Origin: Isurus oxyrinchus
Taxonomy: Eukaryota
Reading direction: 5' to 3'
Length of the DNA stretch: 64,000 bases
NCBI GenBank assembly: GCA_026770705.1
Contig: JANJGN010000026.1
Coordinates: forward strand, 35,526,001 to 35,590,000
Below the pieces are notes generated by a model. It saw nothing but the letters and a program-made list of their open reading frames with translations, made no database searches and was not told the origin of the DNA. The position numbers and the translations under genes were made by a program. The stretch's first letter is position 1. Every line of letters starts with the position of its first letter. Shown here piece by piece: positions 1-64,000 of this stretch.

Positions 1-1338
1 ATGTTACCTTTATTTTGCATCTCACGAATCTCCAGTAAGATGAAAATGTTCTTTGAACCTCTTTTGAAATGCACTAGCTGCACATGAATTTTAACACAAC
101 ACCAAATGTATATTTCAAATCTACTTTGTTTACTTGTAAATTAAAACCCACCACAAGACCTCCATTAAAATGCAAAGAGATAACACATTTACTCTTTCAC
201 CCCTTAGACTCCACAAAGAATTTGACTCCAGGAACCTCTGCATTGATTAACCCTGAACATACACAGGCACAGCTTTCCTTACCTACACAGGGTATATTCA
301 TAAACACACAAAAATAAAAAGATGCACATATAATCACACCTCTCATTGGTTTAATGTGGCAGGAGGGAGAATAGCTCTAGACTGGTTTCATAGCCTCCAG
401 GGTAAGATGTAGAGCGGGTTCTCGTTGACATGAACTCGTTAGCAGCAGAAGATGAATATCTCTACAACTCTCACTCAGATTACAAAAGCACATGGAGCAA
501 AGAAATAAACAAATCACAAGATTTTTAGATTTAGCTTTTCCCCTTTATCATCGATCCCCTCTAACTGTACAGTTCATTGCTTCAGAAAACTGATCTCACC
601 TCGGCTCTTTATTCCTCCTTCCATTTTCCATACCTTCCACTCACCTGTCCCACTCATTGCTTAGTATCTGAAGCCTATCCTTCAATATGTGGGTTTACTT
701 TGTGATCCTATTGTCCAATGGACGCTCACATACCATTAAAGTATTCTGATTTGAATTATTAAATTGCTATTTATTACAAAATGAGTCAGATTTTGGAGAT
801 ACAGCAGTTAACCCGCTGCCCTGGCCTGATGAAAGGAACGTTGTGGCATTACGCCTCCTGGTGGGCATTCTATGAAGTGTTCAGATGCCCCTGAGAGGCT
901 GTGAGAGATCCAATGTTCATTCAATAACCCGATATGAGATTTCTGGTTCAAAGGAAGCTCGGTTGGAGCAGTTTTGAATTCACATGCCGAGCAGAAACAA
1001 TGGTTTATCTTGTTAAACTATATGCTGGAAAAAGGAAAGTTCAACAATTATGGGTAAAAGTGGAGACAGGCAATGATAAGGCACAGGGCCAAAAAGGAAA
1101 TCATCAGACAAAGGGTGAGTTCAGGCTGCATTGGTGCATTTGTGGAGTTTGTATTTTATTACATATATAACTTAAAATTACAAACGAATATATTTTTGCC
1201 AGTGGACCTCATCTGTTCTTTTTGAGTGCCTTGCTTCATTACACTTTTTAAAACCTCTCTGTGACTCTCCCTGAATTATTGCTTCCGTTTATTGCTGCGA
1301 GAATTGCCTCTCTTGAGCAGTAACTGGAATATTCAACG

Positions 1339-1870
1339 TCTTTTTGTTTGGGATCCGCTGTATCCCTGGAACTGCGTCGTGCTCATGGTACAGAAAAACA
1401 AGACGGGGTCGGAGATCAGGACATTGATGATCGTTGACTCGTTGGTATTAGCAGTTTTACTGAACATGCAGGAGAATCGATCAGCAATTTAAAGGTTCTT
1501 GTTGACTGTCTCGCCGATGATCTGGAACACCCACTGCGACCTGAATCGGTAGTGCTGACTGTAACAGAAAACTGAAGGGTTAGAATCACTTGTTTCCGAG
1601 ATGCAGCTCACTGTGACATTAATCTCCTTTTCAAGCATCATTTCTGGAACTAACTTTTCCACTGAGTTTTGTTCCCTCTTTTCTAACATAAAATAAAGCA
1701 ACGCTCATTACCGTCATTATTACCATTGTCACAGTTTTATTTTTTAGCAGAATTAATAGCTAAACTACGGCAGTCAGGGGGATAATTGATTTTATTAGGA
1801 AGGAAGTACGTACTCAGCAGTGATTTAATGATAAGGAAATGGCCATGCGAGCTGCTGTTTGAGTTTATAA
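1339..1870 (-). pseudogene. TCR alpha/delta V pseudogene (paralog of the 30162 V)
   Basis: V exon from 1682: ...VTVSCISETSDSNPSVFCYSQ...NKNL*IADRFS...VLISDPVLFFCTMS; in-frame TAA and Trp41 lost; degenerate heptamer GACGCAG (1372-1378), 24-bp spacer, nonamer ACAAAAAGA; decayed leader near 1813-1870. Confidence 0.85.
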
Positions 1871-2989
1871 CCCCGCATTCATTTAATTCTCTGTCGGATC
1901 AGAAATGTAGATATCCATCCCAGTGCACTGCTGATCCAAACAAATGCCAAGCAGGGAGTAACGGCAGCATTCTGCCCAAAAAAAACAGAGCAAGCAAGGC
2001 AGTCAATGTAAAGCAGAAGGCGAAAGCTGCGGGCGAGGCTGAGGCAGTGCTTGTTATTGCAGTGTTATTGCAGAATCCATTTGTCGTGCTCTGAATTCAA
2101 TAGTAACGTACCCATCAGAAATTCTGTAACTTTGCATCCCTATAAGGTCTGCCGTCGCTTCATATTCATTGCAAATTCGAAGTCAAAAGGCTCGCGGATG
2201 GAAACGCAGAATGATTATGTTGTTCAATATTTACTAAAATCTTCATCATTGACACTGGTGTAAAAAAAACACTGGGACTGAAACTGGCGATGACAAATAG
2301 AGCAAAACGGCAATAGATTCCTATTTTCTGGTTGATGCACACACTTAAACTTAACTATCTTATGAAATTGTGGAAGTGTAACGGAAAATATCACATTAAA
2401 AACTATAAATCTGGCATAAAACGATTTTAGGTTAATTTGTATTCAGAAAATCGATATTAGCCGATGCAACGTAGACGGGTGAAAATCACGATCTGTGTAC
2501 ACTACCTGCTGGGTGGGGTTAAAGCATCCGCATTTACTGATCTCACAGGGCACGGATACTGGACGAAAATTCCCCAGTGCCTTCTCCCCGTGGGTCATAG
2601 GACACAAAGGTAAACTGCGCGATTAGTGAACTGCACCTCAGTCAGTGTAAAATCATTTAATTTTCAGAACGATTCAATAATTGACAGAGATCGGCCATTA
2701 GAACAACCCTTTCCATAGGAGTGTTTTCTAATTATGAAAGTTGACGCCTTGCTGTGGGTCTGACCATAACGTTCAATGTATAACAGCTTGATCCAGCGGT
2801 TCAACAGTTATAATTAATTTTCGTTGAGGTCCTTTCCAGATATTGGGTTGCTGATGGCCACTGCTTGGTGGAGTCTCCAGAACTCAATCCTACAGAAAGG
2901 ATTTCTGGTTACTCGTGCAAAGAGCATGAAGAACAGATCATTGGCATGTTTCCGTAATAATATGTTGGTTTATTTAACAGTATATACAC

Positions 2990-3270
2990 AGGGAGACAAA
3001 GAGGAAGAGAGAGAAAAGCTTGAATAACGGCTGGACATTCATAGGTAGACAGGTTGATAAACAAATGTAGAGATACAGATGGTGAAACAGTGAGAAAGAC
3101 AAAAACAGGGAAAGAGAGAGGGAGAGAGAAACAGCGAGAGAGACAGATAGATAGAGAATGATGGAAGGAGATCGAGGGAGAGTAGGAGAGAGAGAGCTAG
3201 AGAATAGAAAGGGAGGGGCGTAGTTGTGTGTGACGGAGAGAGAGAGAGAGAAAGGCAGAGAGGCAAAAAG
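2990..3270. repeat. GA-rich low-complexity/microsatellite tract
   Basis: (GA)n and purine-rich sequence. Confidence 0.85.
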
Positions 3271-3509
3271 GCAGCCAACTAGACAGACCCAGATATTATT
3301 CATTAGAAGATTGTTGTAGTAAGCGTGAAATGGACAGGCAGACACCTATATAGTAAGATTTAAACCAAACAGATAGTACCGCACGAAGGACAAACATAGC
3401 AGCAACTCGAAACTCCATTTTGGCCGCTTTTAACCCGTTTATGCCTGAGTGTGAATATTGTGTCCACATCTATTTATCTATCTGTATTTGTGGTGGGGAG
3501 CATTTGAGT

Positions 3510-4365
3510 GGGAATTAGGGGGGTCCTTCTCAGGATGGCGGCTGGTGACTAATGAAGTTCCGCAGGGGTCAGTGTTGGGACAACAGCTTTTCGCTGTATA
3601 CATTAATGATACAGATGAAGGAACTGAGGGCATCCTGGCTAAGTTTGTAGATGACGCAAAGATAGGTGGAGGGACAGGTAGCATTGAGGAGGCATGAGGA
3701 CTGCAGAAGAATTTGGACAGGTTAGGAGAATGGGCAAAGAATTGGCAGATGGAATAAAATGTGAGGAAATGTGAGGTCATGAACTTTGGTAGGAAGAATG
3801 GAGACATGGACTATTTTCTAAATGGGGAGAGAATTCAGAAATCTGGAGTGCAAACGGACTTGGGAATCCTAGTCCAGGATTCTCTTAAGGTTAACTTGCA
3901 GGTTGACGTGGTAGTTAGGAAGGCAAATGCAATGTTGGCATTTATTCCGAGAGGACCAGAATATAAAAGCAGGAATGTGCTGCTGAGGCTTTAAAAGGCC
4001 CTGGTCAGACCACATTTAGAATATTGTGAGCAATTTTGGGCCCCGTATCTCAGGAAGGATGTGCTGGCACTGGAGAGGGTCCAGGGTAGGTTCACGAGAA
4101 CGATCCCAGGAATGAAAGGCTTAACATATGAGGAACGTTTGAGGACTCTGGGTCTATACTTGATGGAGTTTAGAAGGGTGAGAGGGGATCTGATTGAAAC
4201 TTACAGAATACTGAAAGGCCTGGATAGAGTGGATGTGGGGAAGATATTTCCATTAGTAGGAGAGACTAGGACCTGAGGGCACAACCTCAAAGTAAAGGGA
4301 AGACCTTTCAGAACAGATATGAAGCGAAACTTCTTTAGCCAGAAAGTGCTGAATCTATGTCATTC
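3510..4365 (+). mobile_element. CR1-clade LINE, decayed 3' part of reverse transcriptase
   Basis: VPQGSVLG..LF..YIND..KFVDDAK motif, LERVQ.RFTR..PG, RGDLIETYRI; broken by stops. Confidence 0.92.
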
Positions 4366-4750
4366 ATTGCACAGTGGTCGCCCAGTCTGAATTTGGTCTC
4401 TCTAATGTAGAGGAGACCGCATGGGGAGCAACGAATGCAGCAGAGCAAATTGAAGGAGGTGCAAATGAAGCGCTGCTTCGCCTGAAAGGAGTCTTTGGGC
4501 CAGTGGGCGGTGAGGAAGGACGAGGTAATGGGGCAGGTGTTGCACCTTCTGCGATTGCCAACTCCAGCACGATGCCACCACCAAACACACCAACCCTTCA
4601 CCAACCCTGTCGGCATTCTGTGGGGGCTGTTCCCTCAACGACAGCCTGGTCCACTCCTCCATCACCCCTAACACTTCATCAATCTCCCAAGGCACCTTCC
4701 TGTGCAATCGCAGAAGGTGCATCACCTGCCCCTTTATCTCCTCCCTCCTC
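4366..4750. mobile_element. Penelope-like (GIY-YIG) fragment with internal inversion
   Basis: Minus strand CIRCSPCGLLYIRETK.RLGDH to about 4555, then plus-strand Penelope sequence; matches the copy at 48357-49103. Confidence 0.85.
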
Positions 4751-5277
4751 ACAAAAATTATGCTGTTTAACTTTAATGAAAGGCCACTGACGGTGAAGGA
4801 AGGAGATTCAATATAATGTTACGTCTGAGGTGATGTAGGCCATGTGTTCAAATTGTTGGGAAGGTTTCGGTTTATTTTCCGGAGATGCGTGTGCTGTCAT
4901 GATTGGATTTATTGCCTAACTTTATTTGCCTTTTTGTAACTGAGCACCTTGCTGGGCCATATGACCAGAATGTTAACAAAAACGACTTTCGTGTAGTACT
5001 GACGCTCCTCTCTTGGGCCAACTGGGTACTGATAACAACTGCGGACCCACCAGCAACGACAACATCTGAGAATAAATTTACATGTCACGTCCTTTCGTCC
5101 AATCAGATTGGATCTCTCCCTCATATGCTAATTTATCTCAGGAGCGGCTATCGGATGCTCCTGGTTTGTTTAACCCGGCACATACGAGCTACTCAACATA
5201 AGTACTCGATCAGCTTCCCGCAAAGGACAATCAGATCAACCTGCAGAGACGCACTGCGGCTGGGATTCACAGAGATC

Positions 5278-5776
5278 ATGCATTTAAAATTCACCCTTTT
5301 AACTACCCTCACCTACTTAGCATTTGATAAGTCTACATGGGAAGTTATAGTACAAACCATTAAAAACTCACTGATTCTTAGAAAATTCACAATTCAGTTG
5401 TAATCTATACTTTCAATTAGATCTGAGTCACGAAGATTCTGTGTCCCAGGATTGGTCAGCAGTCGTCCTGAAAATCGGACAGACGTTCAGAACGCAGTGC
5501 AGCTATTCGACAACAGCAACCTGGTATGACCTGTACTGGTACCGAAAGTATCCCGATGATCGCCCGGAGATGATAGTGTGGAGAAGTACCATTGGCAGTG
5601 GAGGGAGAGCGGAAAACATTGGGAATCGCTTCAGTTCTGTAATAAACAAATCGTCAAAAATGTCTGTTTTAACAGTCACTGCTCTTCAGCTGAGCGACAC
5701 GGCACTCTACCTTTGTGGATTCGCCCGATCAGATCGACACAGTGACACAACCCAATCCTTCTCTCGTACAAAAACT
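5278..5776 (+). pseudogene. TCR V segment (delta-like) with open V exon and perfect 23-RSS but non-canonical leader donor (ORF/pseudogene)
   Basis: Leader 5278-5326 MHLKFTLLTTLTYLAF ends G|ATAAGT; acceptor AG 5419-5420; exon LSHEDSVSQ...QCSYS...LYWYRK...DTALYLCGFARSDR; CACAGTG 5738-5744, 23-bp spacer, ACAAAAACT 5768-5776. Confidence 0.9.
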
Positions 5777-5859
5777 GACTGCATCTGTTCTCACAGGATG
5801 TTTCATTGTGGTCAGGACGAGGTTGCAACAAGACTGCAATTCCCATGAACTGATCAAAC

Positions 5860-6370
5860 CGCCATAGCACTGGCGCCTATCCTGCTCTTTGAAAGATCTA
5901 TCCAATTAATTTCAACTGACCTACCTTGCCCCATTGCATTGGAATATATATCTTCCTTCAAGAAATTATCCAATTGATTTTTTGATAGTTACTATTGAAT
6001 CTGCTTCTACCACCATTTCCAGCAATGCATTCTATACAACAACTCGTATGTAAAAATATCGACTCATCTCTATCTCGTTTTTTTTTGTCGATCACGTCGT
6101 ATCAGTCTCCTATTATTGAGGACTTTACTTCCAATAGAAGCAATTTTTCCCTAACCTACTCTATCAAAATTTGGAGCAGTTATATTCAATCTGCTCTCAA
6201 CTGCCTTTGCTCAAACCAGAATAATCTTAGCCTTTCGAGTCACTCCATATGGCTGAAGTCCAGCATCTTTGGTTCCATTCTAATAAATCTGCTCTGCATC
6301 CATTCGAGTCCTAATATCCTTTCTGAATTGTTACACATAGGTTTAAGTAGAGTAATGTATCGGATATATC
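5860..6370 (-). mobile_element. Highly decayed CR1-type 3' fragment
   Basis: Resembles the reverse complement of CR1 3' ends elsewhere in the window. Confidence 0.55.
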
Positions 6371-6579
6371 AACATGGATTATATAATCATTTTTGGGATG
6401 TGCACTGTCAGCATTTATTGTCCAATCGTAATTATTTCTGCAAATAATATGCTTTATCCGTAAAATAACTAAGTACTTTCCAAAACATTTCAAACTGAAA
6501 TTGCAATAATCCTTAACTTTTGTCCATGCAGCGTGTTGCACTCTGAGGTGCATCATTATAACTGCATTTACTATATACA

Positions 6580-8150
6580 GTCAATGACAAGTGTACAGCC
6601 CGAGGGGTTTTACACAGTTAACCGGCCTTCGGCACACTATACCTGAAAAGTTCTAGGCAGTGGCCTTTCCCCATTGCACCTTTGCAGCGACTGCCCCGAG
6701 CTTTAGTGGATCTCCCAGCACGTAGTCTTGGACTTTGGTATTTGCCAGTGTGCAATGCTCGGCCGTGATCAATTCTTTGCACTAGGGGACCAGCAAGTTT
6801 CAGGCAGAAAAAAGAACCATTTTAACCGAGTTGAACATCCTTCAGCAGTAGTTGATATCTGTCGCTGTGCGTCCCTTGAAACTTCCCACAGAGCTTAGAG
6901 TCCTGCGTGACAGATCTGTTGGGGTGACTAACTCCACCGCATCCCCTTCTTTGCAAAGCCACATTCTAGAAGGAGTTGTTCCACTGTCTGTACACCACCG
7001 CAGCTGCTTTTGAGGCAGCGTGCGGTGGCACAGAGATTTAGGGCGTGCATGAAGGATCTGATGGGGAGGGCCTTTCTCACCACCACACAGCCACGGCCTT
7101 GGTGTTTGATTGAAAGTTCTGGTGCTGAGGTATTTTCCCCAATGACTTTGACAATCTGCTCAAGGATCCATCCGACAAGGCCCAACATCTCCATCTACCT
7201 CAGGGCCGATAGGATGGAACGTGCTGACCGCTGTCTCATGGATTTGTGGTCAGTGAATGTTTTTTTCGTACAAACCTTTCCCACCAGGGATGGATGAATG
7301 GACATAGAGCAACTACTTGGAGCGTTCTGAGGTACAGTGGCCAGACTCATTCTTTGCAACACTGGGGACAGGTAGTGACTGCATTTAGTGACACTTGTTG
7401 TTCGCTTATTAAGGGTCTACACACGGCTTGATTCAGGCACACGTAAAGGCGACCATCAGGATGAGGGTGATGTGAGGCACGTTTCCTTGCCTCCGCCCCA
7501 CCCCAGCCCCACCCCTATTCCAGAGCTTCACACATGGTGTCCCTGTGGGCACGCTCCATCTTTGACCTCCAGATGAAGCAGAATATGACTTCGTGGACTG
7601 CTGCCATGCAGCATCTAGTTGCAGGGATTACATTATGTACAGCAACACCGAGGGCACTTCACACCTGATGAGCAGGTTGATACTCGCAATGGAGAGGCAG
7701 AGTCGCTCCCCCATGCCCAGTTCCCGCCTCACCTTAGCTATACGTCCTTCCCAGGCTCAGGCGCACGGTCCGGACTCTCACAACCATATCCCCAGGTAGT
7801 CTGACCTGACGATGAAGAGGGCAAAGGGTCTGTCGGCCCAAAAATCATGTACTAGCTCTTGCCACGATTCACCTTAGCTCTGAGGCCAGTTTAAACTGGG
7901 CGCAGGTGTTCATGACTGACAGCGGGTCCGAGTATAAGACAGTGACATTGTCTATATACAGGGAGACGTTGACTTGTCCGCCTCCACTGTCTGAGATCAA
8001 ACCCCTTAAACCTCCAACACCCCCCCGTCCGCCCCCACGCCCTCCCCCCCGTCCCGGCCATCCTTCCTGATTGGCTCAGTTTTATGCAAAATATGAAGAA
8101 GGCAGAGGAGAGCGGGCAGCCCTCTCTGATTTGATTCTTGATTTGATCAG
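6580..8150 (-). mobile_element. Decayed L1/Tx1-clade LINE ORF2 3' part
   Basis: IREGCPLS (RQGCPLS-like), LYIDNV-like (YxDD), KVNRGKS, LGIW and TVEQLLLECGFA (C-terminal zinc-binding region) in the expected order across frameshifts. Confidence 0.75.
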
Positions 8151-8419
8151 AAACCTTTTCAGTTCTCACCTAATGACTCAAACCGTGCGACTGATCTTTG
8201 TGTAGAATAGCTGTATTTGATTGCAGATTCCACACCCAAACTACATTTTGGAGAACATAAGCGTCATCATTCCTGATAAACCAGCCAATCGTGTGCCTGG
8301 GAAATCCCTTCAGTTTCTCAGTAAGTGAAGCCTGATCCTGATCTGAGTTACACTTTAATATCAGAAGGAACAACATATTTGGAACATTCTCTGATTTTCT
8401 GTCGAACTCCAAACCAGAC

Positions 8420-8617
8420 ACCTTGTTCTCCCTATGTTCCCTTACTACTGATAATAACGGTCTTCCTACTCTTTCAGTATATGCTTAAATAATGGGTCTC
8501 GCTTCCATAAATAATGTTGCTCAGACTTTCGAAACTTTCTGCATTTGTCTTACATGAATGAGTGCCGTGTCCGTCTGAATTGACATTCTGGAAGGACAGT
8601 GCATAGCATTGAACTGG
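8420..8617 (+). pseudogene. 5' remnant (leader + FR1) of a V paralogous to 27861
   Basis: Similar to 27720-28070 (..ILEGQCIALN), truncated at the Cys23 position. Confidence 0.7.
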
Positions 8618-9014
8618 AGAGTTTCATTCCCTCCATCGGCTTGGTCTCTAAACATGCAAACACTCTCTTATCAGGACGATAGCCCAGCTTGTGGTCAGCA
8701 GCCAGCTCACCACCATCACTGTATACACAAGGAAGCGACCTGAGAGAGTCCTGAGACACGGCAGCAGAGTATTGAGGATTAGAACTGCTGTTCTCAAATA
8801 TGCTTCTTTGCAGATTCAGTCGGATTGGAATCTGCAGTTTGTTTTGTCGGCCGCTAGGAAACTGTTGGGTGACAGTTTGATCCGAGGTGAATGTGGTTTC
8901 CTCTCGGTTTGTGTTTGAATGGCCGATAGCATCGCTGAACATTGTGGCTGCATCTGCCCGAGATTCTACACATAAACCCAAATGGACAGGAGTTCCGAAT
9001 CACAGTTCAAAGAC

Positions 9015-9512
9015 AGTTTGCGCACAGGGGTGAGACTGTTTTCCATCACTGTGAGTGTGAGTGTGCAGCAATACACGGCAGCGTCAGTCAGCTGCAGACC
9101 CGAGATGGTTCAACTGGTGAATTTGGTGGAGGACTGGAACTCGACTGGGAAACGGATTTGGGCAAAATTTGTTTTTTCTTCATAACCGCTCGTGGATTTC
9201 AGCAATAAAAACCCGAGCTGGGCGTCTAGATGTAGCCTATATCAGTATAGCCAAGAGCTGTTTTTTGTCGTATGATAGCTACAGCTTAAAGTCACTACTT
9301 CGCCTTTTTCCTGAGTATCTGAGGGCAGCGGCTCTTACAAAATCTCCATGAATTAGTTCTGAACATGTTGAAACAGAAAATAAATCAGACCAGCGGGTGT
9401 TTAACATTTAAAGGATGTGCGGAAAATGTGAAAGATGAAGATGAAATGTGTGTGGTCCTCGATTACCTGTCAGTAATGCTCCCCACAGAACCCAGAGGCT
9501 GAGTTGCCGCAT
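9015..9512 (-). pseudogene. TCR V pseudogene
   Basis: Leader 9512-9467 MRQLSLWVLWGALLT|GTAATC; exon from 9358 VTLSCSYHT..WLY*YRL...GLQLTDAAVYCCTL; Trp41->TGA and frameshifts; CACAGTG 9047-9053, 23-bp spacer, GCGCAAACT. Confidence 0.92.
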
Positions 9513-10044
9513 TGTCACTGTCTGCTCTGTAAAAGGGGAGTTGAATATTTGAAGACACCTGTTCTAAACCCCTTCATCATTAATATGCTGTCGTGTCTCA
9601 GGGTGTTCTCACCTCACTTCCTTATGTCCTCAGTGGTGCTGTGAGAGCGGTAGTTGGTGAGCTGGTCCTCAGTGAATGTAGACACACCGAACTGGACAAT
9701 GGTCAGTGCCTTTATAGGGGGAATGGCTCAGCTTTGGAAGCCGAGGGTGGTGTTCTGGTTGTCAGTGTATTTAAATTCCCAAAGCTGGACGATATTTAGT
9801 GTGCTCATAGGGGGAATGTTTCAGATTTAGCTACCGATGTAACAGTGGCTGATTATTGTAACTGGAAAACTCAAGGCTGACCTGACCAGAAGGAGAGTCG
9901 GAACAGTGACTCCGCTGAGATTTCCCTCAAGTGTCAGTTAACTATTGAGCTAAGAACGATTCTGTGTTTTGTCTCAGTGATTTATAACGGTGATATCTGT
10001 TGTTACTGAACAAGTACTTGAGCAAACCTAGAGGAATTAACATA

Positions 10045-10378
10045 GAGCAATTCACCTAGCCTCCTTTGCCCGCACCTTCCAAACCCACGACCATTGCCAT
10101 CTAGAAGGACAAGGCAGCGGATAGATGGGAGTACCACCATCTGGAAGTTCCCCTCCGAGTCACTCACCATCCTAACATGGAAATATATCACCGTTCCTTC
10201 ACTGCCGCTGGATGAAAATCCTGGAACTTCTTTCCTTACAGCACTCTGGATGTACCTACACCACCTGGACTACAGCAGTTCAAGGAGCAGCTCACCATCA
10301 CTTTCTCAATAGCAAGTATGGATGGGCAATAAATGCTGGCCGAGCCAGCGAAGTCCACACCCCGTGAATGAGTAAAAG
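10045..10378 (+). mobile_element. 3' end of L2/CR1-group LINE family
   Basis: Matches 33960-34290 and 55190-55530. Confidence 0.8.
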
Positions 10379-10821
10379 AAAAGCTCTCCCTATAATTTAA
10401 ACAACATTTCGAGCACTGACCCCTGCTGCAGTTTATACTTAAAACTTTGTTAGAAACTCAGTGGTGGATTCTGCCTCTCTGTACAAGTAAGGATATATTT
10501 AAAAACCCATAACCTCCAGAACCTTCGGATTTGTAAATGAGATTGCATCGCATCGACTCTCTGCATCCAGTTACTGAAGACAGAACACTCCGAGCGGGTC
10601 CAAAGCTCCCAGGGTGAGATGCAGGCTGAATACTCATTAACAAGAACTAACACCCATAGTGCATGAAAAACTGTCCTTACAACTCTCGTTCAGGTTAGAA
10701 GAAGATGTGGTGCAGGGAGAAGCAAAATAAAAGGGGTTTGAATTGTCTTTCGCTCCTTTATCATTGATCCCCACCCTCGATACAATGAATGGCTTCAGAA
10801 AACACAACTCATCACATATTT

Positions 10822-10976
10822 TCGTCATATTTTAGTATCCTTTCCCCATCTTCAGAATTCACTTCTCAGCGTCTATCTTTCCTTCATATTTTAATATTCC
10901 TTTCCCCATCTTCAGAAATATCACCTCAGGGTGTATTCATCATTTATATTTTAATATCCCTTTCCCCATCTTCCAG
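10822..10976. repeat. ~60-bp tandem repeat, 3 copies
   Basis: ATATTTTA..ATYCCTTTCCCCATCTTC recurs at 60-bp intervals. Confidence 0.8.
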
Positions 10977-11799
10977 ACCTTTCATTCACTTGCCTTGCCC
11001 AGTGATTAGTATCAGATTTTAATCCTTCGACATCGCTTTCTGAGGATCATTAAGGAAAAGCTGCTGTGGGGATAGAAACAGAGGTAGATTGCTGACTGTG
11101 ATTGATATACTTTCAAAATACATTGAGAATTAAAGTTGGGGTATTCGGCCCTCACCATGGACCTCTGTTAATGCAGGGCAAACATGCAAAACTTTCAATA
11201 GCTTCATTTTCCAACCCAGTCTCCCAGAATAGCCACATGAAGATAAAATGAATGTCCCAATTGGATACATCATATTTCATGACAGTGATTAGAATCATAA
11301 AATTATGGCGTGGTTACAGCACAGAGGAAGGCCATTCATCGCATCTTATCCGTGCCGGCCCTCTGTGAGAGTAGCTAAGCCAGAATCAGCACCTTTCCCC
11401 CATGACCTGCAAATCATTTACGAAATTCCAGCAAGATCAGTTCTCTGGAAAATATTTTCTTATCGTTGATCGATTCACTTTTTGATCTTTTAATTTTCCA
11501 GAGAATGGCTAACACGGCAGCCTCCTACCTGTTTGTTCTCCGGCATCTAACCAGGTGGCTGACGTGTTCCTCAACAACACGTCCGATATTCGGGCTGGTT
11601 GCAGTTTGCAAACGTCAAAAGCAATTGGTGACAATTCACTTTGGTGGCCCAGTCAAGTCTTCACAATCTGCCCGAAACCAACCTTCACCCACTGCGGCTC
11701 TGTGTTCAAATTTGTCCAGACAAAGTGGATCCAGACCTATTTTTCCAGTGGAAGGTCATTGGACTGAGCAGTGAGTCAGAAAGTTTACCTTTTCAGGCA

Positions 11800-12803
11800 C
11801 TTGGGACTACCGAACTGGAGAGGATGCAAAGGAGATTTACCAGGATTTTGCCTGGGATGAAATATTTAAGTTATGAAGAGAGGTTGGATATATTGTACCA
11901 TTGTCGCTGACATCTTTTGATGATCTGCTTCTATCACTGCTTGTTTGTCCACACAACCACCTCTCTCTCTCTCTATCTCTCCGCCCCCCACACACCTTAA
12001 ACCAGCTTATATTTCAACCCTTTCTTGGACTCGAAATCAAGTTCTGTCGAAGGGTCATGAGGACTCGCAACGTCAACTCTTTTCTTCTCCGCTGATGCTG
12101 CCAGACCTGCTGAGTTTTTCCAGGTAATTCTGTTTTTGTTTTGGATAGACTTGGGTTGTTTTCGTTGGAGCAGAGAAGACTGAGGGGCGACTGGATCGAG
12201 ATGTACAAGATTATGAGGGGCATGGACAGGGTGGATAGGGAGGAGCTGTTCCCCTTAGTTGAAGGGTCAGTCACAAGGGGGCATAAGTTCAAGGTGAGGG
12301 GCTGGAGGTTTAGGGGGGATGTGAGGATATTTTTTTTTACCCAGAGCGTGGTGACGTTTGGAATGCACTCCTTGGGAGGGTGGTGAAGGCGGGTTGTCTC
12401 ACAAACTTTAACAAGGGTAGTAGTTGTGAGGAATTCGCTGCCCAAGTTGGTAGTAGACGCAGAAACTTTAAACTCTTTTAAAAAGTACCTGCAACTGCAT
12501 CTAAAGTGCTGTAAGCTGCAGGGCTATGGGCGGGGTACAAAAAGGTGTAATTAGAAAGGGCAACTGGGTGTCCTCGGGCTGGCATGGACAAGATGGGCCG
12601 AATGGCCTCCTTCTCTGCTGTAACTTTTTTCTGGTTTTATGGTTCTAAATACCTGGCTGAGCGCTTGGCACGTCATAACATACAAGGCTATGGGCGAAGT
12701 GCTGGTAAATGGGATTAACTGGGTAGGTCAGGTTTTTCTCAGGTCTTGGTGCAGACTCGATGGGCCGAAGGGCCTCTTCTGCACTCTGTGATTCTGTGAT
12801 TTT
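11800..12803 (+). mobile_element. CR1 3' fragment carrying nested insertions
   Basis: LERMQRRFTRILPGM..SYEERLD continues as RLGLFSLEQRRLRGD after an insertion; a second CR1 3' tail sits at about 12415-12645. Confidence 0.85.
11891..12140 (+). mobile_element. Penelope pseudo-LTR fragment with 7-bp target-site duplication
   Basis: TTGGATA at 11884-11890 and 12141-12147; near-identical to the reverse complement of 47865-48115. Confidence 0.88.
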
Positions 12804-14184
12804 GTGAATTCAAGGGAGACGTCAGCATTATCGCTGCCGGTAAACGGATTCACCCAGCCAAGGGGTGGGGGGCGGTGGGGTGTGGGGCGCGGAGGGGTGA
12901 GGGGGGACGGTGGTGGTGGGGAGGTGGAGGGGGAGGGAGGTGGCGGCGGTGCTGGAGTTGGGGGAGGTGGTGAATACAAACAATTAAAGCAGCTGAAACA
13001 AAATGTAGAATTTCCTCAAATATTGAACACTAACAAGGTAAAATGGAAACCACACAGACCTGTTGGTGTTGCTGTAATAACTGCAGATGAATGTGAAAGA
13101 GATCCTTGAGTCCACGGGGCTCCAATTTACAGGGAATGCTGTCGAGAACACCTTGGATACTGACAGGAAAGGTTACCTTTTCATGATATCTTGACACTGG
13201 CAGGGCCAAAAAGATATCATATCTGTCGTCGCTGTTTAATTGCAGCCTTTGCCTGTACAGCACATGGACAAAAGAAGCGTGAGGACGTTGCTTCTATAAT
13301 AATATGCCCATTGAAAATGATGTAGCTCCACCTCTCTATGAGAACCATGTTAGCCCCAGGTTCGCGAAATGAACTCCAATGTTATTATTTAACTGCAAAT
13401 GCCTTCACCATTGATCTCGGATTGAAGTGTGCGGGCGAAAGCAGACTTTGGATGACAGAAAAATCCCAACCCAATCGGAATTGTAATTCCTAATGGCAAA
13501 TGTATTTAATTTCAAACTTTCAAGTTGAGTAGCTAGCTTATTTGTAATGAAGTAAGCTATGAAATTATTGGCATTAGCAAAGATAGAATATTATGAGTTC
13601 AAATCGAAGGGCTGAAATATCTTTTTTTCGTTAATTTAGATGAAAGCAAATGCCAGTCAGCATTCTTTGGGGCAATATGGCCAATGGCAGACACAGCGAA
13701 TCCGCACCTCCACCTGCTGGCCTGATTTAAATGAACACCTTTGGGAGGATCTCAGAGATCATTGTTCAGTATTTGTGTTCTCTCTGTTTTCATTATTCGG
13801 TCTGATTCAGGATGATGAGGCAATCTCTCCTCCCACCTTCCACCAAATCTGAGCAAGAACCTCCCTCACAGTTCACTTTGTGAGGTGGAGTCCCAGAAGG
13901 TTGCTTCTAGCGGGCACAGTGTTCTGGTGTTCGTTAAGATTGATGCACAACAGCACTGACTTCTCCAGAAGCAGCTACCCTGGCCTGAATCTGCCGACAG
14001 TTAATTTACCCAAGTTGATAGGACACGAAATGGTGGCAATTCTGGATTTCACACTCTATCATTTACGTGAGTGCGGCACACATCATTAAATGCCTATAAT
14101 ATCACATATATTGTAATACATATAGTCTAACAGTATATTATAATATTATATTATATATTATATTGTACAGTATAATATATATTA

Positions 14185-14435
14185 TTCGTTTATGGGATGT
14201 AGGCGTCGCTGTCTAGGCCACCAGTTATTGCCCATCCCTCCCTAATTGACCTTGATGAAAGGGCATTTGAGAGTCAACCACATTGCTGTGGGACCAGAGT
14301 CACATGTAGGTCAGACCAAATAAGGATGGCAGGTTTCCTGCCCTAAAGAGCATAAATGAACCAGATGCTTTTTAAGACAACCGACAGTCGTTTCATGGAC
14401 ATATTCCCAGATTTGTATTGAATTCAAATTTCAAT
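14185..14435 (-). mobile_element. SINE / LINE-tail repeat
   Basis: Similar to 37655-38000 and the reverse complement of 22470-22830. Confidence 0.7.
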
Positions 14436-14457
14436 ATTTGCCTGTTTTCGAAATATA

Positions 14458-14461
<4 letters not shown>

Positions 14462-14504
<43 letters not shown>
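14462..14504. repeat. (TG)n microsatellite
   Basis: About 21 TG units. Confidence 0.95.
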
Positions 14505-14507
<3 letters not shown>

Positions 14508-14591
14508 AATATAATTATGCTATATTCTGTTGGATTGCATTTTCCAGTATTCTATCATCTTGTATTTTGTTATTTTGTATTTTATTATTGT

Positions 14592-14924
14592 AAGTTATAT
14601 GGAATTGCGCTTTTTCTTTTACAAATTATGTACATTATATCTCATGCAACTGGCAGTAATGGAGTATGACAGTCAGCGGTTGTTGCAGAAGGAGACATTG
14701 CATCATTGATCTGTTTTACCAAAGTAGCAGGACGGATCAGACGATATCCGGACAGAACAATGCAGCACTTGGCGAGAAGTACCAGCAATCGGAACAAGAT
14801 CAAGGCTTGGCCCAATTTAGCGTAGTGAAGTGCTCAGAATGTTGGCGACGCTCGAGTGACAGACGCTATTTCTGTTTCTTTGAGGCACAATGTGTCACCT
14901 CGCAGTAAGGATCATAGAAAAGCC
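14592..14924 (+). pseudogene. Highly decayed TCR V pseudogene, apparently with fused leader
   Basis: KLYGIALFLLQIMYIISHATG-SNGV*QSAVVAEGDIASLIC...RRYPDRTMQHL...GDARVTDA; CACAATG 14886-14892, 23-bp spacer, AGAAAAGCC. Confidence 0.7.
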
Positions 14925-15605
14925 TCCTGAGGGAGGTGGGTGACAGTTTGTAGCCTGTGCCCTTATCAAAGAGCTGGGAGTTTGATAACAATCTCCCCGG
15001 AAAAGGGCCCTCCGTCGCCTAATAAGTGAATCCTGCCCTGATCATTGTTCACGCTACAAAATCAGACCAGAAGGGTCAACATCCATTTAGCATTAATTTA
15101 TTTCCTGTCAAAATAGAAATCAAACACCATATGTTCCATACGTTCCTTTCTGAACTACTGTGTGGTGGGCCTATGTTTAAATAATCATTGGGTATTTCAT
15201 GTTTAAGTCCAGTTCTAGACTTTGGCACATTCTGTGCTTTGTTACAGGCACGAGGGAATGGGAGAGATTAAGAGTCCCTGGATCCTTCTGGGTTAATGGT
15301 CTGGAAAAAAGGTAGTAACATTAGGCTGCAGTTTCTACATGTCTGATAACTTTCTCTCGCTCTGTTGGTGCATTAATATTCCGGGTGATCTCAGAGATAT
15401 TTTCTGAGGAGATGTAACTCGAGGCATTGAGTTAGTTCTGAATATTTCCATACAGGTTCCCTGTTTCCCTGGACAAGGACCAAAAGAGTAATGCAACTGT
15501 TTGAGAGACAAACCTGCCAATCTTTCTCCTAGACTTTGTTGGGATCAAAGTTCCTGCCGGTAATAGTCCGGAAGCGTACTTAATGGTCTTGTAAATATTT
15601 GCTGA

Positions 15606-16126
15606 GGTTTTTGTACAGCGTCGTGGCTGTTATCTGGCGCTGTGCCTCACTACACAGTAATAGACGACGCTGTCCTTCTCCACACTCAGTCCGCTTATAT
15701 TGAGGTAACCAGACCTTGTAGACCTGTCAGCAGCCGCCAGATATTGCCTTCAGATTTTGTCTTCTTTCAGCACTACTGTCCTGCTGATTATCCAGCCTGG
15801 AGTCTGTGCAGGCTTCTGCCGATGCCATTGCATATACTCAATATCCAGGGTTTTATATTCACAATGTAACTGCACAGAACCCCCATCTAACATGGTTGTT
15901 GTCAGTGGAGACTGAGTCACTTGATCTGCAAATAGTCCGCCTGTGGAGTTAGAGGTACAAAAAAGCACAAGGTTCAATCTAAACCTGCATCTATCTGTAT
16001 GTGCAAATTCCCACCTATCAAGATGTCTAATCGCATTACATCCTATTGCAAACTCTTTGCATCAATCTGCTAACTTGCCTTGATGAACACAGTCCAGTAC
16101 TTACTATCCAGTATTATCAGGAACAT
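15606..16126 (-). pseudogene. TCR V pseudogene (single stop, shortened leader)
   Basis: Leader 16126-16105 MFLIILD|GTAAGT; exon from 15940 DQVTQSP...LHCEY..MQWHRQKP...KI*RQY...DSVVYYCVVR; CACAGCG 15638-15644, 23-bp spacer, ACAAAAACC. Confidence 0.93.
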
Positions 16127-16328
16127 GTCTGAGTGAATCTCTCTTTCTCTCAATGTGAATGGAATGATTTAGAGAGTGAGAAGAAGATAGGAAACCCGGG
16201 CTTTGTTTAACTCATTGTTCCACCCACACACTGCTGGGGGCCAGGCCCATCGTGACCTCACTCAAGCTACCATCCTTATTGGCTCTGGTGTTGGTCACGC
16301 GTGACTTTCTAATCAACATGTATAAACC

Positions 16329-16345
16329 TGGCGCCATCTGCTGGC
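16329..16345 (-). promoter_or_regulatory. CTCF-binding motif upstream of V promoter
   Basis: GCCAGCAGATGGCGCCA; conserved in the paralog at 31656. Confidence 0.7.
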
Positions 16346-17384
16346 AGATTCTGTTCAATTTGGTTGAGAATGGGGCCTTTGGGTGGCTGTGGAATTCATT
16401 GGTATACATATTAAAACAAGCATGCCAGATATTGTTTCCAAGGAATTGAAATTGGAGCTTATCAGACTCAGGCTTTCTTTTGTGTTTATGCCAGAGAATA
16501 ATGCATTTCTTTCTATATTACTGTTTGAAAATCAAGGAAAAACTATTTAGATAGGATGATAATATATAAGATATTACACATTAGAAGTAATGCACGAGGC
16601 AGGTACTAAGTGTGGCGGCCTTAAAAGTAAACAGACGAGGAAAACTGGCGTTATTCTTTTATGAAAGGATTTAAAGGAGATACTTAATTGAAGTAGTCAA
16701 AATGATAAGAGATCTGATGTAATAAATCGTGCATTATTGAGCCCAGTGGCAGAAAATTCGATAACGCATACACCCCATTTTCAGAGAAGAAAATGTAAGA
16801 AAAAATAAGCAAAAAGGTGAAATTCACTCATTACACTGTGTTGAAACCTGAAATGCACGACCTAAAGGATGGAAGAAGAACATTCAATCGGAACCTTCAA
16901 AAAGAAATTGTTTGCAAGTTGAAAATGAGAAAACTTGCCCCTCATGCGGAAACTGCAGGAGTTGAAAGGCGGTTTTGATAACTCTTCCAAACAGACACAG
17001 GGATGGTATGGCAAATAATCTAATTCAGTGGTTTAAAATTACATGATTCAAGTTTCTTCATGCCTCTTCTGCTCTATTTGCTCTCTGTCACTTGAACAGT
17101 GAGCAGCTGCAGGATTGTCACAAACTTGTGAAATTTCAACCGTCGCTATTTCCGCTCCCTCAGTTCAGAGAGCAGCTGAGAGTTATCGCGCACTTCACTT
17201 AATATTGAGTCTGCGGTATCCCCGCCCACAGCTGGTCAGTCTCTGACCCGATTATGTTATTGGAACGATTGCTGGCGCTGGTTCATTCTTCTCATTGTTT
17301 GGCTGGGCACTGCAGTGGGGCGGGGGTCTGTATTTCTGCTTTGACACAGGATTTTTTGCATGTAAGTTACAGACTCATGACGTA

Positions 17385-17932
17385 TCAAGGGGAACAATTT
17401 CACTCCGCTTTTCATTGTTATATCATTTCTCAGCAAGCATCTCCTTCCCGGTAAAGTCCACTGTCCTCCTGATTGCTGTGACCCAGATGTCATTGTTGTT
17501 AAAATAATAGTGATGGCGGTGATGATGATTATGTTGACCGACACGAAGCTGATGCTGACTATTGTTTTTACTTTTCTTTAATGTTAGAATGGGACAACCA
17601 AGGCACAGTAGAACAGTCGGTTCATGAAATACTGGATGAAGAGAAAATTAATGCTGCACAAACTTGCATTTTTAAAGCAAGCAATCGCAGCTTTTATGTG
17701 TAATGGCACAGTGAGCATCCCAGGCAGCCTCCAGAGTGGAAGCTTCATCATGTTCGAAAGAATGTGTACCGGAGCGCCGATATCAATCATTGGTTTTCTT
17801 CTTCGCTTAATTAGAAATGCCAAGATCGTTGATCTAACGATCGGCAACACATTGATTTCCCACTCTGCCGTGTATTTCTGTGCCATGAGCCAAACACTGC
17901 TGCAGAGAGATCGTGGAACGAAGACAAAAACT
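17385..17932 (+). pseudogene. TCR V pseudogene (paralog of the 30162 V)
   Basis: Exon from 17588 TVEQSVHE...QTCIFK..YV*WHSE...HSAVYFCAMS; stop plus frameshift; AACACTG 17893-17899, 24-bp spacer, ACAAAAACT. Confidence 0.9.
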
Positions 17933-17953
17933 CACAGTTTTTTCAATTACCGC

Positions 17954-17968
17954 TCAGCAGAGGGCGCT
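17954..17968 (+). promoter_or_regulatory. RSS-proximal CTCF motif
   Basis: TCAGCAGAGGGCGCT 21 bp after the nonamer. Confidence 0.65.
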
Positions 17969-18531
17969 GTCACACCCACAAAAAAAAGGAAGAATTCTAC
18001 TTCGAATGTGAGGTCACGCGGACCTTTTCAAAAGATCATCACATTCAACAAGAACAGCTAATTACATTAGCTTGTCTTTAAAATTTGAATTTATAATAAA
18101 AACGAACTTTGTAAATGGCAATGTAATGCTTCAATCCCACTTATCCTTTTCGACGCATTTCCCTGCTGACTTCTTTCTTATCATCCCTTCTCCATTCGGT
18201 AAAAAAAATGTGTACAGTTTCTTCTTTCAGTCTTTGATTTAAGGAGATGGCCCTTTGCTACTTCTCTGGGTATTAATTCACAACCCCTGCAACCCCGATG
18301 CCTATAGATTCAGCCCTGGATACGAGAGGTTATTCATGAAAAAAATTGCCTTTAATTGAATAATATAATAATCCTGATACTCCTGTCCCGAATCTGCTCG
18401 TCCCCAGTATGGAATGAATATGTGAGTGCCGCAACTCTTCTAGAGAGACAGACTTATATCCTTTTCGAAGCGGATATTACTACTGGTTCGCTTCCTTGCA
18501 GATGAATCCGAATGTATGATATCATGAAGAT

Positions 18532-20785
18532 AAAAGCAAAATACTGCGGATGAAACAAAAACAAAAATACCTAGAAAGACTCAGCAGGTCTGACAGAATC
18601 TGCGAAGCGGAATACAGTTGACATTTCGACTCCGTATGACTCTTCATCAGAACTAAGGAAAAAGAGAAATGAGATGAAATATATGCTGTTGGGTGGGGGG
18701 GGCGGGGGGGGGGGGGGTGGCGGTGCCGTGTGGTGGGACAAGTAGAGCTGGGTAGGGGGCCAGTGATAGGTGGAGGCAAAGAAGAGATTGCCAAAGATGT
18801 CATAGACAAAATGACAAAGGGGTGTTGACGGTGGTGACATTATCTAAGGAATGTGCTCATGGGGATATTAAGGGTAGCAAGCAGGACAAGCTGGTGGCAG
18901 ATGGCCCTATTGCGGGTGGGGCAGGGGGAAGGGATCGAAATGGGCTGAAAGGTGGAGATTAAAAAAATAGATCGAAATAAATTTTAAAATAGGTGGGGAA
19001 AAATATATTTTTATTATATATTATTGGAAAAGAGGGTATCGAAAAGGGGGTGGAGATGGAAGAGAGAGTTCATGATCTGAAATTGTTGAACTCAATTTTA
19101 AGTCCGGAAGGCTGCAAAGTACCTAGTCGGAAGATGAGGTGTTCTTCCTCCAGTTTGCGTTGAACTTCACTGGAACCTTGCAGCAGGCCAAGGACGGACA
19201 TGTGGGCATGAGAGCAGGGTGGAGTGTAGAAATGGCAAGCGACAGGGAGGTCTGGGTCATGCTTGCAGACAGGCCAAAGGTATTCTGCAAAGCGGTCACC
19301 CAGTCTGTGTTTGGTCTCTCCAATGTAGAGGAAAGTGCATTGGAAGCAGCAAAGACAGTAGACTAAATTGAGGGAAGTGCAAGTGAAGCACTGCTGCACT
19401 TGAACGGAGTCTTTGGGCTCTTGGACGGTGAGGAGGGGGTAAGTGTTGTATCTTCTGTGGTTGCATGGGAAGGTGCCGTGGGAGGGGGTGAGGTGTAGGG
19501 GGTGATGGAGGAGTGGACCAGGGTATCCCGGAGGGAATGATCCCTGCGGAAAGCCACCGGGGGAGCGAAGGGATTATGTGTTTAATGGTGGCATCATGCT
19601 GGTTTTGGTGGAACTGGCGGAGGATGATCCTTTGAATGCAGAGGCTGGTGGAGTGATAAGTGAGGACAAGGAGGACCCTATCATGGTTGTGGGAGGGAGA
19701 GGAAAGTGTGAGGATGGATGCGTAGGATATGGGTTGGAACTGTTGAGGGCCTTGTCAACAACCGTGGGTGGAAAATCGAGGATGCTTCACTGCCCCTGGC
19801 GGCTTTCTGCAGGGATCGTTCCCTCTGGGACACCCTAGTCCACTCCTCCATCACCCCCTACACCTTAACACCTTCCCACGGCACCTTATCATGCATCTGC
19901 AGAAGTTGCAACACCTGCCCCTTTACTTCCCCCCTCCTCACCGTCCAAGAGCCCAAAGACTCCGTTCAAGTGCAGCAGTGCTTCACTTGCACTTCCCTCA
20001 ATTTAGTCTATTGCATTCGCTGCTCCCAATGCGGTCTCCTGCACCTTGGAGAGACGAAACGGAGACTGGGTGACCGCTTTGTGGAACACCTTCAGCCTGT
20101 CTGCAAGCATGACCCAGACCTCCCTGTCGCTTGCCATTTCAACACACGACCCTGCTCTCATGCCCACATGTCCGTCCTTGGCCTGCTGCATTGTTCCAGT
20201 GAAGCTCAACACAAACTGGAGGAATAGCACCTCATCTTCCGACATTAGGCACTTTATAGCCATCTGGACTTAATATTCAGTTCAACAATTTCAGATCATG
20301 AACTGTCTCTTCCATCCCCACCCCCTTTCGGATCACCCTTTTTCCCATAAATTATAATTTTAAAACATATATATTTCTCTTTTCCCACCTATTTTGAAAT
20401 TTAATTCGATCTATTGTTTTATCTCCACCTTTCAGCTCATTTCAAACCCTTCCCCTCACCCAACACCCATTATGTCCATCTGCCACTAGCTTGTCCTGCT
20501 TGCTACCCTTAGGGTCCCTATTCCTTAGATAATATCACCACCGTCAACACCCCTTTGTCCTTTTGTCTATGACATCTTTGGCAATCTCTTCGTTGCCTCC
20601 TTATCACTGTCCCCCAATCCAGCTCTACCTGTCCCACCCACCTCTGCCATCTTATAGTTCACCACATTTCTCTGTTTTCCTTGTTCTGATGAAGAGTAAT
20701 GTGGACTCGAAACGTCAATTGTATTCTTCTCCTTGGATGCTGTCAGACCTGCTGAGTTTTCCAGGTATTTTAGTTTTTGTTGTGT
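18532..20785. mobile_element. Penelope-like element: two 3' halves in inverted arrangement
   Basis: GIY-YIG ORF remnants on minus (19070-19399) and plus (19718-20227), junction near 19785, pseudo-LTR at both outer ends. Confidence 0.92.
20683..20719 (+). ncRNA. Minimal hammerhead ribozyme motif in Penelope pseudo-LTR
   Basis: GTT-CTGATGA-A-GAGT(loop)ACTC-GAAA-CGTC-AAT. Confidence 0.7.
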
Positions 20786-21209
20786 ATGATATCACTGCCT
20801 GCTATAACACCGCCCATATCATCATCCACTGCTGTCGTCAGTATGACCCGCCTTCTTTGCCATTTATTATTGGAGAGTTTGCTGCCTTTGTTCTCTGATG
20901 TAATTGATTGGATGTGGGCGGCCCCGTGTTAGCTCAGAGACAGTGTGAGCCAATGTCACTTTGAAGTAGTGAATGTAAGTGGCCAGGACATGAGTTCAGA
21001 GACAGTGTGAACCGGTGTTCGTGTGAATCCTGAAGCGGTAAACTCCAAGGCTCGGCTTATTTCGCTAGTCCGACAGAAAAGCGCCTTGAGTTGGACCTGA
21101 AGTGAATGTTTGGTTGCTTGTTCAATCTTCAGAATACAATATCCTTTTCCTGGCCGTAACCTGATCTCCGTGGACAATTGCTTCAGCTGGTATTTCATGT
21201 GATCTGATA

Positions 21210-21575
21210 ATGCTGTGGATTTACAGAGTCTGTTTTCTCTTATCCATTCTGATCTCCACTGAAGTGACCGGTGAAGATGAGGTGACGAAGCTCCCAGTGT
21301 GAATTGTTGTCAGTGAAGCGGGAATCGTATCCATGAACTGCACCATCATCAGTGGGATGAACGTGGTGTGTTGGTACAGGCAGCTCCCCAATCAGCCACC
21401 CCAACATCTTGTAGTGGCCACAAGAGGAACTGATCAACACGGGAGGATCTCTGCTTCAGTCGGGGGAGACAACAAACTTAGTATCCTGGCCATGAGGGAT
21501 ACGCAAGTTACAGACACTGCCTCCTATCTAAGTGCCATGAGTGTAACAAACAAACTGAGAGCTCGTACAGAAACC
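21210..21575 (+). pseudogene. TCR V pseudogene with intronless leader
   Basis: MLWIYRVCFLLSILISTEVTG-EDEVTKLPV*IVVSE..SMNCT..CWYRQLP...DTASYLSAM; Cys104->Ser; heptamer 5' part missing, 23-bp spacer, ACAGAAACC. Confidence 0.9.
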
Positions 21576-21634
21576 TACACAGAGTGGGGGCTCAGGACTA
21601 CGATGTTTCCATGATCGGCTTGTGAATTATGTGA

Positions 21635-21851
21635 NNNNNNNNNNNNNNNNNNNNNNNNNNNNNNNNNNNNNNNNNNNNNNNNNNNNNNNNNNNNNNNNNN
21701 NNNNNNNNNNNNNNNNNNNNNNNNNNNNNNNNNNNNNNNNNNNNNNNNNNNNNNNNNNNNNNNNNNNNNNNNNNNNNNNNNNNNNNNNNNNNNNNNNNNN
21801 NNNNNNNNNNNNNNNNNNNNNNNNNNNNNNNNNNNNNNNNNNNNNNNNNNN
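21635..21851. other. Assembly gap
   Basis: Run of N. Confidence 1.
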
Positions 21852-22469
21852 TGGGGACGGTGTTAAGGGCAAGAGCAAGGCAGTATAATATATAAAGGTT
21901 TAAACGTGATCAGAAATGCAAGGAGTTAGAAACATAGATGCTGAGAAAGGAAGCGCAAACGCACAAGCCAGAATGAGTGAGAGGCAATGGTAAAGCGAAT
22001 AGGTACAGGAATCATTCGTGAAAAGCTCATAACATGAGATAAATATGGAAAAATAAATGAAAGAAAGTGGAAAATAACGAACGTCATTCAAAGAGTTTAA
22101 AGATTAGATGAAGTCATAAATGTAAAGAACCTCAAATAAAATAGAATTCATTTATATTTAACAACACTCATACTTCTCTGTTAGTTCCAAAGCTAAATTT
22201 TCTGAAAATGTTGCCTAAACACTGGTCATTGAATCGTGCCACATGGATACATTTCCACTTTTCTCTTTGTTCTGATGTTGAAAAGTTCTCATGGGTTCCG
22301 CTAGGATAACGTGTGATCACACGTTACTCCCTGTTATCCACTGGACATTATAGGGGCAGAACTGGCAGTTACCCTGCACAGGCAGCCCCACCCACAGGTT
22401 TCCTTCGTTGTTATTCGTTTTGACCCTCATTGCTTGCTCTGTAGTAGTGGGTACATTTAATGGAAAGAC

Positions 22470-22830
22470 AGTGGTATAATGGTTATGTTGTTGCACTAGT
22501 AATTGAGCGACTCGGTTGCATGGGTTTAAGTCCCTCCACACAGCATGTGGCAAATTTAAATTTAAAGAGCAAAACCTGGGAATGAAATCAAGTTTTGTAA
22601 TAGTGACCATGAAAGTAACATTGATTGGTGTACCGATGTCCTTTGGGGAAGAAAATCTGCCATCTCTTCCTGGCCTGATCTACATGAGAATCAAGACCCG
22701 CAGCAATGTGTTTGGCTCATAACTCCCCTCCGAGACAGCCTCACCAACCACTCAGCTCATGGGCAATTAGGGATCGGCAACAAATGGGTCTTGTCAGCGA
22801 TGCCTACATCTCATCAAATAATTTTAAAAA
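22470..22830 (+). mobile_element. tRNA-derived SINE with LINE-type tail
   Basis: A/B-box-like head (GTGGTATAATGG...GGGTTTAAGTCC); tail shared with 10320-10375. Confidence 0.65.
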
Positions 22831-23111
22831 GCCAAAAAAGAATGGTAAAGAGTATTCTGAACAAACTAATCATGTCTCCAGATGAGGTGTGAATGGATCC
22901 TTGGCGGCTGCCCAAATGTAATATGAAGGGATAAAGAAAGAAACGAGACAAGAACGAACCAGCACAAAAAAAACATGAAAACGATGGAGGCAGAGGTCAT
23001 CATCTATAATTGAACACAATGTTAAATACAGAAGGCTGTAAAGAACATTGAAAAATAGCAGTATTGCTTTGGAATTGGTATCAATGCTTTTACACTTTCT
23101 TGCATATTGTC

Positions 23112-23535
23112 AGCCTTGGTTCAGTTGGTGACACACTCCCAGCAGCATCAAAATGTTCTGGGTTCAACCTCACTCCAGGACTTGAGCACAAAAATCAATG
23201 CTGACGCTCAGGTGAATCACTGGAGGAGAATTACATCAGGTGACGTATTTTGGATGAGGCATTAACACGATCTACACCTCTCTGCTCAGGTGAATGTAAA
23301 ATATCTCATGACACTCTTTCTAAGAAAAGCATGGGAATTATCCAATTTTCATCCCTCAATTAACATCACACAAACTGGCTATCCCATTGCTATATGTCAA
23401 TTTGCTGTATGGACATTAACGACAACAGCTCCTAAATTACAACAATGATCACACTTCAGCAAGTGCTTCAATGGCGATAAGTTCTTTGATACGTCCATTA
23501 ATTGGAGAAAATGCTAACTGAATGTAAGGTTATTT
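23112..23535 (+). mobile_element. tRNA-derived SINE (Deu-core-like)
   Basis: TGGTTCAGTTGG...GGTTCAACC head; similar body at 49880-50130 (minus) and 59750-59870. Confidence 0.65.
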
Positions 23536-23919
23536 CCTTCTTTCATTATCATTTACGATGCAATTACCAATATTGACATATTCAAACATCAGCAAGAAAG
23601 GTTCGTTATGCACACATCTGGGTAAGGTTCAAAGAATAAAAGCATATTTTCGGACTGGAATAATGAAATTCCTCTTTACGCACAATGTGAGAGCAAAGTG
23701 AAACAAGGTTTCACTCAGACTGGAGGAGAGAAACAGATCAGAATTGGTGGATTTTACAAAGGAAGGCGAGAATTAGGGTCTCCCTGGAAAAGCGAACAAC
23801 ACCAAGAAGGAGGGAAAATCCATTCTCATTTATAACTATACTGTAAAATACAACTTGCCGGATTCAGCAACAGTAAAAACACCTCGCAGTTATTAGTACA
23901 CAAGAGGGCAATGTGAACT

Positions 23920-24120
23920 ACTGGGTGTAGGCACCACAGTATGAGCTCAGAGAGTGTAGGCAGGTCTCCGTCAAAGACAGTGAGTATGGGTGGCCCGGTG
24001 TGAGCTCAGAGAGCGTGAACTGTCTCAGTGAGAAACACTGAGTGTAGGCAGCCCAGTGTGAACTCAGAGAGTGTGAGCTGGTGTCCTGGAGAAAGACTGA
24101 GTTTTGGTGCTGCCTGTGAG
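23920..24120. repeat. ~58-bp degenerate tandem repeat, about 3.5 copies
   Basis: GAGCTCAGAGAGTGT..GTCTC..GAGAAAGACTGAGT recurring. Confidence 0.75.
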
Positions 24121-24149
24121 TTGAGGGGCAAGGAAAGCGTTGCTTCAAT

Positions 24150-24680
24150 TAAATAGAAGCTTGGTTAGGTCACACCTAGAGTACTGTGTGCAGTTTTGTC
24201 CCCCTTAACTCTGAAATAGTATCGCTCTCGAGGTAGTGCACCGAAGGTTCACCAGACTTGTTCCTGGAATGGTGGTACTGTCTTATGAGGAGAGATTGGG
24301 GAAACTGGGCCTGTATTCTCTAAAGTTTCGAAGAATGAGAGGTGATCTGATTGAAACCTACAGAACACTTAAAATAATAGACAGGGTACATGCAGGTAAG
24401 ATGTTTCCCCCCACTGGAGAGTCTAGAACCAAGGGACACAATTTTAAAATAATGGGGAAGCGACCAATGGCAAAGATGAGTGGAAATTTCTTTACTCTGA
24501 GAGTTGCAAATCTTTGGAATTCTCCACCCCAGAGGGCCATGAAAGTTCAGTCTTTGAGTGTAGTTAAGGTACAATTGATAGATTTCCGATTCACAATAAC
24601 GTAAGGGGTTATGGAGATAGTATGGGTAAAAGCCAGGGCAGGCTCGACAGGCTGAATGGCCTTCTCCTGTTCCTATTGTA
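24150..24680 (+). mobile_element. CR1 LINE 3' fragment
   Basis: RRFTRLVPGM..SYEERLGKLGLYSL..RRMRGDLIETY...NFFTLRVANLWN. Confidence 0.92.
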
Positions 24681-24885
24681 AGCTGCCATTAGTGAGAAGC
24701 ATGGAAAGTGGAAGCTCCAGAGTAGGCACATTCCGAGCACATGTTCTTTCGGTTTTCCACACGAAGAAACCTCTGAGTTTGGTTTGAAGCGGGGGTCTGG
24801 CTGATTGTTAGTTCTCCTGAATCTGCTCTCGTGCCCTGGTTCTCCGTGGACAATTCGGTCTACAAGCATTTCATCCGGTTCAATA

Positions 24886-25225
24886 ATGTTCCAGATTTAC
24901 TGGGTTTTCGTGATGGTTGATGCACTTCTCAAGTGAAGCTGAGGTTGTGCAGCTCCCTGGGCGGCTGGTTCTCAGTGACGTGGGAATCGTATCCATGAAC
25001 TGCTCGGCTACCATCTCGTACTGGGACAGACTCCGCCCGTAACAGCCCCTCCAGCATCTGGTTATGGCCACATGTGGTACCGATCAACAAGGAAGGATCA
25101 CTGTTGCAATCCGGTGAGTCAATAAATTTAGCACAATGACCTTGAGGGACATCCGAATGACAGACAGCGCCACTATCTCTGTGCCGTGAGGCCACAGAGT
25201 AGCAAACAGAGTCTGTACAGAAACC
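24886..25225 (+). pseudogene. TCR V pseudogene with intronless leader (paralog of 21210)
   Basis: MFQIYWVF...EAEVVQLPGRLVLSDVGIVSMNC...DIRMTDSA..LCAVR with frameshifts; CACAGAG 25193-25199, 17-bp spacer, ACAGAAACC. Confidence 0.88.
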
Positions 25226-26001
25226 CTGTGGGAGAGCTCCTCTGCTGTGTTTTGGCATATCCGGTAATAATAATGGAAATCTATAGTGCATGAGCTTAAA
25301 ATAGAAAATAGTGAAGAGAGAGAGATCAAAAAGTGCGAAATAAAGATAAATGGAAACCCAGGCAGGGAAAACAGAGGAGCAAACATGGAAAGGGAGATTG
25401 AGAGCAAGAATGGGTAGAAACGTTTGCCAATTCATTTCAGGGAAAGGACATTAACAAAATAAGAAAAGATGAATAAAGGAAAGTGCAAATAACTAGTGGG
25501 AAAAGCAAATGTAGAAGTAAACCTTGAAGGAAAAGATGTAACAACGAGAAAACTGCATTTTCCTTTAAACTCCCTTCCCCCCAGGAGATATTTCAATTGC
25601 CTGAAATAGGTCTGTGAATAAAAAGCTGGAAGCTGCCGGAAGATGTTGATTCCTTTGTGAGGTACATTTGTCCAGCCTCTATTCATTCTATCAGGAAAGA
25701 ATTTTACTGAATTCGAACACCCAGCGCCTGATATGTTCCTTTCCAGAGCCACTGGCAGAAAGCGACAGGTTTCCACCTACACATGGAGGAGAGGAACTTG
25801 CTGGTCTTCAGACAGCTGGCCTGTTCAGGTGTGAGCCGCTGGGCTAGGGAGCAGCAGCTCAACAAACTGCTTCTTACATCGTGTGAACAATAGTTACAAC
25901 CAACCCAGAAGCAGAAATTCCACGTGACTTGAAATTGGTTCCTTTAGGTATCTGGTAATGTGTTTACCCGATATGTGTTCATCTAATGCCAGCTGTTTCA
26001 T

Positions 26002-26144
26002 NNNNNNNNNNNNNNNNNNNNNNNNNNNNNNNNNNNNNNNNNNNNNNNNNNNNNNNNNNNNNNNNNNNNNNNNNNNNNNNNNNNNNNNNNNNNNNNNNNN
26101 NNNNNNNNNNNNNNNNNNNNNNNNNNNNNNNNNNNNNNNNNNNN
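26002..26144. other. Assembly gap
   Basis: Run of N. Confidence 1.
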
Positions 26145-26423
26145 TCTCCTTGCTTATGTTTCGTTTTCTCGTTTATGTACCTATCTAGGTATATGAGAGT
26201 CACATACCTTTGTCTGTCCATATCTTTACTTCGTATGTTCTATAACCAAGTTTTACTTAATATGTTTCTGGGCGCCGTATCTACAGCAACAGCCTTGGAA
26301 TTTTCTAACTTTATCCAGATGGAAGTTTGAAAATGAGAAAGTAACGTTTCTGACCATCGCCGGCATTTCAAAAGGCCCCGTTTGGGTAAAAGTTAAAGGT
26401 GCAGCGGAGAAGGGCAGTGAACA

Positions 26424-26888
26424 AGATATTGTACGGCCCGATCTGCTCTATGTCTCACTGTGTCTGCTTCGCGCAGTGATAGATTCTGGCGTCCTGGACG
26501 GCTGTGTTGTCTATAGAGATGGTGTTGAAATTCTTCACTCGATCAAAGAACAATGCGGAGCGTCCTTCTGTCATGCTCTCCTGATATTAGGAGCCAATAA
26601 GTGTCGGAGCCCCTGACAGTGTTTGCCTGTACCAGGCTACTGTATGACCAGAGCCAATAGAGAGCCGACAGCTCATTCCCGTTCCCCTTCCCGACACACC
26701 ACCTGCTCAGGGTGGGAGCTCTGATCCTCAAACTGAACGGCTGTAAACAGAGGGAAAATTCCACAAACTACGACAGGGTATTAAGAGATTGGTTAGACAA
26801 TGCATCTGACTAGGTAAATAAACTCACACAATATCCAGAGCATCAGGGACCCTATTGTAAACAGGCCTTTGCGGGGGTTTCTGTTCAT
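26424..26888 (-). pseudogene. TCR V pseudogene
   Basis: Frameshifted leader ending |GTGAGT; exon GMSCRLSIGSGHTVAWYRQTLSGAP...QDARIYHCAKQ with stop; CACAGTG 26456-26462, 23-bp spacer, ACAATATCT. Confidence 0.92.
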
Positions 26889-27860
26889 GATGACGAAGAT
26901 GAACAAAAGGCGGATCCATCAGGGTCTGATTTCCAAGCTGGAACTTGCTGCCGAGCCCAGGGTTCGCAATGGTGGAGAGGAGGGGGAGAGCGAGATCTTC
27001 ACATCCTCCTCTTATAGTGAATGACTGATGAGTGATTTTCTCACCAATCGACTTATTATTGGTTGCTGTCATCAGGCGTCATTCAGTGCATCACGCAGGG
27101 ACTGGCTGTCTCAATGCAGAGAACTCTTGACCGGTCACTGGGAATGAATTTTTCCTTCTCTTTACAACAATAGATTATTTTATTTAGGTTGATTGGATCT
27201 CTGGGGTATTTTTAACGTCAATGGTCATCGCTGGCTCAAAATCATTTAATTTAGCAGGGTTGTTTGCTGGTTCCTCATTGCCTGTAAATAATTTTACTCC
27301 TTTGCCTTTAAATCCACATTTGCTTCATATTTGCTTTCTGTACCAGTGCAGTTTATATTTACCACGCCGCCTCAATGCTCTTTGGACACTATAGTTTCAT
27401 TGAATGAGACAAACGTAAACTACATTTCCTGATTGACTTTCACTCCGATATCAATGAGAGAACTCCAGGCTGACATTCACGCCGCCTGGAGGTGTTTACG
27501 CGTAACTGCGCGCTTGCCGAATTTGTGCAATCCTGTATTCACCCCACTGTTCCGCGTTTTACTGCGGAGGGAATGTTTCCTTTAAGGGGAGATTGACCCA
27601 CCAGACATCAAGACCAACAAGATAAAAATATCAGAATGTTGGAGGTAATCAGAGAAACCAACTGTCTGCAGCTCTCCTTGATTGGTGGGGAACTGTCATT
27701 ATCTCCAACAGACCAGCCAATCCTCTCTCGGGTAACCACTCCTCTATTTCTAAAAAAGTGAGATCTGATCCTGATCTGGGTTGCACTTTAATATCAGACC
27801 AGAGGGATCAACATATTTAGAATAACCTGTGGTTTTCTGTTGCGCTCGATACCAGGCACC

Positions 27861-28336
27861 ATGTGCTCCCCATGTTCGTTACTGATAATGATGGTCTTGC
27901 TGCCTGGTCACTCTATGTCTACATTGTCAGTGTGTTTACAGGGGTTATATTTCCTCACTGACTTTTGAAAAATTCTGCATTTGTGTTACGGGAACGAGTG
28001 GCGCGGATTCAGTGTCCCAAGATCCGTCTGAATGAATGATTCTGGAAGGACAGAGCATAGCATTGGACTGCAGTTACTCGACAACGACCCTGCCCAAACT
28101 CTGTCCTGGTACAACCAGCATCCTGGCGAAGCTCTGAGATATTTACTGAAAATATAAAGTTGGGGGATGAAGAGTAGTCTCCAAACTTAACAAACAGGTT
28201 CTCTGTTGATTTGCACATAGGAAACAAAACTGTTCATTAAAATTTCTCCGGGGCTCTTCTCTCCGACAGTGCCGTGTATTTCTGTGCCATAGAACCCAAA
28301 CTGTAAAAGAGATATAGCAGGTCCGGAGCAAAAACC
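27861..28336 (+). pseudogene. TCR V pseudogene
   Basis: Leader MCSPCSLLIMMVLLP; exon DSVSQDPSE*MILEGQSIALDCSYS..WYNQHPGEA...SDSAVYFCAIE, several stops; CAAACTG 28297-28303, 24-bp spacer, GCAAAAACC. Confidence 0.92.
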
Positions 28337-28359
28337 CCACTGGGAATTCCAGTTTGTGC

Positions 28360-28374
28360 TCAGCAGGGGGCGCT
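28360..28374 (+). promoter_or_regulatory. RSS-proximal CTCF motif
   Basis: TCAGCAGGGGGCGCT 23 bp after the nonamer. Confidence 0.7.
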
Positions 28375-29284
28375 CACACACCGCGAAACAGTAGCAATAA
28401 AGCATTCCCCACAGTGAGGGTCACAGGACTTCCTAAAAGATGCATTAAGAACATCAATGTTAGCGGAATTATATTAGCTGATTTCAACTCCAGCTTGTGC
28501 CACAATCGATTTTCATAAATCTATTTGATTACTTTCATTAACTTGTTGCCTTTTGATGCCATTTCTGTGCCTGTCTATTATATTGAACAACCCTTTCCCC
28601 GTCTCCCCTGTCGGTTTCATCGTCCGCGGCCTGTTCACAGGGTTTGTTTGATCAGAGTGTGTTGCTGGGTCGGAGACAGTTTATACACAACGAGCACAGC
28701 TCACCAGGCAGTAACTATAATCTCTAAAACAAATCTCAGGTACAGAGTTCACCCGCTGACCACTGAGCTTCAGAATGTTCCCTTAATGCTGGAAGCTTTT
28801 CTGTCGCTATTAAAATCCCGAGCTTTCTGGTGATAATGAACAGACCAAGGTTTAATTCCACCCACACCTGTCTCGAAAAGTGCAGTTGTTCGTCTATCTG
28901 ACTGTAGTCCAGCTCGGGGTGTTTCATTGTCAGTCAGCTGACCACCGAAGGATGTCACAGACCCATGGAGACAGAAGGAAGTGAGATGAAAGCTACCTGA
29001 GACATAGCAACAATCTATTGAGGGTGGGGATTAGAAGAGGTAAGTCCAAATCTGATTCTGTGATGATATGCCGGTCGAATGGACTCTGCAGTTTGTTCTG
29101 TTGGCCGCTCCTGAAAACAGTTGGTGACAGTTTGATCCGAGGTTAATGTGGTTTTCTTTCCGTTTGTGTCTAAGCGACTGACAGCGCCGCTGAACATTGT
29201 GGCTGTACCTGCCCGAGACTCGATACAACCCTCAACCGACAGGGATTCCCAGAATGGAATGAATGGAGTTTCACGAAGAAGGCC

Positions 29285-29540
29285 ATACATATTGAGAAGT
29301 GATCTAATGATGAAGACCGGACTGAAATGGTTACGCAGGATGGTTCTTCTCTCTGAATGCTGCAGCCCGAGAAATCCTCTGTCAGAGCAGAAATACTGAG
29401 CCCCGCCCCACAGAACTGCTGACCCAAACAATGCCAACCAGAACAGAGGCAGCAATCGGTCCAATAATACAGGGCAGGCAAGGCGGGTCAGAGAGACGGC
29501 TGCAAACGGGAAGCTGTGGGCGGGGCTACAGCAGACTGTT
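29285..29540 (-). pseudogene. Orphan V promoter + leader remnant (30162 family); V exon deleted
   Basis: LRNHFSPVFIIRSLL leader and upstream sequence similar to 30650-30890 and 1810-2040. Confidence 0.75.
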
Positions 29541-30161
29541 ATCACACATCGGACCCATCTGTCAGGAGCTGAAATCAATAATAACAATAATACCACGTTC
29601 CAAAATGATGTAACTCTGTGTCTCTATGAGAACTGCTGTACTTTCACATTCATTCCATACTGGGCAGAACAGGATGAATACAGGCATATCAGGATGAGTA
29701 ATTTATTCAGTAATAAAGGGAATCCACGTCAGCAACTTCGCATAAAACTGGGCCTGAATCTATGGGCAGCTGCGTTAGTCTGAGGTAATTTACAACAAGT
29801 ATCAATGGCCTGAAACATTTAATGTAAAGACTGGAAGAAGAGAATGGCTGAAATTATTCATAACGAGTGAAGGCAGAGACTGAGAAAGAACAAGTCGGCA
29901 GGGAAGGGCATCCACGGAAAAGAAAGGTGTGTGAAAGCACCACAGATCGATTCACGATGTTCATTTTTCTTATAGGCTCGAGTTGAAATCGCACGTTGAT
30001 ATTACTGCTGAAGTGGTCATTGTCGGATCTTGGAGGGGGTTGTGTTTTGTTGCAATTTTGCGATGGTCCCTGAGACTCTCGCTGTGGAGGCGGGATTATT
30101 TAATCTGTTTATTGGTGTCAGCGCACCTTCTGCTGAGCACTAACTGGAACTCTCGGTGTTA

Positions 30162-30697
30162 GGTTTTTGTACTGGATCCGCTATATTTCTGCAGCAGTGT
30201 GGGTTGCGTGGCACAGAAATATACCGCACTGTTAGAGATCAGGACGTTGCAGATCATTAGCTCGGTAATCTTAGCTGTTTTATTCAAAGTAGCTGAAAAG
30301 CGGTCGGGAATGTCGGTGTGTCTGTATACCTCCCCTCCCAGGATACGGAGCATGTACTTTGGAGGCTGCCCAAGGCGCTGACTGTACCAGTACACATAAG
30401 GGTTAGAATTGATTGTTTTCAAGGTGCAAGTTAGGGTAGCATTTCTTTCTTCTTCCGCCGTTATTTCAGCAACCCGTTGTTCCACTGTGTCTGGGTGGCT
30501 CCATTCTAACGTGAAAATATAGTAAAAACAACAATTAGCCTCAGCCTCATTTTAATCAACATAATCATCATCATCAGTTTTTTCTTACCAACAATAGCAT
30601 CTGGGCTACATTGTCAGGAGGAGAATCTAGTTTTTCCAGGAAGGAAATACCTGAGAAGTGAGATAATGATGAGGAGCAGAGCGAGACGGTTCCTCAT
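30162..30697 (-). pseudogene. TCR V with open V exon but phase-shifted leader donor (ORF/pseudogene)
   Basis: Leader MRNRLALLLIIISLL is 47 nt to AG|GTATTT (phase 2); exon from 30505 TVEQRVAE...LTCTLK..YWYSQR...NSAVYFCATQ; CACACTG 30195-30201, 24-bp spacer, ACAAAAACC. Confidence 0.88.
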
Positions 30698-31655
30698 TAT
30701 ACCTCCTGAGTCTGTGACTTTGCGGTGTGAGAAATCCTCTATCGGAGCAGAAATACAGATCCCCGTCCCACTGCACTGCTGATCCAACCAATGACAGGAA
30801 AGGACCAGCTGCAGCAAACTTTCCAATAACACAATCGTTCCGAGCAAAATCAGCAAACGGAAGCTATGGGCGGGATACCGCAGACTCAATATTGAGTGAA
30901 GTGTGCGGTGACTCTCAGCTGCACATGGAACTGGTGGAGCGGAAATAGCGACGGTTGAATCTGCAGAATTCTCTGACCATCCTGCACCTGCTCACTGTTC
31001 CACTGACTGAGAACAAACAAGATGGGAGGGACAGGAAGGGCTTAGAATCTTAGAGGAAGGACTGAGGCAATTCGGCCAATCTTGTCTAGGCCTCATTGAA
31101 AGAGTTATGTAATTCATCATTCGTCCCCGCATGTCCCACAGAGCCGGATATTTTGCAGTGGTTCCAGCTCTAAACAAGTGGCAGTGTAGTAGTGAATATA
31201 ATCTTTCCCTATCTTTTTTGCTCTCAAAATGGTGGCCTTTTATTTTCGAATTTTCTGCTAATGGAAACAGTTATATGCAATCCAATACATCCAACTTCTT
31301 ATCATTTTCAATATTTCGATTAAATGTGTCATTTAATAATTTGGCAGAAGAAGGCTAACATCAGTTTCTCTACCCTGCTCACATTGAAGGCCGTCAGCCC
31401 TGGTGCCATCCCAGTCTACTTTCTCCAATATTTTGACATTCATGTAAATGGCATTTCTTTGGCGGCTAAACAGTGATTTACAAAGGATTATCATTACTTT
31501 CCGCCATAAACATCAACAAAGATAAGGACCGAGTCTGATTAGATCCAATTTGGATTTCTGAGAGAACAGACCTGACATTGGTGTTTTGACATGTGAATCA
31601 GTAAACCCGAAATCCAACCGATGGCCCCAGTTCTCAACCGGATTGAACAGAATCC

Positions 31656-31672
31656 GCCAGCAGAGGGCGCCA
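31656..31672 (+). promoter_or_regulatory. CTCF-binding motif upstream of V promoter
   Basis: GCCAGCAGAGGGCGCCA. Confidence 0.72.
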
Positions 31673-31747
31673 CACCCAAGCGTGCTAATTATAAAGGCAC
31701 GTGCCACCAACGCCACAGTCAATAAGGATGGTATCCTGAGTGAGGTC

Positions 31748-32020
31748 TCTCAGAGTAAGGGGTCGCGAATTTAAGACAGAGATGAAGAGAAATTTCTTCT
31801 CTCAGAGGATGGTGAATCTGTGGAATTGTTTACCACAGAGGCTGGCTCATTAAATATATCCAAGGCTGAGATGGACAGACGTTTAATCAGTAAGGGAATC
31901 AAAGGTTATGGGGAAAAGGTAGGAAAGCGGAGGTGCGGATTATCAGATCAGCCATGCCCTAATTGAATGGCGGAGAAGGCTCGATGGGCCGAATGGCCTA
32001 CTTCTGCTCTTATGGTTTTT
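31748..32020 (+). mobile_element. 5'-truncated CR1 3' end inserted in a V promoter
   Basis: NFFSQRMVNLWN motif plus CR1 3' UTR; absent from the paralogous promoter at about 16250. Confidence 0.85.
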
Positions 32021-32150
32021 TGGTCGCGATGGGCCTGGCCCCCTGCAGTGTGTGGAATGAACAATGAGATGAACAGAGCCCGGGTTTCACCTCTCCTTCT
32101 CAATCTCTGGATCATTCCATTCACATTCACTGAGAGAGATTCACTCAGAC

Positions 32151-32648
32151 GTGTTTCTGATAATACTGGCAGTTGTGTTCGACAGTAAGTACTGGATTAT
32201 GTTTATCGTGGCAGGTTAGCAGATTGATCCAAACAGCTTGTACTGGGAATTAATGTAGGTAACGATAGTTTGGTAAATGGGAATTTACGCACACTCATAG
32301 ACCTGATACAAATTTAGGCCTCTCTTTAAGCTCCTGCTCTTTTCTTAATCTATCTTCACAGACGGACTTGTCCAGATCCAGTAACTCATTCACCAGTGAC
32401 ATTAACTGCGCTAGTTATGTACAGTATAAAATGGTATCGGCAGAAGCCGGCACACCCTTCAAGTTCGGTAATCAGCAAACAAATAGGACTGAAAATAGAT
32501 GAAATCTCAGGACGATATCTGGCGGCTGCTGACGAGTCTAAGAAGTCTGGTTATCTCAATATGAGAGGCCTGAGTGTGGAGGACGGAGCAGACTATTGTT
32601 GTGCTGTGAGGCCGTGTCAGATATAAGCCGAAAACCCGCATAGAAACC
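32151..32648 (+). pseudogene. TCR V pseudogene (inverted paralog of 15606)
   Basis: GTG-start leader |GTAAGT; deletion removes Cys23; KWYRQKP...EDGADYCCAVR; damaged heptamer, 23-bp spacer, ATAGAAACC. Confidence 0.9.
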
Positions 32649-33199
32649 TCAGCAAGTATTTGCTGCTCAGTTAAGTGTTTCTGATGTCGAACTAGGACTT
32701 TAGTTTGTTCTCGGGCTCACAGAGAGCAAAACCTGACAGGTTTGCTTTGAAACATTTGTATTGCTGCCTTTGGCCTTGTCGAAATCAGCAGACAGCCGGC
32801 CTGGGAAATTTTGAGTCTCGGCTCCATGGCCCGAGTTATAACTCTTCAGTAAATATCTCGGAGCTTACCCAGCAAATTGATGTACCAGCAGATGCAGAGA
32901 AAGCTCACAGATATGGAGTAACTATAGCTTATCATTACGGTCTGTTGTTACACACAGTTAACTCAAAGGGATCCAGGGACAATTGCTCGACAATACTCAT
33001 TGCTGTAACAAAACAAAGTGTGTCAAAATCTGGGATTGAATTTAACACATGAAATAGACAATAATTCTTTAAATATTGAATCACCAAGCAGCATGTCCAT
33101 TATCAAAAAGCACCATGGAGGGCACGTATTGCCTGGTATAGACTTCAACAGAAAGTAACTGAATTTCAAAAGGATGTTGAGGTGAGTGGGTGAGGTGAC

Positions 33200-34290
33200 A
33201 TCAGGGCATCAAGGAGCAGTAGCAATACGGGTGTCAATGGGAATCAGGAAGGAAACACTCCGCTGGTTGGAGTCATACCAAGCAGAAATGAAGATGGTTG
33301 TGGTTGTTGACGGATGATCACTGCAGGAGTTCCTAACGTAGAGTCCTCGGCCCAACCGTCTTCAGCTGCTTCATCAATGACTCTCCTTCCATCATAAGGT
33401 GAGGAGTGGGGGTGTTCACTGATGATAGCATAATGTTCAGCACCATTCGTGACTCCTCAGATACTGAAGCAGACCATGTTCAAATGCAGCAAGACCTGGA
33501 CAATATCCAGGCTAGGACTGACAAGTGGCAAGTAACATTCGCACCACACAAGTGCCAGGCAATCACCATCTCCAGCAAGAGAGAATCCAACCATTGTCCC
33601 TTGATGTTCAATGGCATTACAATCACTGAGCCCCCAGTATCAATATCCTGGGGGTTACCATTGACCAGAAACTGAACTGCACTGGCCATATAAATACAGT
33701 GGCTAAAAGAACAGACCAGGGTCTAGGAATCCTGCGGCAAGTAACTCACCTCCTGACTCCCTGTCCACCATCTACTAGACACAAGTCAGAAGTGTGATGG
33801 AATGCTCACCCATTGCCTGGATGTGTGCAGCTCCCACAGCACTAACGAAGCTTGACACCGTCCAGGACAAAGCAACCCACTTTATTGGCACCCCATCCAC
33901 AATCATTCACCCCCTCCACAACCGACGAACAGTTGCAGCTGTGTGTACCATCTCCAAGATGCACTGCAGGAGTTCACCAAGGCTGCTTAGGTAGCACCTT
34001 CCAAACCCTCGAATACTACCATCTAGAACGACAAGGGCAGTAAAAGCATGGGAACAGCAGCATCTGGGAATTTCCCCTCCAAGGAATTCACCATCCTGAC
34101 TTGGAAATATATCGCTTTTCCTTCACTGCCGCTGGGTCAAAGCCCTGGAACTCGTTCCTTAACAGCACTGTGGGTGTACCTACACCACGGACTGCAACAG
34201 GTTCAAGAAGGCAGCTCACCAGCACATTCTCAAGGGGAATTAGGGATGCGCAATGCATTTTGGCCTGGCCAGTATCCTGTAAAATGAACA
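33200..34290 (+). mobile_element. L2/CR1-group LINE, decayed RT 3' part and tail
   Basis: VLGPTVFSCFIND..VFTDDS..MQQDLDNIQA..KWQVTFAPHKCQ. Confidence 0.9.
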
Positions 34291-35862
34291 AAAGTCACAA
34301 TTTAGCGTCCTTCAAGGTAATACTATAATGGAAAGTACAGTCTAGCAGAAGATAACGGATCGGGATAATGGATGTATGAAATATTGCTGTCAGAAATAGT
34401 GATCACGCTCACATGTGGGAAAAAGTAAGATATCCAAGGGTACAATCCCTAAAGTGAAGCTCAGATTCATGTGTCGGATGCTATCCATTTGTATAAAACA
34501 ACTGTCAGAAGATTCAAGCCAAGATAGCCACCAGCTGAAGGAATCGCCGTTGTGTATCAAACTGAGCCCAGCACCAGTTACACTGAGCGAGCCAGATTCG
34601 AGGCTCTGGGACTTGTGTTGACAAAGTGAAGCTGAGACGGAGCTTCGGCATTCATGGTGTCTGAGGTTGAAGGCTGCGAATGCGCCAGACCATCCATTAT
34701 GTGACGTACGTCTGTGGTCTGCGTGACATCACCTTGTAATCTTTGTGACATCCAACAATCAGTGTGATGTCAGTCGGTCTGGGCTGAGGGTCAGAAACAT
34801 CTTTCCAGAAGCTGATCTGGATATTGAGACCTCAGTTTAAGGCAATTAAAAGCTGATCAGAAGCAGGAAAGGCGGTCTAACCTGCAGATTCATTTGGTGA
34901 TGGATCAGTCGGACGGATCGGAATCTGCAGCTTGTTTTCTCGGCCTCTGTTGGAAACATTTGTGACAGTTTCTCCGAGGTGAATGCGGTTTCATCTGGGT
35001 TCGTGTTTGAGCGGCTGTCAGCGCCGATGAACATTGTGGCTGCACCTGCCCTGGATTCTGTACAAACCCCATCTGGCAGGAGCTGTCAGACAAAGCGCGA
35101 AAAATGGAGATGAGACTGCTTTCCATCATAAACTCCAGCTGTGAGCCTTGATCCTGATCAGCTCTTCAGAGTCCACTTTCTCCATTCAGAGAGAGGTGTG
35201 ACTGCTTGAATGGTGCTGTTGCTATTTTCCTGCCTCGCTGATTGCCTGAAAATATGAGTAAGACTGCCCCTGTAAATGCAGCCCGACCGGGACAAGCCAG
35301 TACTAGGATAAAACATAGTTCACCCCATGTAATATCACAGATTATGCTTAAAGCAGCCACTTCTCTTCCATCTAATCATTCGAGGAGTGACAAAATCTCC
35401 ATGACTCAGATCTGAAATCCATACGCAAACAGGAAAACCTGACTGGAGGTTGATTAAAATTGAAATATTGGTTCGGATATGAGACGAACTGTGTTCGTTC
35501 CATAATTAAATTTTCGAAATGCTTCACTTCTCCCCCGTCCCCCAGCACCATTTGAACCCAGTTGCTGGGTGGCTACATTGTACTCGGGGCTTATTTTAAA
35601 GGATGAAAACACAACCTGATGAAATGTCTTCATTTTCTTTACATTGTTTCTGAACCAGCAAAATACTCTCATCAAATAGACACGATGTGCCGGCTTTGAC
35701 AAAGGGACCTAGAAAGAGAGAGTGAAGATCGGGATAGGGCTGCTTAAGAGTTCAGACAGGCGAGGAAAAATCATCGAAAGTCTAAATGTAAATTAGCGCA
35801 ACACAAATTTATTCATGGAATTCATTTTTAGCATATTTGAAAGTTAAAGCCAACTAATATAA

Positions 35863-35997
35863 GTTCTGATGAAGAGTCATACGGACTCAAAACTTTAACT
35901 GTATTCTTCTGCGCAGATGCTGTCAGGCCTGCTGAGTTTTTCCAGGTATTTTTGTTTTTGTTTCAGATTTCCAGCATCCGCAGTATTTTGCTTTTAT
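35863..35997 (+). mobile_element. Penelope pseudo-LTR terminal fragment with decayed hammerhead motif
   Basis: CTGATGAAGAGTCATACGGACTC...; matches the reverse complement of 18532-18653. Confidence 0.8.
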
Positions 35998-36139
35998 ACT
36001 GTAATATAATTCCCCAGTTGCTGCCCGCCCGTTCTTCTTCAGCGCTGCCTTTATTTTGATATTTTATTAAAAGTTTGTGATCCTTTCAGTCCGAGCTATT
36101 GCTTCCGTTTATCGGTGTGAGAGCGCCCTCTTCTGAGCA

Positions 36140-36603
36140 CTAACCGGAACTGGGATCCGCTGTATCTCTGCAGCATGGCACAGAACGATATGGCACTGTC
36201 GGAGAGGAGAACCCCGGCGATATTTAAAGGAATCATTTTATTTCCTTTGTGCAAAACAGCTGAGAACCTGTCTGGGGAATCTGGAGACTTCTCTGCATCC
36301 CCCAAGCGATATATCTTCATTAAATATCTCGGAGCTTCCCCGGGATACTGGATGCACCAGAACAGAGTTGAAACAGCAGCTATCGAGTAATTACAGTCCA
36401 GTTTTATGCTCTGTCCTTCCAGAACCGTTAACTCAGGGGGATCTTGGGAAACTGAATCTTTACCATTTGTTCCTGCAACAAAGCACAGAATGTATCAAAT
36501 ATCTGGGAGTAAAGATAACGCAAGTAATGGACACTGACCATTTAAGCATTGACTCACCGGGCAGCAAGCCATTATTAGCAGTAAGGAACATGGGGAATAC
36601 AGG
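36140..36603 (-). pseudogene. TCR V with open V exon, RSS heptamer and nonamer deleted, damaged leader
   Basis: DSVSQDPPELTVLEGQSIKLDCNYS..LFWCIQYPGEAP...SDSAISFCAM runs straight into the spacer; CTCF-like motif at 36122-36136. Confidence 0.9.
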
Positions 36604-37654
36604 ATGACAGGATTAGAGTTTGGAAGATGTAAGATATAATTGGAAATATGTTGACACTTCTGTTCTGATTGTAAAGAGGAAAGTCGGATCAGGGGCAGGC
36701 TTCACTTATTGAGAAACTTAGGGGCGTGTCCCAGCGACAAGATTGGCTGGTCTCTCAGAACTGATGACAGTTGAGCGCCAATCAATGTTCGCTGTGGACA
36801 AATTATTTCTTCTGACTTTCTCCTCCCTGTCTTTCTCGGCCTCTCTGGATCATTCTTGGTTTCGTGATCTCTCTGTCTCATTTTGCCTTTCAGTCTCCAT
36901 GGATCCATATCCCCTTTCTCTGTTTCTGACCCTTTCTGACAAACACTTTCTCTGCCTCTTTCTGTTTTTCCCGTTTTGTCTGAGGTTCAGAGTGCAGAAA
37001 ATCCAATTTATCCCAGTCTCCCATTTCAATGAGTTCAGAAAAGTGCTCACTTCATAGGAGCAGTTACAGTCGATAAATTATTTAACCGTAGCTCAGAGGC
37101 AGCATTAAAATTAAAACAGTTATATTTAAATCCCAAATATAGCAGGCGCCCTATTGGCATCATTTTTCTGTGTTGATATTTGAGACTCGGCATCCTATTG
37201 GAATCTCAGTTGTTTCAAATTGTTTAAAACAGGCTTATTTTAACCAGTAATGGTTGAGATATTGAAATAAACAATGGAATCGCCAGGATTTAAAATAAAG
37301 CTTGAATTAGCCCGCGTGTATAAGGTCACCTGCACTAAAATGCATTATATTAACAAGAAGAAGAACGCGAGAAATGTGATATAATCATGTAACAGTATCG
37401 TGTTCCTTTAATTGGAGCTCCCTGGTCGTCTCTGTGCGTTTATTGCAGCGGGTATGGGCACGATAACATGGTGTTTATGAGACTGGTCTCGTAATCCAGG
37501 AGGTCAAGTAGCTCTCGGAAATCATCCTTTCCCTATTACGTGCAACATTATGTTATTTTTCTTTCCCTTCCTAGAATTCTTGCTTCTATTTAGAATATTG
37601 TTCATCTTGCTGCATATGTTCCCATTACTGAACCTTCATCTTTTTATTTAACCA

Positions 37655-38005
37655 TTGATGAGATGTGGGCATCGCTGGCAAGCCAGAATTTATTGCTTAT
37701 CCCTAATTGCCCTTGTTGAGAGGGAATTTATGAATCAACTGCATTGTTGCAGGTCTGGAGTCACATATAGGCCAGACCAGGTAAGGGCAGCAGACTTCCT
37801 TCCCTAAAGGACATAGTGAACCAGATGGGTTTTTTATGACAATCAACAATGGTTTCATGGTCATCATTAGACGTTTGATTCAAGAATTTTTTATTGAATT
37901 CAAATTCCACCATCTGCCATAGTGAGGTTCTAACCCGCATCCTCAGAGCATCACCAGGGGAGACCCTCGTCCTCTGGATTACTCGTTCAGCGACTACGCC
38001 ATCGC
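37655..38005 (-). mobile_element. SINE / LINE-tail repeat
   Basis: Similar to 14185-14435. Confidence 0.75.
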
Positions 38006-38885
38006 CTCTCTCCTTCTCTCTCTCTCTTGTTTATCTCAATGTCTCTCCTTCATTTGTATCTTTCTTCCTTCATTTTCTTTCTCTCTGTCTCTCAATGTGC
38101 TCGTCCCTCAGTCTCTCACTTACAAACACGTTTGAAGAACAAGTACTTAGCTGCCCAGGCGTTGCCCTAGCCCTTCGTGATTATTTGATTCATTGAAAAT
38201 ATCCAAGTGTTGTTTTTGCATTAAATTCCCTGGGGACTCTTCAGGATTAGATGTCTGTTACTGTTGCAGAAAAGGAGATTAGTCAAATGGGCGCAGCAAC
38301 AACACAAGACATGTACATTCCTGGCCATAACAGGCCTCTAAATCTCTCTATTTTATATCAGGACATTCGTTTCCAAAACCAAATGCGGTTTCTACTCATT
38401 TTCCAGGCTCCAATTACATTCATCATAAATCGGAGCATCAAACCAGTTGATGTGCTCAGTCCCCATCAGACACAATATTTGCCTATCCTTGTATAAAAGT
38501 ATACTGTGGATGCTCTAACATAAAATTTTAAAAGTGCTTTAAGACACGGCAGGTCTGGAAGCATCTGTGGAAAGGGAAACAGATTAAAGCTTTGATTCGA
38601 ATTTAACTCTTCTTTGGAACTCCGAGTTGGCCCAACAGCCTTTCCTGAGCTATAGGAGATAGTTGTATCTTTTACTGAAAAGGAAAAATGTGAAACCTGG
38701 CTCCAGAGGGCATGTCAGTGCGAAAAATATATCAGTGTTCGATTGTTCCCTTGCTCTTGTTGACGATGTGAAATATGTTTATCAAAAAAATATATTTGCT
38801 TGTAAATCTCAATGACCCCAAATTAAACCAATTCTCCAGCAATATTCCTGATCCAGCGAGTGCAGAAACCAGCAAAACACAATGG

Positions 38886-39300
38886 ATGGAATTACAGCTT
38901 CTGGTTTTGATTTTAGGTGAGGATTTTGTGGAGAATAGTTTTTGCCATTAGAACATGTTTCTTATCTTCTGTATCAGAAGTTATCAACGGAGAGACTGTG
39001 ATCAACCAGTCACAGCGGATCTTTACAGAAGAGGGACAATCGATTGAATTGCAGTAAAATGCAATCACCAGGGCCCCTGAGAGTATTCACTGGTACAGAA
39101 TACGACAGAATCGTGGCCTGTAATTTATCAGGTCAGCTGTTAGCAGATGCACCACAGGCAGATTCTTCAACATATTCATTTACCCAACAAGAAGTTATTA
39201 CATTCCCGGTAGGGACAGCACCGTGGACCCAGAAGCTGGGGTGTATTACTGTGCATTGAGGCACTGAGAGATAAAACAACCATTCCGAGCTGACAACCTC
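38886..39300 (+). pseudogene. TCR V pseudogene
   Basis: Leader MELQLLVLIL|GTGAGG; exon from 38978 EEGQSIELQ*..IHWYRIR...EAGVYYCALR; heptamer CACTGAG 39262-39268, decayed nonamer. Confidence 0.88.
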
Positions 39301-39581
39301 CACAACGGCAACTGCTCTCCTCAGTGTGCTGACTCCTTTGTGAACTACAGGCCCACAGACGCCATCCATTCTGCAGGGACAGGGTTAATAGGATCAGCTG
39401 AAGCCTGTTACTGTTTCACTGCTATCGTTTTCTCTTCATGTTGTTAACCATCAGCTCTTGATGGTTGGGTTGGGAATGATAAACCAAATTAAACTCATCA
39501 CCGCGATGTTGCTGCAGGTCTGAGCTGGCAACAGTGTTTGGTTCAATCACTTCAGTTGCAAACGGAGATCAATGAACAAGT

Positions 39582-39691
39582 ACAGCAGCGGAGGAGTCCA
39601 TCAATACACCATACAGCAGAGGAGGAGTCGAACAATATACCATAAAGCAGAGGAGGAGTCCAACAACGCACCATACAGCAGAGGCCGAGTC
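39582..39691. repeat. 30-bp tandem repeat, about 3.5 copies
   Basis: AGCAGAGGAGGAGTC.AACAATA.ACCATA units. Confidence 0.8.
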
Positions 39692-40583
39692 ATTTTGCCC
39701 CATTGTGCTTGAGTTTACTCTTCGCATGGGCTATCCAATTAATCCCACGTCTCCGCTCTTTCCCCAAACCTCCAAAAATTGCTCCTTTACATGTTTGAAA
39801 CATTATTCAGTTATTTCATTTAGAAAAAGAATGAAAGAAACATATTCTGAAATAGAGGCATTCATTTCAAATACACGTTGTTTTATTATAATTGTTACGA
39901 TGAACAATCGAGATATTGTAATGTAAAGGTATGGTAAAAATATTTCACTGAGCAGATCCCCACAGTTTCTCTGATCTCATCTGCAGCTTGCACTCTCCCA
40001 TTCTGCTCAAGCCTGTCAGTCAGGCCGCCCCCATTTCATTCATATGATAAGTGGAATTGGTCTAAGTGACCATGTCGCTTTAGTCAAAGCCTTCAGAGCG
40101 CACTGGTCCTCTATACCCACCTTTATATTAGGTGGTGTTTGTCTAATTCAACACGGCATTTTATTCAAATTCTTCTGGGTACACTGGTCCTCTATACCAA
40201 CATTTCTATTAGCTGTGGGTAGCTGCACTGATCAGCTCTTTTAATGGGAGGCTCCGGCACTGCTACCAGCACAATATGGACTATTTCCCTTCACTCCATC
40301 CACCTCAGAGACTGAAACAGTTGGAGGGACAACATTGTGTTGAATTCCTGTCCAGTTCCCTGTTCCATTCATTGCTGGCCGCTCGGATGTCATAAATTGG
40401 AGGATAAAGGAGCTCTCAGCTGATTGGACGAATAACAGAATAAAGGATTTGATTGGTCCACCTGCTGACTCTGTCAGGAATGAACCAATCGGCAGAGACA
40501 CCGGATGTTGCTCAACGTTAACCCAACTCTTCACGAAAACAATTTCAGGTTCTATTCAAATCCGGCTTCAACTGTCTGCAAGC

Positions 40584-41095
40584 ATGTCGGTTATTACTTT
40601 TTATTCGTTCCTCACAACTGCAGCTCTCGTAACTGGTAAGCTTACAGCTGCAAAATCTCCTTGCAGGCAATGTGTTCTATGTTCACTATGTTTTGTCTCT
40701 GTTTCTAATGTGCCCCGTCACCTGATGATATTAAGTATATTAAAATGATGATAAAAGCTTAACGTTCTGTATTTCTAAATTTCTACAGGTGTTAATGGTG
40801 CAGTGTCGGTATCACAGGAGCCGCTTATAGCGAAACATTTCGAAGGACATTCGGTGACCATTAATTATAGCTACTCGGGCACTGATAGCTCATATTCCTT
40901 ACAACTGTACCGTCAGGACCAGGATAAAGCCCCCAAATTCTTGATCTACATCCCTAACTACGGGGATGTTGTCAGAGCAGAGGGCATAGGGATTCGATTT
41001 TCTGCATCGATCGACACTTCGAAAAGTGAGGGGAATTTCACCATCCGTGACTTGCTGCTGTCTGACAGCGCGGTGTATTACTGCGGGCTGAGAGA
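40584..41095 (+). CDS. Potentially functional TCR alpha/delta V segment (leader 40584-40635, V exon 40789-41095) lacking Cys23 and Trp41
   Basis: MSVITFYSFLTTAALVT G|GTAAGC...CTACAG|; VNGAVSVSQEP...VTINYSYSG..LQLYRQDQDKAPKFLI...SDSAVYYCGLR, no stops. Confidence 0.9.
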
Positions 41096-41134
41096 CACAG
41101 TGACAGGAAACAGAGGGAGCCCCGTACAAAAACA
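41096..41134 (+). other. 23-RSS
   Basis: CACAGTG, 23-bp spacer, ACAAAAACA. Confidence 0.97.
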
Positions 41135-41609
41135 CTGCCGCAATGTGATAAGGTGAATAGAATAGGCGGCATACTGTGGAGAAACCAGAACTTCATTAAA
41201 TTATCAGTATATCGAGCTGATTTCATATAAGTAACAAGCCGAGAGTAGCACATGCAGCATTGGAGAAGGCCTGCTCTGTTCCATTTACATCCAATATATT
41301 CTGAACATAATGCAAAAATGTGTTTAGAGATTTCGTAAAATTTTGAAAATTAAAGGTCTTAGGGCAGAAATGCTCAGCAAAGTATTTGACAGTGTGTTCT
41401 GGCCGTTACAGGAGATACACACAATAAGAAAATGCAGCAGCAGGTATGTAACACTGCGGGTCGCTCAGGAAAAGAAGAACAGGCTTTGCATTTACATAAA
41501 GTCCTGCGCCCTGTGTTCAGATTTGCCGAAGTGCTTCCAGCAAAATTCCGAATGCATTCTTTTTCAATTTGGCTTGTGCGTTCTGTCGTTTTACAGACCA
41601 ACCGGTGAC

Positions 41610-41853
41610 AATTCTGCTCCACATTGATACACGGCAGAGACACGAGCCCCAGCGATATTTAAAGGAAGTGTTTTGTTGTCTTGGTCCAATTCAGCGGAAA
41701 ACCGGTCAGGGAAATCTGGAGAAACAATCCCTTCCCCTAGTTATAACCCTTCAGTAAATACCTAGGAACTTCCCCGCGATACTGGATGTACCAAAAGAGC
41801 GTTGATATAGTGTATTTTGTTGCGTAACTGCAGTTCAGTATTATTGTCTGCCC
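41610..41853 (-). pseudogene. TCR V internal fragment (27861/36140 family)
   Basis: GQTIILNCSYAT..LFWYIQYRGEVPRYLLK...PDRFSAELDQ..AVYQCG; no leader or RSS. Confidence 0.85.
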
Positions 41854-41903
41854 TTTGTAAGTCCGCAATATATATCCAGCACTTTAGAGATGTTGCTGTT
41901 GAC

Positions 41904-42461
41904 ATGTTCCTCATGTCCTTTTTAAAAGTATATTGGGGCATCGTGTGTTGATGTGAATTTACATGCTGCCTCCTGCAATATTTAATTACTGAGATGCTTT
42001 CTATTCTCTGGCCTGAATGCTCCAATGCCCCTTGTAATAGGTAGGTTGTGATTGATGTTCCCCACGTTGGGTGGAATGCTCATAATCTGTAAGTGTGTTA
42101 ACTAATATTTTCTATGCTATTTTCCAGGCAAAATCCGTCGGAGCTGGGTAACGCAGCGTCAACGTGAGTTGAAGTTATCTGAGGGAGATAATCCACAATT
42201 GAACTGTAATTACAGTTCCAGTTCTGATGATCCGGATCGCTCTGGTACCGGCTGTACCTGAACCAGACATCCCAGTTTATATTGTTCCGTGATATTGCAC
42301 GGATTGCGAGTTTGCGAAAGGGAAATTCGATGCTTGTCATCATGCTCATTAACATTTTATCCATTTGTCAATTTCTACAGCGGAGGCGAAAGGCAACACA
42401 TTCTATTTCTGCAGATTGAGAGTCTGGGAGCTTCAACGCCGCTCCAGTCCGTGCAAAAACA
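41904..42461 (+). pseudogene. TCR V pseudogene with FR3 end and heptamer deleted
   Basis: VTQRQRELKLSEGDNPQLNCNYSS..WYRLYLNQ; nonamer GCAAAAACA 42453-42461 remains. Confidence 0.82.
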
Positions 42462-42494
42462 TCATCAAACTGCAGGCAAATAGTTAAGCAAAGG

Positions 42495-42658
42495 TAAAAG
42501 CAAAATACTGCGGATGCTGGAAATCTGAAACAAAAACAAAAACACCTGGAAAAACTCAGCAGGTCTGACAGCACCTGCGGAAACAAATACAGTTGATGTT
42601 TCGAGTCAGTCCGAAACGTCAACTCTATTCCTCTCCGCAGATGCTGTCAGACCTACTG
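42495..42658. mobile_element. Partly self-complementary Penelope-terminus mini-insertion with 13-bp TSD
   Basis: AGTTAAGCAAAGG at 42482-42494 and 42659-42671. Confidence 0.85.
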
Positions 42659-42789
42659 AGTTAAGCAAAGGCATCTGCCACAGTGAAAAATAAAATCTTT
42701 CATTGGGAAAATGATGAAAAAACATATGTTTCCATGTTCTGCCACAATGGCGTCAAGGATCATGGACATCAGTTACGCGAAATGAGTAG

Positions 42790-43175
42790 AGAAACTGAAT
42801 TGTTTTCCTCGGAACAGTGGAGATTAAGTGGAATACTAATTGGGGGGACCAAATTTATGAAAGGATTTCAAAACGTAGATGAGGAAAAATTATTCCTGCA
42901 CGCAGCAGGAACGCCGATGGGAGGATACTGATTCAAGGTAATTGACAGAAAAATCCAGGGGTAATTTATGATTATTTTCAAAGTGAGTTGCGATGATCTT
43001 GAAAGCACTGCCTGAAAGGCGGTGGGAGCAGATACAATAATAAGTAATTGATTCATATTTGAAAAAGGTAAACTGCAGGCCTAGGGGGAAAGGCCATGTA
43101 GTTGGTCTTATTGGATAGCTATTGCAGACTGGAAAGCACGGGAACGTTTGGCCGAATGACCTCCTCCTGTGCTGT
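42790..43175 (+). mobile_element. Decayed CR1 3' fragment
   Basis: LFSSEQWRLSG.LI..KFMKGF..VDEEKLF. Confidence 0.7.
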
Positions 43176-44389
43176 ATTATCCAGCAATTCTATGTATCAC
43201 ACCCAATGCTAATCCCGGCACAAGCTGGAGTTCCTTGTGTTGGCTCTTGGCTAAATTCCCGAAACTATCTCCAGAATAGCACTGGAGGAAAACCTTCATG
43301 ATGCATGTTCTGGCAGTTCAAGGTGAAGCTTCAGCACAATATTCTTATGTGAAATTAGGGATGGATAACACATGCTGGCCTTGCCATAATTGCCCATAAG
43401 AAGAAAATAGGTACAATAAAACTAAGAACATAGGGCTGGGATGAAAGCAGCTCGCCTTCGCCTTTAAGACCATTTGCTTCATTAACCTGCTCAGCCTCTC
43501 TCCTCCCATCGTCTCTTTACCCACATTCGGCACAGCTGGGCTTTTGACTAGCTTTTTTCAGGGAAAGCAAACAGAAGCTACACTATGGCAATTATACCGA
43601 TTGGGGAGATAAGACATGATGAAATATGTGAGTTCAACCAAGTTCCTCTTGCTGTTTGTAACATGAGCATCGGTTTCCAACTATAGATTATGAAGGAAAT
43701 GTAATATGGCAGCATTAACATAGATATTTTCAGTTATTACTATTTTTCTTTGTCATTTCTTGATCGTTGTGGTATGAGCAATGGAGACGAGATGTTGTAA
43801 GGCAGTCATAACACAAAAACGTTACAGAGGATAAAAATCCTGATACATTAGAAAATGTAACGAAATACAATGAACATCTGAAAGTGACCAACAGGTGAAT
43901 GCGTTCCTGAGTGATCTGAATGGTCAAGAGTTTTTAGTATTCTACATTTGATCTGCTGTTTTATTCAATAGTTTTCAGTTCTCTTGTTACCATTGATGGC
44001 CCTGAACACTGAAGTCAGGTTCACAGTGATAAATAATTGGCATGTTAGTTTCTCAGCTGCTCTCTTCGTAACGTTATCAGGGAAATATGAAGGATGTTAA
44101 AGGAAAGGGCTTCTTACTTTATTTATGATTCACTTGATTTATGATTTTCCCAGACCTAAAATCTCTGCATATTACACTCGTTATTTTGCACTTTCTATAG
44201 ATTCCTAAAATTCTGTTCTCGTCATGTTCTATTACTGCACTTTTTAGCTTTCTGTTTTTCTCTCACTCATTCTGGCTTTTTCTGCGTTTATGTTTCCAAC
44301 TCTGCTCATTTCTCACCCCCTTGTAAATCTTGAGATACTGGAAACGCTGATCCTCCGATAACAACAGAGCGGCTCTCCCAGAAGGCGCA

Positions 44390-44739
44390 GGTTTCTGTAC
44401 ATATGCTCGTTGTACTGTGGTTTACAGCGCACAAATAAGTGGCCGTGTCTGTAACCCGGGCGCCCCTCACAGCCAGGACACTGTGCTTGTTGTCTACAAC
44501 GATTGATCGCGTTGATTGGCTCCTCTTGTTGCCATCACCAGATGCTGGGGCAGCTGATTTGGGGGTTGTCTTTACCAACGCACAATGTCAAATGCAATAG
44601 TGATGATGCAGTTCATAAACATGATTCCCGTTTCACTAACAATCACCCGCCCAGGGGGTTGCATCACCTCATCTTCACATGTCACATCCGTGCAGATCAG
44701 GGTGGAAAACAGCAAACAGGCTCTGTAAATCCGGAGCAT
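44390..44739 (-). pseudogene. TCR V pseudogene with intronless leader (paralog of 21210)
   Basis: MLRIYRACLLFSTLICTDVTC-EDEVMQPPGRVIVSETGIMFMNC...VRW*RQ...DTATYLCAVN; CACAGTA 44413-44419, 14-bp spacer, ACAGAAACC. Confidence 0.9.
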
Positions 44740-45534
44740 TATCAGAGCACATGAAACACCAGCTGGACCAATTGTCCATTGACTTCGGAGTTAGAGCCGG
44801 GAGATGAATATTATATTCAGAAGAATTAACAAGGAGCAAAACACCAGCTTCAGGTCCTATTCAGAGGGAATCTTCTGTTGAATTAACTAAAGAGACCGGG
44901 TCTTGGGATTGACTCGCCCATATTCAATATTTCACACTGACTCCAGCTAACGTATTCTGTGAGTTCATACTGGGCCGCACACATTCAATATTTCTCAAAG
45001 ATTCACACTGCTCTCTGATGGTGTGCATTGGTAACTGCATGGTACAATCGTTCAAGTCAATTCCCGCCAATCTGCATTTCACAGGAGAATTGTAAATGAG
45101 AACAGCTATTCCCTTCGTCCTTGTAAAGCACCCCTATCTGGAGAGGCCCTGTACCTCGCTTTCAATTGCAGCATTCAACGATCCCAGTGTATCTTCCTCC
45201 CTCATTCTAGTTGAATCTTTATTCCACAGTGTGATCACCTTCAGTGTGACAACAGGAATCTCTCTTGACATGCGTCTCAAAAGCTCATTTTATAGTTTAA
45301 ACTCGTGTGCTGCCCCACATGGATGCAGTGCAAAATTTTCTGTTGGATATTTGCAACACACCAACATTGGCAACTCATAAAAGTATATTTCGCTAAAACA
45401 AATACAAGTTGACCACCAGCGTTAAGTTAATGCCTCTATTTCGTCATTTGTTCGTTTAATCACATTTTCTCAATGAAGTTACTGGACAATTGTGAGTCTC
45501 GAATTGCCCTGTCACTGAAAACAACATGGTATCT

Positions 45535-45551
45535 CACTACCTTCTGGCGGC
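45535..45551 (-). promoter_or_regulatory. CTCF-like motif
   Basis: GCCGCCAGAAGGTAGTG. Confidence 0.5.
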
Positions 45552-45775
45552 AGCGACATTGCACTACAGGGTGCTTCTTTACAACACTTGTTCACCTTCG
45601 GAACTCAGGAGTGAGTTCAACAATTTCCGGTTCGAAACTCTACTGCATTTATACTTATTCATCTTTTTAGTTTAGACGGCACCTGGTGGTGAGGAATCTG
45701 ATTTTCATAAGTTTACTTCATCCAGGCAAATCTACCCGTCTGTTTTATCTTTTCCTGTTGTAGCGTCTTTATCAG

Positions 45776-46094
45776 GTCTGAGTCACGGAAGTTCTGTAAT
45801 GCAGCCGCTGTCCTCAGGAGTAAGGAAAGGATAACCGGCGAACTTAAAATGCACCGATAATAATACATGGACAGGCAACTGATATCAGCCAGAAACTGAA
45901 ACACAGCCAGTGCTTAATCTGATAAAATATCCAAACGACTCCGAAGATAAAGCACATTTTGCTGAAATCTGGTTTACAGTGCACACTTGCCAACTTGACA
46001 AAATTCAGCATCTTCAGCTGAACAAAGCTGTAGTTTATTATTGCTCCCTTCGACTCACAATGTTGGAAACCAGTTAAACCCTCATACAGCTATT
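45776..46094 (+). pseudogene. TCR V pseudogene (delta-like)
   Basis: LSHGSSVMQP...NLKCT...*YQ...LQLNKAVVYYCSLR; CACAATG 46056-46062, 23-bp spacer, ACAGCTATT. Confidence 0.85.
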
Positions 46095-46263
46095 CCCGCC
46101 AATTTGTAAATCAGGAACTTTGCCTGCTGATGTAACTTCTAGCGGAGACTAGATGTGAATGCCATTAAAAAACAATTACATAGAAAATCTGCCAGGTTCC
46201 GCTGTTCATTACCCTGAGCCACCCACTTTCTCTGAACTGAGTTTGAGAAGATTGTTAAGTAAG

Positions 46264-46280
46264 GGCCACCAGAGGGCAGT
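46264..46280 (+). promoter_or_regulatory. CTCF-binding motif
   Basis: GGCCACCAGAGGGCAGT. Confidence 0.7.
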
Positions 46281-46484
46281 AATAGCGTGGATTATGAAAA
46301 AGACAGCACCTGTGGAAATATTAACAGATTTAACGTTGCAGGTAAAGTACCTTCCTTATACCTAAACATATTCAGGTAATCGGCACGGACCAATCGACAG
46401 AGTCCAGGGTGCACTTGGATGAGGTTGGCTGTTTGTTTGGCTGACGGGATTCGTTGAAGGCTGAAACCTCTTTTTTGTTGTTTC

Positions 46485-46795
46485 ATGTGGTTGAGCGTCG
46501 CTGGCAAGAACAGCATTTCTTGCTCATCAATTAATTTCCCTTCAGTAAGTGCTGGCGAGCCGCCCTCTTGAATCGCTATGGTTCATTTGTTGTTGTGATG
46601 GGATGTTGTGTTAGTGATGTTAGGGGGGAGTTCCGGTATATTGACCCAGTGACAATGAAAGAACGGCGATATAATTCCACGTCAGGATGGTATGTGGCTG
46701 GGAGGAGAAATTGCAGGAGCTGATATTCTCTTTGTTTAGGTGGAAAATATTGAGGGTTTGAGACATACTGTCGAAGGTACCTTGACGAGTTCATT
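46485..46795 (-). mobile_element. L2/CR1-group LINE 3' tail
   Basis: Reverse complement resembles 10045-10378. Confidence 0.7.
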
Positions 46796-47448
46796 CAATC
46801 ACAAAAATTTAAGTGCAAGCAATAATTTCCAGTGGAATCCAATGGTTGCCCTAGTTAACTAATGAATTTCTGCAAATATGGTAATTGCTAAAATAGGCAA
46901 GCTGTAAATACTTCTAATGATCAATTCAGCCATGAGTACTGAGCGCATGAGGTGTTCGTACACCCTGGATCCGTCAAACAGTCAATCACTCCTCTTCCAT
47001 CGTTGAATTCATTTCAAATGTGGTATTTTTCTATTTGCCGCTTTGTTGTAATCAGATTCCTCAGGAGCCAGTGGCCGCGTGTATCATCTATGGGGTGTCT
47101 TCATAGTCAGACAGCAGCAATTGGGGCTCCGGTTCTGAAAGTAGAACAGCATTCACTGCTTTCCTTCTCTTCCTCCGCCTGACTGATTGAATCGTTATAG
47201 GGCCAACATTGGGTATAAACCCTGCCTCATTCCCTGTTGTATGAATCGGAGATCAAAGGAGCTGTGAGCTAATTGATTGAATTGAAAACAAAGGCATTTT
47301 CAGCTGAATGGATGTAACCTGATGACGCTGTCAGCAATGATCCAATCAGCAGCGATGCGGATGTCACTCAACTTCTCACCAATTCTTGGCGAAAATAATT
47401 TCAGCTTCAGCCGATTCTAGTCATATCCACCGCGAGCTCTCTGCAAAC

Positions 47449-47500
47449 ATGTCGCCCGTTGCTTTGAACTTATTCTTCACAGCGGCAGCTCTTTTAGTTG
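47449..47500 (+). pseudogene. Orphan leader exon of the 40584 family
   Basis: MSPVALNLFFTAAALLV, donor G|ATAGGT, paralogous promoter 47245-47445; no matching V exon seen. Confidence 0.78.
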
Positions 47501-47864
47501 ATAGGTTCACAAATTGCGAAACTCTGCGTTTTACATCCCGTCCTACCATTACATTTAATTGGGTAGTTCAGTCTACACAGGGGGGTTGGGGGGGCGGGGG
47601 GCGTGGGGGGGGGGGGGTGGAATAGATTGATCCAAAATGTGAAAAATCGCCCCGATCCACCTCGTACCAACACGGAACACTGTCTTGGGAGAAGTAGGCG
47701 AAATTCCCGGAGTGATTGAGAGCAGAGGAGTTGGGCTGGGATCCTAGACTCCACTTGTGCACTTGAGAGACTTTGGCAGATTCAAGAGTTCGAACGAAAC
47801 CCTCCGACTGTTCCCAGTTTTCCCTTCAAATCACCGGAGATGACGGTGAGGAACTGATCTCAAT

Positions 47865-49151
47865 CAAAAACAGAATTACCTGGAAAAACTCAGCAGGTCT
47901 GGCAGCATCGGCGGAGAAGAAAAGAGTTGACGTTTCGAGTCCTCATGACCCTTCGACAGAACTTGATTTCGAGTCCAAGAAAGAGTTGAAATATAAGCTG
48001 GTTTAAGGTGTGTGTGTGGGGGGGGGAGGAGAGAGAGAGAGAGACAGAGGTGCTTGTGTAGACAAACAAGCAGTGATAGAAGCAGATCATCAAAAGATGT
48101 CAGTGACAATGGTGCAAAAGAACACATAGGTATTAAAGTTAAAGTTGGTGATATTATCTAAACGAATGTGCTAATTAAGAATGGATGGTAGGGCACTCAA
48201 GGTACAGCTCTAGTGAGGGTGGGGGGAGCATAAAAGATTTTAAAATATTTAAAAATAATGGAAATAGGTGGGAAAGGAAAAATCTATAAAATTTATAGGG
48301 AAAAAAAAGGGGAAAAAAGGGGGAAACAGAAAGGGGGTGGGGATGGGGGAGGGAGCTCACGACCTAAAGTTATTGAATTCAATATTCAGACCGGAAGGCT
48401 GTAAGGTGCCTAGTCGGAAGATGAGGTGCTGTTCCTCCAGTTTGCGTTGGGCTTCACTGGAACAATGCAGCAAGCCAAGGACAGACATGTGGGCAAGAGA
48501 GCAGGGTGGAGTGTTAAAATGGCAAGCGACAGGGAGGTTTGGGTCATTCTTGCGGACAGACCGCAGGTGTTCTGCAAAGCGGTCGCCCAGTTTACGTTTG
48601 GTCTCTCCAATGTAGAGGAGACCGCATTGGGAGCAACGAATGCAGTAGACTAAGTTGGGGGAAATGCAAGTGAAATGCTGCTTCACTTGAAAGGAATGTT
48701 TGGGCCCTTGGACGGTGAGGAGAGAGGAAGTGAAGGGGCAGGTGTTACATCTTTTGCGTGGGCATGGGGTGGTGCCATAGGAGGGGGTTGAGGAGTAGGG
48801 GGTGATGGAGGAGTGGACCAGGGTGTCCCGGAGGGAGCAATCCCTACGGAATGCCGATAAGGGGGGTGAAGGGAAGATGTGTTTGGTGGTGGCATCATGC
48901 TGGAGTTGGCGGAAATGGTGGAGGATGATCCTTTGAATGCGGAGGCTGGTGGGGTGATAAGTGAGGACAAGGGGGACCCTATCATGTTTCTGGGAGGGCG
49001 GAGAAGGCGTGAGGGCGGATGCGCGGGAGATGGGCCGGACACGGTTGAGGGCCCTGTCAACGACCGTGCGTGGAAAACCTCGGTTAAGGAAGAAGGAGGA
49101 CATGTCAGAGGAACCGTTTTTGAAGGTAGCATCATCGGAACAGATGCGACG
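47865..49151 (-). mobile_element. Young 5'-truncated Penelope-like element with open GIY-YIG ORF
   Basis: 248-aa ORF 48357-49103 (NLVYCIRCSQCGLLYIGETKRKLGDRFAEH...GLNIEF) followed by pseudo-LTR. Confidence 0.95.
47926..47962 (-). ncRNA. Hammerhead-like motif, variant core CUGUCGA
   Basis: GTT-CTGTCGA-A-GGGTC(ATGAG)GACTC-GAAA-CGTC-AAC; same variant at 12041-12077. Confidence 0.55.
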
Positions 49152-49227
49152 ATCTCAATGTTCACTCAGGAACGTTTTATTGAATCGATCCAAGCACCTT
49201 CCCTTTACAGCACCTGAGCTGCAGGAA

Positions 49228-49669
49228 ATATATTTCTATTTAGCTGCCATGATTTATTTCTCAGGTTCCGGGTGACAGGCCGATTTTGGGGCATAGACAT
49301 AGTGAAGTGACATCGTTTAATTGAATATCGCTCTTGGCTCTTATAGGACATTGTGGAGGAGGCTCTGTTTCACAGACACTGGCTGCAGTCACAGTGAGTG
49401 AAGGAGACGATGTTCAGCTGCTCTGTAATTATACAGCTACAAGCAGCGTCAATCCTTATCTATTCTGGTATCGTCAGTATCCCAGCGGATTCCTAGAGTA
49501 TCTACTGAAGAGAAACAGATACATGGCTAACACAGAGATATTTCCCGGAGACCGTTTTTCAGCGGAGCTCAATGAAAGTGTCTAAAACAGAATTGTCATG
49601 CTCTGCGGTGTATCACTGCACGCTGTACCCCACAGACACACAGAGCAGGGCTGAACCTGTATGAAAACT
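49228..49669 (+). pseudogene. TCR V pseudogene
   Basis: ATA-start leader; exon from 49347 SVSQT..EGDDVQLLCNY..LFWYRQYP...NESV* plus FR3 deletion; CACAGAC 49631-49637, 23-bp spacer, ATGAAAACT. Confidence 0.92.
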
Positions 49670-49879
49670 GTCAGAACGACACTCAACATTACGGAGCAAG
49701 GCGCAAACATTGTGATCGAGGTGAGTCTGAACTACTTACTTAAATCGTAGTGACATTTATACATTTATTTCTAATTTATAGTTTTATTCTTAATAATTTT
49801 ATCATGAAACAATCTTAATGCGGGCATATTAGCAAAAGATAATACAATATTTATATGATTCTTTTCTTCATGTTCCAAA

Positions 49880-50130
49880 ATGTTTCTCAGTCACTGTTAT
49901 AATATAATGTAGAGAAGGCAGCAGCCAATTCTTGCCCAGTAAAAGACTTCAATAAACGGCCGGCCTCTTTCAGTAATGATGACTGACCGGGGCAATTCCT
50001 CTCCTGTCCTCAAGAAAGTGGCTGTGCGATCTATGATGCTGAGAGGGCAAACAGTGCCATCGATTGAACATCTCATTTGAAACCCGGTACCTCTGACTGC
50101 ACCATTTCCTGAGGGCAGCACCGGGGTAAC
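49880..50130 (-). mobile_element. Deu-core-like SINE remnant
   Basis: Reverse complement resembles 23220-23460. Confidence 0.55.
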
Positions 50131-51554
50131 AGCATTGATCCTAGGGCTCAAGACCTTGGTGGTGGAGGAGGGAAGGTGTGGGTGTGGGATGGGAATGGAA
50201 GGTTGAAACTTTTGTTTCAGGGGCAATAATGATGAGAACAGAACTTCGCCTGACAAGTAGAGCTCTCAGGTTAACCCCTGTATGGTTAATTCTTAGACAT
50301 CAGTATCTTTTAATAATACATATAAAATGGACAATAGATGAGTGCAAAGCTTTTCTAGATGTGAGTGACATAATGGCAGGCATCTGGGCAGCCGTCAATT
50401 GGCGCCTCGGTCACCTTTTCTCCCAGAACAGGAGGTCAGTTTCCATTGGGGCCTCCTCGGTAAGTTCCCGAGTTGTCCTTACTGACAGGCTGCCGGTGTC
50501 CTATTGAGCGGAAAGTATCTCTGAACAAATCGGCCTCAGAATCTGGGAAACTGCAGGAGGTGGTGACTGTTCATCAACTCAATCCAGGAAAAACGGATTG
50601 AAATAAAGAAAAGAAAACTGAAAAATAAACTTTACTGGTCCCCGTGGCAACAGGAAACGATAAGCTTAACCCATGGAACCAAATGTCACTCAACAAGAGA
50701 AAGAAAGACTTTTCCTGATGTCACGCTTTTCCAACTCAGGATTTCCAGAAGCCTTTCCAACCTCAGGAAGTACGTTTCCAGTGCACTCACTGTTGCGATA
50801 TTGGAAACATTATTTCCACAAAGGAAAACGGGAATGTTTAATTCTCTGCCAGGATAGGTTGTCACTCTGATCCTGGAGCAAAGGAATTTGTGAGGCCAGG
50901 TGTTTTCCAGATAATTTCAACTTGCAGAAAATAGTAACCAGAACATTCGGTAACGAGCTGATGGACACCTCTTACTCTAAGGCGCATTGAGCAAACCTGC
51001 TAAACATTGTGTCAACCTGCTTATTCAGACAACCCATTGACATTGGAATACAATGATTCATAGTGTTCATCCTCTAAGTCCTCTGTGCCATCCCCCTCCT
51101 CCTTCAACTGCCATACCTTAGGAGGCCGTTGATGACCATGGACTTACATTGGATTGGGCTATGATTATGTTTGCAAGGTACTTCAGTTGTTTGTCGTTGC
51201 TTTCTGCAGTATTACTGACCAAGAATCTCTCCTCTCTTGTCACCTACCATCAAGCATATTGGAAGCATTTACAGACTGATAATCAACCTTTTTGACCACG
51301 TTAGGAACTGACTTTCTGTGGCCATAATGTCCTGAATTGAGACTTGAACCTGAAGCTTCTGACCCAAAAGTATGGACGCTGCCAGTGCTCACGAAGACCT
51401 TCTTCCATGCATAATTCATACATAGGCTCTTGCCCTAAATACACTATCGTTTGCGGTGAAGTGTCATCAATATATTTCCTGTAATGCCCAGCGGTCACCT
51501 GTGACAGCGGTGAACTGATGGCTCTGTCACTTTTGGACAGATAAAAGGATTTGA

Positions 51555-51570
51555 AGCGCCATCTAGTGGA
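51555..51570 (-). promoter_or_regulatory. CTCF-binding motif
   Basis: TCCACTAGATGGCGCT. Confidence 0.7.
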
Positions 51571-52104
51571 ACCCTGTCTGTGAAACAACGATTCTCAACT
51601 TATTCTGGAATATTGCTGCATGATATTGGTGGATAATTATTATGGCATCTTATTATTTTTTTTTGCTCAGATTTTATTATTACTGCACCTGATGCCTTTT
51701 TTCATCTTTTGCTTTTGCTATATGTGCTATTTCATATTAGTTGCAAGATTATTTGTCTGTTTTCCGACATGCCTACGTCATTAGTACAGTGCATGTCATT
51801 TGCACACATAGATGAGGTTCTCATTAATAAATTCATAAACCCACAACTTATGAGGTTGGATTGTAAATTTCTAAAGAATGGAATGCTTCTAAGCCCCCTA
51901 ATCATAAAACAGGAATGTCAACCAAATTTCAATAAGCGAATGTATCAGAGTATTTTTCTACGATTAGGAATAAAAAAGTGAAATTTTACGGCAGTAATTT
52001 CTTCGTATGATCAACTTTGCGTTTTCCTTTTACCGATTTCACTTCCATCACACTAACTTCTAAAGCCCATGGGCTTATTTTCTCCTCAGTCCCCATGTTG
52101 AGTG

Positions 52105-52422
52105 AATTATTGTACAGCTCCTCCTCCCCTTATTTCACCATGCCTCTCTGTACTGTAATACACGCAGCGTCTGACAGTTGAACCGTGTCAACAGTGACAG
52201 TGATGGAGCTTTTCTCACGGTCCACCCCTATTTTAAACTTTCCCTCAACTCTTTCATTGCTGTAAGTGGAAACGAGATACTCGGGAGCTTGATTGGAGAA
52301 TTGCCGTTACCAGAATACAATATCATTTTTCGTGAATATAACATTGTGATGAAGCAAAATGGTTTGTCCAACAGTTTCCCAAAACATCGATATCTGAAAT
52401 GTCTTCCAGTGACAAGGAACAA
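52105..52422 (-). pseudogene. TCR V pseudogene
   Basis: VGQTILL..IVFW*RQFSNQAPEYLV...VQLSDAA; CATGGTG, 22-bp spacer, ACAATAATT. Confidence 0.8.
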
Positions 52423-52704
52423 CTGCGAAGACATGAATAACATTAGCTTTATGACACAAGAGTGGATAAAGCACTTGCGGATTTTGGCAGAATCTACTAA
52501 TCTGTCTATTGATCTCTCTCTATCTATTTATTTATCTGCATCTCTACATTCCGATCTATCTATCTATTTGCATATCTATGTATCTCATCGTTTATGAATC
52601 TTTCACACGGATATCTACTATCTTGGTCTCAGAGAGGCAGAGTTATTTCACTGTTTATCTCTTTACTTTGAACAAACAAATATCGGAAATTCAATTTAAT
52701 ATTT

Positions 52705-52965
52705 TTTGATGCTCTTCATCTGAGCCAACGTAGAGCCACCAGTCCAGTTCAACCCTTTGATCTTCCCATGACTCCACCTACTTAGGGTGTGAGCTCTGAT
52801 CCTCACACCAAACGGCTGTGAACAAAAGAAAAACCACTGAACCACCACGGGGGTACCGACAGATTGGTTAAAAACAATACCGCTGATGAGATAAATAAAC
52901 TCACACAATATCAACAGCAATAGGGCTCCAACTGGAATCAGGTCTTTGCCGGAGTTTCTGTTCAT
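52705..52965 (-). pseudogene. Leader + FR1 remnant of a V paralogous to 26424
   Basis: MNRNSGKDLIPVGALLLLIL|GTGAGT; VWCEDQSSHPK*, truncated. Confidence 0.82.
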
Positions 52966-54949
52966 GACGATGAAGATGGACAAAGGGCAGATTCAATCTG
53001 GGTCTGATTTCCAGACTGCGACTTGTTGCCGAATCCAGGACTCTCAATGGGGGGAGGTGGGGGGGGGGGGGGGGGGGAGGTGGAGAGGGGAGAGAATTAC
53101 ATTCTCTTTTTGAATGTGAGACTGATGGGCGATATTCTCACCGGTTGCACAATTATGGGATGTCGCTATATGACGTTATTCCTGGTGCCACCCAGCGATT
53201 GGCAGTTTCTCAAAACGTAGGCCACTTGAAAAGCCATTGCTTCCGAACATCTCTGCTTCCTGCATATTGCACCAGGTTATAGTGTTTCATAATGCCTGTG
53301 CTCTGTTGTCTTTACAAATGAGAAGAGGCATTAGTCATCCTACAACAGAAGGAGAGGAAGCTCAACCCACTATTCATGTATGCTGGCTGTCACGTAGTGT
53401 TATACTCTTACTGTGAATCATGTGTCTGCTGCCCGTATATTGTGCCTTTAAGAAAAATATTTTCACTGGTCAAATGTTGACCTATTTGTCTTCTAAATTA
53501 CTTGTACATTTTGTTTTCATCGCTGTTTCTCATGAACCATCACATCCTCTAACATTCCACTTCTCAAAATACGAAAACGGTCTACTCTCTCCTCCACTAG
53601 AATAATGGTAAACTTAAATGATGCCATCGAGTTACCCACCCGTTCACTCTCTCTTTTTAACCTTTTCCAAACCTTTCCTGATTGGGTACAGTTCTGTCAT
53701 TCTACTTCTTAACCTTCTGTGTTCTGGTGAAAAGATCTCCAGCTGCTCAAGTTTCTGCTCAGGATGATTGTCCCTCATCCGGCAACATCGTGCACAGTTC
53801 ATCCCACACATTGTATTTCAGGTTGACACCAAACGAAAGAAGAGTCACAAAACTGACCCAAGAGTTTGAACTGCGTCCTCAGCAATGATCTGTCCAGCTT
53901 TATTCTTGATTCTGAGTTTAACAATCCATGCCCCTGTTGATTAATGTGATTCTTTAACTTTTTATCTGCAGCTTGTTCCACACTTTCTGCATCTGGGTTC
54001 TGAATTTTTTCTCCTCCTTTACCCATTAAAGTAAATGTTTCTTCTTCGTATCCCATAACCTTTCAGCCCCTTGCTTAGCAAGAGCCTTAAAAATATCCAA
54101 AGACTCTGTTTCCACCACCTGTTTTGTTTCAGATTTCCAGCATCCGCAGTATTTTGCTTTTATCATCAAACCCGGTATTTAGCCCATGAATTTTTAAAAA
54201 ATTTATTTTAGCGTGGAAGGGACATTTTCTACATAATGGTAAAGATTGTGGACGTTGTATTTTTATGTATTTTATTTGAAGTGACACTAAACCATAAAAA
54301 TGAAGTATTATTAACAAAAAATAAAGCATGCGCTCTAGGGTTTGGGCATCGCTGGCAATTCACCTGCTGGCTGTCCATCCATAATCGGACCTTTCAACGT
54401 CTGGATCTCCCAACTTTAATAATGTGGCCCAGCATGTTTGGTGCATTCGTTTGAACTCGTGCCCCACATGGGCAAATAATGCATTGGAGAAGTGAACAAC
54501 ATTTTGGGTGTTTAACATCGAGCCAACAAGGGCACACGTCAGAGGAATTCCTTAATGAAACGTCTTTAGTTATATCAGCCAAGTAAGAATGATATCATTG
54601 AAGTTTGGCGGTAGTGCAGAGGTGACCCAGGAGTTTAGTGCTTCAGCTTGAAGTCTGTGAGTCGGGAGAAAAAACCTAAATAGTCTTTTTGGACTGTTAT
54701 CGCATAAAGAGTGAACGACAATTGGACCAGTTTTCACACAGAGTGACAGAGTCCACAAATATGGAATTACCTCTGTATAGCTAGAGGGCATTGTAGGGGT
54801 TTGGTGTTTTCTATAAAGACGAATTAAATTGGAGGTAATCTTTTAACCTGATAATGGATGATCAGATGGAAATTAGGGGCAGAGAGTAAGGGTAACGAGA
54901 ATTTAGTTGGGCCGAACGCTTTCTCATCCGTCAGTATCCGCCAGAATCG

Positions 54950-55535
54950 GGCGACGAGCAGCTCACCTCCTGACTGCCCAAAGCCGGTCCATGATCTACA
55001 AGGCACAAGTCAGGAATATGATGGAATACCCCCCACTGGCCTGGATGAGTGCAGCTCCCACAACACTCAATGAGCTTTTCACCATCCAGGACAAAACAGC
55101 CCACTTGCTTGGCACCACATCCACAAAAATTCATTCCTTCCACCACAGACACACAGTAGCAGCAGTGCGTATCATCTAAAGATGCACTGCAGGAATTCAC
55201 CTAGGGTCCTTCGACAGCACCTTCCAAACCCACGACCACTACCACCTAGAAGGACAAGGCCAGCAAATATTCGGGAACACCACCACCTGGATGTTGCCCT
55301 CCAAGTTGCTCTCAATCATCATCCTGATTTGGAATTAAATCTCCGTTTCTTCACTGCCGCTGGGGTAAAATGCTCGAACTTCCTTCCTAACAGGACTCTG
55401 GTTGTATCTACGCCAGATGGAATGCAGCAGTTCAAGAAGGCAGCTCCACACCTCCTTCTCAAAGGCAACTAGGGAAGGGCAATAAATGCTGGCCCAGCCA
55501 GCGAAGTCCACATCATGTCAATGAATAATAAAAAA
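54950..55535 (+). mobile_element. L2/CR1-group LINE 3' fragment
   Basis: IYKAQVR..MEYPPLAWMSAAPTTL; matches 33735-34290. Confidence 0.88.
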
Positions 55536-56937
55536 TGCACCTTCTGACTTTGAGGTTGATCTGCTGCAGTGAAAACACCAACACAATAATTGAATCCCTC
55601 GAGGTGGCGTGGAATAAATTGTACTCTGACAATTTCCGCAATTTATCTAATAAAAAATGAGCAGCATCTTGTGTGGTGATCTACTGTGGCTATCTGTAAA
55701 CGGCAAGTGTGTTGTGTGTGTGTGTGTGTGTGAGGGGGTTGGGGGGGGGGGGTGTGGGGTTCGGGGGTATGTGTGTGTAGCTGTGTGTTCATCGGTATGT
55801 GACTGTGCGGATGTCCAGTGTTCTAGGTGAGGTTTGTACTGCCCAGCTGAGGGCGCTTCCTGATTCCCCTGCAACATGATGTGCTTTTTCAGAGAGATCT
55901 AAATGTTGAAGAGATTCCCACTGGCCTTCTGTAGCCTCGCCGCTGTTTTTAATTTCCGCAACCCACCGCCCCCTCCTCGCCACACGACCCACTGCCCCCT
56001 GCACACACCCCCACCTGACCCCACACTCACAACCGTTATGTACCATTGATCAAAATTTGTCATTCTGCAGCTCAGGCTAGGACGATGGAAGTGGGATTTT
56101 GGCTTTAGTTATTGTCCTGATGTCTGGTCAGTGAGATTGGGACATTGCTACAATATTCCACCATTTTGTATAATTTCCCAGATCCATCTCTGGTGACCAC
56201 CCTGTTTCCGTTACTTCGCCTAACACATTGTGTGGCCACTTTTCATTTTCAGAGATAAGTAACGGGCATTCAGTGCCCCAGTCGAATCAAGAAATCAAAT
56301 CAGATGCTTCCCCAGGAAATTATAAAGGAAATGAATGAGAAAAGACATCCTGATCTAGGCAGGTTTGTCCAGCTTGAATCATCGCTGTCAGTCTTAAGAA
56401 TATTTAAATTTCTCGATCATTTTAAGTTAGGGTCAAGTTCAGATATTCCCGGCCCCGGTTTTAGTAAAAAGATGTAGATTTCTGAATGAATACCAGAGCC
56501 CCCATCTCCTGGCTTGACCCTTCAGGTCAAATTTTGAAAAGACCCCTCACCATCGCAGAGTCATGATCGCTTAATTATGTCCCTCATTCACTTTCGGCTA
56601 AGACTAGTCATGCAACCCATTGTCTGTGCAATGATTTTGATTATTTTCCACTTCACGTGTTACAGGGGGGATTGGGGGTGGAGGAGGGAGACAGACAGAG
56701 AGAGAGAAACAGAGAGGGTGGTGGTGAAAGCGCGAGACAGAAAGACAGAAAGAAAGACAGAAAGATAGAAAGAAAGAAGAAATGAAAGAAAGAAAGTCAG
56801 AGGGATAGAGAGACAAGCCAAACCAAAATCCCGCATTCACACAATAAGTGGAATCCCTTCTGTCTTTAATATCAGAAAGAATGGTCAATAAATTTAAAAC
56901 ATTCTGCGATTCTCTATCATATTCAAAACCAGATATT

Positions 56938-57355
56938 ACGTGCTCCCATGTCTCTTTCTGACAATAGCATTCGAGCTATTATTCATGAGTTTATTTACTC
57001 CCAGAATTTCGACAAACTTTGTGTTTTTGTTACAGGAACGAGTGCCCAAGATTCAATGTCTCAGGATCCTCCTGAATTAATGGTTCAAGGAAGACAGACG
57101 CCGATCTGTAGTTACGCCACATCCACCAGCAAACTCGACTGATATATCAAATATCCCGGTGGTGTTCCGAGACTTTTACTGAAGAGTTTTGGTAATGGGC
57201 AAGGACATGATTCTCCAATTTTCTCAGAAAGGTTTTCTCCTGATTTGGATAAAAAGAAGAAACCTGCCCATTTAACCCTTGTCCCTGACTCTGCCGCGTA
57301 TCACTGAGCACAGAGCCCCATGCTGTTACAGAGCCACAGTCAAGGTGTAAAAAAC
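56938..57355 (+). pseudogene. TCR V pseudogene (27861 family)
   Basis: Exon from 57036 DSMSQDPPELMV..ICSY..D*YIKYPG...DSAAYH*; Trp41 and Cys104 both TGA; decayed RSS. Confidence 0.85.
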
Positions 57356-57921
57356 GCGAGAAGGCGCCCTCATCTACCGTCTCAGAATCAATTCTGTGGC
57401 CTAGATTGTTAACTGGTAATAGAACCGAAACCAAATTAAAGACTAGTATGGCTGAATGGCACATTGCTAAGTTGCAGGCCCTGTGTCATTCTCTGGAGCC
57501 TTCCTCTTAATATCAGCTGTGGGTGTTTCCCATGGTCAGTAAGCAACACCTTTAATGCAGCCTGCGGCATTCATACAAGGACAACATTAACCATTTACCT
57601 TCATTGCCAACTCCTCACACATTGAGCCCTATGAAAGAGCCAACGTTTAGTTGTATCCTCATCTCGATCCCCGCTGGAGGAATAATAACTTCACTGATCC
57701 GTTGCACTCCTCTCTGACGCAACGAACTGGAGAGCAATGGACCTGTGAGCTGATTGGATGAATTGGAGGACAAAGGCTCGTGGAGCTGATTGGACGTCAC
57801 TTGATGACTCTTAAAGGAATGGACGAATCGCTGGGGAGACCGGATATAAATGAATATCTTTAAGTCCTCAATTACAGATTCAGTCCGTTCTGTTTCAACC
57901 CACTACCAATTCGGGGCAAAG

Positions 57922-58219
57922 ATGTTGGCTTTTGCTTTTTATTCATTTCTCACAGCTGCAGCTCTCTTACCCGGTAAATCTATAAGTTAGACAATCTTCC
58001 TCTTGCAGGACTCGTTGACATTCATTTAATGATGTTTCCCTCTACCTTCATTGTGATCTGTTACATTATGCTGCTAGTTATCATAAAATGACAATAAAAT
58101 AAGATATTAACTTTCTTTATACCTAAATATCTGCAGAAATTCAGGGTGCAGACTCCATCTCACAAGAGCCGGTTACATCAATGTGATTTGTAGGAGATGA
58201 GGTGACAATTAAGTACTGA
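57922..58219 (+). pseudogene. Truncated V of the 40584 family
   Basis: Leader MLAFAFYSFLTAAALLP|GTAAAT; exon from 58137 IQGADSISQEPVTSM*FVGDEVTIKY*. Confidence 0.85.
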
Positions 58220-59877
58220 AATTGGGCAGATTTGGCACTGAGACATAATCCCAGCCTGATGGGATAAATGGAAGTGGATATTAATTCATTCTGCAGGACT
58301 CGGTGATGAGGTGTCATTATTTGTCCTCGTTATTTGTCCTCGAATTACGACTCCAATCCCAAGAAATGTGATTGGCTCTTTAAAGCTTTGACAAATGAGA
58401 GAAAGTTGTGCGTTGTAGCAGGGCAAACAGAGATGGGACACAAATATAAATAAAAGGGGAAGGAAATACTCAGTAGGTCGGGCAGAATCTGAGAATAACA
58501 ACAATATATTTAATGTTCTGGGACAGTGACCTTTCATCAGAACTAGGACGCTTTTACTTGGAAATGAAGGGCAGGGAGAGAAGAAGAACAGAAGGGACGA
58601 ACTGTGATGGGGTGCAGGGAGAAGAGATTAAATAAGAAAAATGTTCATGGTTCAGGACCAAACGTGCAGTAAATGGACATGTAAAGAAACAGAAAATGTG
58701 TCCACAGGATGTGTGAATGGCAGGATCCTGAAAAGTAGGATACAAAAAGCAAAGAAATTGGAATAAGGGCACATCAGAAACACAAAACAAAACCAACTGG
58801 CGAGGAAAATAGAAATAAAATTGGAAATCAATTCGGCTGGCCAGTAACGCCCACATCCGGAGGATGAAGGAAACTTCCTGAGCCATTACAACACATGATT
58901 ATTACATCTCAAAATTATCATTGCATCCTCTCCCCTTCCTTCCCAGTCTACGGCCTTTAATTAAAGTTATGGAAAATTCTCTAGTTCATCTTCTTTATGT
59001 CTAAAACACTTTAGTCCAGTTTTGGTGACTTGATGAGCTCTTTGTGTGGTCGACAATTTCACTTCAAATGTTCAGTTTCACAATGAAAACACGCTTGTTT
59101 TCCATTACAGGAATTCCCAGCAGGGAACAGATTCGTTTTAAATCAATTAACATCAATGGTTCAATGCAACACATGTAGGTGATTCCCTCATGGAGGGGCG
59201 GGCTCCACTCTCGGGAATGGACGGGGTCTGTTGCATGACCCGGACATTGCACGCAGCGCTCTGAGGCAGATTCCCCTCAAGAAAACGCTAAATTAAAATT
59301 AAAAAGTGCATTTCTCTGCATCCTGGAAATTAGAGATTTAAACAAGAATTAAGTGCATATAACGAACGGTGCTAGAAACAGGAGTAAGGCAAGTTACGAA
59401 GTGCATCTGAATCCAATAAGTGGTTTCTTCACAAGTTAGTTCAAATGTGTTACCCAATCATTAAACTGCCCAATCACCAGAATTGTTTTGGGAAACCCGA
59501 ATACACTGGATAAGGCTTCATGTAAATATGTTTAAGGCTGGGTGAGACAGATTTTTGATCCACCAGATAGTCTCCTGTTATGGCTGACATGTAGGAGAGT
59601 GGAGTTAAAACACAGTCAGATCAAACATCTAACTGACTGGCCGAGCGGACGTAAGCGCCAAATGGCTGCTCGTGCTCCTATTACTTATCTTCTTAATTCT
59701 TAAGTTCTCATGCAACACGCCTAAGAAGAAATCACCTGGCCGTTATGACTTTGCTGTGTGTGAAATCTTGTTGCTTGTGTATTCACCGCCGAGTATCATA
59801 TATTACAACCGTTGATTGGCGGTGAGGATCTTTGGGATATTGTGTCCTTCTGAAATGTGCTATATAAATACACGAAG

Positions 59878-60395
59878 GAGAAAGATAGATAAGATAGAGA
59901 GCTAGAGGGAGCCAGAGGGAAATGTCAGAAAGAAAGAGAGAAATAGAAACGGGTAAAAAAAAGAGAGTAAAGGAGAGATAGAGAAAAAAGTGAAAGGCAT
60001 ATATAGAGAGAAAGCAAGATAGAGAAAGAGCGATAGAGAAAAAGAACGAGATAAAGAGAAAAATAGATAGAGGCTCATACAGTCACGGTGAGGAAATTCG
60101 AAAGAGAGGAGAAAACGGGGGAAGAGAAAGAGACAGGAGGAAACATACAAATTTAAGGCGATAGAGAGGTCGGGGTGGGGGCAGGGATGGAGAGACAAAG
60201 AGAAAAGAATGAGATGATAAGAGAGGGCCGATATAGGGAATCATACACAAAGAGAGAGAAAGAGAGAAGAGTATGGAGAATCAGAGAGAGAGGGGAAAAG
60301 GGTGTAGAAAAGAGAGTGAGAGAGCTGGGCACAGAGAGGGAGGATATGGAAAATCAGACACAGAAAGTTAGGCAAAGAAAGATTAGGAGAGAAAT
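59878..60395. repeat. GA-rich low-complexity tract
   Basis: Purine-rich degenerate (GA)n. Confidence 0.85.
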
Positions 60396-60549
60396 TAGCG
60401 AGTTTCATACTCACCATTCCATAGGTATGTTCTGTATTCCCTTGACGGACCCTCACACTCCTTCTGCCTCCCTTCCCATGGCGAGGAGAGAGACCCTGGG
60501 CAACGGGGTTTGGGCTGGGTGGGGGGTGGTTTAAAATATCAGAGCTGGA

Positions 60550-60555
60550 ACACAG

Positions 60556-60586
<31 letters not shown>

Positions 60587-60598
60587 TACACACACACA
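60550..60598. repeat. (CA)n microsatellite
   Basis: CA run. Confidence 0.95.
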
Positions 60599-61749
60599 AA
60601 GACAGACAGAGAAACCAGATTCAGGCATTGATGCTCGCCCAAAGCCGCGTGGTCTAGCGAAAGACACATTGATTCTCCAAACCTCTTATACCTCCCATGC
60701 CTGTCAGTGAAGCTTTCCGCATCTCCAAAATTATACCCCCCCCCCCCGTCCCCCCCTACCGCCATCCAACCAGCTTTCAGCTACCTCCACCTGAGGCACA
60801 CCTACCTCAGGTGTGGCACAGAACAACCGAAATTTTTGTTTGACTGGGGAGTTGGAAAACAGCAGGTAAATGATTCAGTGCAGGGTTGTCTCCCCCCACT
60901 CTCTCTCTCTCTTCCCCCACCCTCCACATCAGTCTCACACCTCAGGAACTATGGAGCTGAGAATCTGCAACTTGGAACTAAAGGAGGGAGCAGTTGGGGA
61001 TCAGACATTCATTCTGTAGCTCATTTTATGCCGGACTGAAGTAGGTAGACTGTTCCATCATCTGCTGCTTTATACTAACATTCCATCAAGTTCAAACTTC
61101 AACACTTTCTCCCCGCTGTGTCTGTTGCTCACTGCATTGACTATTTCCATTCAGCTTTACAGGACCATCTCTTGAGTCCACTGGAAAACTATGACTCAGT
61201 CCAGCTCTTTGCGCTTCAGACCTTACCGGTGCCAATGACACCGGGGCCAGGCTGCATGGTTCATGGCAGTGAACTTAGTGCTGAGCAGTCAATGGTCCAG
61301 GCGTTTAAAACGTTCAGAGATATTGAAATCCTTTAGCACATGAAGGTGAGGGAGGGGGAGGGAAAGAATTAAAGTGCGTTTGGTCTGCGATCTGATGGAA
61401 AATGGGGACAGGTGAAATGCTGCTTGGTGCCTTAGCGAGGCTGATCTGGACAGACATGCAGTGGCTCCTTTCTTTCAGCCCGAGTGGGCTGCATGATGCA
61501 GGACTCTGTGTTCTTTGGTCTGTACACAAACGCACACATTGAGATAAACATCAACTCTTGTACCATGCGGCAACAAGGCTGGAAACTGTGCAGTTAGTTT
61601 CCCAAAGAATACACTTTATTCATGGAATATTTGAAAATGCATTGATTGCAGGACATAAAGTGCAGTGCAGTTCACTCTCCTTCAGTGCAGTGTGCGTGTG
61701 GCACTCTGAGCCACTTCTATACAGTTCCAAATTGGTTAGATTTACAATT

Positions 61750-64000
61750 AAAACAATAAACTGTGGATGCTGGAAATTGAAAACAAAAACAGAATTACCT
61801 GGAAAAGCTCAGCAGGTCTGGCAGCATCGACGGAGAAGAAAAGTGTTGATGTTTCAAGTCCCCATAACCCTTCCACACAACTGAGTGAATATAAGCAGAG
61901 GGGTGAAATATAAGCTGGTTTAAGGTGGGGGGGAGGGGGAGAAGTGGTTGGGGGGGGGCGGCAGTGTGGTTGTAGGGACAAGCACGCTGTGATAGGAGCA
62001 GATAATCAAAAGATGTCACAGACAAAAGAACAAAAGAACACAAAGGTGTTGAAGGTAGTGATATTATCTAAAGGAATGTGCTAATTATGAATGGATGGTA
62101 GGGATGAGAGGAAGTGAAGGGGCAGGTGTTGCATCTTTTGCGTGGGCATGGAGAGGTGCCATAGGTAGGGGTTGAGGAGTAGGGGTTGATGAAGGAGTGG
62201 ACAAGGGTGTCCCGGAGGGAACGATTCCTACGGAATGCCGCTGGCGGGGGGTGGGGGTGGGGTGTAAAGGAGAAATGTGTTTGGTGGTGGCATCATGCTG
62301 GAGTTGGCAGAAATGGTGGTGGATGATGCTTTGAATGCAGAGGCTGGTGGGATGATAAGTGAGGACAAGGGAGAACCTATCATGTTTCTGGGAGGGAGGA
62401 GAAGGCATGAGGGTAGATGCGCAGGAGATAGGCCAGACACGGTTGAGGGCCCTGTCAACGACCATGGGTGGAAAACCTCGGCTAAGGAGGAAGGAGGACA
62501 TGTCAGAGGAACTGTTTTTGCAGGTAACATCATGAGAACAGATGCGACAGAGGCGAAGGAACTGAGAGAATGGGATGGAGTCCTTACAGGAAGTGGGGTG
62601 CGAGGAGCTGTAGTCGAGGTTGCTTTTGGAGTCTGTAGGCTTGTAATGGATATTGGTGGACAGTATATCACCAGAGATTGAGACAGAGAGGTCAAGGAAG
62701 GGAAGGGAATTTTCAGAGATGGACCATGTGAAAATGATGGAGGGGTGGAGATTGAAAGCAAAATTAATAAATTTTTCCAAGTCCCGACGAGAGCATGAAG
62801 CAGCACCGAAGTAATCATCGATGTACCGGAGAAAAAGTTGTGGAACGGGGCTGGAGTAGGACTGGAACAAGGAACGTTCCACATACCCCATAAAGAGACA
62901 GACATAGCTGGGGCCCAAGCGGGTACCCATAGCCACACCATTTATTTGGAGGAAGTGAGAGGAGTTAAAGGAGAAATTGTTCAGTGTGAGAACAAGTTCA
63001 GCCAGACGGAGGAGAGTAGTTGTGGATGAGGATTGTTCGGGCCACTGTTCGAGGTAGAAGCTAAGGGCCCTGAGAACATCCTGGTGGGGGATGAGGTGTA
63101 GAGGGAATGGACGTCCATGGTGAAGACGAAGCGGTTGTGGCCAGGGAACTGGAAATTGTTGATGTGATGTAAGGTGTCAGAGGAATCACTTCCTCTCTCC
63201 TCACCGTCCAAGGGCCCAAGCATTCCTTTCAAGTGAAGCAGCATTTCACTTGCATTTCACCCAACTTAGTCTACTGCATTCGTTACTCCCAATGTGGTCT
63301 CTTCTACATTGGAGAGACCAAGCGTAAACTGGGCGACCGCTTTGCAGGACACCTGCGGTCTGTCTGGAAGAATTACCCAAACCTCCCTGTCACTTGTCAT
63401 TTTAACACTCCACCCTGTTCTCTTGCCCAGATGTCTGTTCTTGGCTTGCTGCATTGTTCCAGTGAAGCCCAATGCAAATAGGAGGAACAGCACATCATCT
63501 TCCTACGAGGCACTTTACACCCTTCGGGACTGAATATTGAATTCAACAACTTTAGATATTGAACTCCCTCCTCCATCCCCACCTCCTTTCAGTTTCTTCC
63601 CCCACCTTCTGTTTTTTCCAATAATTTATGTGGATTTTTCTTTTCCCACCTATTTCCATTATTTTTAAATATTTTATGCCCTGCTACTCTTTCCACCCCA
63701 CCCCCATTAGAGCTGTACCTTGAGTGCCCTACCATCCATTCTTAGTAAGCACATTCGTTTAGATAATATCACTACCTTCCACACCTTTGTGTTCTTTTGT
63801 TCTTTTGTCGGTGACATCTTTTGATTATCTGCTCCTATTTCTGCTTGCTTGTCCCTACAACCACACCACCACCCCACCACTTATCTCCCCGCACCCCCCC
63901 CCCCACCAACAGACCCCCCCTCCCCCACCTTAAACCAGCTTATATTTCAACCCTCTCCTTATATGCACTCAGTTGTGTGGAAGATTCATGAGGATTCGAA
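61750..64000. mobile_element. Penelope-like element with RT remnant, internal deletion and inversion
   Basis: Minus: AMGTRLGPSY...FLRYIDDYF RT motifs (62085-62936); strand switch near 63187 to plus-strand GIY-YIG and pseudo-LTR running off the window end. Confidence 0.93.

Follow-up and report, generated by a model that had tools for sequence, protein, structure and literature searches.

A shark TCR-alpha V gene family with its predicted signal peptide in one frame with the V region

Can a T cell receptor V gene do without the intron that divides its leader? A split leader is called canonical for all antigen receptor genes in the available excerpt of PMC12227049, and is held to be near-universal among their V genes, the exceptions cited being those of birds and of marsupial TCR-mu. 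The window considered here, a 64-kb stretch at G000:C26:35526001-35590000 in the genome of the mako shark Isurus oxyrinchus, raises the question anew, as the original prediction read in it V genes whose signal peptide passes directly into the V exon. Judging by its sequence, the window is part of the shark TCR alpha/delta V array, since the genes in question carry a V-set domain (PF07686, above cut-off in the family proteins P0001 and P0002), their best TCR matches among PDB structures are TRAV12-3 alpha chains, and their closest named protein is GCC41311.1 of the bamboo shark (Chiloscyllium); the Cys, Trp and Cys that mark a V-set of TRAV type are present. About 20 V-like segments lie in the window (24 match rows, some duplicate), where, by eye, the V at 41096 resembles nurse shark aV10 and that at 5738 resembles aV4. 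That the other V families here have a split leader, as had been proposed, stands for four window Vs read by eye, the rest of the V-like matches lying outside that reading.

Three copies of the fused family lie in the window, and all three are pseudogenes. The ATG at 21210 reads MLWIYRVCFLLSILISTEVTG directly into EDEVTK, and that at 44739, on the minus strand, reads MLRIYRACLLFSTLICTDVTC into EDEVMQ, both exactly as first translated. The copy at 24886 has the same layout, with its ATG present and its leader frameshifted, and the RSS remnants that had been noted were found on all three copies. The features discussed below are as follows.

14518..14924, plus strand: the copy at 14592, a pseudogene belonging to the L051-type sister family with its split leader; it has a decayed intron, acceptor and first exon lost, a V remnant and a 23-RSS at 14886
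20907..20954, plus strand: CCAAT/ATTGG and GC-box-like motifs, putatively promoter-like
21038..21041, plus strand: GTAA some 173 nt upstream of the ATG, a possible donor for an intron in the 5'UTR
21184..21201, plus strand: weak acceptor-like CAG, in frame and in phase 1, located 23 nt upstream of the ATG, with a conserved CATGTG, which we take to be E-box-like or donor-like
21210..21272, plus strand: 21-codon fused leader of pseudogene copy 1 (predicted signal peptide; V-x-G at -3/-1)
21220..21226, plus strand: TTTACAG within the leader, phase 2, of low matrix score and unconserved; not an acceptor
21273..21543, plus strand: broken TRAV-type V region, with a TGA at 21300-21302 and Ser for the second Cys
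21544..21575, plus strand: RSS remnant with a 23-nt spacer, nonamer ACAGAAACC and a damaged heptamer
24886..25225, plus strand: pseudogene copy 2 of the fused family, with ATG, frameshifted leader, V remnant and an RSS with a 17-nt spacer
44390..44739, minus strand: pseudogene copy 3 of the fused family, with an intact 21-codon leader, a broken V and an RSS with a 14-nt spacer

The defects of the copy at 21210 are a TGA at codon 31, the change of its second Cys to Ser and the damaged heptamer; the minus-strand copy has stops, one frameshift and the 14-nt RSS spacer, and the copy at 24886 has frameshifts and the 17-nt spacer. Copies identical at 100% to the 21210 pseudogene (window 21150-21580) occur megabases apart, at C26:32660056, C26:40232051 and C151:195860, with copies of the 14592 pseudogene alongside at 97-99%; this near-identity may reflect either very recent segmental duplication or duplication in the assembly.

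The copy at 14592 had itself been described as a distant copy with a 21-codon hydrophobic stretch in the place of the fused leader, a description that we withdraw: it has no ATG in the window, its best match is the split family L051/L085, and the supposed leader aligns with the leader intron of L051 (identity 66% across 235 columns, E 3e-25, the start of V being covered). The 20 closest relatives of this copy are all broken; L051 is a more distant, intact relative whose split leader of 19 codons has a GT donor and a 187-nt intron, with the acceptor at -11, and in this sister family the first exon measures 58 nt and the intron 179-187 nt. TRAV05 of C. punctatum, given with an intron at 59-240 and marked as transcribed in the portion of supplement 15 of PMC10322711 available, fits these dimensions by its coordinates.

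How general is the layout? Searches of the 5-Gb genome for the fused family listed 40 matches at the DNA level and 150 at the protein level, and the best 30 of each were taken, giving 60 loci and 36 distinct copies. Half of these, 18 of 36, are intact, with ATG, 21-codon hydrophobic leader, V and 23-RSS, and 11 of the 18 lie on contig C26; neither number is a gene count, because those on other contigs could represent alleles or duplication in the assembly. The control set comprised 41 other V loci, hand-picked, with L088, L091 and L124 set aside as apparent remnants of the fused family; L088 (G000:C11:35951100-35952600) is a decayed orphon on another large contig. The ATG stands at exactly -63 in 35 of the 36 distinct copies, and a YAG at -14, -11, -8 or -5 is found in none of them, whereas 38 of the 41 control loci have a phase-1 YAG at -11, -8 or -5 from the mature V. 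It is this combination of a fixed ATG and a missing YAG, against acceptor-bearing controls, that is strong evidence for a fused leader. An in-frame ATG followed by a hydrophobic run is weak evidence alone, because it also occurs in eight of the 41 controls, six of which are cases of intron read-through among the 38 acceptor-bearing loci. ATG, leader and V lie in one open frame, with no phase-1 acceptor, and at the level of DNA the proposal that leader and V form a single exon appears to be borne out across the family. The TTACAG within the leader, singled out at the start as the place where an upstream exon might be spliced, was examined on the DNA and rejected as an acceptor: it lies in phase 2, and is absent from 8 of the 18 intact copies; its scores on a matrix trained on this locus run from -6.3 to 1.3, where 30 of 32 true acceptors reach at least 5.4.

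By simple rules of charge, hydropathy and -3/-1 residues, the fused leader is predicted to be a signal peptide. In the 18 intact copies the net charge of residues 1-6 is +1 or +2 and the best eight-residue hydropathy is 2.0-3.6, against 2.3-4.0 for the spliced leaders of 14 loci, whilst V and G occupy -3 and -1 in 16 of the 18. Translation would start at the ATG of the fused leader, and the signal peptide would be cleaved after the V-x-G motif. The leader contains no indels among 11 intact copies, several being present in their upstream DNA, and one in-frame stop lies within the 21 codons above the ATG in all 12 distinct upstream sequences. On the other hand, the leader is under little coding constraint (pN/pS 0.67; V, 0.56), and its variable columns fall 9/10/11 by codon position, with no third-position bias. 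In RNA runs X1-X4 at L030, and X1-X3 plus X5 at L011, coverage fell on repeats and not on leader or V, a result that weighs neither for nor against.

All 18 intact copies end in an RSS of the form CACAGTG-23-ACAGAAACC, and none has a joined J; the family is thus no retrocopy of rearranged mRNA (TRMVj type), which agrees, at the level of DNA, with what the original prediction had argued from the remnants. The nonamer variant, preceded by CGT, is common to all 18, for example L010 and L021. We would expect the fused V to join J-alpha by ordinary V(D)J recombination.

Indeed, the family is not confined to the mako. GCC41311.1 and a JGI protein, compared as protein sequences, align without gaps over leader and V; the same leader is thus present in the bamboo shark protein model, which shares 49-58% identity with the fused family and falls in the same clade. 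In the nurse shark alpha cDNA table (PMC5931798 supplement 3, in the part displayed), 19 rows are labelled aV9 and their leaders are trimmed to the mature V; by eye, four of the 12 rows displayed (391-394) read like the fused family, and because of this the family appears to be rearranged and expressed in that relative. The label aV9.1, in rows 385-396 of the same partial display, spans two clearly different Vs, and only rows 391-394 belong here. The nurse shark aV9.1 clones (by eye) and GCC41311.1 represent the same V family as the mako fused genes; as far as these sources were available they give no exon structure, the cDNA rows being without leader and the bamboo shark entry a protein model. 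The bamboo shark TRA table of PMC10322711, in its available part, offers coordinates only, with "0" meaning that an intron is not defined, and its rows are therefore not tied to the fused family. A search for full-length relatives yielded none among 49 candidates, and two metagenome scans for the family returned no locus.

How, then, did the leader come to be fused? The reading that we favour, and hold to be somewhat better than an even bet, is that this TCR-alpha V family, with a 21-codon leader (predicted signal peptide) in one frame with V and no canonical acceptor, lost its intron once, in place, in a shark ancestor, and did so independently of birds. A single origin of the layout would have been followed by segmental duplications that multiplied the family, many copies decaying thereafter. 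As to the route, we tentatively posit germ-line recombination of the gene with a reverse-transcribed, spliced but unrearranged V transcript, to which we give a little less than an even chance; such a route would keep both promoter and RSS. The end of the fused leader resembles a normal second leader part, and the remainder, 17 codons and one base, is of a length usual for first exons at this locus (11-19 codons); because of these two features, in-place loss through cDNA is favoured. Precise intron loss mediated by cDNA, as the original prediction proposed, would be a plausible route, though some upstream features fit another. The accompanying claim that reverse transcriptases are abundant here was not confirmed: no RVT Pfam match was found in 54 of the window's 70 long frames, a scan that decayed elements may escape and that left aside 16 frames overlapping a V or containing N. 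A 265-aa frame at window 48357-49154 on the minus strand matches GIY-YIG weakly, its E of 1.8e-4 falling just short of the cut-off, and may be a retroelement remnant.

Perhaps the intron was never cleanly removed. In this alternative, which we regard as unlikely though deserving of attention, the old acceptor died, intron became exon, and a new ATG and signal peptide arose within it, leaving the old first exon and intron in the 5'UTR. The region upstream of the fused genes contains much that would suit it. A donor-like GTAA stands at about -173 in all 18 intact copies, with donor scores of 4.0-8.6 (true donors, 3.8-11.1), and an in-frame, phase-1 CAG at -23 in 16 of the 18. The nearest CCAAT lies at -245 to -302 in 11 of 11 fused copies, whereas 13 of 21 split loci have it at -72 to -157 (six of the 21 lack one, five of these from the sister family), and the distance from the promoter-like boxes to the ATG exceeds that of most split families by 100-150 nt. 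In 25 of the 36 fused copies CTG or CGG occupies the place of the old acceptor, and the T-rich V introns of the locus readily yield hydrophobic in-frame runs. Taken as candidates, these upstream features fit a remaining 5'UTR intron.

The homology that an intron-born leader would predict is, at best, suggestive. In pairwise alignments of the fused upstream region, L051 came top of 24 under two scoring schemes (z 3.2 and 3.7) and second under a third, with the donor in register in 5 and 9 of 11; these hint at a common origin with the first exon, donor and intron of the sister gene. Against this, nhmmer found no homology between the fused upstream region and the first exon and intron of the sister family, a composition-corrected profile comparison of the two gave z 0.7, and MAFFT disagreed with the pairwise alignments on where in the intron the leader falls. 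Moreover, the CAG at -23 scores just -8.1 to 4.6 as an acceptor, a normal first exon may end in ACT G too (window V 41096), and the idea arose post hoc, from the same data. In its fuller form, in which the signal peptide was born de novo from the leader intron, the old first exon and an intron of about 150 nt survive in the 5'UTR, and the arrangement was kept across shark lineages and arose possibly twice (the L118 clade), we judge it improbable.

Could the leader nonetheless be an ordinary split one, its first exon lying upstream and the hydrophobic stretch being no more than an intron tail, as in the copy at 14592? The six read-through mimics among the acceptor-bearing controls and the weak coding constraint on the leader speak for it, as does an AG at -8, which occurs as AAG in 17 of the 36 copies and as GAG in one, although only three of these 18 are intact (AAG in each). 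We consider it very unlikely, as 15 of the 18 intact copies have no AG at all at -14, -11, -8 or -5, and no conserved first exon was found within 950 nt upstream of the intact copies, where candidates for a shared leader exon appeared in only two of 18, at unrelated places. ATG, leader length and frame are, besides, kept in GCC41311.1 and the JGI protein at 49-65% identity.

A further possibility, raised from the outset, is that the single-exon layout is an ancient gnathostome state, common by descent to bird TRAV1. The main tree, of 62 rows, was built on an alignment of about 95 columns, which limits its resolving power. In it the fused copies, GCC41311.1 and the JGI protein form one clade (support 100/99), set within a chondrichthyan clade (99/92) that includes the split L051 family, two Callorhinchus Vs and the L118 clade, whilst bird TRAV1 is placed elsewhere. 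A quick tree of 345 rows agrees, though its support is weaker (88), and sets the birds beside Vs of lizards and mammals; this grouping of bird TRAV1 has an SH-aLRT of 99. An exclusive clade of fused and bird sequences was not rejected in a first AU test (p=0.175), but was rejected once amniote neighbours were added (p-AU 0.0087; 15 rows were dropped from the 62-row set, namely two long branches, 11 near-copies and two birds, and 14 were added). Joining the fused family to the whole amniote clade (p=0.30) was not rejected, nor was joining it to L118/P0062 (p=0.31), a second shark clade (L118, L120 and catshark P0062) that may itself be fused. The nearest shark relatives are split, shared descent would require the intron to be regained, and the mammalian members of the bird TRAV1 clade presumably have a split leader. 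An ancient lineage shared with birds is thus disfavoured, though not in all tests, and we consider it remote; most simply, the trees point to a fused state derived within sharks and convergent with that of birds.

The L118-related clade yields about 33 matches outside the main array, on C26 near 5.9 Mb and on C38, C42, C49, C100, C131, C146 and C326. Its loci include L118 (G000:C131:351760-353260), L120 (C38), L143 (C26:5951000-5960900) and L125-L139, with catshark P0062 as homolog, and V remnants neighbour it in L141 and L143. In L118 and L120 an in-frame ATG is accompanied by a hydrophobic run of 20 residues, and no acceptor stands at -11, -8 or -5, although there is a phase-1 AG at -23, and the RSS spacer measures 22 nt; theirs may be a second fused family. 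At G000:C131:527026-538687 and C38:4635726-4643910 a single V pseudogene is repeated in tandem about every 2-3 kb, its leader replaced by a repeat element.

Lastly, the notion that these are the leaderless supporting V-delta of NAR-TCR cassettes, which are spliced from an upstream J onto a phase-1 acceptor directly before V, can hardly be credited: no phase-1 YAG lies beside V in any of the 36 copies (0/36 at -14, -11, -8 or -5), and the fused family, judged by eye, appears as the first V in nurse shark alpha-chain cDNAs.

What would the fused layout mean? A V lineage that persists across shark orders can then do without the leader intron, and annotation pipelines that demand a splice acceptor would miss such genes or label them pseudogenes. 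Were the intron-born route true, an antigen receptor gene would offer a clean case of a new signal peptide drawn from intron sequence. Nothing here implies that the receptor works differently. In the literature searched, including the available parts of PMC12529555, PMC12698447, PMC5278385, PMC8656973, PMC5931798 and PMC10322711, we found no report of a single-exon shark TRAV; as most subscription journals, in which the main papers on shark TCR loci appeared, lay outside that search, an earlier description may exist.

To conclude, the fused shark family is a real and conserved architectural exception, of a kind already known from birds. Compared with the canonical split TRAV of this locus, L051 included, it has the same V-set domain, the same 23-RSS and an equivalent of the 11-nt leader end before V; the split genes differ in their phase-1 intron, of 81-193 nt in 13 of 14 modelled loci and 683 nt in one. 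In opossum TRMVj, for which retrotransposition or intron deletion has been proposed (excerpt of PMC2275272), the leader intron is likewise missing; there, the V is joined to D and J in the germ line, whereas the shark family is unrearranged and has kept its RSS. The closest parallel lies in chicken TRAV1 (V-alpha1) and TRGV1, where, according to the part of PMC10972964 available, leader and V form a single exon: these too are unrearranged TCR Vs with an RSS, and expanded, multi-member families among families with split leaders. Yet the leader sequences of chicken and shark are unlike, and birds group with lizard and mammal Vs whereas the shark family groups with split-leader chondrichthyan Vs, so that the two single-exon layouts are likely convergent, and this conserved, expanded shark family would add a further and probably independent exception to the split leader.
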